A DNA stretch of 64,000 nt, taken from positions 138,322,001-138,386,000 of the forward strand of contig OX597817.1 in NCBI GenBank assembly GCA_951406725.2, read 5' to 3'. How positions within the stretch are numbered: position 1 is the first letter of the stretch; every line of letters begins with the position of its first letter. This DNA is from Octopus vulgaris. Lineage: Eukaryota. Below are positions 1 to 64,000 of the stretch, one piece after another. A program made the position numbers and the translations under genes. The notes beneath the pieces are model-generated. The model did no database searches, was not told where the DNA came from, and saw nothing but the letters and a program-made list of their open reading frames with translations.

Positions 1-401
1 GAGTGTCACTTCCGCTTTCGGATTTATTTATTTTCCATAAACAGGAAGTGACGAAACAGAACTCTTCGTGTTACACGGACAGCTATCACGTGACATTATG
101 TATGGAAACCAATTTGAGTAATAAATAGTATTTTCTTGAATGATTTTGCTAAATTATTCTGTTGTTGACAACGATCCGGAGATATTGTATTCACCTCAAT
201 AGACGTCATTGATTGGTTGAAATTGCCGAAATGCAAGAAATTAAACAACAAATAGTTTACAAACTATAGAATTTTCTCAAGAAAGTCAAGAGAAAAAGAT
301 GTTTTATAAACACATTCTACCAGTATACGAAGTTTAAAAGTGTTTAGTTACAAAGAAATTATTTTTAAAATCTGCCGGTCAAAGCGAAAAGATCCATTTT
401 C

Positions 402-818
402 GGCGATCTTTCGTTTCTAGTAGACCTTTCCGTCGATTTCCGTAAAAAAAATTATTTTTTTTTTACATATGGGCTTGCGGGAACTTTTGAAGTAATGAGA
501 GCAAAAGAGACTAAGAGAAAGCGATTGTATGACGAGGGAAGTTCTTTTGAAGTTACCGTGCATGGGAGCATTGATGTATATGTGTGTGTTTGATGGGGTG
601 TGGGAGACAGACAGTATGTTGTGTAAGTGAAGTGCTTCTGTAAGTGTGTGTGAAGAGACAGAGTAATGTGTGAAAGAAAGAGATAACTGAAATTTTTTAC
701 TCGGTGTATGTGTATATGTATGTATATTACTTCAAAAGTTTCCGCAAGCCCATATGTAAAAAAAGAAAAAATTTTTACGGAAATCGACGGAAAGGTCTAC
801 TAGAGACGAAAGATCGCC
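402..818. mobile_element. MITE with ~95-bp terminal inverted repeats and 8-bp target-site duplication (Merlin- or Mutator-like)
   Basis: GGCGATCTTTCGTTTCTAGTAGACCTTTCCGTCGATTTCCG... at 402 is inverted at ...CGGAAATCGACGGAAAGGTCTACTAGAGACGAAAGATCGCC ending at 818. CCATTTTC is duplicated at 394-401 and 819-826. Confidence 0.8.
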
Positions 819-823
819 CCATT

Positions 824-994
824 TTCTGTTTGTGCCTTATTATTTAACACACTCACCGGTAAAATTTCCACTTTTTTCTTATTTTTATTGTCCTAAAATT
901 TCGTTGCATCTTGCAACCTTTTCAATAGTTTTGACAAAATAAGAAAAAAGTGGAAATTTTACCGATGAGTGTGTTACATAAGGCACAAAAAGAA
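824..994. repeat. Fold-back inverted repeat (small MITE-like palindrome)
   Basis: TGTGCCTTAT...AACACACTCACCGGTAAAATTTCCACTTTTTTCTTATTTT is mirrored by AAAATAAGAAAAAAGTGGAAATTTTACCGATGAGTGTGTT...ATAAGGCACA. Confidence 0.75.
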
Positions 995-1959
995 GATGAC
1001 TCCCCCAGACAACAGAATATGCTTCAACACACGAACTCATATAAAGAATCTTGCAAACCAAATCCAAAAACGAAATTCGCGTTAAATTATAAAATTTATA
1101 ATTTTTTCTATTTTATGTTGAAGCAAAAGAAAAAAATGTCATTTTCTGAAGAAATTAAATGATGATAAGATACATTAATCATTTGCACACAAAAAAAAAT
1201 AATAATTTGGAACTAGTAACAATTCAAATGTGAACATGATCTTTTTGAGGTTTATCCTTTAAATACACTTTTTGTCATTATTATAGAATTTATTTGACCT
1301 GCGTCACAGCAGAGAAGTAATGGTATGCCTTCGCCTTCTATGGATGACCGTACTAGAAGTTATACTCTTGATGGCGTCATTCCCGAGATCTGGAATGAGG
1401 GACGATGACCATTTCGTGGAATCGACTGGACAAAGAATGAATAAATTTCTTATAAAGAAAATGTCGAGTGTGTTATCACAATTATGCAAGCTTCTTCTCG
1501 TTCACTATTTCACCGAGGAAACTTCGTGGAGGGCGCTTCATGCGCTAGAAATAACAGCACCATCTCCCTTTAAAAAAAGATGCATGGAATAATGTAGTGT
1601 TCGATGCTCTATGTCTGAAACAGGAGATGGTCGTAAACAATGTATCTAGATTGGTAGCTAATACATTTTTCATGGTTTTAAAAACAATAGGAAGAGATTT
1701 GAATGAGAACCTGTTGCCATCCTCTGCAGATCTATGTGGTTTCCTGTAGAAGTTCACTCTTTAAGCAGACAATGGCAGTGATTGGAAGAGAATAGAATCT
1801 GAATCAAGATAGGGGAAGGGGACATGTGTTTAAGACTCTCCAGAGGAGCAGAGAAAAGAGATCAGATGCAGTATTTGGATAAGAAATAATTAAATGAAAT
1901 ACAAATGTTTTAACTCTGAATAAGTTACTTGTCCTTCACTGAATGTTTTTCTTTTTATG

Positions 1960-2320
1960 TCTATATATATAAACGGCAAAATGTCTGTCTGTGTGTATCC
2001 TTTATACAAATCCACAATTTTTTCAGTTAGAGGGCTCGCATTTTCTATGGTCATTGAAAACTGTCCAAGGGTGGTCGTGCACATCTTTACATTTCCCCAG
2101 TTACCCCGCAAAGCCATCAAAAAATCAATAGAAGTGACTTTTTTGTGAATTTTCTACCCAAAACCTAATCAAAATGCCCGAAACTTGATATGCCAATTGA
2201 ATGCCAGCTAGCTGTATGTGATTGGTCAGTGATTTGGACAGTACTCGCGTGTATGTGCGCATGCAGCTGTAAATGCATGCACTAGCACTATGACCTGGCA
2301 TTGCCGGGTCATAGTGCTAG
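1960..2320 (+). mobile_element. Non-autonomous Helitron-like element
   Basis: Starts with TCTATATATATAAACGGC and ends with a GC-rich hairpin then CTAG|T. It shares its 5' end with the copy at 17403. Confidence 0.65.
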
Positions 2321-5300
2321 TTTTGAATAATATGACCAAGTCTTAAATGCATCTTTCCAAACTATTGACTGAAATTGGAAATATCAACCAATGAAATCCA
2401 ATATCCAAAAAGGGTTATAATGGATTTAAAGGTTTATGATACTTGTGGATTATCTCCTTCTCCCATTGTAATTATTTCTATAGTCTTAAGAAGTTTACAA
2501 GCAGAGTACAATTCAATAGTCATTTATTATTAGTTCTCATTCATGTTGTTTGCTCTCAGTGACCATGTTTATGGCAGCGCATGGTTCGTTATAGCTCTGC
2601 ATACATGAGGTTCATTACCTCTGGAGATATTCAGTGAAGTTAGAGTGGGATAAGAGTCTGCTGTGAGCTGCCAATTTTGCAGTGTATCTCAGCGTAAGTG
2701 AGAAGGAAAAAAGAGAAAAAATGTCTTAATTCTCCTGCTTAAATAGTCGTTGTCGACATGAGTCTCACTGTCGTCTTGTGCATGGCAAATGGTTGCAGGA
2801 GAGATCTCATTCCAGTCTCGGACATGGTAATGGCTACAGGCAAGTTCCCATACAAAATGGCGCTGGCTTCTTGTGCCTCGCTACAGGGTCATATGTCCAC
2901 AGTATGACACAACTTTCTCTTCATATTTTATGGTCATTTACCTACCTCATCTTTTAGATTTCACTAGTCTTTGATGTTCACAAACACCATCCTTTATTGA
3001 CTTCACATTCCTCCTTTTGTTGAGAGTTCCTTCATACGCTACCAAATTCAGAAGTAGAGAGTCACAGCATCGCATTGTGATCAAACTACTTCATTGTCTG
3101 ATGTTTTAACCATTATAACCATTGCATAAATTAAGTTCATAGCAGTTATCTGCTAACTTATCCCAGAAATTTTTGTCTCAGGTTTGATAAAATATTTACA
3201 TAAAAGAGGTTGAGACAGGATTTGAACTCCTAACTCATAAAAGCTTCACCAGAAATGACTACTCAAAGAGACCCATGGGTTGGAGGGTTGTCACCTGAGT
3301 GGGGCAAAGGTGCCATCTGCCAAATATAAAAGGGATTCACCAACAAACAGTGGATGTAGTGATGTGCTGTTGCTGTGTCTTCCTCACTTTTAGTACCAGA
3401 GTTCAAAAGTGAGTGACCTTTGAAATTGAAACAATCAAAATGGCTGTGTGAACAATTAATAATGCAGAGAAGTTTATTATTGTTTCATCCCTCCACCTAC
3501 CATGCTTGCATGGTTGGTGGTGGTGGGAGTAAGAAGTTTGCTTCATGGCTACTTGGTTTCGGGTTCAATTCTTCTGTGTGGAACTTTGGGCAGGTGTCTT
3601 CTACCATAGTTGCTGATGGATCAAAATCTTGTGAGTGGTTTAGTAACCACCAAGAACCACACCTGTTCTTAGGTTTCTTAATCTGTTGCTTAATACAGCA
3701 TTACAATTTAGTTACTGAGTGACTTTAGCAGGATCCACCCTGTTGTACCCATTTGTGCCAAGTCAACAGGGTGCTGCTTCTGGCCCAATTCCTGGAAAAG
3801 GGTCAGAGGCACTACCCTTCCATAAAAAAGCAAAATGAATAAAGTACCTATGTAAGTTCTCTTGGCATAGATGTGATACAAACAAGATGAGGACAAATAT
3901 CCATCAAATGTAAATAATGTGCATAATTCCTCATCTCTTGAATATAGAATTGTATTATACATGATGATATCTGTCCACTTGTGGCCAAAGAAGACCATCA
4001 CTGACCATTGCCTGTGCAAAATACCAGCAATGCTTGTGCACCAGCATTTGGCTTCATCTGGGTTAGCGTCCGCAGTCTCCCTGCTTCCTGTGGAAGCCTC
4101 CTACTTCTTGACCAGGCATTGGATGGGTGCGTCACTGGTAATTGCACAACCAAAAATTTTAGATCCATTACAGCTGGCACAGCACCCCACAGACTCTCTC
4201 CACTCTGCTCACATGATCCACACATTCATAATACATACATACATTACTTACATCGCCAGACCTCAGTTAAATCGTCCAACCCATGCTAGCATGGAAAGCA
4301 GACGTTAAATGATGATGATGATGATGATGATGATATACATACATACATACATCTATACATACATGTATCCTTTAAACTGCATCCAGTTGTGGGGCCCTGT
4401 TTTGGAGTTCCAGGGTTTTGGGGAGTGAGGAACCACCCCTTAGCACCCTATTGCTCCCAGGTCTACTTTCACCTGGAGCAGTAGCACCTGTCAGAATCTC
4501 AGCTATGGGTTATTTAGCATCTCATAGAATTAGCTCTGGAAGAAGGTCACTCAGGGACCCCCCTCCCTCAACAAGCCCCAATACAGATGTGACCCTTCAG
4601 CTCTCTAGTTGCTTATCATAGAGAAGGTCACTCCATAGAAATCCTGCATGTTGATATCTACTGGGCTTGTGGCCCCTGATACTCTACCAGACCACTGCAA
4701 GTTTGAAGAACAAGACTAGATCTACCCAAACCATGTCCACCATAATAATAAAACTCTGCCATCTTGTGAGTTATTTTTTTGAGTAAACTCATACAGAATA
4801 TTCAAAGGGCTGGACCCTAAGGCAGATCATCATCATCATCACTTAATGTCCATGTTTTATGCTAGCATAGGCCAACAGTTTGATGGGACGTGATGGCCTC
4901 ATGGGACTGTTTGGCTTGGTTTCTATGGTTGGGTGCCCTTCCTAACGCCAACCATTTTAGAGTGTGAATTGGGTGCACTTTTCTTATGCCACCAGCATTA
5001 GTGAGGTCAGCATACAGCTTGCATGACTAAGAAACTAGAGAGGGGTGGGGAACTTTATGCTAGGAAAATAAGGAATAGAGAGGGGTCAAGTATGAGGAAA
5101 AAGGGGCTGAAACAAAGTGGGTTTCTTGCTGAAGAGAAGCTACAAAAACTCACACATTTTAGAGGAGAGGGGCAAGCTGTAAATTGGGGATGTGGTGTCA
5201 AAGTGGACTGTCAAGGTACAGGGAGGGTAGGAATGAGTGGTGGGGGTCTAGGGATGAGTGGGAGGGGGTGTAAGGGATGTCTGGTGCAAACAGTAAAATA

Positions 5301-6258
5301 AAGATGATGACAGTGTAAATAGGGGGATGAAAGAAAGAGAGAGAGCTGACATGCAGTTGGGTAGGTTAAGAGAGAGAGATGGGCAGGCAGAGATATGAAG
5401 AGGGATGTTGTATGGAAGTGAGGGTACATAATTTGGTGCACAGTGGGTGGGGGAGAGGATGATTGAAGAAAGTATCGGTGGAGATCAGAAGTAAAAGATG
5501 AATGATGGATGAAAGTGGACGAAAGTGGTTCTGGGGAGTAAGAAAAGGGGTCTCAAGAAGGAAGTACAGTTAGGAAGGTGATGGGTAATGTGTGTCTTAA
5601 GGAGATAGGGAACTGGATAGAGGACCCAAATGTGCAAACACACACACACACACACAACTCTGTTTGAGCTCAGTAATGCTAATGTTGGCAGGTCTTTTCA
5701 AGAACAGCATATTGTTAGCCATTTCAGCCCTTTGTCATCTCCTCTGTGAGATTCAAGGACTTGCGACCAGTCTTCACTGCCACATCCCATGGCCCATGTC
5801 CACCTGAGCCTTCCTCTTCGTTAAGTCTCATCCACTTTTAATGATTGCCCCTTCTTTAGACAGTCGTACTCATCCACAGCCTTCACGTATACCCACCAGT
5901 GCAATCTTCATTTTTGCACATTACATCTGATTCCACTTTTGTCCAATTTTCTCACACCACATTTATGCTGCCTCTTTCATGTGCATTTACATTGCACATC
6001 CAACAGAGCATGCTTGCTTCATCTTCTCAAAGCCTCTGCATCCACCACTGTACAGCACTGCAGTTCTAACACATGCATCAAGCAATCTGCCCTTACTCTA
6101 AGGTATAGGTTCTCAAAGTGGGCACTACCACCCCTTGGTGGGCGCTGGTGCCTAAGGGGGCGGTGGGGGTATACAGTAGAGAAAAAGGAGGCGTTGGGAG
6201 GAAGACAGTGAATTAGGGGAGCTATAAATTTATAATAATATTATTATAGTATTGTATA

Positions 6259-9200
6259 CATCATCATCATCATCATCATCATTTAACGTCCGCTTTCCAT
6301 GCTAGCATGGGTTGGACGGTTCAACTGGGGTCTGGGGAGCCCGAAGGCTGCACCAGGCCAGTCAGATCTGGCAGTGTTTCTACAGCTGGATGCCCTTCCT
6401 AACGCCAACCACTCCGAGAGTGTAGACGAGGCTGGCGAACGGCCACGCTCGGATGGTGTTTTTATGTGCCACCGACACAGGTGCCAGACGAGGCTGGCGA
6501 ACGGCCACGTTCGGATGGTTTTCTTGTGTGCCACCGGCACTGGTACCACAAAGATACAAATTCCATTGATGTTCATCTATTTTGATTTGATTTGATTTGA
6601 TTCTTGCCGGGTCTTCGGATGGTGCTTTTATGTGCCACCGACACAGGTGCCAGATGAGGCTGGCGAACGACCACGATCGGATGGTGTTTGTTATGAGCCC
6701 ACAGCATAGAGGCCAGTCGATGCGGTACTGGCTACGGCTATGTTCGGATGGTTATCTTGTGTGCCACCGGCACTGGTACCACAAAGATACAAATTCCATT
6801 GATGTTCATCTATTTTGATTTGTTTTGATTTGATCACTTGCCTCAACAGGTCTTCACAAGTGTCACAAGAAGGAAGGTATGCACAGGCGGACTGACTACG
6901 TCCCAGGTAGGGGCCACGGGTTATGGCCTGACTAGTCTTGCCGGGTCTTCAGATGGTGTTTTTATGTGCCACCGACACAGGTGCCTGATGAGGCTGGCGA
7001 ACGGACATGATCGGATGGTGTTTGTTACGTGCCCACAGCACGGAGGCCAGTCGATGCGGTACTGGCTACGGCCACGTTCGGATTGTTTTCTTGTGTGCCA
7101 CTGGCACTGGTACCATAAAGACACAAATTCCATTGATGTTCATCTATTTTATTTTGATTTTCACTTTCACTTGCCTCAAAAGGTCTTCACAAGTGTCACA
7201 AGAAGGAAGGTATGCACAGGTGGACTGACTACGTCCCAGGTTGGGGCCACGGATTATGGCCTGACTAGTCTTGCCGGGTCTTCGGATGGTGTTTTTATGT
7301 GCCACCGACACAGGTGCCGGATGAGGCTGGCGAACGGCCACGATCGGATGGTGTTTGTTACGTGCCCACAGCACAGAGGCCAGTCGATGCGGTACTGGCT
7401 ACGGCCACGTTCGGATGGTTTTCTTGTGTGCCACCGGCACTGGTACCACAAAGATACAAATTCCATTGATATTCATCTATTTCGATTTGTTTTGATTTTT
7501 TTGATTTTTTTTTTTTTTTTTTTTTTTTGATTTTCACTTGCCTCAACAGGTCTTCACAAGTGTCACAAGAAGGGAGGTATGCACAGGTGAACTGACTACG
7601 TCCCAGGTAGGGGCCACGGGTTATGGCCTGACTAGTCTTGCCGGGTCTTCGGATGGTGTCTTTATGTGCCACCGACACAGGTGCCAGATGAGGCTGGCGA
7701 ACGGCCACGATCGGATGGTGTTTGCTATGTGCCCACAGCACGGAGGCCAGTCGATGCGGTACTGGCTACGGCCACGTTCGGATGGTTTTCTTGTGTGCCA
7801 CCGGCACTGGTAACAAAGATACAAATTCCATTGATGATCATCTATTTTATTTTGATTTTCACTTTCACTTGCCTCAACAGGTCTTCACAAGTGTCACAAG
7901 AAGGAAGGTATGCACAGGTGGACTGACTACGTCCCAGGTAGGGGCCACGGGTTATGGCCTGACTACTCTTGCCGGGTCTTCTCACGCACAGCATACTTCC
8001 ATAGGTCTCGGTCTCTAGTCATTTCCTTGGTGAGACCTAAAGTTCGAAGGTCGTGCTTCACCACCTCGTCCCAGGTTTTCCTGGGTCTACCTCTTCCACA
8101 GGTTCCCTCAACTGCTAGGGTGTAGCACTTTTGCACACAACTATCTACAGCCATTCTCGTCACATGACCATACCAGCGCAGCCGTCTCTCTTGCACACCA
8201 CAATTGACGCTTCTTAGGTTCAACTTTTCTCTCAAGGTACTTACACTCTGACGATTATGAACACTGACATTACACATCCATCGGAGCATACTGGCTTCAT
8301 TTCTTGCAAGCTTACGCATATCCTCAGCAGTCACGGCCCATGTTTCACTACCATGTAGCATGGCTGTACGTACACATGCATCATACAGTCTGCCTTTTAC
8401 TCTGAGCGAGAGGCCTTTTGTCACCAGCAGGGGTAAGAGCTCTCTAAACTTTGCCCAAGCTATTCTTACTCTAGCAGTTACACTTTCAGCACACCCACCC
8501 CCGCTACTGACTTGGTCTCCTAGGTAGCGGAAGCTATCAACTACTTCTAGTTTGTCTCCCTGGAACGTGGTAGAAGTTGGTCTCTGCACATTTCCAGTGT
8601 TTATTGCTCCTGAGCATCTGCCACAGACAAAAACTATTTTCCTAGTTAGCCTTCCTTTGACATTGCTGCACCTCTTATGTGTCCATAGCTTACACTTGGT
8701 GCACCTTATAGAGTTTCTACCTACACCTTTTTTACAGATCGAGCAGGGCCATCTACCTGAAGTCGTTTGTGATTGGTCCACCTTCCTACTTATTAGGACT
8801 TTGGTTTTGGCTAGGTTGATTCTAAGGCCCTTCGATTCTAATCCTTGTTTCCACACCTGAAACTTCTCCTCCAGTTCTGATAGTGACTCAGCAATTAGAG
8901 CAAGGTCGTCAGCATAGAGGAGCTCCCAGGGGCATCCTGTCTTGAATTCCTCCGTTATTGCCTGGAGGACTATGATAAATAGGAGGGGACTGAGGACTGA
9001 ACCTTGGTGGACCCCAACCTCTACCCGGAATTCTTCACTGTACTCGTTGCCAACCCTCACCTTACTAGCAGCGTCTCTGTACATGGCTTGCACAGCTCTC
9101 ACTAACCATTCATCTATCCCTAGTTTCCTCATTTACCACCAGATAAGGGATCGGGGGACCCTGTCAAAGGCTTTCTCCAAGTCAACAAAAGCCAGGTACA

Positions 9201-9482
9201 AGGGCTTGTCTTTGGCTAGGTATTTCTCCTGCAGCTGTCTTACCAGGAATATAGCATCAGTAGTACTTTTCCCTGGCACGAACCCAAACTGCAAATCATC
9301 TAAGCTAACACTCTCTCTAATTAGTTGGGCTATAACCCTCTCCGTAACCTTCATTACCTGATCCAGCAGCTTGATGCCTCTGTAGTTATTTGTATCTAGG
9401 GCGTCGCCTTTACCTTTGTAGCAGTTGACTATTATGCTGCTACACCAGTCATTGGGTATGACTCCCTCGTGTATCACCTGTA
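6259..9482 (-). mobile_element. 5'-truncated RTE-clade LINE with tandemly expanded 3' UTR and (GAT)n tail
   Basis: RT motifs KGKGD, QFGF, FVDLEKAFD, QGSVLSP, YADD and YLG, and C-terminal RGRPRKTW. The 3' region ends in AAAGCGGACGTTAAATGATGATGAT on the minus strand. Confidence 0.92.
6430..7980 (-). repeat. Tandem repeat of ~330-370-bp units in the RTE 3' UTR (about 4.5 copies)
   Basis: CACTTGCCTCAA(C/A)AGGTCTTCACAAGTGTCACAAGAAGG recurs near 6835, 7168, 7535 and 7866. Confidence 0.9.
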
Positions 9483-9486
9483 TCAA
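7963..9486 (-). pseudogene. RTE reverse-transcriptase ORF broken by a single in-frame stop at 9133-9135
   Basis: ORFs 9133..9486 and 7963..9132 are in the same frame (LIWW*MRKL). The endonuclease and N-terminus are absent. Confidence 0.88.
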
Positions 9487-9776
9487 AATGATTCACAGTA
9501 AATATAAATTAGTAAAATATAAAATATATATACATAAAAATAGGGGTGGGGGTGCTGAGGGTATTATGTGGCCATGAGTGGGGAGAGTGGCCCAAAAAGT
9601 TTGAGAACCTCTGCTCTAAGGGAAAAGATCTTGATTGTCAGTAGTGGTAGCAGCTCCCTGAACTTCCTCCAGCCTTTTCTCACTCCAGGCTTTCAGAATA
9701 ACCACTTACTTTGCTGATTACATCTCCTAAAGTAATCAATTACTTCTACTAAGCCATCAGTGCATTTAAAAGAAAC

Positions 9777-10286
9777 TATTGGGCTGTCCAGAAAGTTCTT
9801 GCCGATTTTTAAAGGAAAGAAAAAGGTCAATAAATACTTGCCATTATATTTGAAAATACCCACTTCCCAGAATTGAAGTGGTTTCATGGCAAATAATTCA
9901 TCAAGGTATCTTTTTACATCATCCAAGGAATTGAAATTTTTACCATTAAGACTATTCTGCAGAGACCTGAATAAGCAGAAATCCGAAGGAGCAATATCTG
10001 GGGAATATGGAGGGTTGGGTAACACATCCCAGCCGAGCTGCAGCAATTTTTGTCTGGTTCCCAAAGCATCAAGTGCCGAAAATGAACTTTCTTATCTTCC
10101 ATTTTAAAGGGTTACAGAATTAACACAGGTTATAGGAACATAAACCTTCTTCCATGAAAAGATAGCTTAAACTGTGCTCTAAATGGAGGTGTAGTCAAAT
10201 CTTATTTTATGGACTCAACCATGTTCTAAAATAAGTCGAAAGGTAAGCCACTATAAATCGGCACAAACTTTCTGGACAACCCAATA
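9777..10286 (-). mobile_element. Internally deleted mariner element
   Basis: TIRs TATTGGGCTGTCCAGAAAGTT and AACTTTCTGGACAACCCAATA with TA ends. The transposase N-terminus MEDKKVHFRHLML abuts the C-terminal PPYSPDIAPSDF motif. Confidence 0.88.
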
Positions 10287-10913
10287 TTTCAGTGCGCTCT
10301 GATATACTTTTGCTGTACATATGGAGATTATATTTTTGGATACCCTGCCTGTGATTCCACAACATCTCTTGTGTGTCAATAACTTACAGTGAGTTATTAT
10401 GTATAGAGTTTATACCCACCTCTTTTCTGTATATTGAGCAAGGCCATTTCCCTGAAGATACCTCAATTACTAAAAACCTTTGTCTTTGCTAAGTTTAATT
10501 TAAGACCTCTCTGTTCTAGGTTAAGTTTCCATATTTGGAATTTCCTTTCTAATTCAAAAATAAAAAATGGAAATCGTAGTTGTGTCCATTGCCAGTGCTG
10601 CCTGACTGGCTGTCATGCAATAAGCACCATTCATACGTGGATCTTTGCCAGTGCCACTTGACTGGCTCCCTATGCTGGTGGCACATAAAAAACACCATCT
10701 GAACGTGGTCGATACCACCCCTAACCCCATCCCTGCCCTGACTGGCTCCTGTGCTGATAGCACGTTAAAAGCACCATCCGAACATGACCGATGCCAGTGC
10801 CACCTGACTGGTTCCCGCACCAGTGGCACATAAAAAGCTGCATAAAGAAGTGCCAGTGACTTAAAGTGGACTGAACTAGTGGTAGTGGGAGACCCAAGAC
10901 ATAGGACAAAGCA

Positions 10914-11144
10914 TTAACCCCTTTTGATGCCAACCCGACTGAAACCGCCTCTGGCTCTGCAGTACAAATGTCTTGTTTTCATAAGTTTTGAATTAAAATC
11001 TTCCACCAAACTTTAGTACAATTTATGTTCCTAACACTACCTTAAAGATAACTAAGTTTCTTTTAACTAAATTCTTTGTTACATTTAAAGTAATTGAAAG
11101 AAACACAAAGCATCTCAAAATAAATACAGTAACAAAAGGGTTAA
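10914..11144. mobile_element. piggyBac-like MITE with TTAA ends (family also at 15857-16077 and 32209-32436)
   Basis: TTAA|CCC...GGG|TTAA. The internal sequence is the reverse complement of the copy at 32213-32432. Confidence 0.7.
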
Positions 11145-11574
11145 AGGCTGATCTCAGGACACTGGGCTTTATAAAGGTTATCTGGTGCTTTGCTGTATAC
11201 AAGAAGACCTGTCCACCACAGCAAAAGTGCTAATGCCTAGATGAAAGGGTTTTGCCTGTAAGAGTCCTATGCCGGTTCCACATAAAAAACACCCATCACA
11301 TTCTGTAAGGTGGTTGGCATTTGGAAGGGCATCCAGCCACAGAGGTCAAGCCAAATCAGACTGGAACCTGGGGCAGCTCTCCTGCTTGTCAGCTCTGGTC
11401 AAACTGACCAACCCATACCAGCATGGAAAATGGATGTTGATTTATATAAGTGAAGTTAACAGTCTTTGTGTGATTTTGAATGGCTAACGGATGTATTCCA
11501 TGCTGCAAACGTTTTTGTTTCATAATTCGTTCTCAGATCAAAACAGCTGCAATGAAAGCCCATCTTTATAATAT

Positions 11575-11976
11575 GGCTGTATGATAAGGAACTTGCTTCC
11601 GACCCACAAGGTTCCGGATTCTGTCCCACATTGGGCAAGTGTCTTCTACTATAGCCCCGGGCCGACAAATTAGTAGATTTAGCAGGCGGAAACTGAAAGA
11701 AGCCCGCCGTACTTATATATAATAGTAGGAATTTGTCGGTCTCGGGAGGCCCTGGATCTGCGCCCAAAGATTTGTGTGTGTGTTCCCATCACTTGACAAC
11801 CAATATTTATGTGTTTATGTCCCCGTAATCTAACAGTTCAGCAAAAGCAACCGATAGAATAACTACTGGGCTTAAAAAATAAGTCCTAGGATTGATTTGA
11901 TTGATTAAAAACCCTTCTTGGCGGTGCTCCAGCATGGCTGCAGTCAGATGATTGAAAGAAGTAAAAGATTAAAAGA

Positions 11977-11977
<1 letters not shown>
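11575..11977 (+). mobile_element. tRNA-headed SINE (family also at ~20908-21252 and as many fragments)
   Basis: Degenerate A/B-box-like head, body shared with other copies (GGCAAGTGTCTTCTACTATAGCC; GCTCCAGCATGGC) and an A-rich tail. Confidence 0.6.
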
Positions 11978-12020
<43 letters not shown>

Positions 12021-12316
12021 TATTTGAGGAAATAAAATCCAGACTTACAAGGAAAAAGAATTCAATTTAGAAATACTAAATCAAATTCCACACATTATAA
12101 TATATATTTTCTAGATGTTGTAATTTAATTATTCATTTTGAATTGATAAAAGATTTTTTTTTTCTAATATTTTATATATTTATATATATAGATAGATAGA
12201 TAGAGAGAGAGTGTGTGTATGTGTGTGCGTGCGCGTGCACGTGTGTAGACGCCTAGAATTATCTATTACCTCCCTTGAGGTAACTCTTTCTCTTCTTCCT
12301 GTCACTCTGTTTATTT

Positions 12317-12353
12317 CCCCCTTTTCCGCCATCGCTGTAGAATTGTGAGGAAG
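12317..12353 (+). promoter_or_regulatory. Probable TCT/5'-TOP start site and non-coding first exon of RPL29
   Basis: TTCCCCCTTTTCC oligopyrimidine, then CGCCAT (YY1-like core) and the donor AAG|GTAAGC at 12354. It begins a locally CpG-richer stretch. Linkage to the acceptor at 32912 is inferred. Confidence 0.6.
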
Positions 12354-15089
12354 GTAAGCTGACATGTTTCTGAAAATCCATCTCCATCGATGTTATTCTG
12401 TTATTCCATGTAGTAAAAACGTTTCAGTTAGTCAACGTATTCTTCAATCTAAGTATACCTTCAGTTTCGAACATTTTCAATCGTTTATTTCTTTCGAAAA
12501 TTGATATTTAAATCCGAGCATATTGTGATAAGTATTTCTCCAAATGTTTCACGTGTTACTTCGTCCCACGTTGAATTTTTTGTTTAATTATTTCTCTCAT
12601 AAAGTTGTAAATTTGAGATTAGAGAGCCTCTTACAAAGCAGTTTTTATTTTAACCGAACGATAGTTTAAATCTAGGCGATTATTTTTGTAAAACCATAAA
12701 TATTTCATTTCGCAATCGTGTCGTGTCCCAGTTTGCTTGAAAGTTGTTCCTTAATTTTAAGTTATTCCTTATTAAATATTTTTGACTTTAGAAATGATAC
12801 TTATGATTCAAATTTTTAATTTTGTATGTTTACTTGTGTAGTTATTTAATTAGCTAAGTTTAATTAACATTTAATTTTATAGATGTTAATCGTAAATCTG
12901 TATGATTAACGACGAAAGTTCGGAATTAAAATTAATGCAATTAGTTAATAAATGACAGATTGTAATTACGAATAATATCTCGTGTACTACTTCGATCCTA
13001 CAACGACTACTTAGCAAAGTAAATAAAACACAAAATAAATAACTTTTTGCACAAAGTAAGGATCCGATTAGTCATGACTAGCTAGCGCGGATACGCGAGT
13101 GCGCGCACCGGGACCACTGTTCTCAAGTAGTACCATTAGTTAATAAATGAGAGATTGTAATTACGATTAATATCCTGTTTATATCTACCTGGTAGTGTGT
13201 TAGTTATTAATACGTGACTCCGTAGTTGAGAAGCTGGTTTCTCAACCACATGGTTACACGTTCAGTCCCTCTTTGTGGCACCTTAAGCGAGTGTCTATAG
13301 AGACCTGGTTTGTAAGTGAATTTGGTGGACGGAAACTGAAGGAAGACCGTTGTATTTTTGCGTTACTGTTTACAAACAGTTTCCAATCTGCCGTGAAATT
13401 TATAATTGTCCAGGGACAGTATTATATTGGTAAATTTTTACAAGTGCAGCCCCCACGCGGCGTGGTGGGATACACTTGAAAGAAATATTCCTTTCAGTTT
13501 TGAAGTTGCAAAGAATCAAATCCAGCGGGGGGATACATCCCCTATCAGGAACTGCTCATGATTTATAAGGGTGTTCACTTCTGGTATTATTTTAAACTTT
13601 AAACATTAATGCAATTGTATTCTCTTTTAACTATCTTTTATCTTTCGTTAGTGGTAGGCTTAAGATTATTTGAAATCAAATCTCGAAATTCTGTTGCTAC
13701 GTTTGTGTTTCAGTCAAAGGAGCACCATTATTTCTTTTGTAGAGATTCAGATCAAAGAGAGAGAATGGCACAGACAATCTTGTGTGTGTGTGGAATATAC
13801 ACACAAGCAGACGCAGGCATAGCTGTTTGGTAAACACACCGCATGGCACCTTAGGCAAATGGTCTTCTATAGACCTTGGCTGACCAACGAATTGGAAGTG
13901 GATTTGGTTGACGGAAACGAGCTTTGTGTACCCTTGTCTAAAAGTCACGCGAGCAATGGTTGTAAATGAGCGTCACCGTCATACAAGTGAGGTTGTCCAT
14001 TTCCAGCTTTATGTGAAAAACATAACTGATCATGGGGGTAATATTACCTTGCTTGGAAACTAAGGGTTGGTGGCAGGAAAGGCAGTCGGTTATTGATCCC
14101 TCAAATTCCCTATGACTGATGCAATCATGAAATTGTGTCTTCAGAGGATGATGGTAAATTTGTGAGGATTAAAAAAAAAACAAGATTAAAGAACCTGTAA
14201 AATTGATGCTTAATTGAAGTGCATGGGCTGAATGGAATTTGTTGAGATAGATTCTGTATGGCTGGATGTCCTTCCTGTAGCCAACCCTTACCTGATACTT
14301 CCCCATAATCAGACATGTTTTTCACAGGAGATTGGAAACCCACCATTTGCAGGACGGTGACACTCGTTTACAGCCATTGCAAAATGTCAAGACAAAGAGT
14401 AACGCACACACATGCATATATGATAGGCTTCTTTCAGTTTCTACCTGTCAAATCCACTCAAGGCTGTAGTTGACCCAGGGCCAAAGTAGAATACACTTGC
14501 CCTGATCGTGAAACCATGTGGTTTGGAGGCAAAGACGTCCTACCACACAGATACATAAAGATCTTGTAGTATTTGTATGTTGAAAGCTCCTTTGATGTGG
14601 TGAGAAAAACTCTACATTAAATCTCCAATCTCAATATTTGACAAATAAAGGAGTTCAGTCTCTGCACTATGCACTCAGACACCTGTTTGTTCCAGTCTAG
14701 CAGCCTAAGCCTGCAATCTTCATTGTTTAACATCCACTTTCCATGCTGGCATGGGTTGGACGGTTTGAATGAGGACTGATAAGCCAGGAAGCTGCACCAG
14801 ACTCCAATCTGATCCTGGTAAAGTTTCTACAGCTGGATGCCAACCACTCCGAGAGTGTAGTGGGTGCTTTTTATGTGCCACCGGCACAGGACCAGTCTGG
14901 TGGCACTGGTAATGACCACGGTAAATATTTACTGAGTTCTTATATAGAAAAGCTAGGCTTTCTGGGCTATGGTGTTCTAACATTTTGTCTAAAGTGAAAA
15001 AGCCTTTACAGGTTCAAATATGTATCTGCTGCATATTTGAACTGATCTCAAGTTTATGTTGTGTCACTGGGTCAAGAGGGGACTTTGCA

Positions 15090-15725
15090 CTATCCACAGA
15101 TCTGGTCATTGGCCCTCAGCAGGTTGTCCTGTAGAAACCTCCAGTTGTCTTCCACATCATGTGATGCTATATTCCCTTCTATTTCATCAAAGGCTTCGAT
15201 TAATATGTCTCTAAATTTTTGTCCATTCACAGGATCCTTACGTTTCCAGACCCTTCTCCGTGCTGGTCGTTTTCTGGGCATCCATTTAGCCCTGATCCTG
15301 AAGTCGCTATCTACTAGTCTATGTTGTGGGATACATTCTTCGCCTGGGAAGGTTTTGGCATTTATAAGCAGCCGTCTTTCCCTTTTTTCAGCGAGGATGT
15401 AGTCAATTTGGCTAGTGTGTCTGCCAGAATGGTAGGTGACTGGCAGGTTTCCTGAAGTTAGTATTGCAAACCATAAGATCATTTGCATTGCAGAACTCAA
15501 GCAGCCTGGTGCCCTTCTCATTGCAAGAACCAAAACCGTAGCCCCCATGTATGCCATGGAAGGCCCCTGCATGTTGTCCAACATGTTCATTGAAGTCACT
15601 AGCCAAATCGTCAATGAGGTAGTCTGCAATAGGGTGTCATAAAATCGGTCATTCTGTCCATCAGGTAGCCCCGGCTGAGGAGCATAGGCCGATATAATGG
15701 TTGCTAACCCATGATGTAGCTCTAA
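15090..15725 (-). pseudogene. RTE LINE apurinic-like endonuclease fragment (frameshifted)
   Basis: IISAYAPQ, DFNEHVG, SQIDYIL and PQHRLV motifs distributed over two frames. Confidence 0.8.
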
Positions 15726-16275
15726 TCTTCTGGCACACACGCACATACACATATGTAGTGTCTTGATTTGAAATAGAGGTTGATATGACTGCAACTAAAA
15801 TATGTCCTGAGGTCTATATTTAGGGTAATACTCAATCTTGGCCATTCTCCAGTGATTAAAACTCTTTTGATACCAACCTGGCTCTAGTTCCGAGTACAAA
15901 TGTCTTGTTTACAATAAGTTTTGAATTAAAATCTTCCACGAAACCTTAGTCACAATTTATGTTCCTAACACTAGCTGAATAATAACTAAGTTTTTTTACT
16001 AAGTTCTTTGTTATATTTAAAATTAATTGAAAGAAACACAGAGCATCTCAACAGGAATATGGTAACAAAAGGCTTAAATCCTGTAAAAGACTAACCTTTG
16101 TTGTGATCTTGTGACAGTATTTTCATATTATTTAGCTTTGACTTGATTGGAGGTAGTGTGTGGACACCGATGCAACTGCATTAAATACACCTCGATAGAT
16201 TTAGTTTCTTTTGTGACGTCTTGTACATCAGTGACTGGTTGCAGATAGAATTTCACTGTCTCTTTGGAATTCTTG

Positions 16276-16373
16276 ACAGTGAATATGATGAGAAATGACG
16301 ATCGATTCTGATGGCCCCTTACACTTTGGTGGCGGGGGATTCATTTGTAGTCAACTGCGCACTGATTCACTGT
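16276..16373 (+). ncRNA. Box C/D snoRNA, copy 1
   Basis: Terminal stem ACAGTGAA/TTCACTGT, C box ATGATGA 16285-16291, D' CTGA 16308-16311, D box CTGA 16362-16365. Conserved paralog at 19923. Confidence 0.85.
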
Positions 16374-17402
16374 TGAGGATCTGTCCCCTTGTGCAAGCAA
16401 AGTGGTTGTGATGGACTCTGGAATATAACTTTTATAATATACAAAATATTTTAATTTTATTTTTCTGCAATTCCTAATAATTTTCTCTATTAAAGGCACA
16501 AGGCGTGAAATTTTGAGGGAAGGGACTAGTGTGTAACTGGTACTTTATCGAGCATGAAAGGATCAAAGGCAAAGTCGACCGAGGTGGAATTTGAACTCAG
16601 AACGTAGCAGTTGGTGAGATGCTGCTAAGCATTTCGTCCAGCATGTTAACGATTCTGCCAGCTCACCGCCTAATAATATTCTAAGAATATAATAGGATTT
16701 TTAAAAAAATCGAATGGCTATGGGGGTAATTTGGAGTAGAATAGAAATCAGAGGGGTCCATAGATTAAAAGAAAAAAAAATTGGTTGAGAAACACTGATC
16801 CAAATTACTGGTATGGAAATTATATTCAGGTCCCCAGAGCAGGGTTTGATGGTATTATTTGCAGCATCTGTCTCAGGTGTTGCCTGTTTATAGTTAATCT
16901 TTCTGCTCTTTTCGTTAGCTTTCTTTAATAGTTTAGCTGGGATGTAGATACAGAATTAATGTAGCATATCTAAATCATCACCATCATGGTTTGACGGGAG
17001 GCTGGCAAGCCTGAGGGCTGCACCAGGTACCGCTCAGCTATACCAACATTTTATCTTCAGCCACACATACACACCCATGCACATCTTCCTTTCTATATTC
17101 TGATACGGTTTTATTTTTAACTCCTGTAATTTCACCGAAATACATTAAGCCTCAAGCTGCTGCAGCTATTTATTTTGTGATTGCTTATCTCTGATTGTGA
17201 CCTCTCTTAGTCATCATTCAGTGCTGGGATTATATTTAAAAACTGCAAGTGCACTTCTGCTTAACACAAGTGTGTGTGTGTGTATTTAAATACAAGTGCA
17301 TGTGTGTGTATACTATATACCTGAACACAAGCAAGTATACAAGTGTGCATCTACTTGTATGATTTGTCCGCATTACTCCATAAGGAGCATCGTATATATA
17401 TA

Positions 17403-17789
17403 TCTCTCTATATATAAACGGCAGTTTGTCTGTGCGTGTTTCTGTGTGTCTGTTTTCTCGTACCCTCACCCTGACCACGGCTTTCAACCGATTCTGATGA
17501 AACTTGACACACACATAGCCCAATGTCATAATTCAAAACTAACGCAGCGAAAATTTTGAAAAGTTAACCCCAGTTCTGAAAAAAATCGATAAATTCGACA
17601 TGGGGTCGAGAATAAAAAAAAACAAACCACAGACTGTCTAGGGGACGCAACTCAACCTTTTTTACTCTCAAAAAAAAATTTACCATAATTTTTTTTCCAT
17701 TTTTTTGCTATTTTTTGGCTATAACTCTCTAAAAATGCTTTATAGTTATTTCCCTTACAAACCTGAGCAACGCCGGGCGATACTGCTAG
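17403..17789 (+). mobile_element. Non-autonomous Helitron
   Basis: A|TC 5' end, 3' hairpin CCTGAGCAACGCCGGG and CTAG|T end. The 3' ~60 bp match the copy at 57207-57708. Confidence 0.75.
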
Positions 17790-17795
17790 TATATA

Positions 17796-17931
17796 TATAA
17801 TCAAAATAAGCAACAAGTATATCCGGGGTAGAGTAGTACAATTGTTTCATGCTACTTCATTTTATTAAACACTAGCATGAAACAATTGTACTACTCTACC
17901 TCGGATATACTTGTTGCTTATTTTGATTATA
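17796..17931. repeat. Near-perfect fold-back with ~60-bp arms, possibly from a Penelope-like element end
   Basis: ATAATCAAAATAAGCAACAAGTATATCCG...GTACAATTGTTTCATGCTA is mirrored by TAGCATGAAACAATTGTAC...CGGATATACTTGTTGCTTATTTTGATTAT. Confidence 0.8.
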
Positions 17932-18004
17932 ATCACCCCATTTGATTTATATGGATAATACCATACAAAATTCTGGTGCCTTTGACTTAAGTACCATATT
18001 CATC

Positions 18005-18063
<59 letters not shown>

Positions 18064-19485
18064 CTGTGAGCTCCTTCTAGGGTGGGACACCATTTCGTTG
18101 TAGGGTTACTCATTTTCGCCAGCTAAGTCGAGTGGGGCAGCATAAAACGAAACTCAAGAAAACTGCATCGTCTGATCCGGGAATTGAAACCACAATCTTA
18201 TGATGAGTCGAACACCAAGCCATGTGCCACTGCATAGACTTGTGTATTTGGACACAATACCTACCTTAGTGTGTATCTGTTTAAACACACTGATTGTGCA
18301 TCCACCCCACCTTTCATTTTATGCTCAGCTGCCCTTGATATCAATTATTCTTTCTTTTTTTTATTCTAAAAGTCATGTTGCTGCATTTATTTATATAGAA
18401 TGGAGAGGACCTCAGTTCGTGTCCACTTTCCATCATGGCATGAGCAGGGCCTCACTCCGTTTTATTTTTGGCATGATTTCTATGGCTGGTTATTTTTCCT
18501 TACAAGGTGTCCTGGGTGAGTTTTATAGTGGCGCCAGCACTTTGGGTTTGTCTGGTACCTTGCGAGGGCTAAAGTCATTGCTATTCTCTGTCTCTCTCAG
18601 CACAATTAATAAACGAACTCTTGAGAAATAATATTGGTGGACCAATAAATACATTCATCACTGGCCTGGTTATGTTGTCTAATTAGACCAAGACCTGTCT
18701 AGTTATCTCCCTTCCCTTTCAAACTCTGATCAATCCAAATTTGTCGATAAATTCAATGAATTATCTCCCCTTTCCCTGTGAGGGCCTCTGACCATTATCC
18801 CGTAGAAGGGCTTTCTTTTCTCGTTATGTAATTGAACAGGAAATTTGAGAAATTTCTTGCTTCCATCATGAAGGAAGTTATTCCCTCACAACATACTGTG
18901 TGGGCGTGTTTATTTGAAAACACGACTGGTGTATGCTTTTATCTTGTCTCAGTCATTGGACAGCAGCCATCCCGGGGTTCCGCCTTGAAGGGTTTAGACA
19001 AATCGACCTCGGAACTCAACTTTTTTAAAGCTTTGTACTTATTCCTGTCAGTCTCTCTTGCTGTTAATTTACAAGGACGTAAACAAACCAACACTGTCAA
19101 GTGTTGGTGGGGGACAAAGACAGCCATGTATAAATGACAAACTTATTTCAGTTTCCCTCAGCCAAATCCACTCTGAAGGCTTGGTTGCCCTAGGCTGTAA
19201 GAAAGGTACTTCCCCAAGGTGCTGCACAGTGGGACCGAACCCAGAACAATGTAGTTGAGTAGCAAACTTCTTACCACACAACATAAATCGTAGAGTATCT
19301 CTTTTATCACCCCTCTTAAAAAATCAACTTGCTTGAAGTTGTTGCTTGTTTTGTGGCACAAACTTTCTGCTTTAAAAAATATCTAAATAACAACTTTCAG
19401 AAAAGTTCCAAGGTAATTTGTTCCAAAGACAGTTATTTTACTGTTAGTTTGGGGGAAAAAATTTTTGTGCCTTGTTAAAATAATG

Positions 19486-19538
<53 letters not shown>

Positions 19539-19922
19539 TGTGGTGTGTATTCATTCAGTTCACTCAAACTTTTTCCTCAACCTAGTAAAATCTTTATTTC
19601 TAAAATCGAAACCAAGTCAGTGTATTTCAACAGAAATATAATAACAAAAGGGTTAACAGACACCACAGATGTGTCTATTAAAAATAATAATTAAGTACAG
19701 ACACATTGGGGAAGATGATCTCTCTTCATGTGAATATTTAAAAAAAATCTTAAATATGTTGATTTTTAATTAAAGAACTGTTTTTATCAATTAGCCATTT
19801 GCCTTTCTGAATCTGATTTCTTCAGATTCTTATCTTCCTGTTATCTAGAGTCGACGGTACCTGGTGGAGCTGTTTGTAAGGTCTTTAGATAAATTATATT
19901 GGAATGGTTTTCTGAATGTTTT

Positions 19923-20022
19923 ACAGTGAATATGATGAGAAATGACGATCGATTCTGATGGCCCCTTACACCTTATGGTGCTGGGGGATTCATCTGAAGT
20001 CAACTGCGCACTGATTCACTGT
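19923..20022 (+). ncRNA. Box C/D snoRNA, copy 2
   Basis: Same terminal stem as copy 1. C box 19932-19938, D' 19955-19958, D box 20011-20014. Both guide segments are identical to copy 1. Confidence 0.85.
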
Positions 20023-20380
20023 TAAAGATCTCTGCTTGTGTGTCGTTTTGCATGGGTCGGATGGAATTTGTCAAGGTAGATTTTCTCTGGCCAGAAACCC
20101 TGTTGTTAACCCTCACCTTTTTCCAAGGAAGGTAATATTTCCCCATGACCAAATGTGTTTTCATGTAAGATTAGGAATGGACATTCCTTGCATGAAGGTG
20201 ATCATGATGTCAAAGAAAAGGAGACACGCACCTGTATGAGGGCCTTTTTCACTTTCTGTCTTTTCAGTTCCACTCATACGGTTTTGGTCAGCCTGGGGCT
20301 ATAGTAGCAGACGCTTGCCCAGGGTGCCACGTAAAAAACACCCAACACACTTTCTAAAGTTGGTTTTAGGAAGGGTATAC

Positions 20381-20743
20381 AGCCGTAGAAACCATGCCAA
20401 ACAAACAATTGGGTCCTGACGCAGCTCTCTGGCTTATTAACCCCTATCAAATCACCCAACCCATGCCAGTATGGAAAACAAATGTGAAATGATATATATA
20501 TATATATATATACACACTTTTCTGCTCTAGGCACAAGTTCTGAAGTTTTTGGGGAGGGGGAGCCGTAGAAACCATGCCAAACAAACAATTGGGTCCTGAC
20601 GCAGCTCTCTGGCTTATTAACCCCTATCAAATCACCCAACCCATGCCAGTATGGAAAACAAATGTGAAATGATATATATATATATATATATACACACTTT
20701 TCTGCTCTAGGCACAAGTTCTGAAGTTTTTGGGGAGGGGGAGC
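20381..20743. repeat. Exact 180-bp tandem duplication of SINE fragments
   Basis: 20381-20560 is repeated at 20561-20740, including an identical (TA)n length. Confidence 0.85.
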
Positions 20744-21269
20744 ATCGATTAGATTGATTCCAGTACGCAACGGGTACTTAATTTATTGACCTTGAAAGGA
20801 TGAAAGGCAAATTTGAGCTCAGAATGTGAAAACAGACAAAATACTGCTAAGCATTTTGCCCAGCATGCTGACATTCCTGCCAGCTTGCCGCCTATTTATA
20901 TCTGTGCAGGCGTGGCTGTGTGGTAAGGAGCTTGCTTCCCAACCCCATGGTTCTGGGTTCAGTCCTAATGCGTGGCACGTCGGGCAGGTGTCTTCTGCTA
21001 TATCCTTAGGTCAACAAAATCCTTGTAGGTGAATTTGGTAGACAGAAACCGAAAGAAGCCTGTCATATTTGTGCCTGTGTTTGTCCCCTCCACCATTGCT
21101 TGACAACCAGTGTTTGTGTGTTTACATCCCCGTAACTTAGCAGTTCAGCAAAAGTACTAGGCATACAAGGAATATGTCCTGGGGTCGATTTGTTTGACTA
21201 AAGGTGGTGCTCCAGCATGGCTGTAGTCAAATGACTGAAACAAGTAAAAGAACATATATCAGTTAAATA

Positions 21270-21801
21270 TACGAGGGTGAATCAAAAAGCAATGTCATTT
21301 TGTTTGGGACAAAATTACCAACACAAAAACATGTATCATACATCAAAACGAAGCTGGTCCTATCTGGATCATGTCCCTACTTCTCAACATGGTCACCGTT
21401 TCTCTCAGTAGCAATGTTCCACCTTTGAATGAAAAGCATGTATCCCTGCCCTGTAATATTCTGCTGACTGTTCTTTGAGCCACTTCTTCACTACCTCCAC
21501 CAGATTTAGTGCCTTCAGACTAAAGGTTTGAGAGGCAAACATTAATTCCAGTGACGAAGAAATGAAAACTGTAGTGAAGAAGTGGCTCAAAGAACCGTCA
21601 ACAGAATATTACAGGGCAGGGATACATGCTCTCATTCAAAGGTGGAACATTGCTATTGAGAGAAACAGTGACTATGTTGAGAAGTAGGGATATGATCCAC
21701 CACAGAGGACCAACTTCATTTTGATGTATGATACATTTTCCTGTGTTGGTAATTATATCTGTCCTAAACAGAATGGCATTACTTTTTGACTCACCCTCGT
21801 A
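21270..21801. mobile_element. Mariner-derived fold-back element made of two inverted 3' ends
   Basis: TACGAGGGTGAATCAAAAAG...CTTTTTGACTCACCCTCGTA ends. Both ~225-bp arms encode the transposase C-terminus (VVKKWLKE..EYYRAGIHA) in opposite directions. Confidence 0.85.
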
Positions 21802-23206
21802 TATCGGTTAAAGTCTACCAAGTTTCACTTGGAATACTTGGTTGATGGGATTCCTAGTGTGTTAGAACCCCCAACCATGTTCTAAAGTAAACTTTTTTAC
21901 CACACACCTTCATCTGTACCAATTACTACATATTACACTAACTATAAATGGAAATGTAAATTTTCATTATTTGGTTCCTGAATTAGCAATGGAATTAAAC
22001 ACAGTTGAATTTATCCTTAACTGCCTGCCCTTATATATATACATACATACATACATACATTTCTGTATCTCTATAACCGTCTGTCCCAGTATCAGACCCC
22101 AGTTGAACCGTCCAACCCATGTAGCATGGAAAGCGGACGTTAAACGATGATGATACACTACTAAACTTCTCATTTTCATCATCTTCCTGTTCCCTCAACT
22201 GTGACAAATCAGTGTTTGGTAACCCATTTCTTGATTCAGGAACTGAATGCATTTTAAGTGTCTCCTTTCTATACACAGTATGCAGACCCAAGGCCATCAT
22301 TCTGATGTCGTTGTGCAATGGGTGTGTGTTGCATTTTCATATTAACACTGGTTGGGTGGTGATGTCTCCTATCAAACCGTCCAACCCATGCCAGCATGGA
22401 AAATGGATGTTAACTGATGATGGTAGGAGTGAAGGTGTAATAAGAACATTTTTTAATCAGTGATTTAGACGCTTTAATTACTAATGAAATAATAACAATA
22501 AAAAAAAAAGGGGGCAATAAATTGCAGTATAATGATAAACAGAAGTTCTGTAAGTGAACAGCAACAACAAAAATCTTGCATAGACAGGTGTATATGAAGG
22601 TTAGGAGGTGTGCTGGTGACATAGATGCAACAGGAGGCCACAGATTTGGCTTGAAAATATGGAAATTAATCAATGACTTAGATGTTACTAATATAAATTG
22701 TGAGTGTTGGTCATTTGTGGAGTTTGAATAAAAGCTGGACACTGGGCCTTGAATTCTATTTTTACTCTTTGATGCAATGTCATTTTGATAATTTCCTGGT
22801 AGCAGTAATTATTTTGCGTAGTGGTGACTTTTAGCTTATTAACACTGGTTTGCAAACAATCTATTCTGGAAATTTCCTTAGGTTTTGTGGTGGTAATGGT
22901 CAGATGGCCTGAAACTGCAGCCCCCCACCCCCCTTTTTTTTATATGTCCTTTGGAGGGTGTATGGGAATGTATATTGGTTTAAAAAACTGATTTCTCTCT
23001 CTCCCACTGGGTGATAAATATATTTATAGTGCAGTTACATACATTGTATGTAGGTTTTAAAATGGAAACAAATCTGCCAAAAATGAACGAAATCATTGGT
23101 ATGAAGGAGTGAAAGCCAAGACTAATGATTTAATTAGATTAATTTATTAAAATAACATACATCTGCTGATATTTTGATTAAAGTCTATTCACCTAATTTG
23201 GTTGTT

Positions 23207-23970
23207 TTAACATAACGTTTGATGTAATTCGTTATTTGATAGGTTTGTGTCTGTTTTTTTGGGCAGAGTGGACAGGAAAGTGACTCGTGGTTGTTGTGTG
23301 GAGGGTTTTGTGATGAGAGTGCTCAGGTGGATTACAGTGATGGGTGGAATGTTATGGTTGATCTTAAGTCTGCAGCTGATGAGCTTTTTGTATGCATGAC
23401 TGAATTGTGAATTCGTCAAGCCATAGATGACAGGGTTTACAGCACTTCCGAAATAAATACACAACCTACAAAACAGGTGGTGAGGTTTTGAAAGGATATA
23501 ATAGAGATCTATTATAGCAGTAATTGTACAGGGGAAATAAAACAAAATAAAAAGGGAGATGATGGTTAACATCATCTTGGTCATGCGTTTCTCATTTCGT
23601 TCTCGCTGTTGTGAAGTAATGGAATCCTTTAAAGAAGGCAGTCTTAGGTGGCGAGCTTTGGATGCTTGGTAGATCCCTATGTAAAAGTAGATGATTATTA
23701 TGCTTGGCATGAGGGTGCGTAGTAACAATAAAATGTCTTTGAAATATTGTTTGTCCTCAAATAGATTGCATGTTGCTAGTCTCTCCACGTAACCAAATTT
23801 TCCCCAAACTTGTAATAATGGCGGCAGCAGACACAGCAACGGTAACAGCCATGCAATACTTAACATGGCTGCAATGTTGATTTGGTTGAAATGGTCCATG
23901 TATTTGTGGTAGTTGCCCACAAGTTTGTAACGGTTATAAGCAATTAAAATGATTGTCATAATGGTTGTAC
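23207..23970 (-). CDS. Class A GPCR, moody/Tre1/GPR84-like, coding exon 3 (TM3 end to C-terminus)
   Basis: Acceptor TTTCTTTGCAG|GT. Encodes IAYNRY, WGKFGY..TC, FYFP and NPVIY, with stop TAA at 23207-23209. Phase 1 matches exon 2. Confidence 0.9.
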
Positions 23971-26146
23971 CTGCAAAGAAATGAAATTGACAGTTAGTCA
24001 TCTCTTGTAAAAATTAGGACATCAAGTTTTATTTTGAATTTATCATTTTATAAACCTTAATTTATAGACTGAGCCCCAACAACTTTCATAATGAACCTTT
24101 TCAGTTTCGTTTACTAAGTTCAATTTTTGGAAATTTTTACCCGTGAAATTTTTCATTTGTTAATTACGAAAATCATATCCATTTATTGGAGAAATTAACG
24201 ATAAAGACATTACAGACGTATAAAAATGGAACAATTTTTGAAATTCATCCAATCAGATATAGCAGTTTCTGATCCTGTAAGCCACAGTTCTCACACTTGC
24301 CGTTTGTTTTTGGAGACAAGTTTCCCTTGCAGTATTTATTTTTGATTATGATGATATTCATTATTTCGAAAGAAACTGGTTATTTTTGTAATTAGTATGA
24401 AAAATTATATTTAGTAATTTCCCCCTGCAAAATCAGATCCGGTATATGAATCCAAGATGATACAAATTAAAATTGAAGTCAGGTGGGGGTTGTTTTGGCA
24501 GAGATTAAGACAGAGACAAAAATGGACAACTGAAAGAAGTCAGGGGCTACATTTCTGAAGTAATTGTATAGTTTTTTCCTTTAATATTAGCCAATATACA
24601 TTCAGGTACCAACTTCAGTGCTATCAATATTCTGAAGGTTATAGCAATAGTTTACATGGATTTTTAACCCAAGTAAATTAATTTTTATTTCAATTTAATA
24701 AATGAAAGTATTAAAGTACTTATGTGTTTTATAACTAATTATCAAATATATTTTTATAGTGACTGTATTCTTAGGGCGACGTGCCATGCTTGAGGAGACC
24801 TATTGAGTCAAGTACATCAAAATCAAATGGAAATTGTAGTTGTGATCCCCATGCTGATGGCACGTAAAAAAACACTGTACGAACGTGGTCGATGCCAGCG
24901 CTGCCTTGACTGGCTTCTGTGCTGGTGGCATGTAAAAGGCACCAACTGATCGTGGTCGTTGCCAGTCCCCTCTGGCCCCTGTGCTGGTGGCATGTAAAAA
25001 ACACCCACTACACTTTCAGAGTGGTTGGCATTAAGAAGAGCATCCAGCTGGAGCCCAGTCGAGCCGTCCAACCCATGTCAGCATGGAAAACAGACGTTAA
25101 ACGATGATTCTATAAATGACTGGCTAACAACTATATTCGTTTCATAAGGATTAAAATCAAGATTAAGACATGAGATTCATTCATTTTCAATAAGAGATGT
25201 CAAGGTATACAAGGGTTCAGATTCAACATAGTTGGTCAGATTTTGATGTCCAATCAAGCGATTGTCTTTTCGCTGATTTGTCTAGTGTTAATGTTGCTGG
25301 GAGCCAATGATAGATCTAATTAAAAACTGATTGGCTATTAACATGATTTTTTTAAATGTCTTATTCTATGTTGCTATGGGTTAGATGAAACTTTAACCAG
25401 ACAAGGTTTTTTATGGCTGGATGCCCTTCCAGTCACCACTCCTTGTTTTTGAAATAAGACATTATTTCATTCCACTGGTTGTCTTGTTCTCCTGCTTTAC
25501 TTAAGGATCTTTTGTTTACTGGAGAGCCAGTGTCTCTGTTTTCCACTTAAGCAGTGCTCATGTTAACACTGAGTTGACTTTCACACAATGCACACACTTG
25601 CAATGGGCTTCCATATAGTTTCCATCTGTCGTTATCACTCCTGAGGCTTTGGTGGATGTCAGTCTACAGTAGGGCCACACCCAAAGCCCCTGGGGTTAAG
25701 AAGCAAACCACACAATCCTACCTGCCCCTGTAATTTAGTGAAATTGAACAGTGAAAAATATCTGGTGTCCTCCCCACACCCTCCACAGTGGTGGGTACAT
25801 TTCACTTCATTAATTGACATCTCTCCTTATTGCTGCCGCATTTTCCTATTGTCCTGCATGTTCTAGCATCTGTTTTCAATAACCTAGTGGAAATAAAGAT
25901 TATTCTTTCCTTTCTTTCATAAACTACGTCTCAATAAGACAGAAACATTTTCGACTGATTCAGTCGGTAATTTGGATTGTAATGGTTTCTAATTGACATT
26001 TAGGGAATGGTTTAGTTCAGTTTCAGTCCTATTTTCAAAGGATTAAAAGGAAAGTTGGCCCTTGTGGTAGTAAACTGAATCTCATTAAATTTGTTTTTCC
26101 TTGTTGAGAAATTGAAATAGGTATTGTTAAATTTCTAATTCCTTAC

Positions 26147-26350
26147 CTGTTAATGCATAGTCAACAAGTGCAACAAGTCTGCATAGTAACGGGCTTATTC
26201 CGGCTGCATGGTGAATATTGGTGTAAGCATGGAATGGTAACACACCCAAGTCAAACACTAGGTTCACCACACTGAGATTAACAATAAAAATATTGGAAGG
26301 AGTCTGTAATTTCTTGGAGGTTTTCACAGCCAGAATAACCAGTATGTTTC
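26147..26350 (-). CDS. Class A GPCR coding exon 2 (TM1 end to TM3)
   Basis: Acceptor TTTTATTTTCACAG|GA and donor AG|GTAAGG. 204 nt encoding GNILVILAV..LQTPSNIFIVNLS..CRLVA. Confidence 0.9.
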
Positions 26351-26850
26351 CTGTGAAAATAAAAAAAAGACAATGATAATAGCCATGTCGATATTCATCT
26401 TCTATTTGAATTTGGAAAGTAAAGAACTTCAATTTATGTGTGTTTTCCATTCTGCCTTGTGTGAAGCAGATCATGACAGTCTTGAGTAAGTCTTTTGGGG
26501 ACTCAGTTTTTGTACCCCCACTGGAACAATCATATCCTGTTATATTTTTGGTTTAGTTTCTTTGATTCAGTACCCTAACCCCTACCAGTTTTCACAATAT
26601 GTTATATTTCCCCGTGGCAGCAACACCAGAGAAGATGTCACGTCCTTGATAAGACGAGACTAAATGTTCCTCTTGCCCTTCTCCTTTGTTTACTTATCAA
26701 CTACCTCACAGACTGTACAGGGCATGTTTTCATTGTGACACCTGATCAAAACTAATGACGAGATGGAGGAATCAATGCTAGTCACAGTCCAACATCTTTC
26801 TGTGTGTGTAAAGACTGTTTTCCATAGAAAATGCCAAATAGGTCTTTCTA

Positions 26851-27028
26851 TAGCATCATCACTGTTTAACGTCAGCTTTCCATGCTAGCATGGGTTGGAC
26901 ATATGACTGAGGGCTGGCGAACCAGATGGCTGCACCAGGCTTCAATCTTGATCTGGCAGAAGCCTGGTGCAGTCATACGTCCAACCCATGCTAGCATGGA
27001 AAGCGGACGTTAAATGATGATGATGCTG
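26851..27028. repeat. Inverted pair of SINE/RTE 3' tails forming a fold-back
   Basis: TTTAACGTCAGCTTTCCATGCTAGCATGGGTTGGAC and its reverse complement GTCCAACCCATGCTAGCATGGAAAGCGGACGTTAAA lie about 80 bp apart. Confidence 0.8.
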
Positions 27029-30000
27029 TAGTTATTTCGTTGTTCTTGAGTAATTTCTTTGGAATCTCTTTGATCTATCTTGTTATCTCAGGTAGCTTCA
27101 TTTTCAATTAAATTGTGTTTCATTTCAACGTATAATCACACATCAATAATGTTAATATTACTTAAAATAAATTTATCAACTAATCTGCTAATTTCAAATC
27201 TTTCTTGAGCATTATAAACTTACGCTAGATAATTTCTGTCTTATCTATTTAAAACCAATGAAAACTAATCCCCTGCCCCCATCCCCATTAATAACATTTA
27301 ATCAATACAGCAATATTCTTGGGTCTGTTTCAAACAATTTCCGCACTCTTTAGTTATTCCTGCTCTTAAAACTTAGGTGGTGCCAGCTGTTGTTAAGGCT
27401 CAACATTAAAACCAACTTTTCCTTAGATGTTAGGGTTTTTCTGGTGATTTCAGAGTCAGCATCCATGGTTATCTTAGTAAGTATTTACTTATCTCTTCTT
27501 TAGCTTTCAATTTAGAAGCTGTGGTTGCTGTTGATATGAGTCAGTAAAGATAGGAATTGTTTTTTTTTTTTTTTTTTCCTTTCAGATTAGTGGGGATTAT
27601 CACTTTAAAGGTTTCTCATACACCTAGCATTGATAAAAGTAAATATTTCTATGATCAGTCATACAACTGGAGTTTCTCCTCATCATTACCATCATCTATA
27701 TTTAGTAAATGTAATTAATAGAGGGTTTATATAATTATTGTATGAGAAGGGTTTTAGTTGGCAGATTTAGTTTGAATTTTTTTTCAAAAGTTTTGATTGT
27801 TTCATTATCATTGTTCAACTTTTCCATGCTTGAATGGGTTCCATGAGAGTATGTTGGGCAGAGTTTTTCTCTGGCCACTTGCTTCCATTTGAGGTAGCAA
27901 TCTCTCAGTCTATTGAATAACTAACATCCTAGACTTGCTTTATATGGCAGAACTGTAAACAATACTATTTTAGGGGGTTTAAATAAAGATCATACAATTG
28001 GGCCAAGACATGTCGGTAAGCTTAGATATTGTTTTATGGTGGCATTGACAGAAAGCTGTTTTCAAACTGGTGAACATGAGAGAAACACAAACATGCACAT
28101 ACATTATATATGAAAAGCTGCTTCTGTTTCCATCTATCAAATCAACTCAGAGGATTCTAACTGGCTCATGTCTACAGTAGAAGATATTTGCCCAAAGTTC
28201 CGTGCAATGGGACTGAACCTTGATATCACAAGGTTCAGAAGTTAACTTTCCAGCCACATAACTATGTTGGCTAAATAGAAATTAGCCAACTCCACACTCC
28301 AGTGAATTCCTGCAGTTATCGCAGAGAACTGCCATTCTTTTCCCTTTTGTCTTGCAGCTTCTATTCCTTATTTATCCCTTTCTAGTCTTGAAATCTTTAT
28401 ATTATTACAACCCAACCCTTTTTAAGTGTTCTCATTACACTCATGCCCTCATCTGCAACAGCACATTTGGCCCCAAAGCTGAATTCCATCTCACTGAACA
28501 TTTGGATTATATTTCTGTACAAGAATTCTCTTGTTTGTGTGTGAGAACCTGTTATTTAGATGAGTGTTTGTGCAACCACCACCTCCACGATTTTTTTTTT
28601 TTTTTAACAGCAGTTAGCCATTTTAATTCAGTCACCCATCCTTTCACCATTGTGGGTGAGAGAGACATAGAGAAGATGCAGTGAAAAACTTAAGATGTAA
28701 TTTGACAACCCCTGAAGGATGAAAAGCTCACATGCATACAGTTGTAGCATTGCATAGAAAATGCTGTGTTATTTGTTTCAATGCTCCATGCTCTTGGTCG
28801 AAATCTTGCTGAGACCAATTCTACCTTTCACCATTTTAGTTAGTAAACTAAAGTGTCAGAAATCATCTTTAATCAGACCAGGAAAATGAGGGCCTCTGCT
28901 ACGCATATTACAATGGCATCTTCTATAATTCCTACATCAGGGGTTGATGGTGTAAATCTGGCATGGCCAGCCTTTCTCAAGAAGCAAGCCACATGAGACA
29001 TGGCTCACTATCAGACAGGCTGCATTTATAAAAATATTGGAGTAATTTTTACATTTGGGTCTGCCATTAAGCAAGCCCCACAGATTGTCCATGATTGGTG
29101 TGTTAAACATTCACATGTATTTACATTCATTCCCTTTCTCTCTCGTTCATACACACAAAAAATTTCAGTGGCATGCAAGCCTAAAAAAATATTGCTTTTA
29201 AATCACAAATCTGACTTTATCTTTTTATATGATTGACAGCTGGAAATGTGTTATATACATGTGTGTGTGTTGATACTCCAATATTATTCTCTGGTTTAAG
29301 TAACACCTGTGTTTATATGCCTCCTTTCCTGTATATACACATATTCCCAACTTTTGTTCCCTTCTGGCTCTCTAATTCCTTCCTCTCTACTACCACTTTC
29401 TCCTTACAATTCTACCTTTTTATAAAGTTTAATTTTATTTCACCATCATAAGTGTAATGAAGATAGCTTTCTATAAATTCAGTTTTGTGTCATTTGATTA
29501 CAGTAAAAGTTTTATATTTTGCTTTGGGGCCCAACTTAATAATACCAACACCTGTGATTGCCACCATAAATACCAAATATTCTAGTATTGCTTCTGGCAT
29601 TGCTTTAATTCTTGTATCAGTTCGCTTCTTCCATGCATCTTCTCTCTCTCTCTCTTTAAATTTACATTTTTGTGCCCTTTTACACACATTTTTCTCTCTG
29701 AAGACCAGATTTCTTCTTCCTTACAAAAATAAACTATATTCCACTGTTTGATCTATTAATATTATTTTTTGCTGCCATCAACCCAATATTAAATAATGTC
29801 CGCAATATTCTTCTAAATACGAATGTTGGTTAACACCTTTTAATTACCAGTTATCACCAACAATTAATGATGACTGTTTATAATTCCATCTGTTCATCAA
29901 TAAAGTCAGCAAAGAGACTGAATCAATCATTGCATTTTAATAAAAACAATTTCAAGCATCAAAATTTACCCCCCACATTAAGTTTTGGTTCTTAGTCATA

Positions 30001-31438
30001 TAAAAAGTGTCATTGTCAAGGCTTAGATGTTAGTAAACCAGAGTTGAGTGTACGTTTTCACTTGCTCTTATTATTATTATTATTATTATTATTAATCTTG
30101 GCTAAGGCAGCAAGCTGGGCAATTTCATGTTGTTTACATTTCTGAGTTTGATGCAAAATGCCACCAAGGTCCACTTTGCCCTTAAATCTTTTCAGATCGA
30201 TGTAATCAACTTGCCCTTCCTCCTCCTAAATTGCTGGCCTTGTGCCAAAATTTGAAACCGTTTGTATTGATTGTGGTTAAATTTTTGCATAAATTTTAGA
30301 ATATGTTTTTAAATAATGAGAAACAAATCAACTGTGAAAGGACGAAAGGCAAAGTTGACTTCAGGTGGAATTTGAACTCAGAACGTAAAGATGGATTAAA
30401 GTGCTGCCAAGCATTTTGCCTGGCATTCTAACAATTCTGCCCACTTGCTACTTCAATGATGATGATGATAATAATAATAATAATATTAATAATAATAATG
30501 GATTGATTTAATGGGAAGCATCAGTTTTGGCCTGCTTATTATTTTACCGTCTCATTCGTTTGTGAGGAACATGCAAGTAATTTAGGATCACTGTTGTGTG
30601 TGTGTATTTAAGTATATGTCTTTCTCTCTGTTTCATATAAGATAGACAAGTTGGGACTGCATGTTTTACCTTCAGAGGCAATGAAAGACTAAATTTAAAA
30701 TCCCAGTCAAATAAATATTGATGAGTTTTATTCCTCTAACTGTCATGCTTCCACCATCGCTAAGTGTTTCACTGTTTTCAGTAAGTTGATACACACATAC
30801 ATGCATGTGCACAAGTGCGCACACATACACACTTAGATTTGGTAACAATTTGTGAACAAGAATAGTCATTAATAATTTAATAGCCTATCAAAGCTATTAA
30901 CCCATTAGCGTTCAGAATAATTTGTCAAAAGTAATCCTTATTTATTCACATTGAAAAAAATTTATCTGATATGATTTTGTAGCTTCAAAATAGGAAAGAT
31001 GTAATTGCTTATTTTTAGAATGACATTGCAGGGTAGGTGTGAGATGCTGGTTCTGGCCAGTTTGAGCATAAAATGTGTAGAATATTTGGGTCCAATCGGT
31101 TTAAACACTAAAACGTTAATGTAACTCCAGTTTAAATTCTTTATTTTTTCCAAATGAATTGAGGCAAAAGCAATGCTTTTCAACAGAAAAATGCTATCAA
31201 AAGAGTTTCGGTAAAAGTTGAGTGAAACATTGAGATCTGCAGAGGAGTCGAATCTAGAAGTTTGGAGTAGAATACCAAGTACAAAGTCTGGTTTTAATGA
31301 AGCACAACGATATAGAAATTGCTGGGACTGGCTTTTGTAGCATTGTTAAAAAGTTAGGCTTCTGTATGTTTGAGCACTGTAAAATAAAATAAATTGTGAC
31401 CAAATTTTGTTAAAGAATATTAAAAACTGAAGACTTAC

Positions 31439-31604
31439 CTGTGGTGCCTGCAATGATGATAATTCCTATAAGAGTAACTGAGATATAAGTAAGAACCAAT
31501 TCTGTTTCACTGGGAAGCAAGGAACTGGTAGCACTGGACAGATTTTGTTTCTCAATGTCTTTCGTGTCCGGCTGAATGTGTGTGAGTGGATCATCTCGTG
31601 CCAT
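31439..31604 (-). CDS. Class A GPCR coding exon 1 (N-terminus and TM1); spliced product 377 aa
   Basis: AACATGG start (MARDD...), NLS glycosylation sequon, hydrophobic TM1 and donor AG|GTAAGT. 166+204+764 = 1134 nt in frame. Confidence 0.85.
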
Positions 31605-32208
31605 GTTAGTCTTCACTTTGGCACAGTAACATTGTTCTAGTCTTTTACAATCAATGACTTCCTTGTATCTGAAGCACACCCACCGTTGTTGCTTCTTCTT
31701 GTAGACTTAGCAGATTATTCCATTTGGTTGCTGTAGGGGGTGGTAGGAGTTATCCCACGCACTTGGCTGCTGACAAAACTGATAGACCAGCCTATTCCAT
31801 TATGGTTCCTTTCTTCCTTTTTGGTTTTTCTCTCTTAGAAGAACTGCTGCTTCTCTACAAGGTGGTAAATTAGATGCTTCTGTTTGGATTTTGAGGCTGG
31901 TAAAATATTTTAAAGAAATAAAACTGGTGAGGCTGATTTTCAACCATAATCTTAGAATACAAAAAAAAAAAAAAGCTACATTATTATTATACTGGGCACC
32001 TAATTATTGAAAACCTCATTAATATTATTGTATCTTTCTCATTAGGGTTCTATTAACATTCTCGCATTATTTGTCTGCTACATATAGCAGCATTGGTGAG
32101 AACCTATTTCATTGCTATCTTTCATCAGTTGGGGTGGGGTGGGCTGATGGCAGTTGCTTTTTCTCTCAAAAGTAATGAAATATTTCACCAGAACAGGTTC
32201 CACACATT

Positions 32209-32436
32209 TTAACCCTTTCGTTACTGTATTTATTTTGAGATGCTCTGTGTTTCTTTCAGTTACTTTAAATATAACAAAGAATTTAGCAAAATAACTTAGT
32301 TATCATTAAGCTAGTGATAGGAACATAAATTGTGACTAAGGTTTGGCTGAAGATTTTAATTCAAAACTTATGAAAACAAAACATTTGTACTTGGAGCTAG
32401 AGCCGGTTTCAGCCGGGTTGGTAACGAAAGGGTTAA
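32209..32436. mobile_element. piggyBac-like MITE
   Basis: TTAA|CCCTTTCGTTAC ... GTAACGAAAGGG|TTAA: perfect 12-bp TIR with TTAA TSD. Confidence 0.8.
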
Positions 32437-32929
32437 AATAACAATGATAGCAATTTTAAAAAACTATTTTTATCTTGGATAGTATCTGAAGAGAAATATT
32501 TAAATAAACTCCTGTTGAAATTAATAATAGTAATAATGATGATGATGATGATAATGAAGAGTTAATGAATTAGTTATAACTAGAAATGGTTTTCTTTTGG
32601 GCTTCTGATTTTTCATGTGTAGGTTGAAGTGGAGTTGGTTCCCTCCTGCCTCTCTCCCCTGATTTGGATTAGTAGTAATCCAAATCTATATTTATTGTGA
32701 CTACTTGAACCTCTACTGGTGCTTATTTTCAGTTTCCTCAACCGAGCCAAAAAGGGTATTTAACTTTGTGTATAAAGGAGGGAACTTAGCTAGCTAGCAG
32801 CAGCAGGGTTCTATCGTTTGCCCTATGGCTCACACATATTCGAAATATATGTTTAATAAACTATGTATTTATGGTGTTTATTCAGGCTGTTTTCATAACT
32901 TTTTATTTCCAGACTTCTAGTTCCACAAC

Positions 32930-32966
32930 ATGGCCAAGTCAAAGAATCATACAAATCATAATCAAA
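32930..32966 (+). CDS. RPL29: 60S ribosomal protein L29 (eL29), first coding exon
   Basis: Encodes MAKSKNHTNHNQ plus 1 nt, the diagnostic eL29 N-terminus. Acceptor TTTTATTTCCAG at 32912 and donor GTGAGT at 32967. Confidence 0.95.
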
Positions 32967-33506
32967 GTGAGTTTCGTTTTATTTATTTCTTTCTATGTTA
33001 ATCGTTGTTTTGTTTTTTCTACTGTTGTTTAGAATTTGACTTGTATTTTCTCTGTGTCTGTCTCCCCCAATGTTGGGTCTGGATGAGTTCATTTCGTCTG
33101 ACCCAAGCAAGTAGGGGTCAGATAGAATTTCTTGGAGCAGATTTTGTGCAGCCAGTTGCCCTTCTTGTCACCAATTCTCACCAGTTCCCCAAGTATGGTA
33201 ACATTCCTCATGGCTCAGGCATGTTTTTCATGGAACTCCGAAAACAAAAAACACAGCTTGTGTGATGATGATGATGATGATGAGCATTTACAACCATCAT
33301 ATGATGTCTAGACTAGGGTACACATACACACACATCCACCAAATCCTCTCACAAGTCTTTGGTAGCAGATGCTTGCCCAAGTGACATGCTGAGGGACAGA
33401 GTCCCAAACCCACATGGATATACAGTTTGGGTACAAGTTTCTCAACCATACCTTCATCTTTAGTTGTTTAAACATTTGGTTTGCTCTTAATTTCCCACTT
33501 TTGCCT

Positions 33507-33645
33507 ATCTCCAGCCACGGAGGGTAGCCTCTCTAATGGCTACACCTCTGCCAGTAACATTTACCGGAGATGACATCAAATCCTGGATAGGAAGCATTTC
33601 AGTCATACATTGACTGTGGTGTGCCGTTTAACCCCAGGGACACTA
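33507..33645 (+). ncRNA. Box H/ACA snoRNA, SNORA65/snR34-like, copy 1 of 15
   Basis: Hairpin (ATCTCC/GGAGAT; GTAGCC/GGCTAC), ANANNA hinge, hairpin (TCCTGG/CCAGGG; CAGTCA/TGACTG), then ACA. Guides GCCAC+GCCAGT and GATAGGAA+GCCG. Confidence 0.88.
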
Positions 33646-34200
33646 GCAATGACTTCCAGCTAAATCCTATAATTTTAGTTAGTGCAATAAATTTAGATTT
33701 GATTTTAATAGGCTTTAAAAAGACTATTTTAGGGATCAACAAATTTGAGCAGGGCTTTAGGGGTACATTCCGGGGAACTGTTCCCCTTTTCCCCCTATTT
33801 ATACATAGTTTACACCACTTTTTAAAGCAAATATTACAATGCTTGGGTTGTTTTGTAAATAATTGATTCCTGTATTTTCGATTTAGTATCCTTCGTTTAA
33901 AATTAAGACTTACAACCAAAACCATTGCTGCTATGGTCATCTCTCATAATTCAGACAAGATAATGTAGTTCTAGATATGCTATCCTTCAGTTTAGTATGA
34001 TTTGAATGAGTTTTGGGTGTTATTTCTAGCATGTTGGTCTGATTTAGTATTAGTGAATGTTTATTTGGTTTACAAGATTTCATCTTTGGAAAGTTCCAGT
34101 TGAATACTGGGGTTGATGTAATTGATTCACCTCCTCCAAGACTGCTGCCCTTCTTACAGAATTTGAAACCATTGTTATTTTGATTCATTTTTATTGCAAC

Positions 34201-34339
34201 ATCTCCAGCCACGGAGGGTAGCCTCTCCAATGGCTACATCTCTGCCAGTAACATTTATCGGAGATGACATCAAATCCTGGATAGGAAGCATTTCAGTCAC
34301 ACATTGACTGTGGTGTGCCGTTTAACCCCAGGGACAGTT
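34201..34339 (+). ncRNA. Box H/ACA snoRNA, SNORA65/snR34-like, copy 2
   Basis: Same core. Guides at 34208-34212, 34244-34249, 34280-34287 and 34317-34320. ACA at 34334-34336. Confidence 0.88.
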
Positions 34340-35409
34340 TATCATTTTGTCTTTGGAAATTGTTTCATGGAAATGGTTCTGTGCTGAAGAAGTCCATTCC
34401 TTCGAGATAGTTTTTAGATGAGGTAACTCTTGTATAGACTTGTGTTGACGAATGGCTTGTAAGTGGAAATGCAACTGTTGTGGAGGTTCATCTGTGTGTG
34501 TTTAAACTCTGGTATCCTTGGTAACTCGTAATTTTTGCAGTTAAATAAATAGATCAGTAAAATAAGTCCTCAAAGCAGTATTATTGATGAAATCCCTCAA
34601 AGATAGACTCCTTGCATGATCACAGATCTCATGCATTTTGTCCTTTTAGGATGTGTTGTGGTCTTGTGTGTCAACAGCTTCATTTGAGCCTGGTCGTATG
34701 TAATATCTAGTGTGGGTTGGCAGGTGGAGGGTAGTGAGGTTTGGTAGCTTTTCACGGGATTACAATATTTAGTTAAACAACAAATTGATGTAGGTCATCG
34801 TCATTTAACATCCGCTTTCCGTGTTGGCAATGGTTGGATGGCTTGACTGAGGGCTGGCAAGCCAGAAGGCTGCACCAGGCTCCAATCTGATCTGGCAGTG
34901 TTTCTACAGCTGGATGCCCTTCCTAACACCAACCATCCTGAAAGTGCAGTGGGTACTTTTTACGTGCCATCGGCATGAGGACCAGTCAGGCGGTACTGGC
35001 ATCGATAGATGTTTATATTAACAGCAATGACCATTGTGTAATTACATTTATAAAATTCACATTTTAAATTAATTTTTACTTAGAATGGGGTACGTTAGCT
35101 GGGCTGCATAGAGATGTCAAATGCCTGTTTAATCCTTTAGCATCTCGAATTACTCTGTCAAATGTAATGCTTATTTATTCATTTTATTTTCAACTGATCA
35201 TATCTTGTAGCATTGATATTTCGGTGATGTGATTGTATACTCTCAAAATAGCATTGTAGGGTAGGTGGGAGATGTAGGATCTGGCCAGGTTGAACTTAAA
35301 ACAGAATAATTTGGCTGGATTAAATGCTAATGGGTTAAAGTTGGTCAAATCTCTTATAGTAACTTGCACTTGTCCATCCCATGTCTATTCCCGTCTATTT
35401 TATTGCAAC

Positions 35410-35550
35410 ATCTCCAGCCACGGAGGGTAGCCCCCTCTAATGGCTACATCTCTGCCAGTAACATTTATCGGAGATGACATCAAATCCTGGATAGGAAGCA
35501 TTTCAGTCACACATTGGACTGTGGTGTGCCGTTTAACCCCAGGGACACTA
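35410..35550 (+). ncRNA. Box H/ACA snoRNA, copy 3 (two 1-nt insertions)
   Basis: Same core with an extra C in loop 1 and an extra G in upper stem 2. ACA at 35545-35547. Confidence 0.82.
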
Positions 35551-36084
35551 GCGATGACTTTTAGCTAAATCCTATAATTTTAGTTAGTGCAATAAATTGA
35601 GAATTGATTTTAATAGGCTTTAAAAAGACTATTTTAGGGATCAACAAATTTGAGCAGGGCTTTATGGGTACATTCCAGGGAACTGTTTCCCCTTTCCCCC
35701 TATTTATACATAGTTTACACCACTTTTTAAAGCAAATATTACAATGCTTGGGTTGTTTTATAAATAATTGATTCCTGTATTTTCAATTCAGTATCCTTTG
35801 TTTAAAATTAAGACTTAAACCAAAACCATTGCTGCTATGGTCATCTCTTATAATTCAGACAAGATTATGTAGTTCTAGATACACTATCCTTGAGTTTTGG
35901 CTGTTATCTCTAGCATGTTGGTCTGTTTTAGTATTAGTGAGTGGTTATTTGGTTTACAAGATTTCATCTTTAGAAAGTACCAGTTGAATACTGGGGTTGA
36001 TGTAATTGATTCACCTCCTCCAAGACTGCTGCCCTTTTTACAGAATTTGAAACCATTGTTATTTTGATTCATTTTTATTGCAAC

Positions 36085-36223
36085 ATCTCCAGCCACGGAG
36101 GGTAGCCTCTCCAATGGCTACATCTCTGCCAGTAACATTTATCGGAGATGACATCAAATCCTGGATAGGAAGCATTTCAGTCACACATTGACTGTGGTGT
36201 GCCGTTTAACCCCAGGGACACTA
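36085..36223 (+). ncRNA. Box H/ACA snoRNA, copy 4
   Basis: Same core. ACA at 36218-36220. Confidence 0.88.
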
Positions 36224-36726
36224 GCGCTGACTTTCAGCTAAATCCTATAATTTTAGTTAGTGCAGTAAATTTTGAGATTTGATTTTAATAAGGCTTTAAA
36301 AAACCTTTAGTAGCAATATTCCAGTGAACTGTTTCCCGTTCCCCCCTATTTATACATACACCACTTTTTAAAGCAAATATTACAATACTTGGGTTGTTTT
36401 ATAAATAATTGATTCCTGGATTTTCAATTCAGTATCCTTTGTTTAAAATTAAGACTTACAACCAAAATCCTTGCAGCTATGGTCATCTCTTATAATTCAG
36501 ACAAGATTATGTAGTTCTAGATACACTATCCTTGAGTTTTGGCTGTTATCTCTAGCATGTTGGTCTGATTTAGTATTAGTGAGTGGTTATTTGGTTTACA
36601 AGATTTCATCTTTAGAAAGTACCAGTTGAATACTGGGGTTGATGTAATTGATTCACCTCCTCCAAGACTGCTGCCCTTCTTACAGAATTTGAAACCATTA
36701 TTATTTTGATTCATTTTTATTGCAAC

Positions 36727-36865
36727 ATCTCCAGCCACGGAGGGTAGCCTCTCTAATGGCTACATCTCTGCCAGTAACATTTACCGGAGATTACATCAAA
36801 TCCTGGATAGGAAGCATTTCAGTCACACATTGACTGTGGTGTGCCGTTTAACCCCAGGGACACTA
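36727..36865 (+). ncRNA. Box H/ACA snoRNA, copy 5
   Basis: Same core. Hinge variant AGATTACATCA still fits ANANNA. ACA at 36860-36862. Confidence 0.88.
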
Positions 36866-37368
36866 GCGCTGACTTTCAGCTAAATCCTATAATTTTAGTT
36901 AGTGCAGTAAATTTTGAGATTTGATTTTAATAAGGCTTTAAAAAACCTTTAGTAGCAATATTCCAGTGAACTGTTTCCCTTTCCCCCCTATTTATACATA
37001 CACCACTTTTTAAAGCAAATATTACAATACTTGGGTTGTTTTATAAATAATTGATTCCTGGATTTTCAATTCAGTATCCTTTGTTTAAAATTAAGACTTA
37101 CAACCAAAATCCTTGCAGCTATGGTCATCTCTTATAATTCAGACAAGATCATGTAGTTCTAGATACACTATCCTTGAGTTTTGGCTGTTATCTCTAGCAT
37201 GTTGGTCTGATTCAGTATTAGTGAGTGGTTATTTGGTTTACAAGATTTCATCTTTAGAAAGTACCAGTTGAATACTGGGGTTGATGTAATTGATTCACCT
37301 CCTCCAAGACTGCTGCCCTTCTTACAGAATTTGAAACCATTATTATTTTGATTCATTTTTATTGCAAC

Positions 37369-37508
37369 ATCTCCAGCCACGGAGGGTAGCCTCTCTAATG
37401 GCTACATCTCTGCCAGTAACATTTATCGGAGATGACATCAAATCCTGGATAGGAAGCATTTCAGTCACACATTGACTGTGGTGTGCCGTTTAACCCCCAG
37501 GGACACTA
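37369..37508 (+). ncRNA. Box H/ACA snoRNA, copy 6
   Basis: Same core with one extra C before AGGG. ACA at 37503-37505. Confidence 0.85.
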
Positions 37509-38012
37509 GCGCTGACTTTCAGCTAAATCCTATAATTTTAGTTAGTGCAGTAAATTTTGAGATTTGATTTTAATAAGGCTTTAAAAAAACCTTTAGTAGC
37601 AATATTCCAGTGAACTGTTTCCCTTTCCCCCCTATTTATACATACACCACTTTTTAAAGCAAATATTATAATACTTGGGTTGTTTTATAAATAATTGATT
37701 CCTGGATTTTCAATTCAGTATCCTTTGTTTAAAATTAAGACTTACAACCAAAATCCTTGCAGCTATGGTCATCTCTTATAATTCAGACAAGATTATGTAG
37801 TTCTAGATACACTATCCTTGAGTTTTGGCTGTTATTTCTAGCATGTTGGTCTGATTCAGTATTAGTGAGTGGTTATTTGGTTTACAAGATTTCATCTTTA
37901 GAAAGTACCAGTTGAATACTGGGGTCGATGTAATTGATTCACCTCCTCCAAGACTGCTGCCCTTCTTACAGAATTTGAAACCATTATTATTTTGATTAAT
38001 TTTTATTGCAAT

Positions 38013-38151
38013 ATCTCCAGCCACGGAGGGTAGCCTCTCTAATGGCTACATCTCTGCCAGTAACATTTACCGGAGATGACATCAAATCCTGGATAGGAAG
38101 CATTTCAGTCATACATTGACTGTGGTGTGCCGTTTAACCCCAGGGACACTA
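38013..38151 (+). ncRNA. Box H/ACA snoRNA, copy 7
   Basis: Same core. ACA at 38146-38148. Confidence 0.88.
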
Positions 38152-38717
38152 GCGCTGACTTTCAGCTAAATTTTATAATTCAGTTTGTGTAATAAATTGA
38201 AGTGGATGACTTGTTTTCAGTCCTGTTCCTTCGAATTGAGCTACCTGTCTGAGATCACACCTGGTTCTATGTTGGAAACTTTTGCATAAATTAACGTCTT
38301 CATAAAAAAAAAAGCCTTGTTAATTTGTTTCAAATATTGCCTTAATGAGTTAGGTAGTGTATTTCCTCTGAAAGATAGTTAAAAAAAAAGTATTAAAAAC
38401 TGGTCAGGGAAATAAAAAGAAGAAAAAAACTTAGAATAATTAGTCATTAAGATAATTGTATTTATGAGTTTCCCAGTGTTTTCCATTGTGGCTGTGACCA
38501 TTTTTTATTCCAGACCAGATTAATGTAATTTTAGATACCAACTTCAATTTAGTGTGAATGAACAACTACTGGCCTTAATCAGTAAAAATGTTTAGTTTAT
38601 GGAAATCTTTAATTAGAATGATCACAATTAGATTACAAATTCCTCTGTTTGTCAAATGTCCAATAGTAACTTCTTTGTCTTGTGTTCCATGTCTATTCCC
38701 ATCTGATTTACTGAAAG

Positions 38718-38856
38718 ATCTCCAGCCACGGAGGGTAGCCTCTCTAATGGCTACATCTCTGCCAGTAACATTTACAGGAGATGACATTAAATCCTGGATA
38801 GGAAGCATTTCAGTCATACATTGACTGTGGTGTGCCGTTTAACCCCAGGGACATAG
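38718..38856 (+). ncRNA. Box H/ACA snoRNA, copy 8
   Basis: Same core with hinge ACATTA. ACA at 38851-38853. Confidence 0.88.
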
Positions 38857-39569
38857 CTTGTAGATTCTCTAACTTTTCTCTGAATCATTTCAGAAGTAGT
38901 GAATAAATTATTTTAAAATATTCACTTTTCCTAATGACTTAAGTATTGTTAATGTGTGTTTCAGGTGCTGATGTCCTTCATAGGAATGTATTGTTGGCTT
39001 TTCAATCCAGTTACTTTGAACTGTTTATCATAACTCTTGCTAATTTCATAGGTCTACAAATAATAGTCTAGGTCCGAAATAACTTTTCTCTTGATTTTAG
39101 CCATTAATGTGTTCTTCTATGAATTGAATCAAAAGAAATTCTACAACTCTTGTAGGCTGCTGCTGATTAGCCCTTGTGGCTAATAAAAGAATTATTATTA
39201 TTATACTAACGTTAACTTGTTTCAGTCTTGATAAGGATGTGAGTTGCAAAGAGATGTCAATTTTTGTCTGTTTAATCCTTTTAGCATTTGACCTGGCCAA
39301 AACTTTCTGCCTGTTTCAGAATAACATTGTCGGGGTAGAAGTGAGAGTTCGGTAATATCTGGCCTCTCACACCTACCTTGCAATGTCATTCTAAAATCCT
39401 CAATCATATCATTCACATCTTAAAGCTACGAGATAATGCATGGTTAATTCCAAACAATACGAATAGATTGACATTACATTGGACTTGAATAATCTGAATG
39501 CTTAAGAGTGATGCTTTGTTAGGTGTCCTGTATAGTAACTTCTATTCTGCTGTCTTGTTTTATTGCAGC

Positions 39570-39708
39570 ATCTCCAGGCACGGAGGGTAGCCTCTCTAAT
39601 GGCTACATCTCTGCCAGTAACATTTACCGGAGATGACATCAAATCCTGGATAGGAAGCATTTCAGTCACACATTGACTGTGGTGTGCCGTTTAACCCCAG
39701 GGACACTA
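39570..39708 (+). ncRNA. Box H/ACA snoRNA, copy 9 (altered 5' guide)
   Basis: Same core but GCCAC changed to GGCAC. ACA at 39703-39705. Confidence 0.83.
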
Positions 39709-40494
39709 ACGATGATTTTCAGCTAAATCCTATAATTTTAGTTAGTGCAATAAATTTAGATTTGATTTTAATAGGCTTTAAAAAGACTTTTTTAGGGATC
39801 AACAGATTTGAGCAGGGCTTTATGGGTACATTCCAGGGAACTGTTTCCCCTTTCCCTCTATTTATACTTAGTTTACACCACTTTTTAAAGCAAATATTAC
39901 AATGCTTGGGTTGTTTTGTAAATAATTGATTCCTGTATTTTCAACAACAATCAATCATTAAATAATTGTATTTATGAGTTTCCTCAAGTTTTTCAATTCA
40001 GTATCCTTTGTTTAAACTTAAGACTTACAACCAAAACCATTGCAGCTATGGTCATCTCTCATAATTCAGACAAGATAATGTAGTTCTAGATACACTATCC
40101 TTCAGTTAAGTATGATTTGAATGAGTTTTGGTGTTATTTCTAGCATGTTGGTCTGATTCAGTATTAGTGAATGGTTATTTGGTTTACAAGATTTCATCTT
40201 TAGAATATTTAAGGTTTATCAACTGCTTCCTTTTACATATTATCATTATTATTATTATTATTTGCAAGCTGGCAGTATTGTTAGCGTGCCAGACGAAATG
40301 CTTAGCAGTATTTTCATTTGTTCTGAGTTCAAATTCCACCGAAGTCGACTTCACCTTTCATCCTTTCGTTGTTGATAAAATAAGTACCAGTTGACTACTG
40401 GGGTTGATGTAATTGACTCATCTGCTCCTCCAAAATTGTTGCTGTTGTGGACAAATTTGAAACCATTGTTATTTTGATTTGTTTTTATTGCAAC

Positions 40495-40633
40495 ATCTCC
40501 AGCCACGGAGGGTAGCCCCTCTAATGGCTACATCTCTGCCAGTAACATTTACCGGAGATGACATCAAATCCTGGATAGGAAGCATTTCAGTCATACATTG
40601 ACTGTGGTGTGCCGTTTAACCCCAGGGACATAG
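40495..40633 (+). ncRNA. Box H/ACA snoRNA, copy 10
   Basis: Same core. ACA at 40628-40630. Confidence 0.88.
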
Positions 40634-41249
40634 TTTAGTTCAAGCAGTGATAAGTACAGCAGTTTGATTCAATTACAATATTTTTTTACAGAAGATTCCA
40701 AGGTATATTTATCCTTAGGTACACTTGTGGCTGTGTGGTATTTAGGTTTCCTTCACAACCGCATGGTTTCTGGTTCAATCCTGCAGCATGGTACTTTTGC
40801 CATTATGTATGTGCACTAGTCTCATTGTATTGATATCACTGAGTCTGACAGTTTGACAAGACCTGGCAAGTCAGTAGATTGTATTAGGCTCTGCTGTCTG
40901 ATTTACACACACACACACATCAGTGGCACTCCATCAGTTGTAATGACGAATGTTCCAGTTGATTTGATCAACTGTACAGCCTGCTTGTGACTGACCACTC
41001 CACAGACACAAGTACCCTTAACGGAGATTCAGCATGACATGAGTATGAAAAGGCTGGCCCTTTGAGCTACTGGTACAACTCATTTTTGCCACCTGAGTGG
41101 CCTGGAGCAATGTGAAATGAAGTGTCTTGCTCAAGGATATAGAGGGCTGCTGGGAATTGAACTCCTGACCTTACAATCAAGAGTCAGATACCCTCACCAT
41201 TAAATCATCACAAAATGTGTGTTTACATACATGTTGGTGATACTGATGA

Positions 41250-41640
41250 TGATGTGACTAATGGTTGGTAGCTCCCCCTACTGGCTTTCGGCTTCATTCG
41301 CCTGGCTTGTCTGCTCATGACCTGCTCAAGTGCAACTTTCTTGATAAAGACTGCAGCTGGTTGATCTCTCAGGAGCAAAACCCATAACTGGATTAATGCT
41401 AAAATCTTTTCTGCAGTCTTGTAGAATTTGTGCTGTGACATCCACACCACCAAACGTTCTTTTCTCAATCATTCTGGCAAATGTGACCTGACAAGTGTCA
41501 TTGAGGTGGGCAACAGGAATGGACTCAATGTTTTTGGGTTTTGTCGTATCAACTTCAAGTACAGCAGCCAGCATTGTCAGTTCAGATGTGATTCAACTTG
41601 ATGTGCTTGTGAAGTGTCAGTTTCTGGTGTACAGCAAAGT
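41250..41640 (-). mobile_element. Degenerate 3' end of an RTE/BovB-like LINE
   Basis: Frameshifted KDFSINP...RDQP..FIKK residues resemble RTE C-termini. Weak similarity by eye only. Confidence 0.4.
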
Positions 41641-41756
41641 GTGTGTGTCGGGTGGGGGGTGGGGCAACAACTCCATAGGTCTTTGACTTGTCTAAGATGA
41701 GATACACAACAAACAAGCATTGTACATTGTATGAAGTAAGTCTATATTATGGCAAC

Positions 41757-41895
41757 ATCTCCAGCCACGGAGGGTAGCCTCTCTTATGGCTACATCTCTG
41801 CCAGTAACATTTACCGGAGATGACATCAAATCCTGGATAGGAAGCATTTCAGTCACACATTGACTGTGGTGTGCCGTTTAACCCCAGGGACAGTT
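41757..41895 (+). ncRNA. Box H/ACA snoRNA, copy 11
   Basis: Same core in largely unique flanks. ACA at 41890-41892. Confidence 0.88.
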
Positions 41896-42681
41896 TATCA
41901 TTTTATCTTCAGATGCTAATGTCTCACGAAATTTGAAGTGATTTAGTTTTCTGTTAAAGGACTTGCTGCAGAAATGGTTCCATGCTGATGAAGTCCATTC
42001 TTACTAGACAATGATAAGGGCAGCTATCTTCTAGTATAGAGACTTTGGAGGTTAACATTGGAATTTGATGGATAATAAAAGAAACCAATGTTGTGAGGTT
42101 GACATAATTGTCTAAGACCTTTATGGTGGAGCTTGGCCACTGTCTAAATGAGTGAAATGGATCAAAGAAATAAAAGAATTATTTCAGTTGATAATCCCAG
42201 CTTGGCTGTAGATAGAAGCTTAGATGCTTAACCAGGGAGTAACATTGGATGCGTATTGACAGATCTGTGTTGGAAGATGTAATGCTATGAAAGCATTGTA
42301 GCTTCTAACTTGATACTATTTTGTAGCAACATGTCTGTTGGTTTCATCCACCTTGGATTTAAATGCATCATCATCATCATCATGAACATAATAAACAACA
42401 TTTAGGCTGTACACTTAATGTGTGTGGAAAGAAAGATCCTTTGTTTGGTGAACCAGATAAAGCTTAGTGCCAAGCAAAAACATTTGAATGTAACACAATG
42501 CAGTCTTGATGTGTACTCACCTAACCCATACCAGTATGGGAAAACAGACATAAAATGAAAAGTTTTTTCCAGACTAAAAAATTTATATTTGTAAATTCTG
42601 ATTTTCTTTCAGCTCTTCTTTAGTTCTGGACACAGGTAGCTGTCAACTTTCTGTGCATTTCAGGTTTTTATCAAATGTTTT

Positions 42682-42820
42682 ATCTCCAGCCATGGAGGGT
42701 AGCCCCTCTAATGGCTACACCTCTGCCAGTAACATTTACCGGAGATGACATCAAATCCTGGATAGGAAGCATTTCAGTCATACATTGACTGTGGTGTGCC
42801 GTTTAACCCCAGGGACACTA
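42682..42820 (+). ncRNA. Box H/ACA snoRNA, copy 12
   Basis: Same core with GCCAC changed to GCCAT (G-U pair with the target). ACA at 42815-42817. Confidence 0.86.
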
Positions 42821-43452
42821 GCACTGACTTTCAGCTAAATCCTATAATCCAGTTTGTGTAATAAATTGAAGTGGATGACTTGATTTCAGTCCTGTTCCTT
42901 CGAATTGAGCTACCTGTCTGAGATCACACCTGGTTCTATGTTAGAAACTTTTACATAAATTAACGTCTTCATTTAAAAAAAACCCTTGTTAATTTGTTTC
43001 AAATATTGCCTTAATGAGTTATTTTCCAAATTAAGCAGAAGCAAGGTAGTGTATTTCCTCTGAAAGATGTTTAAAAAAAAAAGTATTAAAAACTGGTCAT
43101 GGAGATAAAAAGAAAAGCAAAAACTTAGAATAGTTAGTCATTAAGATAATTGTATTTATGAGTTTCCCAGTTTTTCAGTTGAATACTATTTGTTGCATTT
43201 GTGGCTGTGACCATTTTTTTTTTATTCCAGACCAGATTAAAGTAATTCTAGAGACCACCTTCAATTTAGTGTGAATGAACAACTACTAGCCTTATTCAGT
43301 AAAAATGTTGCTTAGTTAAATATTGAAATCTTTAATTAGAATGAGGTACTTGATGACCACAATTAGATTACAAATTCCTTTGTTTGTCAAATGTCCAATA
43401 GTAACTTCTTTGTCTTGTGTTCCATGTCTATTCTCATCTGATTTACTGAAAG

Positions 43453-43591
43453 ATCTCCAGCCACGGAGGGTAGCCTCTCTAATGGCTACATCTCTGCCAG
43501 TAACATTTACCGGAGATGACATTAAATCCTGGATAGGAAGCATTTCAGTCACACATTGACTGTGGTGTGCCGTTTAACCCCAGGGACACTA
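43453..43591 (+). ncRNA. Box H/ACA snoRNA, copy 13
   Basis: Same core with hinge ACATTA. ACA at 43586-43588. Confidence 0.88.
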
Positions 43592-44200
43592 GCACTGACT
43601 TTCAGCTAAATTTTATTATTCAATTTGTGTAATAAATTGATGTGGATGACTTGATTTCAGTCCTGTTCCTTCAAATTGAGCTACCTGTCTGAGATCACAC
43701 CTGGTTCTATGTTAGAAACTTTTACATAAATTAACGTCATCATTAAAAAAAACCCTTGTTAATTTGTTTCAAATATTGCCTTAATGAGTTATTTTCCAAA
43801 TTAAGCAGAAGCAAGGTAGTGTATTAAATATTAAAAACTGCTCAGGAAGATAAAAAGAAGAGCAAAAACTTAAAATAATTAGTCATTTAGATAATTGCAT
43901 TTATGAGTTTCCCAGTGTTTTCCAATTCAATACTATTTGTGGCTGTGGCCATTTTTTTTATTCCAGACCAGATTAAAGTAATTCTAGATACCAACTTCAA
44001 TTTAGTGTGAATGAACAACTACTGGCCTTATTCAGTAAAAATGTTGCTTAGTTTATTATCTACTTAAATATTGAAATCTTTAATTAGAATGAGGTACTTG
44101 ATGATCACAATTAGATTACAAATTCCTCTGTTTGTCAAATGTCCAATAGTAACTTCTTTGTCTTGTGTTCCATGTCTATTCCCATCTAGTTTACTGAAAG

Positions 44201-44339
44201 ATCTCCAGCCACGGAGGGTAGCCTCTCTAATGGCTACATCTCTGCCAGTAACATTTATCGGAGATGACATCAAATCCTGGATAGGAAGCATTTCAGTCAC
44301 ACATTGACTGTGGTGTGCCGTTTAACCCCAGGGACACTA
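44201..44339 (+). ncRNA. Box H/ACA snoRNA, copy 14
   Basis: Same core. ACA at 44334-44336. Confidence 0.88.
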
Positions 44340-45024
44340 GCGTTGACTTTCAGCTAAATTTTATTATTCAATTTGTGTAATAAATTGAGATTTGATCTTA
44401 ATAGGCTTTAAAAAATCCTTTTTAGGGATCAACAGATTTGAGCAGGGCGTTAGGGGTACATTCCAGGGAACCGTTTGCCTTTCCCCCCTATTTATACATA
44501 CACCACTTTTTAAAACAAATATTACAATACTTGGGTTGTTTTATAAATAATTGGCGTTAGGAAGGGCATCCAGCTGTAGAAACATTGCCAGATAAAACTG
44601 GAGCCTGGTGCAGCCTTCTGGCTTCCCAGATCCCCGGTCGAACCGTCCAACCCATGCTAGCATGGAGAATGGACGTTAAACGATGATGATTCCTGGATTT
44701 TCAATTCAGTATCCTTCGTTTAAACTTAAGACTTACAACCAAAACCATTGCAGCTATGGTCATCTCTTATAATTCAGACAAGATAATGTAGTTCTAGATA
44801 CACTATCCTTCAGTTTAGTATGATTTGAATGAGTTCTGGCTGTTATCTCTAGCATGTTGGTCTGATTCAGTATTAGTGAATGGTTATTTGGTTTACAAGA
44901 TTTCATCTTTAGAAAGTACCAGTTGAATACTGGGGTCAATGTAATTGATTCACCTCCTCCAAAACTGCTGCTCTTCTTACAGAATTTAACACACCATTAT
45001 TATTTTCATTTGTTTTATTGCAAC

Positions 45025-45163
45025 ATCTCCAGCCACGGAGGGTAGCCTCTCTAATGACTACATCTCTGCCAGTAACATTTACCGGAGATGACATCAAATC
45101 CTGGATAGGAAGCATTTCAGTCACACATTGACTGTGGTGTGCCGTTTAACCCCAGGGACATGT
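45025..45163 (+). ncRNA. Box H/ACA snoRNA, copy 15
   Basis: Same core with one stem mismatch (GGCTAC to GACTAC). ACA at 45158-45160, about 80 nt upstream of the 3' splice site. Confidence 0.86.
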
Positions 45164-45244
45164 CTTGTGAAGTATTTACATTAGCAACTGGACTTCTGTT
45201 GTTATTATTATTATTTATTCTATGTCCACATTACATTCTTTCAG

Positions 45245-45309
45245 ACAGCAAAGCTCACCGTAATGGTATTTATAGACCGAAAAGATTCAGATGTCCTTCA
45301 ATGAAAGGT
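45245..45309 (+). CDS. RPL29: 60S ribosomal protein L29, second coding exon
   Basis: TTCTTTCAG|AC...GGT|GTAAGT. 65 nt encoding (N)SKAHRNGIYRPKRFRCPSMKG, phase-compatible with both neighbours. Confidence 0.95.
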
Positions 45310-46068
45310 GTAAGTAAACTTATGTTGTCATTAAAAAATTTTTTTTATTTTTTTGATAGCGTTTCTGAATGAATAAGGAAAGATTACAACTGGTATTCCT
45401 TTGGTTGTGCCACCTGTATGTGATCTGGTTGATCTGATCAACAGAGTAACTCGCTTGAGGAATGGATGTGCAACTGGCTGAGCACTCCACAGACATGCAT
45501 AACCCATGATATAGTTCTTAGGTAGACCCAGCATGACACAGAATGGGACAAGACTGGCCCTCTTTGAATTACTGGTACAACTCATTTATGCCAGCTGAGT
45601 GGACTGGAGCAATAAAGTGAAATAAATTGTCTTGTTGAAGGACACAACACACAGACAGGAATTGAACTCACAACCTCATGATTCACCAATAAGAAGTAGC
45701 TGTGAAAGTCTCAAGATTTTGCAGTCTTTAAAAATATTTACATAATTTATTAAGTCTTCATTCTAGACTGTATCTCAGAAGGAAGAATACAATAGTAAAT
45801 CTTGTGGAACCTGTTTAGAATGGGTGGATGATTGCTCCATGGAACTTTCCACATATTTGGGATGGCACTTGTCTATTGAATTCTCCTGCAACTGTTATGC
45901 ATTGTTTTATCCATTTATTTATTAGGAGTAAGTGGTTATCTTGTAAGGAATAATGCCGATATTTTACTGTGATGAAATGTGTGTTGGTTGAGTGGGACTT
46001 GTCAGTTTGGGTGCAGTTTATGAAATGTGTTGTTTTGATTGTTAAAAGTGTAATTGTATCGTTTGCAG

Positions 46069-46248
46069 GTTGACAGGAAGTATCTGAGAAATCTTCGGTT
46101 TGCTCGAAAACACAACAGATTAATTCCAAAAGAAGAGAGGAGAGAGATGCGTGAGGAGAGACACAGAATTAAAATGGCCAAACGAGCTGCTGCCAAAGCT
46201 GAAGCCAAAACTGCAGTAAAGGCCACTTCTACTACTACTACTTCTTAG
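46069..46248 (+). CDS. RPL29: 60S ribosomal protein L29, last coding exon (protein 93 aa)
   Basis: TTTGCAG|GTT. Encodes VDRKYLRNLRFARKHN plus a charged/Ala-rich tail, ending in TAG. Confidence 0.95.
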   Translation, partial: VDRKYLRNLRFARKHNRLIPKEERREMREERHRIKMAKRAAAKAEAKTAVKATSTTTTS

Positions 46249-46278
46249 GAAGGAAGAATGTTTTGAGGTGTTGTGGGA

Positions 46279-46284
46279 AATAAA
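46279..46284 (+). terminator. Polyadenylation signal of RPL29
   Basis: AATAAA 30 nt after the stop codon, followed by a T-rich element. Confidence 0.7.
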
Positions 46285-47804
46285 ACACTGGAAAATCTCG
46301 ACGATTCTTTGTTCTTTATTACTTGCTCATAGTAAAGATTTCTGTCTATAGAATGAATGCTGGTTGATTGATTCCTTTGGTCAGAAGAGAGAAAAGAAAA
46401 ACACCAAGTTAAGGTACAGGATGAGTACATATACTAGGCTTTGTGCCAGGAAATGAATAAAGGAATGTTACATGTACATAGTGTGTGTTTGTGAACTTCC
46501 ATAATATAAAGTTAATGTGTTTTTTTGTTTTGTTTTTTTAAAACTCAGCATTGCCTTACTGGCATGTGAAAAACAACAACAGTGCTGCCAGACTGGCCCT
46601 CATGCAGGTGGCACGTAAAAGTATCCACTACACTCTTGGAGTGGTTGGCATTAGAAAGGGCATCCAGCTATAGAAACTTTGCCAGATCAGATTGGCATCC
46701 TACCAATGCCAGCATGGAAAGTTGATGATGATAGTCTGGCTATTTCATTCAACTTTATTTTAAGGTAATACTAAGAAATTGGTATTCACCAAGAAATTTA
46801 CTAAAAGTTAAAATAGGTATGCTATATTTCTTGAAATTAACCCATGTTGATGAAAGAATACTTGCAGAGTAATCATATGATTGGTATGCAGTTGTGAGAA
46901 GCCAGCAAGCAATATCAGCTGACTGATATCAAGCAATATCAGGTTGGGTCATACAGTTGAGATAATCGCCTCCAACAATTTTTAAATGAGGTGTCATCTA
47001 TCTCCAGCCAATCTTTATTGTGTGTCCATGTTGGGAGCAGATGATGCTGGTTGAAGTGATTGAGGTAGTGTGTGTGTGGGTTCACTTTTCCATGCTTACA
47101 TGGATCAGACAATTTATTGATGCAGATTTTCTACGGCTGGATGTTCTCAATATTGGAAAAAGACGACAGTGGTGCTCCTATACAACAGGTTTTCGAGTAC
47201 TGTCTTCCAAGTAGACACACAAACCTTTGGTTGGCCCGATGCTGTTGTAGAAGACACTTGCCCAAAGTGCCATGCGGTGGGACTGAACCCAGAATCGTGG
47301 TTGGTAAGCAAACTTATTGCCACACCTGTGTCCATGGCAAACTACATAAGACTTCGACTTGTTAGAGACAATGCTGCATTTTACCACAATCAGGATTGGT
47401 CGATGAATAAAAGGACTTTGAGCTGACCACCTGATTAACAGAGGACTTCTATGAGACCAGCTGTAAACTACTGACCAGATCCGTGGGGAGAAAGATAATT
47501 TGTGAGAAGAAAAAAAATGTTAAGTAGACAGCAAAAAAGATGAGAAAATAGATAAGATGTGTGAGGTTCTGGATTTCAAAGTAGTATGCCTATAAATGTG
47601 GAACTCGTTAGTCTGTATAAACCCAGAGAGGTAAACCAAGAAGATAGCTGTGTGATTAGAGACTTGGTAACATCCAGACTATTTCGAGGACTTGTTGGTT
47701 ATTCATGTAACATCAAAAATAAAAAGTCTTGCTTGAAACGAAGCAAATATTTGGCCATTGAACTGATAAACAGAAAAGTAACAAAATTATTGCTTTAGTA
47801 AAAA

Positions 47805-49995
47805 TCGGTTTATGACTTTCATCACCTGGTCCAGCATTTCGATATCTAATTATTCCTGTCAAAGACATCACCTTTACCTTTGTAGCAGTTGACTTTAATG
47901 TCGCTACATCAGTCGTCGGGTATGACTTCCTCTTGGACAACCTGATTAACTATACGAGTGACCAGGTCACACTCTGTATCGCCGGATATTTTAAGCATCT
48001 CAGTTTTGCTTCCTGATGGGCCAGTGGTTTTATCTGTCTTCATGTCCTTAATTGCTTTATCAAGTCACTGTCGATTCAGACAGTTGGGTCAACATTTGGC
48101 AGATTCACATTTAGCAGCCTTTCATAATAGCATTTCCAAGCCTCTTTCTTTGCAGAATCATTAAATGCAAGTGCACCATCATCCATGTGGACACATTTCT
48201 CTCACACAAAACTCTGGTCTTCATGTTACAAAACAAGCAAACTTCTTTCCTACTTCTTTCCTACCTAGATATACCCGTCTCCTAACTTCCCTTCTGGCTA
48301 TCTTATACGGTTTACGGTACTACCGCCACACTTCTGGTCTTTCCAGGCCTGTTTTGTTGCTCTAATGGCTTTGTCTACAGCATTATAGTCAACTGCTACA
48401 AAGGCAAAGGCGACGCCTTTGGAATAATTACAGAGGTATCAAATTGTTTGACCAGGTGATGAAAGTCATAACTATATAAAATGCAGTTCGGATCTGTGCC
48501 AGGCAGGAGCACGACTGATGCTATATTCCTGGTTAGGTGACTACGGGAGAAATGTCCAACCAAAAATAAACCCCTGAAACTAGCATTTGTCGACATGGTG
48601 AAAGTCTTTCACAGGGAACCCCCGCTCCCATATCTGGTGGTCAATGCAGAAGCTAGGGATACTGTCAGTAAGATGAAGGTTAACAATAAGTATAGCGATG
48701 AATTTAGGGTACAAGTAGGGGTTCACCAAGGATCAGTCTTCAGCCCATCTTGTTCATCATAGTCCTCCAGGCAATAAAAATAATTTTAGACAGGTTGCTC
48801 CTGGGATCTCCTCTGCTGATGACTTTGTTCTAATATCCGAATCACTACCAGAACTAGAGAAGAAATTTCAGACGTGGTAGCAAGGTAAAGAATCAAAAGG
48901 CCTTAGAGATATTCTAGAAAAAAACAACAACATTATTAATCCCTTCAAGTAGATGGCTTTGCTCGATCTGTAGAAAAGGCGTAGGTAGAAACTGAATAAG
49001 ATGTGGCCGGTGTAAGTATGGACACTTAAGAGATGCAGCTATATCAGAGGAAGGTTGACAGGGAAAATAGTTTTTGCTTGTGGGTGACGCACAAATACAA
49101 TTAACACGAAAAACGTAGAGGAAACAGACTCCATCAAATGTCAGGTGGGGAAACTAGAAGTAGTTAATAGCTTCTGTTACCTAGGTGACCAAGTCAGCAA
49201 CGGGGTGGATGCTCCGAGAGTGTAGCTGTTAGAAAAAGAATAGGCTGAGCAGAGTTCAGAGAACTATCTCTGTTGGTAACAAAAGGCATCTCTGAATGAA
49301 AGATTGTATGATGCATGTGCGAACAGCCATGCTACACGGTAGTGAAACATGGGCTGTGACCACCGAGGACACGAGTAAGCTTGAAAGAAATGAAGCTAAT
49401 ATTGTTCGCTAGATGTGGCAATGTCAATGTGCATGCACAACAAGGTGTAAGCGTCTTGATAGAAAAGTTGGGTATGAGAGGAATCAAGTGTGGTGCGCAA
49501 GAGAGACGACTGCGCTGGTATGGTCATGTGGTGCATATGGACGAGGACAGCTGTGTAAGAGGTAGATCCAGGAAGACATGGGATGAGGTGGTGAGGCATG
49601 ATTTAGGAGGCAATGACTAGTGGCCGAGACCTTTGGCGATATGTGCCGTGCTTGAGAAGACCAGTCGAGTCAAATGAAATAGTAGCCGTGACCGACGCCA
49701 GTGTCGCGTAACTGGCACATGTGCCAGTGACAGGTAAAAAGCCCCGAACGTTGAGCCCCATGGAGGCAGTGACAAGTGATCGAGACCTTTGGCAATATAC
49801 TGTGCTTGAGAAGACCTGTCAATCCAAGTGAGATCTTTGTCGTGGCCGATACCGGTGCTGCGTAACTGGTACCCATTACACTGTTGGAGTGGTTGGCGTT
49901 AGGAATGGCATCCAGCCGTAGAAACATTGCCAGATCAGATTGGAGCCTGGTACAGCTTACCAGTTTTCAATCAAACCGTCCAACCCATGCCAGCA
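47805..49995. mobile_element. Degenerate RTE LINE with an inverted 5' part (47805-48380 minus; 48382-49995 plus)
   Basis: The plus part has frameshifted CYKGKGD, QGSVFSP, YLGDQVS and ERRLRWYGHV plus the tail. The minus part carries upstream sequence and a second CYKGKGD segment. Confidence 0.8.
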
Positions 49996-50384
49996 ATTAT
50001 TCAAGCTACGGGAAGCCACACGAAATATTAACAACGTACAGTAAACTTCATGAAATGAACCTTATGTAATAAATTTTCGTTATAGATATTTTTCTGTTTT
50101 AAAACACTCTCTTGATTGGTTTATATGAGGTGACCGAAAACTTTTGCATAGCCATTTTTGGTGGTCGTCTTTCATCCTCCCCTCTCATTCAGAGCCCCTA
50201 CTACAAAATATAAGGATTAGGTATGAAAATGACTCCAACAGGGCCATTCGTCTGTAAAAGATGCAATGCGAAACATCCACTTATAATTTGGCGATTAGTA
50301 GACATTTTCAATAGTTGAAAGTGGCCGAAGACTTTAGCTAGTTAATTTGTTTTCATTATTTGCAATTTTAATATGTATGAAGGA

Positions 50385-51000
50385 ACCTCTGGAAGAGGTA
50401 GACCCAGGAAAACCTGGGATGAGATGGTGAAGCATGACCTTCGAACATTGGACCTCATTGAGGCAATGACTAGTGGCCGAGACTTTTGGAGATATGCTGT
50501 GCTTGAGAAGACCCAACAAGCCGTGGCTTATGCCAATGGTGTATAACCAGCCCACCTAGGAGTTCCCTTCATTCATTGGTCAATAAACTATGCTTGCAAA
50601 GACCTATTGAGGCAAGTGAAATCAAAATCAAAATTGCTGACGTGGCCGATGACAGCACCGCCTGATTGGCACTCGTGCCAGTGGAACATTAAAAGCACCA
50701 TCCGAGTGTGACCGTTGCCAGGGCCGCTGGACTGACTCCCGTGCAGATGGCACGTAAAAAAATACCTTTTGAGCGTGGTCGTTGCCAGAACCGCCTGACT
50801 GGCCTTCGTGCCGGTGGCACGTAAAAGCACCCACTTACTCTCGGAGTGGCTGGTGTTAGGAAGGGCATCGAGCTGTTAATGGGAGTAAAGAGTATATGCA
50901 GATCAGATTGGAGCCTGGTGCAGCCATCTGGCTCACCAGTCCTCAGTCAAACCGTCCAACCCATACCAGCATAGAAAGCGGACGTTAAACGACGATGATG
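50385..51000 (+). mobile_element. RTE 3' end with UTR and (GAT)n tail
   Basis: GGAAGAGGTAGACCCAGGAAAACCTGGGATGAG (GRPRKTWDE) followed by the family 3' UTR ending GGACGTTAAACGACGATGATGA. Confidence 0.8.
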
Positions 51001-51117
51001 AGGAGGATAGAGGATCTTATTCAATTTGCTGACTACGCATTTGTATTGAAGGAGCTTTGCGCAATCGATTTCATGTTGCACATATCAGAATTACATTGCT
51101 TTCAGCAGCACGAGCAG

Positions 51118-51480
51118 TGGAGGCGCAATGGCCCGATGGTTAGGGTAGCACACTCGCGGTCGGAGGATCGCGGTTTCGATTCCCAGGCTGGGCGTTGTGT
51201 GTGTTTATTGAGCGAAAACACCTAAAGCTCCACGAGGCTCCGACAGGAGGGGGACCCCTGTAGTACTCTTTCGCCCCAACTTTCTCACACTCTTTCTTCC
51301 TGTTTCTTGTCCCCGACTTCCTACGCAACCGCTGAGTCTGGATGCGCATTCATCCATCCGACGATGCTCTCGGTGTCGGGGGTTGACCTGCTTTCTCTTC
51401 TGCAGGTCTTACGAATAGCAAAGGACCACGTTTCGGATTTCTCCCACTGGGACGAAGACCGCTTCACTCAACAACAACAG
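51118..51480 (+). mobile_element. tRNA-derived SINE (related head on the minus strand at ~56280-56422)
   Basis: Head GGAGGCGCAATGGCCCGATGGTTAGGG...GGTTTCGATTCC with A/B boxes and a (CAA)n tail. No intact cloverleaf. Confidence 0.65.
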
Positions 51481-52085
51481 CAGCACGAACAACAGGGATG
51501 ACCAGTCCAGCCAATATTTGATCTAGTAGCAAAATTACAATTGGTCAGTGAAAGTTTGCCAGATTATTCGTATTTTTGATAATTTCACTTTCTGTCTTCA
51601 TGCGTCTGGTTATAGCGAAGGATTCTTTGTGCTTCAAAGTTTACTCATTCCATATGGAACCGTCTTCCCCTGTCATTTTCACTTTTTGCAATAACCTCCC
51701 AATCATTACTTTTTGAGGCGTTTTAATTAATCCCTAAATTTGTCATTAAGCTGTAGGAATGGTCTACCAACTTTACGTCGTGAATTTTTTTAGTTGTCCA
51801 TAAAAACTTGGTATGGAATTCTCTCTCTCTCTCTCGCCCCCACCCTACAATTTTATATACGTTTTACATTTTGGCACAATGCCAACAATTTCGGAGAAGA
51901 GTAAGTTCGACTGCATCCATCTCAGTGCTCAACTTTTGCTTATTTTATCGACCCCGAGAGGATGAAAAGCAAAATCGACCTCGGTGGAATTTGAACTTAG
52001 AATGTAAGGGACGAACGAAATGTCGCTAAGCATCTACTCGGCATTCGAATGATTCTTCCAGTTCATCACCTCATATGCAGTGTAT

Positions 52086-52133
<48 letters not shown>

Positions 52134-53289
52134 GTGTGTGTGCGCGTGTGTGTGAGTGAGTATGCTGAAGACTAAACTTTCTCTTTATAGATGTCCTGAA
52201 AATTCCACACAGCCTTGGCTTTGTTGTCTCATTCTATTTAACACACACACACACACACACACAAACATATATATACCCACATGCACATGGTGTTGAGGTG
52301 ACACCATTTCAAGCAAAGTGTGCTGTAAAATTCCTCTGTCACCAATTCCCTTTTGTTATCTGCAATCAGTTCTGCACACACTCACTTCTGATATTGTCTC
52401 TAAACCATATTTGAGGTTTGACTCTTGAGTTGAATGCCAGCAGTGTTCAGAATTACTGTTTAAACAGCTGCCCACAGGAATAAATCAGTGTGTGTATGCA
52501 TCGTAATCACTAGATATTTGCGACGTGTATGTGAATGAACACAAGTCTTTATTCGCTGTTGATGAGTGATGAAGAGCTTGAGACTAAGAGTTACATAATT
52601 TCATGCAAAAACATTGGAGCTTTATTTTACTGCTCACAACTTTTACAGGTTCAAATCTATTTGATTTATTTTTATTCCAGATTTATTCACATTTTAGAGC
52701 AAATTTAAGCTTTATCAAGTGTTATCCACCCAAATATTTCCCATTGCCCGGTGGGAATGTGATGATGTGACCTTCATCTGTCATTTTCTAATCTGTAAAG
52801 TAGCTATTAATGGGAGTAAAGAGTATATGCAGAAAATGGTAAATTCCTTGGAACAAGACACTTCTCTTCATAGAATCAAGTGTGGCTTCCTACAAGAAGC
52901 GCCACCTGTTGATGTAGGTTTCTGTTATGAAGCTGTTTCATTTTTTACCAATGCCAATGGTTGAGGAATTGACCATTATGGAAATATATGTAGGTGGTGG
53001 TGGCGGGAACTAGTACAATCGCGTTTTTGCTAATGCTGGAGCAATTCTAAAAGACCATTGTTAAACCAATACCTTTCGCTGGAACCACCAGACTCCTGAG
53101 ATATGATCTCTTCCTAATTTACTTAAAATTGGAAAGAACTTCAATATGGCTGAGAGGGGAACATTTATTTCGTCTTGCTCTTCAGTAAAATATTGATCAC
53201 CAGAATCCATTAATGCTACTTTGTTCATTCATATTTTAACGTTTCAGGGACGCCGATGTTTGAGAATGTTTGTCTGCCACCAATAATTG

Positions 53290-53701
53290 TGACGAGCTGG
53301 CAGAATCGTTAGCGCGCCGGGCGAAATGCGTTGCCGTATTTCGTCTGCCGTTACGTTCTGAGTTCAAATTCCGCCGAGGTCGACTTTGCCTTTCATCCTT
53401 TCGGGGTCAATTTAATAAGTACCAGTTACGCACTGTGGGTCGATATAATCGACTTAATCCGTTTGTCTGTCTTTGTTTGTCTTCTCTGTGTTTAGCCCCT
53501 TGTGGGTAGTAAAGAAATAGGTATTTCGTCTGTCTTTATGTTCTGAGTTCAAATTCTGCCGAGGTTGACTTTACCCTTTCATCCTTTCGGGGTCGATAAA
53601 TTAAGTACCAGTTACGCATTGGGGTCGATGTAATCGACTTAATTCGTTTGTCTGTCCTTGTTTGTCCCTTCTATATTTAGCCCCTTGTGGGTAATAAAGA
53701 A

Positions 53702-53702
<1 letters not shown>
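53290..53702 (+). mobile_element. SINE with internal tandem duplication
   Basis: GTTCTGAGTTCAAATTC...CTTTCATCCTTTCGGGGTC...AAGTACCAG body present twice. The same family occurs at 40264-40470 and elsewhere. Confidence 0.65.
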
Positions 53703-54428
<726 letters not shown>

Positions 54429-54854
54429 GAACACCACATCTTTAAATAAACTGTTGATTCTCGGTCAGGAAAGGCACAGTTCTTGGCCATTATAGATTTA
54501 TAGATTCAACATATTCCAAAGTGAAGGAAATTACTTTGCGCTCGTTATCTTGACAAAATATTTCCCTGGTGACCTTCCTTTGCCGTTACACTACAATAAC
54601 CTCACTGTGTTGTGTCAGTGACCGACAGTATCAATAAGTTAACCTTAGAGCCTCCTCCCTCTATCTCTATCTTTCACTCACCTCCCTCTCTCGCTGTCTC
54701 TCTATCTCTATCTCCCCCACCTCTCTGACTTTCTCATTGAGGAAATTTAAAACTTAGAGAAATATTTTATATTTGAATAATTCACCTTTTATGCAGGAAG
54801 AACAGCAGGGCAAACAAAGTGGCACACAATAATAGATAAGACACAACTAATTCC

Positions 54855-54893
<39 letters not shown>

Positions 54894-54954
54894 AATAATA
54901 ATAACAACAACAATAATGAGAAGAAGAAGAAGAAGAAGAAGAAGAAAAGAAAAA

Positions 54955-55380
54955 GAAGAACTGGAGCAGGAACAAACTTACAAATACCGTGGAATAAATG
55001 AGGGCTCTAGCATTCAGCATGCAAGTATGAAAGAGAAGATCAGGAAGGAGTGTTACAGGAGAGTTCGAGCAGTCCTGAAATCCGAGTTAAATGCACGCAA
55101 CAGGGTGTTAGCCATAAATTCCTAAGCAGTTCCTGTTGTTATTTACAGTTTCAATGTGTTGAACTGGAATATGAGCGAAATAAGAAAAATTGACAGGAAA
55201 ACCCGTAAGCTACTGACTTGCAATAAGATGCACCACCCAAAGGCAGCCGCAGATCGTCTTTATCTTCACAGGGCTCAAGGAGGTTAGGCTTGATCCAATT
55301 TGAAATCTCCTACAAAGACACCACAAATGGACTGGCAAAATATTTTGAAACATCTGACGACTGGAAGCTAAAGCTCGTTG
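54955..55380 (+). pseudogene. Degenerate fragment of an R4/Dong-type retrotransposon
   Basis: ELEQEQTYKY.GINEGS.IQHASMKEKIRKECYRRVRAVLKSELNA is near-identical to part of the 60626-62176 ORF. It follows (AAC)/(AAT)/(AGA) tracts. Confidence 0.85.
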
Positions 55381-55384
55381 GGCG

Positions 55385-56030
55385 TTGATTAAGGCGAAGA
55401 ATGAAGTAATGGACGACCTTGTACATCAACAATTTCTAAGATTGTAACGAGTAACACCTAATCCGATTATTCCGTTTGGAATGTCACCCGCAGATTCGAT
55501 GGTTTCTAGGAAGATCAGATCTGCCTTTGATAAGTTGATACCGAGTGAAAATTAACTGAAGCGAACAACAAAAATACTTCAAAATTCTTCAAGTTAAAGG
55601 GAAAATTTTTTTTTAAATCTATAGATATGGCAAAGAAAGCTGGGAGGATGGTATAGTTATTTAACAAATTGGGAGAATGTTATTCCTCGTAAAAGGGAAA
55701 AATATCGAACATAAAAGACATATTAACCAACTTAAAAAAAGATTCACAGCAAAAATAGTCACGAGAAATTTAAACCCCATTGAAGTATTGTATGACACGT
55801 TTGAGGTACCGACACCCAAACAATTCGAAAGTACACTTCCTAGCACCAGAAAACGGAAACACTGGAATTGAACCCTATGCGTAAGAGATATTAAAACTCC
55901 GAGCGGAGTTTAATTCTCAAAACGGGAGACTACTTCTGAAAAGGGGTGATGTTGTGGAAGGATTCCGACCATCCCCATGTGACTAAAAGTGGACATTGCT
56001 ATAAAATAAAGAACTGTGAGTAATTGGTAA
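55385..56030 (+). mobile_element. Ty3/gypsy integrase C-terminal remnant with possible polypurine tract and LTR start
   Basis: Degenerate TPN..SPA....RKIRS.FDKL.P, W..G.V..IG..LFLV and KRHINQLKKR. AAAAGGGGTGA|TG at ~55951. Confidence 0.55.
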
Positions 56031-56567
56031 GCAGTTCACTGTGAGCCGTTGATTGAGATCGTTGAGACTCGTGTAATAGCCGTGGCACTTCGAGGTTTCC
56101 AGTTGATCCGTGAAATTAACGTGTAAATGGACGTGCACTCCACAGACACGTGTACCCATAACGTAGTTCTCTGGGAGATTCGGCGTGATACGGAGTGTGA
56201 CAAGGCTGGCCTTTTGAAATATGGGTACAACAGAAACAGGAAGAAAGAGTGAGAGAAAGTTGTGGTGAAAGAGTACAGCAGGGTTCGCCACCCCTCGCTG
56301 GAGCCTCGCGGAGCTGTAGGTGTTTTCGCTCAGTAAACACTCGCGACGCCCGGTATGGCGATCGAAACTGCGATCTCACTACCGCGAGTCCGGTGCCCTA
56401 ACCACTGGGCCATTGAACCTCCACCGTGTAATAGTAATCGTATTGCGTCGTGTGAATTCTGTCTTTTGCCCTTGCTTCGTTAAATTATTTATCCAACACG
56501 AGGAGATAAAACTTTCAAATTAATATTCTAAAGGACTTTATAGTCTCCCTTTTCTTTAATACGCACG

Positions 56568-56696
<129 letters not shown>

Positions 56697-57206
56697 TAAA
56701 TATTACTTTTGTATTTTGTGTTTGTCAATAGAGAATCGATATTTTCGCAGGCCAGATCAATTGCGACATCAAACTGCCACATAAGATATTCTGACGTCGT
56801 CGCCGAAATCATTGGTAACAGCTGGTCGCTTCTTGCAGGGTGCCACGCACTTGACTACGTTTTACAGCAACAAACCAGTGTATGCCGAAGAGGGAATGTG
56901 TCTAGACATGGTCGCTCGATCTGCTAGAATCTGTAGCTAAAACCTTCCTCAAACTATACCTTACCTTCATAAAAAAAGAGTGGAACATGTTGGATACTGT
57001 ACTCCTAGATACACTATGTAAGAAAAGAAGTAGAATAATCACAACTGATTATCCTTTTATTTATACTCCTTGGCTTAAATAAAAGGAATGCGTTTGTATG
57101 GGCGAATTTTCCAGCCAATACAAATCGTCGCATTTCCCTCATCAGAGGTACAAATAAATCGATTAAAATATCTCCTACTTACAGAACTTGAGGCCATATC
57201 GAGTAA

Positions 57207-57708
57207 TCTATATATATAAAACTGTAGTTGTGTGAGTGTCTGTCCCCTTCGATTTAGATTCCTAACTACTCCCACATTTTGCGGTACAGTTTAACCAAAT
57301 TCGGGTATCTTATAGTCGTGATTCATATCGAGCCCGTCTGGGTATAGCGCGCGTCTACGATTTTAAAAATAATTTAACATCATTTTTTATTCCATTTTAA
57401 TGCATATTTTTTCGTGTGTCGATGGCGGCGGAGTTGGCGTCCATGGTCACACCTGCACCTGTGTTGCTTCTCCCCCTTCTTCCCTCCCTCGTGAAGCTGT
57501 GGGGAAGGGAGTGTAAGGAAATCAACGTCGTAAAGCGTTGTCAAGGAGACCAGCGTTCTTTTAGAACAACGACTTCATGGCTTGAAGACACCAAAACAGA
57601 AATGGCTAAGAAAGCCCGAATTGGCATCTATAAGGAAAGTAACTCTCTAAAAATGCTTATATAGTTATTTCCCTTACAAACCCGAGCAACGCCGGGCGAT
57701 ACTGCTAG
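57207..57708 (+). mobile_element. Non-autonomous Helitron
   Basis: A|TCTATATATATAAA 5' end and CCCGAGCAACGCCGGGCGATACTGCTAG|T 3' end. Confidence 0.75.
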
Positions 57709-58351
57709 TGTTATATATATTTTTTAATGTTATAGCAGGAAGTTAATAGGTTCGAATGCGACGCTAAGCCCGTGAATCACTAAGATGCCAGTGTATAAAG
57801 AATTTTATGCTTAAACTTTAAGTTGATCAAATCTAACCAAAGTGAAAAATTTTTTTTATTATTTTATTAAGGTAAGTCGATGTTCACAAGATCAGATTCT
57901 AACCTATTTACTTTTCAAAAAACTTAAACGTAGTTAAATACTTATTGCTAGATACAATTATAATGTCCGAGATTTTATTAATTAAAATTTTCTTTTCTGT
58001 AAACGAAGTATACTGATTGCTTCCTTTGTACATAACTTACACCTTCCAGTATACGTTTTATATGGGGTGGTGAACGTAGCGGCAGACGAAATACCGCTAA
58101 GCATTTTGTCTGGTGTTTAACGTTTCTGCCTGCTCACCGCCATTCTTCCTTAATCCATCACAATTGTTCTTTACTTTTTTCTCTAAAGCTTTCGGAGAAA
58201 TATTCACATCGGATGGGACAGATGATCTCTACAATGCATGGCATTTGTTTCCTGCCCGATAAAACTATATCAAGTCTGTTGTGATTGCACCCGGTAACAG
58301 CTTTTGTTACATTTCTGCTGCTTTTAAATAAAGTATATATATATATATATA

Positions 58352-59181
58352 TACGAGGGGGTACCCCGAGGAAACCGGAATTTTGCAATATTATCTAATC
58401 CTCTTAGATTTACATGTTTACACTTTTATCGCTTTCAAAGTATTCTCCATTTCACGCACTCCATTGGTCCAGGCACGTTTACCACAGTTGGAAGCAGTGT
58501 TGGAACTCTTGTAAAGTGATGCCTCTTAACGCCTCTATCGGTTTTTTTTTCTTACCTCTTCCACATCTGCAAATTCCGTAGCACCAGCTTCCGTCACCAG
58601 TGATGATCTTCCAGAAACGTCCGGATCAGCTTCCAACTGTTCCTTTAGTCCACGACACGCATTCAGCCATGACCACTTTTGATCTTCCGTGTGCGAGCAA
58701 GGCACACATTTTGCTGCAACTTTTTCCATTCGCAATTCCTCACTCAAAATTCGTTGACAAAAGCACAAGGGCACATCGCTCATCTCAACAAGTTCGTCAG
58801 CTATTTGGTGAACTTTTATGACGTTTTCTTTCGTCCGAAAGGTCGATGGCCATCCTGAACGAGGTTAGTCTTCAAGTGATAAGTGACCATTCCTAAAGCT
58901 TGGAAACCCATCATAAACTCGTGTTTTGCTCATGGCAGCGTCCTTGTAAGCTGTTTAAAGCATCACAATTTTTTCGGCTGCTGTTCCTTCGTTTCAGCCA
59001 TCGCAAAAATCGACAAACAGGGGAGAAGCACTGCAAAGCAAAGAGGCACCATGTGGCAGTACGACCCCAGTGGATGACGCCGGTCGGCAGACTGATGCCT
59101 GAGGGTCGCATCAAGTGGTTTCTAACGGCCTGAGCTACAAGCGGCTCGTCCCACAGAGAACGTTTCCGGTTACTTTTGGGT

Positions 59182-59186
<5 letters not shown>
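58352..59186 (-). mobile_element. Degenerate mariner element
   Basis: Imperfect TIRs GAGGGGGTACCCCGAGGAAACCGGAA and TTCCGGTTACTTTTGGGTACCTC. QRILSEELRMEKVAAKCVP resembles the WVPHEL region. Confidence 0.7.
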
Positions 59187-59222
<36 letters not shown>

Positions 59223-59296
59223 ATAGAGACATTCACATACATATACGTATATTTTTACATACATACACATGCGTCTGGGTGTGTATATATACATAC

Positions 59297-59353
<57 letters not shown>

Positions 59354-59357
<4 letters not shown>

Positions 59358-59550
59358 AGGTATACTTGCCATCTCAATATAGCTAACCACTAAGGGTGGG
59401 TGTTACTGTAGCTTGTAGCCCTAGGAGAACATCGTCTCCAGCTGGCTTTAGGCACACTTTGTGTGCCCTTATGGTATTTGCAAAGGGAGGTCATCCCTCC
59501 CTCGTCAACCTAAGTGGTTAGCCATATTGAGATGGCAAGTATACCTCACA
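59354..59550. repeat. Fold-back with ~40-bp arms
   Basis: TGTGAGGTATACTTGCCATCTCAATAT.GCTAACCACT is mirrored by AGTGGTTAGCCATATTGAGATGGCAAGTATACCTCACA. Confidence 0.8.
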
Positions 59551-59596
59551 TTATCGTGCAGTTACTGTTTATACCTCGTTCAGAGGTTTATTATTG

Positions 59597-59643
<47 letters not shown>

Positions 59644-59671
59644 AACACATGATATATATATATATTGCCAA

Positions 59672-59874
59672 TATGATCATTATCAGAATAAATTCATTAA
59701 ACGGAATTCAATAAATGTCATCAATTAAAATGAAATGAAGCAGCTTTTCTTGTTAACGATGGATTATTCATAAATGAATAATCCATCATTAACAACAAAA
59801 TCTGCTTCATATAATTTTTTTTTATTACATTTATTGAACTCCGTTTAATGAAATTAATTCTGAAAATGATCATT
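59672..59874. repeat. ~200-bp imperfect palindrome
   Basis: Centred on GATGGATTATTCAT-AA-ATGAATAATCCATC, with arms extending to ATGATCAT at both ends. Confidence 0.75.
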
Positions 59875-60163
59875 TACTTACGTGTATTCATAGGGATTTG
59901 ATAAGAAATTCATAAATACCGTATGATAAAAAGACATCGGAAACCGAAGGAATAATTTCCTTAGCGGACGAAGTAAATTTTCATCCGGATAAATATAATA
60001 TATATATATATATTGTATAAAGGATCGTGGGTAAGGCCAAAACAATGCGAAATAAATGCAAGGTAAATCACAAGAAAACAAATTTATGAATTAACATAGA
60101 CTTACCTTGTATTCAATATTTCGGGGTTATGGCCCCTTTTCAAGAAACTGACGAATGTTGCCG

Positions 60164-60197
<34 letters not shown>

Positions 60198-60276
60198 TTG
60201 CAAAGAGAATGGAGTGAGTGATTAGTTTTAATACATAAATTTACAATTGATTCATCGCTATTTTATCAGAAGAGTA

Positions 60277-60447
<171 letters not shown>

Positions 60448-62272
60448 CTTTTTTCTTTTCTTCTTTCAAATTTGCTTCCATTTCTTGCCGTGTGTCTTCC
60501 CGACTCCTAGGGCAAAGAAACTCATAGCATACATTGGTAGGCCATTAAACCAAACTCAGTAGTTCGTTCATTTTTTAAATTTTTTTTTTTAAAGTTAAAT
60601 TAAAATACATGAGCAGCAACAGTTCTCACATCGACAATGCTCTTCTCAATACGTGTGATGTACCAGTTAAGACAATCTTTTGCACTTCTTGCAGGGATGG
60701 TAAGCCAGGGATCATTCTCATATAATTTTCGGTTCCCTTCTTGATCATTCCTAGTGCTCCTACGATCACTGGTATTGTAACCGCCTTGAGATGCCACATT
60801 TTCTCAATTTCAATGAGTAGGTCTTTATATTTTCTGAGCTTGTCAAACTCTTTCGCTGAGATATTATGATCACAGGGAATGCTCATGTCGATCAATAAGC
60901 AAACTTTATTGTTTTGGTCTTTCACAACAATATCTGGTTTATTGGCCTTGATGGTTCGGTCTGTATGTACTGGAAAGTCCCACAGAATGGTTACATTTTC
61001 TCCTTCAGTTACAGCCTCAGGGTGGTGATTATACCACTTGTCGGCAGTTTTGATATTGTAATGCCGACTTATTAGCCAGTGGATATATTGGCCAACTCTG
61101 TCATGTCTTAATTTATACTTCACTGGTGCTAAGACTTTACATCCAGAGATTAGGTGGTCCACTGTTTCAATCATGTTTTTGCAGAATCGGCATTTTGGGT
61201 CTGCTCCATTTTTCATCACATTGGCCTGGTAGTTCCGGGTTAATAGGCTTTGATCTTGAGCAGCCAGGATGAAACCTTCGCTCTCTGCTTTTAGCCCTGA
61301 GCTCCGTAGCCACTGATGGGTTTGCTTCTGGTCAACATCAGCTTGTTTGCTGCGGGTCACATATTTGCCGTGCAGAGGTTTCTCCTCCCACCTATCAGCC
61401 AATTGCTCGTGCGCTTTCTTCCTTGCCATCATTTTCACCTTCTTTGCAACAATAGTTGCCGTACTTCCCTCGAGTTGTTCAGTTTGGGTATCCTGCATGA
61501 GATCAATAGCAATCTTTTTGCTTTCCTTTATGATAGAATGAAGCTTCTTTCGTCTCTCGTGATTTTCCACGAGCTTTAGTATCCAGTCATTCGATATTTC
61601 GAGATATTTGGCCAGTCCAATTGTGGTTGTTTTGTAAGCTAGTTCAAATTGGATCAGGCCTCGACCTCCTTGGGCTCTGGGAAGGTAAAGGCGATCTACG
61701 TCTGCCTTTGGGTGGTGCATCCTATTACAACTCAGCAGCTTGCGTATTTTTCTATCTATATTCTTTACTTCACTCATATTCCAGTTCAACACATTGTAGC
61801 TATAAGTAACAACTGGAACTGCTAAGGAATTTATAGCTAACACCTTGTTACATGCATTTAGTTCAGATTTCAGGACTGCACGAACTCTCCTATAACATTC
61901 CTTCCTGATTTTCTCTTTCATGCTTGCATGCTGAATACCAGAGCCTTCATTTATCCCTAAATATTTGTATGTTTGTTCTTGCTCAAGCTCTCTTATGACT
62001 GTGTCAACATCTAACACGACTGAATTTGTGGTCTTCACTTTCCCTTTCTGGAAAGTGGCCTTGGCACACTTCTCAAGTCCAAACTCCATCCCGATGTCAT
62101 CGCTGAATGCTTTCACAGTGCGCAATAGGCATTCAAGTTCATTATTGTCTTTACCATAAAGTTTTAAGTCATCCATATAAAATAGATGGTTTATTTTTTT
62201 ATTGGCAATTTTATACCCATACCCTGTTCTGTTTAATTCACTTGTAAGGGGTATTAGGGCTATGCAGAATAT
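60448..62272 (-). mobile_element. 5'-truncated R4/Dong-clade non-LTR retrotransposon (RT plus restriction-like endonuclease)
   Basis: Flanked on both sides by (TTA)n-rich tracts. The ORF is uninterrupted from RT domain 5 to the stop. Confidence 0.88.
60626..62176 (-). CDS. Partial R4/Dong ORF: RT C-half, CCHC knuckle and RLE endonuclease
   Basis: YMDD, YKYLG, GGRGL, CRFC..ETVDHLISGC, RHD and KPD..IDMSIP motifs. Confidence 0.88.
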   Translation of the reverse strand: MDDLKLYGKDNNELECLLRTVKAFSDDIGMEFGLEKCAKATFQKGKVKTTNSVVLDVDTVIRELEQEQTYKYLGINEGSGIQHASMKEKIRKECYRRVRAVLKSELNACNKVLAINSLAVPVVTYSYNVLNWNMSEVKNIDRKIRKLLSCNRMHHPKADVDRLYLPRAQGGRGLIQFELAYKTTTIGLAKYLEISNDWILKLVENHERRKKLHSIIKESKKIAIDLMQDTQTEQLEGSTATIVAKKVKMMARKKAHEQLADRWEEKPLHGKYVTRSKQADVDQKQTHQWLRSSGLKAESEGFILAAQDQSLLTRNYQANVMKNGADPKCRFCKNMIETVDHLISGCKVLAPVKYKLRHDRVGQYIHWLISRHYNIKTADKWYNHHPEAVTEGENVTILWDFPVHTDRTIKANKPDIVVKDQNNKVCLLIDMSIPCDHNISAKEFDKLRKYKDLLIEIEKMWHLKAVTIPVIVGALGMIKKGTENYMRMIPGLPSLQEVQKIVLTGTSHVLRRALSM

Positions 62273-62289
62273 TTTTATTATTTTTTAAA

Positions 62290-62450
<161 letters not shown>

Positions 62451-62453
62451 TAC

Positions 62454-62535
<82 letters not shown>

Positions 62536-62538
<3 letters not shown>

Positions 62539-63070
62539 TAGTTTTATTTTTATAGCGTGCTTTCACTTCACTGCCGAGTGCAGCTCTGTGTGCCTTGGGT
62601 ATGTGCTGTGATTTGTTGTGATGCTCTGATGGTTATTGTATGGAAAGTGTTCTGCGTAGGATGTGTACAGTGCCTAGTAGTGCAATTTTCTGTATGTTAT
62701 ATGTGTTTGTAAGTCCTGGTGTTTTTGTTATGTATTTGTCTGAATATTTTTTTATCATGCCTAATGCACCTACTATGATAGGAATTGTTTCTGTTTTTAG
62801 ATTCCACATTCTGGTTACCTCTATTTCCAGGTCTTTGTATTTTGAGAGTTTCTCCATTTCTTTTAGAGACACGTTGTCATCTGCCGGTATTAATACATCA
62901 ATTAGAAAGCATTTTTGTTCTTCATGATCTCTGATAACTATATCTGGTCTGTTAGCCTTAATTTCTCTATCTGTGTGTAAGGCATATCCCAGAGTATGGT
63001 TGCTTTCTCGTTTTCTGTGACCTTTTCTGGTGTGTGCCTATACCATCTTTTTTCTGTGTTGGCATAGCTT
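62536..63070 (-). mobile_element. 3' fragment of a second R4/Dong family
   Basis: TILWDMP...NRPDIV...KLSKYKDLEIEVTRMWNLKTETIPIIVGALG, bounded by (TTA)n tracts. Confidence 0.85.
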
Positions 63071-63123
63071 CCAGTGTATGTTTTTATTATTATTTTAATT
63101 ATGTTTTATTATGTTTATGTATG

Positions 63124-63221
<98 letters not shown>

Positions 63222-63222
<1 letters not shown>

Positions 63223-63692
63223 GTTTGGGATTTTGCTTTAATTTGTAAAAGTTGACTCCAAGCCTCACCCAGAAACCTCAAGAGATAACAAGTTCAAGTT
63301 GGTATTATGTCTAGGGGACCATATTTTTGGTTTTGCACAGAGTATTGTTTTAGAGAATGTCTGTGAAAATGTAAGAAAATTAGAAGTTTGTTTTAAAAGT
63401 AATTTGATTATAAGATGATTGTGTGATGTTAAGATGACAGTAAAAGGTCTTTATTATTATGTATATTTAAAAGTACTTTTGACAATATTTACAGATTAAA
63501 ATGTTTTGGGGATTATGAGCAGTTCCCATGAGCACTATTTTTTAAATTTCTACCATTTTTGGATTTCCTGATATCTGAGGTAGGTAGCAATCAGACCCTT
63601 TTGCTATCATTCCTAGGGCACTTATAATAACAGGTATCGTTTTAGTCTTGAGGTTCCACATTTTGTCAATTTCCCTTTCAAGATCTTCATAG
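63222..63692 (-). mobile_element. Degenerate 3' fragment of a third R4/Dong-like copy
   Basis: YEDLEREIDKMWNLKTKTIPVIISALGMIAK can be read on the minus strand, followed by a UTR and (TAA)n. Confidence 0.7.
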
Positions 63693-64000
63693 GTAGTGGG
63701 TAGCGACTTTCTTCACTACTTCAAGGAGTGACGACCCTGCCTGACACGAGTCCCGGGCTCAACTGGCTCCAGCTGACAGTACCCGGTATGGGCCCCTATC
63801 CAGGGTTACGGAAAGGAGACAACCTTCAAAGAAATCCGGAGTGGTGCCCCGTAGGCGGTTTAGTGTTCGACTCGATACACTCCCGGCAGCTCCTGCAACC
63901 AAGCTGGTGCCAAATGCAATGCTCTACACTCCTTTGGATCATGTCAGCAAGGTCAAGAGAGGAATCCTGACGATTGGGCTACCCAGGATTTTCTTACATC

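What the first reader, a model, noticed from the sequence alone, without database searches (positions are those of the whole stretch)
33507..45163. Fifteen copies of one H/ACA snoRNA (SNORA65/snR34 type) packed into a single RPL29 intron
Seen: a ~139-nt unit recurs 15 times on the sense strand at ~640-1260-bp spacing. It stays almost invariant even where the spacers are unrelated. It folds as hairpin, ANANNA hinge, hairpin, ACA. Most substitutions fall in apical loops or unpaired pocket bases, keep the H box, or convert G-U to G-C. Established knowledge: GCCAGU and GCCAC would clamp LSU rRNA ACUGGC-UU-GUGGC (E. coli 2457, yeast Psi2826). GCCG and GAUAGGAA would clamp CGGC-UC-UUCCUAUC (yeast Psi2880). 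Yeast snR34 and human U65/SNORA65 (hosted in RPL12) guide this pair of peptidyl-transferase-centre sites. Inference: this is a large, selectively maintained polycistronic intronic array. It departs from the vertebrate one-snoRNA-per-intron rule and resembles Drosophila intronic H/ACA clusters. It could raise guide dosage. Caveat: the pocket-to-box spacing (17 nt in hairpin 2, 18 or more in hairpin 1) exceeds the usual 14-16 nt.
Basis: partly seen in the sequence, partly recalled or inferred. Interest (0 to 1): 0.9.

Follow-up and report, generated by a model that had tools for sequence, protein, structure and literature searches.

The report
Fifteen-copy snoRNA array in one intron
One 12-kb intron of the ribosomal-protein gene RPL29 holds fifteen near-identical tandem copies of a small RNA gene that is predicted to guide two conserved ribosomal RNA modifications, a layout already known from fruit flies but seen here at several genes of this animal's genome.

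Summary
Fifteen 136-138-nt cores lie on the sense strand of one 12,278-nt RPL29 intron. They differ by about 2%, while homologous spacers differ by about 6%. Substitutions avoid stems, guides and boxes (8 of 12 in 40 of 136 free positions, p=0.008). Both pockets match this genome's 28S perfectly at two uridines 54 nt apart, the spacing of the yeast snR34 targets. SNORA65 is the best Rfam match but far below its cut-off (19.9 against 70 bits). Pocket-to-box distances are atypical (17 nt; 18 or 23 nt). The unit is not dispersed: one decayed copy lies elsewhere.

Two corrections. Most spacers are related (10 of 14 in two families), so this is a tandem-duplicated array with signs of exchange between copies; selection is shown for the array, not for each copy. 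It is also less unusual than scored: Drosophila has same-family intronic H/ACA clusters of similar size (17 entries in Arpc2), and this genome has other arrays (five U18 in one RPL4 intron, seven tandem U14). Expression, release of single copies, guide activity and a dosage benefit are untested.

The parts
32913..32966 (+). RPL29 exon with the start codon (ATG at 32930)
   Evidence: sequence; in run X17 the letters before 45245 match the end of this exon at 29 of 30
32967..45244 (+). RPL29 intron, 12,278 nt, GT..AG, holding the whole array
   Evidence: direct exon-to-exon join in one contig of X17
33507..33645 (+). copy 1 of the H/ACA-like unit (end = ACA + 3, predicted)
34201..34339 (+). copy 2
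35410..35550 (+). copy 3 (two extra bases, one in the stem of hairpin 2)
36085..36223 (+). copy 4
36727..36865 (+). copy 5
37369..37508 (+). copy 6 (one extra C, pocket 2 to ACA 18 nt)
38013..38151 (+). copy 7, used as reference: pocket 1 GCCAC 38020-38024 and GCCAGT 38056-38061; H-box candidates AGATGA 38074-38079 and ACATCA 38079-38084; pocket 2 GATAGGAA 38092-38099 and GCCG 38129-38132; ACA 38146-38148
38718..38856 (+). copy 8
39570..39708 (+). copy 9 (mismatch in the 5' strand of pocket 1)
40495..40633 (+). copy 10
41757..41895 (+). copy 11
42682..42820 (+). copy 12 (wobble in the 5' strand of pocket 1)
43453..43591 (+). copy 13
44201..44339 (+). copy 14
45025..45163 (+). copy 15 (one broken pair in upper stem 1; ACA ends 84 nt before the 3' splice site)
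45245..45309 (+). RPL29 coding exon after the array
   Evidence: Pfam PF01779; joint 45309-46069 GT..AG in X17
46069..46248 (+). RPL29 last coding exon to the stop codon

Best explanation
The RPL29 intron carries fifteen tandem copies of one two-hairpin RNA gene that likely works as the snR34/SNORA65-type H/ACA guide of this animal and is predicted to direct pseudouridylation of two 28S uridines near the peptidyl-transferase centre. Shown: the array, its place in one intron, perfect pocket matches to the genome's own 28S, spacers descended by tandem duplication, and purifying selection on the core. Inferred: unequal crossing-over grew the array and gene conversion swaps variants between copies, so harmful changes stay in single copies while harmless ones spread. 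Inferred by analogy with fly clusters: H/ACA proteins bind each copy in the transcribed intron, and cuts in the spacers followed by trimming release separate RNAs of about 139 nt. The long pocket-to-box distances would be absorbed by looping out unpaired bases. Pocket 2 is the more likely to work; pocket 1 is less certain. The copy number is more likely a by-product of a genome-wide tendency to duplicate intronic snoRNAs locally than a need specific to this guide.
For: Pocket 1 pairs 6+5 and pocket 2 pairs 4+8, all Watson-Crick, at positions 4132 and 4186 of the genome's own LSU rRNA; shuffled pocket strands did as well anywhere in the rRNA in 2 of 500 and 3 of 500 trials. The 54-nt gap equals yeast 2826 to 2880, the two snR34 sites (PMC11121408, passages). 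SNORA65 is the top hit of 4227 Rfam families, with CCAGU, UAGGAA, UGCCG and ACA aligned in order. Cores differ by 1.8% against 5.7% in homologous flanks over 45 pairs; random disjoint pair sets give median p 3e-6, 95th percentile 0.005. 8 of 12 substitution sites fall in 40 of 136 unconstrained positions, p=0.008; all 6 variants shared by several copies are benign, the 3 that hit a guide or break a stem are single-copy; 4 of 15 site pairs show all four combinations. No other intact copy was found: 16 DNA matches in 2.8 Gb, the 16th decayed, none in the RPL12 region. Human SNORA22 works at 18 nt (PMC6984369, passage). Other arrays in the genome.
Against: No RNA evidence for a discrete product. 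The Rfam score is 19.9 bits, E 0.65, against a cut-off of 70; the whole-genome Rfam search found nothing. Distances are 17 nt for pocket 2 and 18 or 23 nt for pocket 1 against the usual 14-16 (PMC6800473), and one added base inactivated a human SCARNA15 pocket (PMC5733568). Hairpin 1 varies more than hairpin 2 (10 of 66 against 1 of 64 sites, p=0.009; constrained sites only, 4 of 45 against 0 of 48, p=0.05). No conserved stem that could mark a cleavage site was found in the spacers (5 of 14 spacers folded). In the 7 youngest pairs cores are no more conserved than flanks (1.8% against 1.6%). No comparison with another species was obtained.
Confidence: 0.68

Rival explanations
1. The inner copies are not released. 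Exonucleases trim the spliced intron only to the first and last copy, leaving one H/ACA-capped RNA of about 11.7 kb (a sno-lncRNA) that carries fifteen guide modules.
For: This is what happens when two snoRNAs share an intron in mammals (PMC11028025, passages). No cleavage-type stem was found in the spacers.
Against: Flies annotate same-family clusters as separate snoRNA genes. Five C/D-type U18 copies share one RPL4 intron here too, which suggests a general release route.
Confidence: 0.12
2. The array is one-snoRNA-per-intron in disguise: an alternative RPL29 transcript uses short non-coding exons in the spacers.
For: A crude scan finds an acceptor-donor pair in 6 of 14 spacers, four of them in one spacer family. 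An earlier scan note describes such a layout for a similar RNA in another genome (e1-7834970, unchecked).
Against: About 4.9 of 14 are expected from shuffled spacers, and 8 of 14 spacers have none. One contig of run X17 joins the flanking exons directly.
Confidence: 0.08
3. The unit is a recently amplified tandem repeat of a guide that is now largely a passenger; gene conversion alone keeps the cores alike and only one or two copies matter.
For: Signs of exchange between copies; spacers 4-6 nearly identical; 5 of 15 copies carry a guide, stem or spacing change; long pocket-to-box distances.
Against: Conversion without selection would not sort variants into loops (p=0.008) nor keep the damaging ones single-copy. 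Similarity stops exactly at the first stem and at the ACA in copies with unrelated flanks.
Confidence: 0.1
4. The copy number is an assembly error.
For: No read or contig spanning the array was seen.
Against: Spacers differ in length and sequence, with insertions of their own. Summed contig depth over the core is about 16 times single-copy depth in X8 and 20-24 times in X6; the tool warns that this is not a copy number, so it is weak support.
Confidence: 0.02

Closest known systems
Yeast snR34 and vertebrate SNORA65/U65 (Rfam RF00302)
   Same: Two pockets that match two LSU uridines 54 nt apart; snR34 guides Psi2826 (E. coli Psi2457) and Psi2880 (PMC11121408, passages). Guide motifs align in order to the RF00302 consensus.
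   Different: Score far below the family cut-off; pocket-to-box distances of 17 and 18 or 23 nt; 15 tandem copies; host RPL29, with nothing similar found in the RPL12 region. That human SNORA65 lies in RPL12 is recalled.
Drosophila intronic H/ACA clusters (Psi18S-525a-j and Psi18S-640a-g in Arpc2; Psi28S-1135a-f, Psi28S-1192a-d and Psi18S-1854a-c in RpS5a)
   Same: Many same-family H/ACA genes labelled as intronic clusters, also in ribosomal-protein hosts: 17 entries for Arpc2 and 13 for RpS5a (PMC11028025 supplement, 92 of 377 rows seen). [quoted passage not shown]
   Different: Here one family only, 15 copies at about 98% identity, with 0.5-1.1 kb spacers that were duplicated with them. The table does not say how many fly copies share one intron, nor their spacing or identity.
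Mammalian tandem snoRNA repeats (SNORD113-116) and sno-lncRNAs (SLERT)
   Same: Local tandem amplification with exchange between copies; two snoRNAs in one intron give a capped long RNA (PMC11028025, passages).
   Different: Those repeats are orphan C/D RNAs in repeated introns of non-coding genes; this is an rRNA guide inside a single intron of a protein-coding gene.

Membership tests
Box H/ACA guide snoRNA | Hairpin-hinge-hairpin-tail fold | tested here: met
   4 of 4 copies folded give two hairpins, z -1.5 to -3.6; consensus fold
Box H/ACA guide snoRNA | H box (ANANNA) in the hinge and ACA after hairpin 2 | tested here: met
   ACAUCA/ACAUUA and the overlapping AGAUGA/AGAUUA are kept in 15 of 15, ACA in 15 of 15; which is the working H box is open
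Box H/ACA guide snoRNA | Two-sided pocket complementary to a target around an unpaired uridine | tested here: met
   6+5 and 4+8 Watson-Crick pairs to the genome's own 28S; 2 of 500 and 3 of 500 shuffles as good
Box H/ACA guide snoRNA | Target uridine 14-16 nt from the H or ACA box | tested here: not met
   17 nt for pocket 2, 18 or 23 nt for pocket 1. A second register places the same uridine at 14 nt for pocket 2 but with only 3 pairs on that side, 2 of them G-U. An 18-nt working case is published (PMC6984369). So it is filed as H/ACA-like with atypical geometry
Box H/ACA guide snoRNA | Discrete stable RNA bound by dyskerin, NOP10, NHP2, GAR1 that directs pseudouridylation | not testable with these tools
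   only assembled contigs were offered
SNORA65 (Rfam RF00302) | Score at or above the gathering threshold of 70 bits | tested here: not met
   19.9 and 19.5 bits; no hit at gathering level. It works like SNORA65/snR34 but is not filed in the Rfam family
SNORA65 (Rfam RF00302) | Guides the pair of LSU sites equivalent to yeast 2826 and 2880 | tested here: inconclusive
   Complementarity and the 54-nt spacing fit; yeast or human rRNA was not aligned here, and modification was not measured
Intronic snoRNA cluster (fly type) | Several snoRNA genes share one intron of a host transcript | tested here: met
   15 copies between two coding exons that one contig joins directly; no excess of cryptic exons
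Intronic snoRNA cluster (fly type) | Members are released as separate RNAs | not testable with these tools
   needs raw small-RNA reads
snoRNA-derived dispersed repeat (SINE-like) | Many copies scattered through the genome | tested here: not met
   16 matches in 2.8 Gb: 15 here and 1 decayed copy on C5 (counts are lower bounds)

The most novel reading that the evidence does not exclude
This lineage has switched to fly-like multi-copy introns for both snoRNA classes and releases guides from kilobase-spaced tandem arrays by a spacer-cutting route that does not depend on splice-site distance. At RPL29 the only detected guide for a universally conserved pseudouridine has a stretched geometry, and fifteen-fold amplification makes up for a weak guide.
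Probability: 0.2. Interest if true: 0.7.

Novelty: new member of a known kind. Interest (0 to 1): 0.42.

Why it matters
It extends large same-family intronic snoRNA clusters beyond flies to what is probably a cephalopod (inferred, not tested), and the pattern recurs there for C/D RNAs. The copies are told apart by 12 substitution sites and 3 indels, so one small-RNA data set would show which copies are released from a 12-kb intron; I found no account of how such clusters are cut apart in animals. The guide is also a natural test of the 14-16 nt ruler rule at a universally conserved site, and standard Rfam annotation misses it.

Tried and rejected
Rfam at gathering level over the window: 0 hits. 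Whole-genome search with RF00302: 0, so it cannot show absence of other guides. A loose three-motif pattern gave 91 matches (15 in the array) against 41 for the control; I fetched 18 of the 76 others and none scored with my own model, the other 58 were not examined. RPL12 region, 40 kb: no match by pattern or model. Run search: no RNA holder listed, which is no evidence on expression. The four runs laid were contigs, so no RNA ends could be read; X8 and X6 differ from the window at 3 letters in 704 and 436 nt of mainly intron sequence, so they gave no test between species. X17 had no cover over the candidate cryptic exon of spacer 14, which is not evidence. Metagenome scan: 3 exact 19-nt matches, none scoring with the model. 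Cleavage-type stems in spacers: none shared; the one strong hairpin (39304, z -7.7) resembles an inverted repeat also seen at about 31020 and 35250. U19, U36 and SNORA53 were not detected in the genome, with no positive control; U15 is not tandem. Insertion from mature RNA is unlikely, because the three bases after the ACA differ between copies and spacers were duplicated with the cores. The hairpin-2 shuffle test used a strand off by one and the hairpin comparison used a wrong count; they were redone. Huang et al. 2005 is not held. Paper searches for snoRNA arrays in cephalopods or molluscs and for SNORA65 with snR34 listed nothing on this locus; subscription journals are not covered.
Full report
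Observation. The repeat finder and my own scan give 15 copies of a 136-138-nt core between 33507 and 45160, all on the + strand, 642-1262 nt apart. They lie inside one GT-AG intron of 12,278 nt (32967-45244). The next exon matches Pfam Ribosomal_L29e above its cut-off. In run X17 one contig carries the end of the upstream coding exon directly before 45245 (29 of 30 letters) and joins 45309 to 46069 at GT..AG, so the main transcript removes the array as one intron. Summed contig depth over the core is about 16 times single-copy depth in X8 and 20-24 times in X6; the tool says this is not a copy number, so I count it as weak support against an assembly error.

History of the array. In fact 7 of 14 spacers form one family, 3 of 14 a second, and spacers 4-6 are 98.6-99.4% identical. 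The array grew by tandem duplication of core plus spacer (inferred). Over the 45 of 105 pairs with an alignable flank, cores differ by 1.8% and flanks by 5.7%; in the other 60 pairs cores differ by 2.3%. Random sets of disjoint pairs give a median Fisher p of 3e-6. In the 7 youngest pairs there is no difference (1.8% against 1.6%). Of 12 substitution sites, 8 fall in the 40 of 136 positions that I classed as unconstrained (p=0.008). All 6 variants shared by several copies are benign; the 3 that hit a guide or break a stem are single-copy. Four of 15 site pairs show all four combinations, a sign of exchange between copies. This fits purifying selection on the array as a whole with gene conversion. 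It does not show that each copy is needed: 5 of 15 copies carry a guide, stem or spacing change.

What the unit is. Four of four copies fold as two hairpins. An ANANNA hinge and the terminal ACA are kept in all 15. Rfam gives nothing at gathering level. At a loose threshold SNORA65 is the best of 4227 families, 19.9 bits against a cut-off of 70, with the guide motifs aligned in order. The genome's rDNA carries both target sites exactly (28 matches, 7 of them about 18 kb apart on C20). Against the LSU, SSU and 5.8S of that unit, pocket 1 forms 6+5 and pocket 2 forms 4+8 Watson-Crick pairs around LSU uridines 4132 and 4186. Shuffled strands did as well in 2 and 3 of 500 trials. The 54-nt gap equals that between yeast Psi2826 and Psi2880, both lost on deleting snR34 with two other snoRNAs; snR34 is named as the guide of Psi2826, E. 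coli Psi2457 (PMC11121408, passages). I did not align yeast or human rRNA. The human U65 targets and host are recalled.

The geometry problem. The target lies 17 nt from the ACA in hairpin 2, and 18 nt from AGAUGA or 23 nt from ACAUCA in hairpin 1. The usual range is 14-16 (PMC6800473, passage). One added base inactivated a human SCARNA15 pocket, though the authors call the rule neither essential nor sufficient (PMC5733568, passages). Human SNORA22 works at 18 nt (PMC6984369, passage), and snR34 5' hairpin variants with altered stems kept activity in vitro (PMC5778458, passage). Hairpin 2 has a second register at 14 nt for the same uridine, with 3 pairs on one side, 2 of them G-U. Hairpin 1 varies more than hairpin 2 (10 of 66 against 1 of 64 sites, p=0.009; constrained sites 4 of 45 against 0 of 48, p=0.05). 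I put pocket 2 at about 0.8 and pocket 1 at about 0.6 likely to work, given expression; these are judgements.

Other copies. A DNA search of the 2.8-Gb genome gave 16 matches: the 15 copies and one 74% copy on C5 that has lost guide bases and the ACA. The 40 kb around RPL12 has none. A loose pattern gave 76 further hits; 18 were examined and none scored. The array is the only intact guide of this type that I found, within these limits.

A genome-wide habit. Of 7 other snoRNA families sought, 4 were detected and 3 of those are locally duplicated. Five U18 copies sit in one 6,977-nt RPL4 intron whose flanking exons join in frame, the last about 1.6 kb from the 3' splice site. Seven U14 copies are tandem on C2, one with its D box deleted, cores 0.8% against flanks 7.8% divergent, host exons unknown. 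Two U17 copies share the first RPLP0 intron and a third is in the next. U15 is not tandem; U19, U36 and SNORA53 were not detected. The U18 array is young and shows no core-over-flank conservation (2.9% against 1.9%). This makes a dosage need specific to this guide less likely.

How it likely works. The intron is transcribed with RPL29. H/ACA proteins would bind each copy; spacers would be cut and trimmed to give RNAs of about 139 nt that guide the two modifications. The release step is inferred only by analogy. I found no shared stem in the spacers (5 of 14 folded) and no excess of cryptic exons (6 of 14 against about 4.9 expected). In mammals two snoRNAs in one intron give a long capped RNA instead (PMC11028025, passages and part of the introduction), which remains a rival. 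No raw RNA reads were offered.

Comparison with what is known. Flies often have several snoRNAs per intron (PMC6619189; PMC2780460; passages). The supplement of PMC11028025 lists ten Psi18S-525 and seven Psi18S-640 genes as intronic clusters in Arpc2 and 13 entries in RpS5a (92 of 377 such rows seen, file cut when stored). The layout and roughly the scale are therefore known. The mfl cluster follows one gene per intron (PMC1821038, passages). The giant squid genome paper counts 174 snoRNA loci in 34 families and says nothing on arrays in the two passages seen (PMC6962438). Searches for cephalopod or mollusc snoRNA arrays listed nothing on this locus; Huang et al. 2005 was not held and subscription journals are not covered.

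Verdict. A real, selected array of an atypical snR34/SNORA65-like guide; a new member of the fly-type intronic cluster, with unusual homogeneity, wide spacing and stretched pockets. Interest 0.42.

Noticed in passing
G000:C3:75046383-75053359 (L045, L046): Five U18 (SNORD18) copies in one 6,977-nt RPL4 intron, none near the 3' splice site, each closed by a GCAAAGG/CCTTTGC terminal stem.
   Followed up: partly
L040:2186-6623 (G000:C2:106457186-106461623): Seven tandem U14-like copies, one lacking its D box, plus a decayed eighth near L040:7085; snR56-like and SNORD87-like hits nearby suggest a non-coding host gene.
   Followed up: partly
L037:2114-4140: Three U17 (SNORA73) copies in RPLP0, two in the first intron and one in the second; a SNORD22-like RNA in a later intron.
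   Followed up: partly
L037:6256-8230: In RPLP0 the 3' part of a coding exon is present three times in tandem, with SNORD59-like hits at 6421 and 8078.
   Followed up: no
L016:1500-1630 (G000:C5:25355694-25355817): One decayed copy of the unit, 74% identical, with guide bases and the ACA lost.
   Followed up: yes
window 39304-39404: Strong hairpin (z -7.7) that resembles an inverted repeat also seen near 31020 and 35250, probably a small mobile element.
   Followed up: partly
L042, L043 (G000:C20, rDNA units about 18 kb apart): Long rRNA genes by Rfam bounds: LSU 4892 nt, SSU 2649 nt; 21 further matches to the 28S pattern are scattered over other places.
   Followed up: no
L038:6192-6325: U11 snRNA gene on the - strand about 7 kb behind RPLP0.
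   Followed up: no
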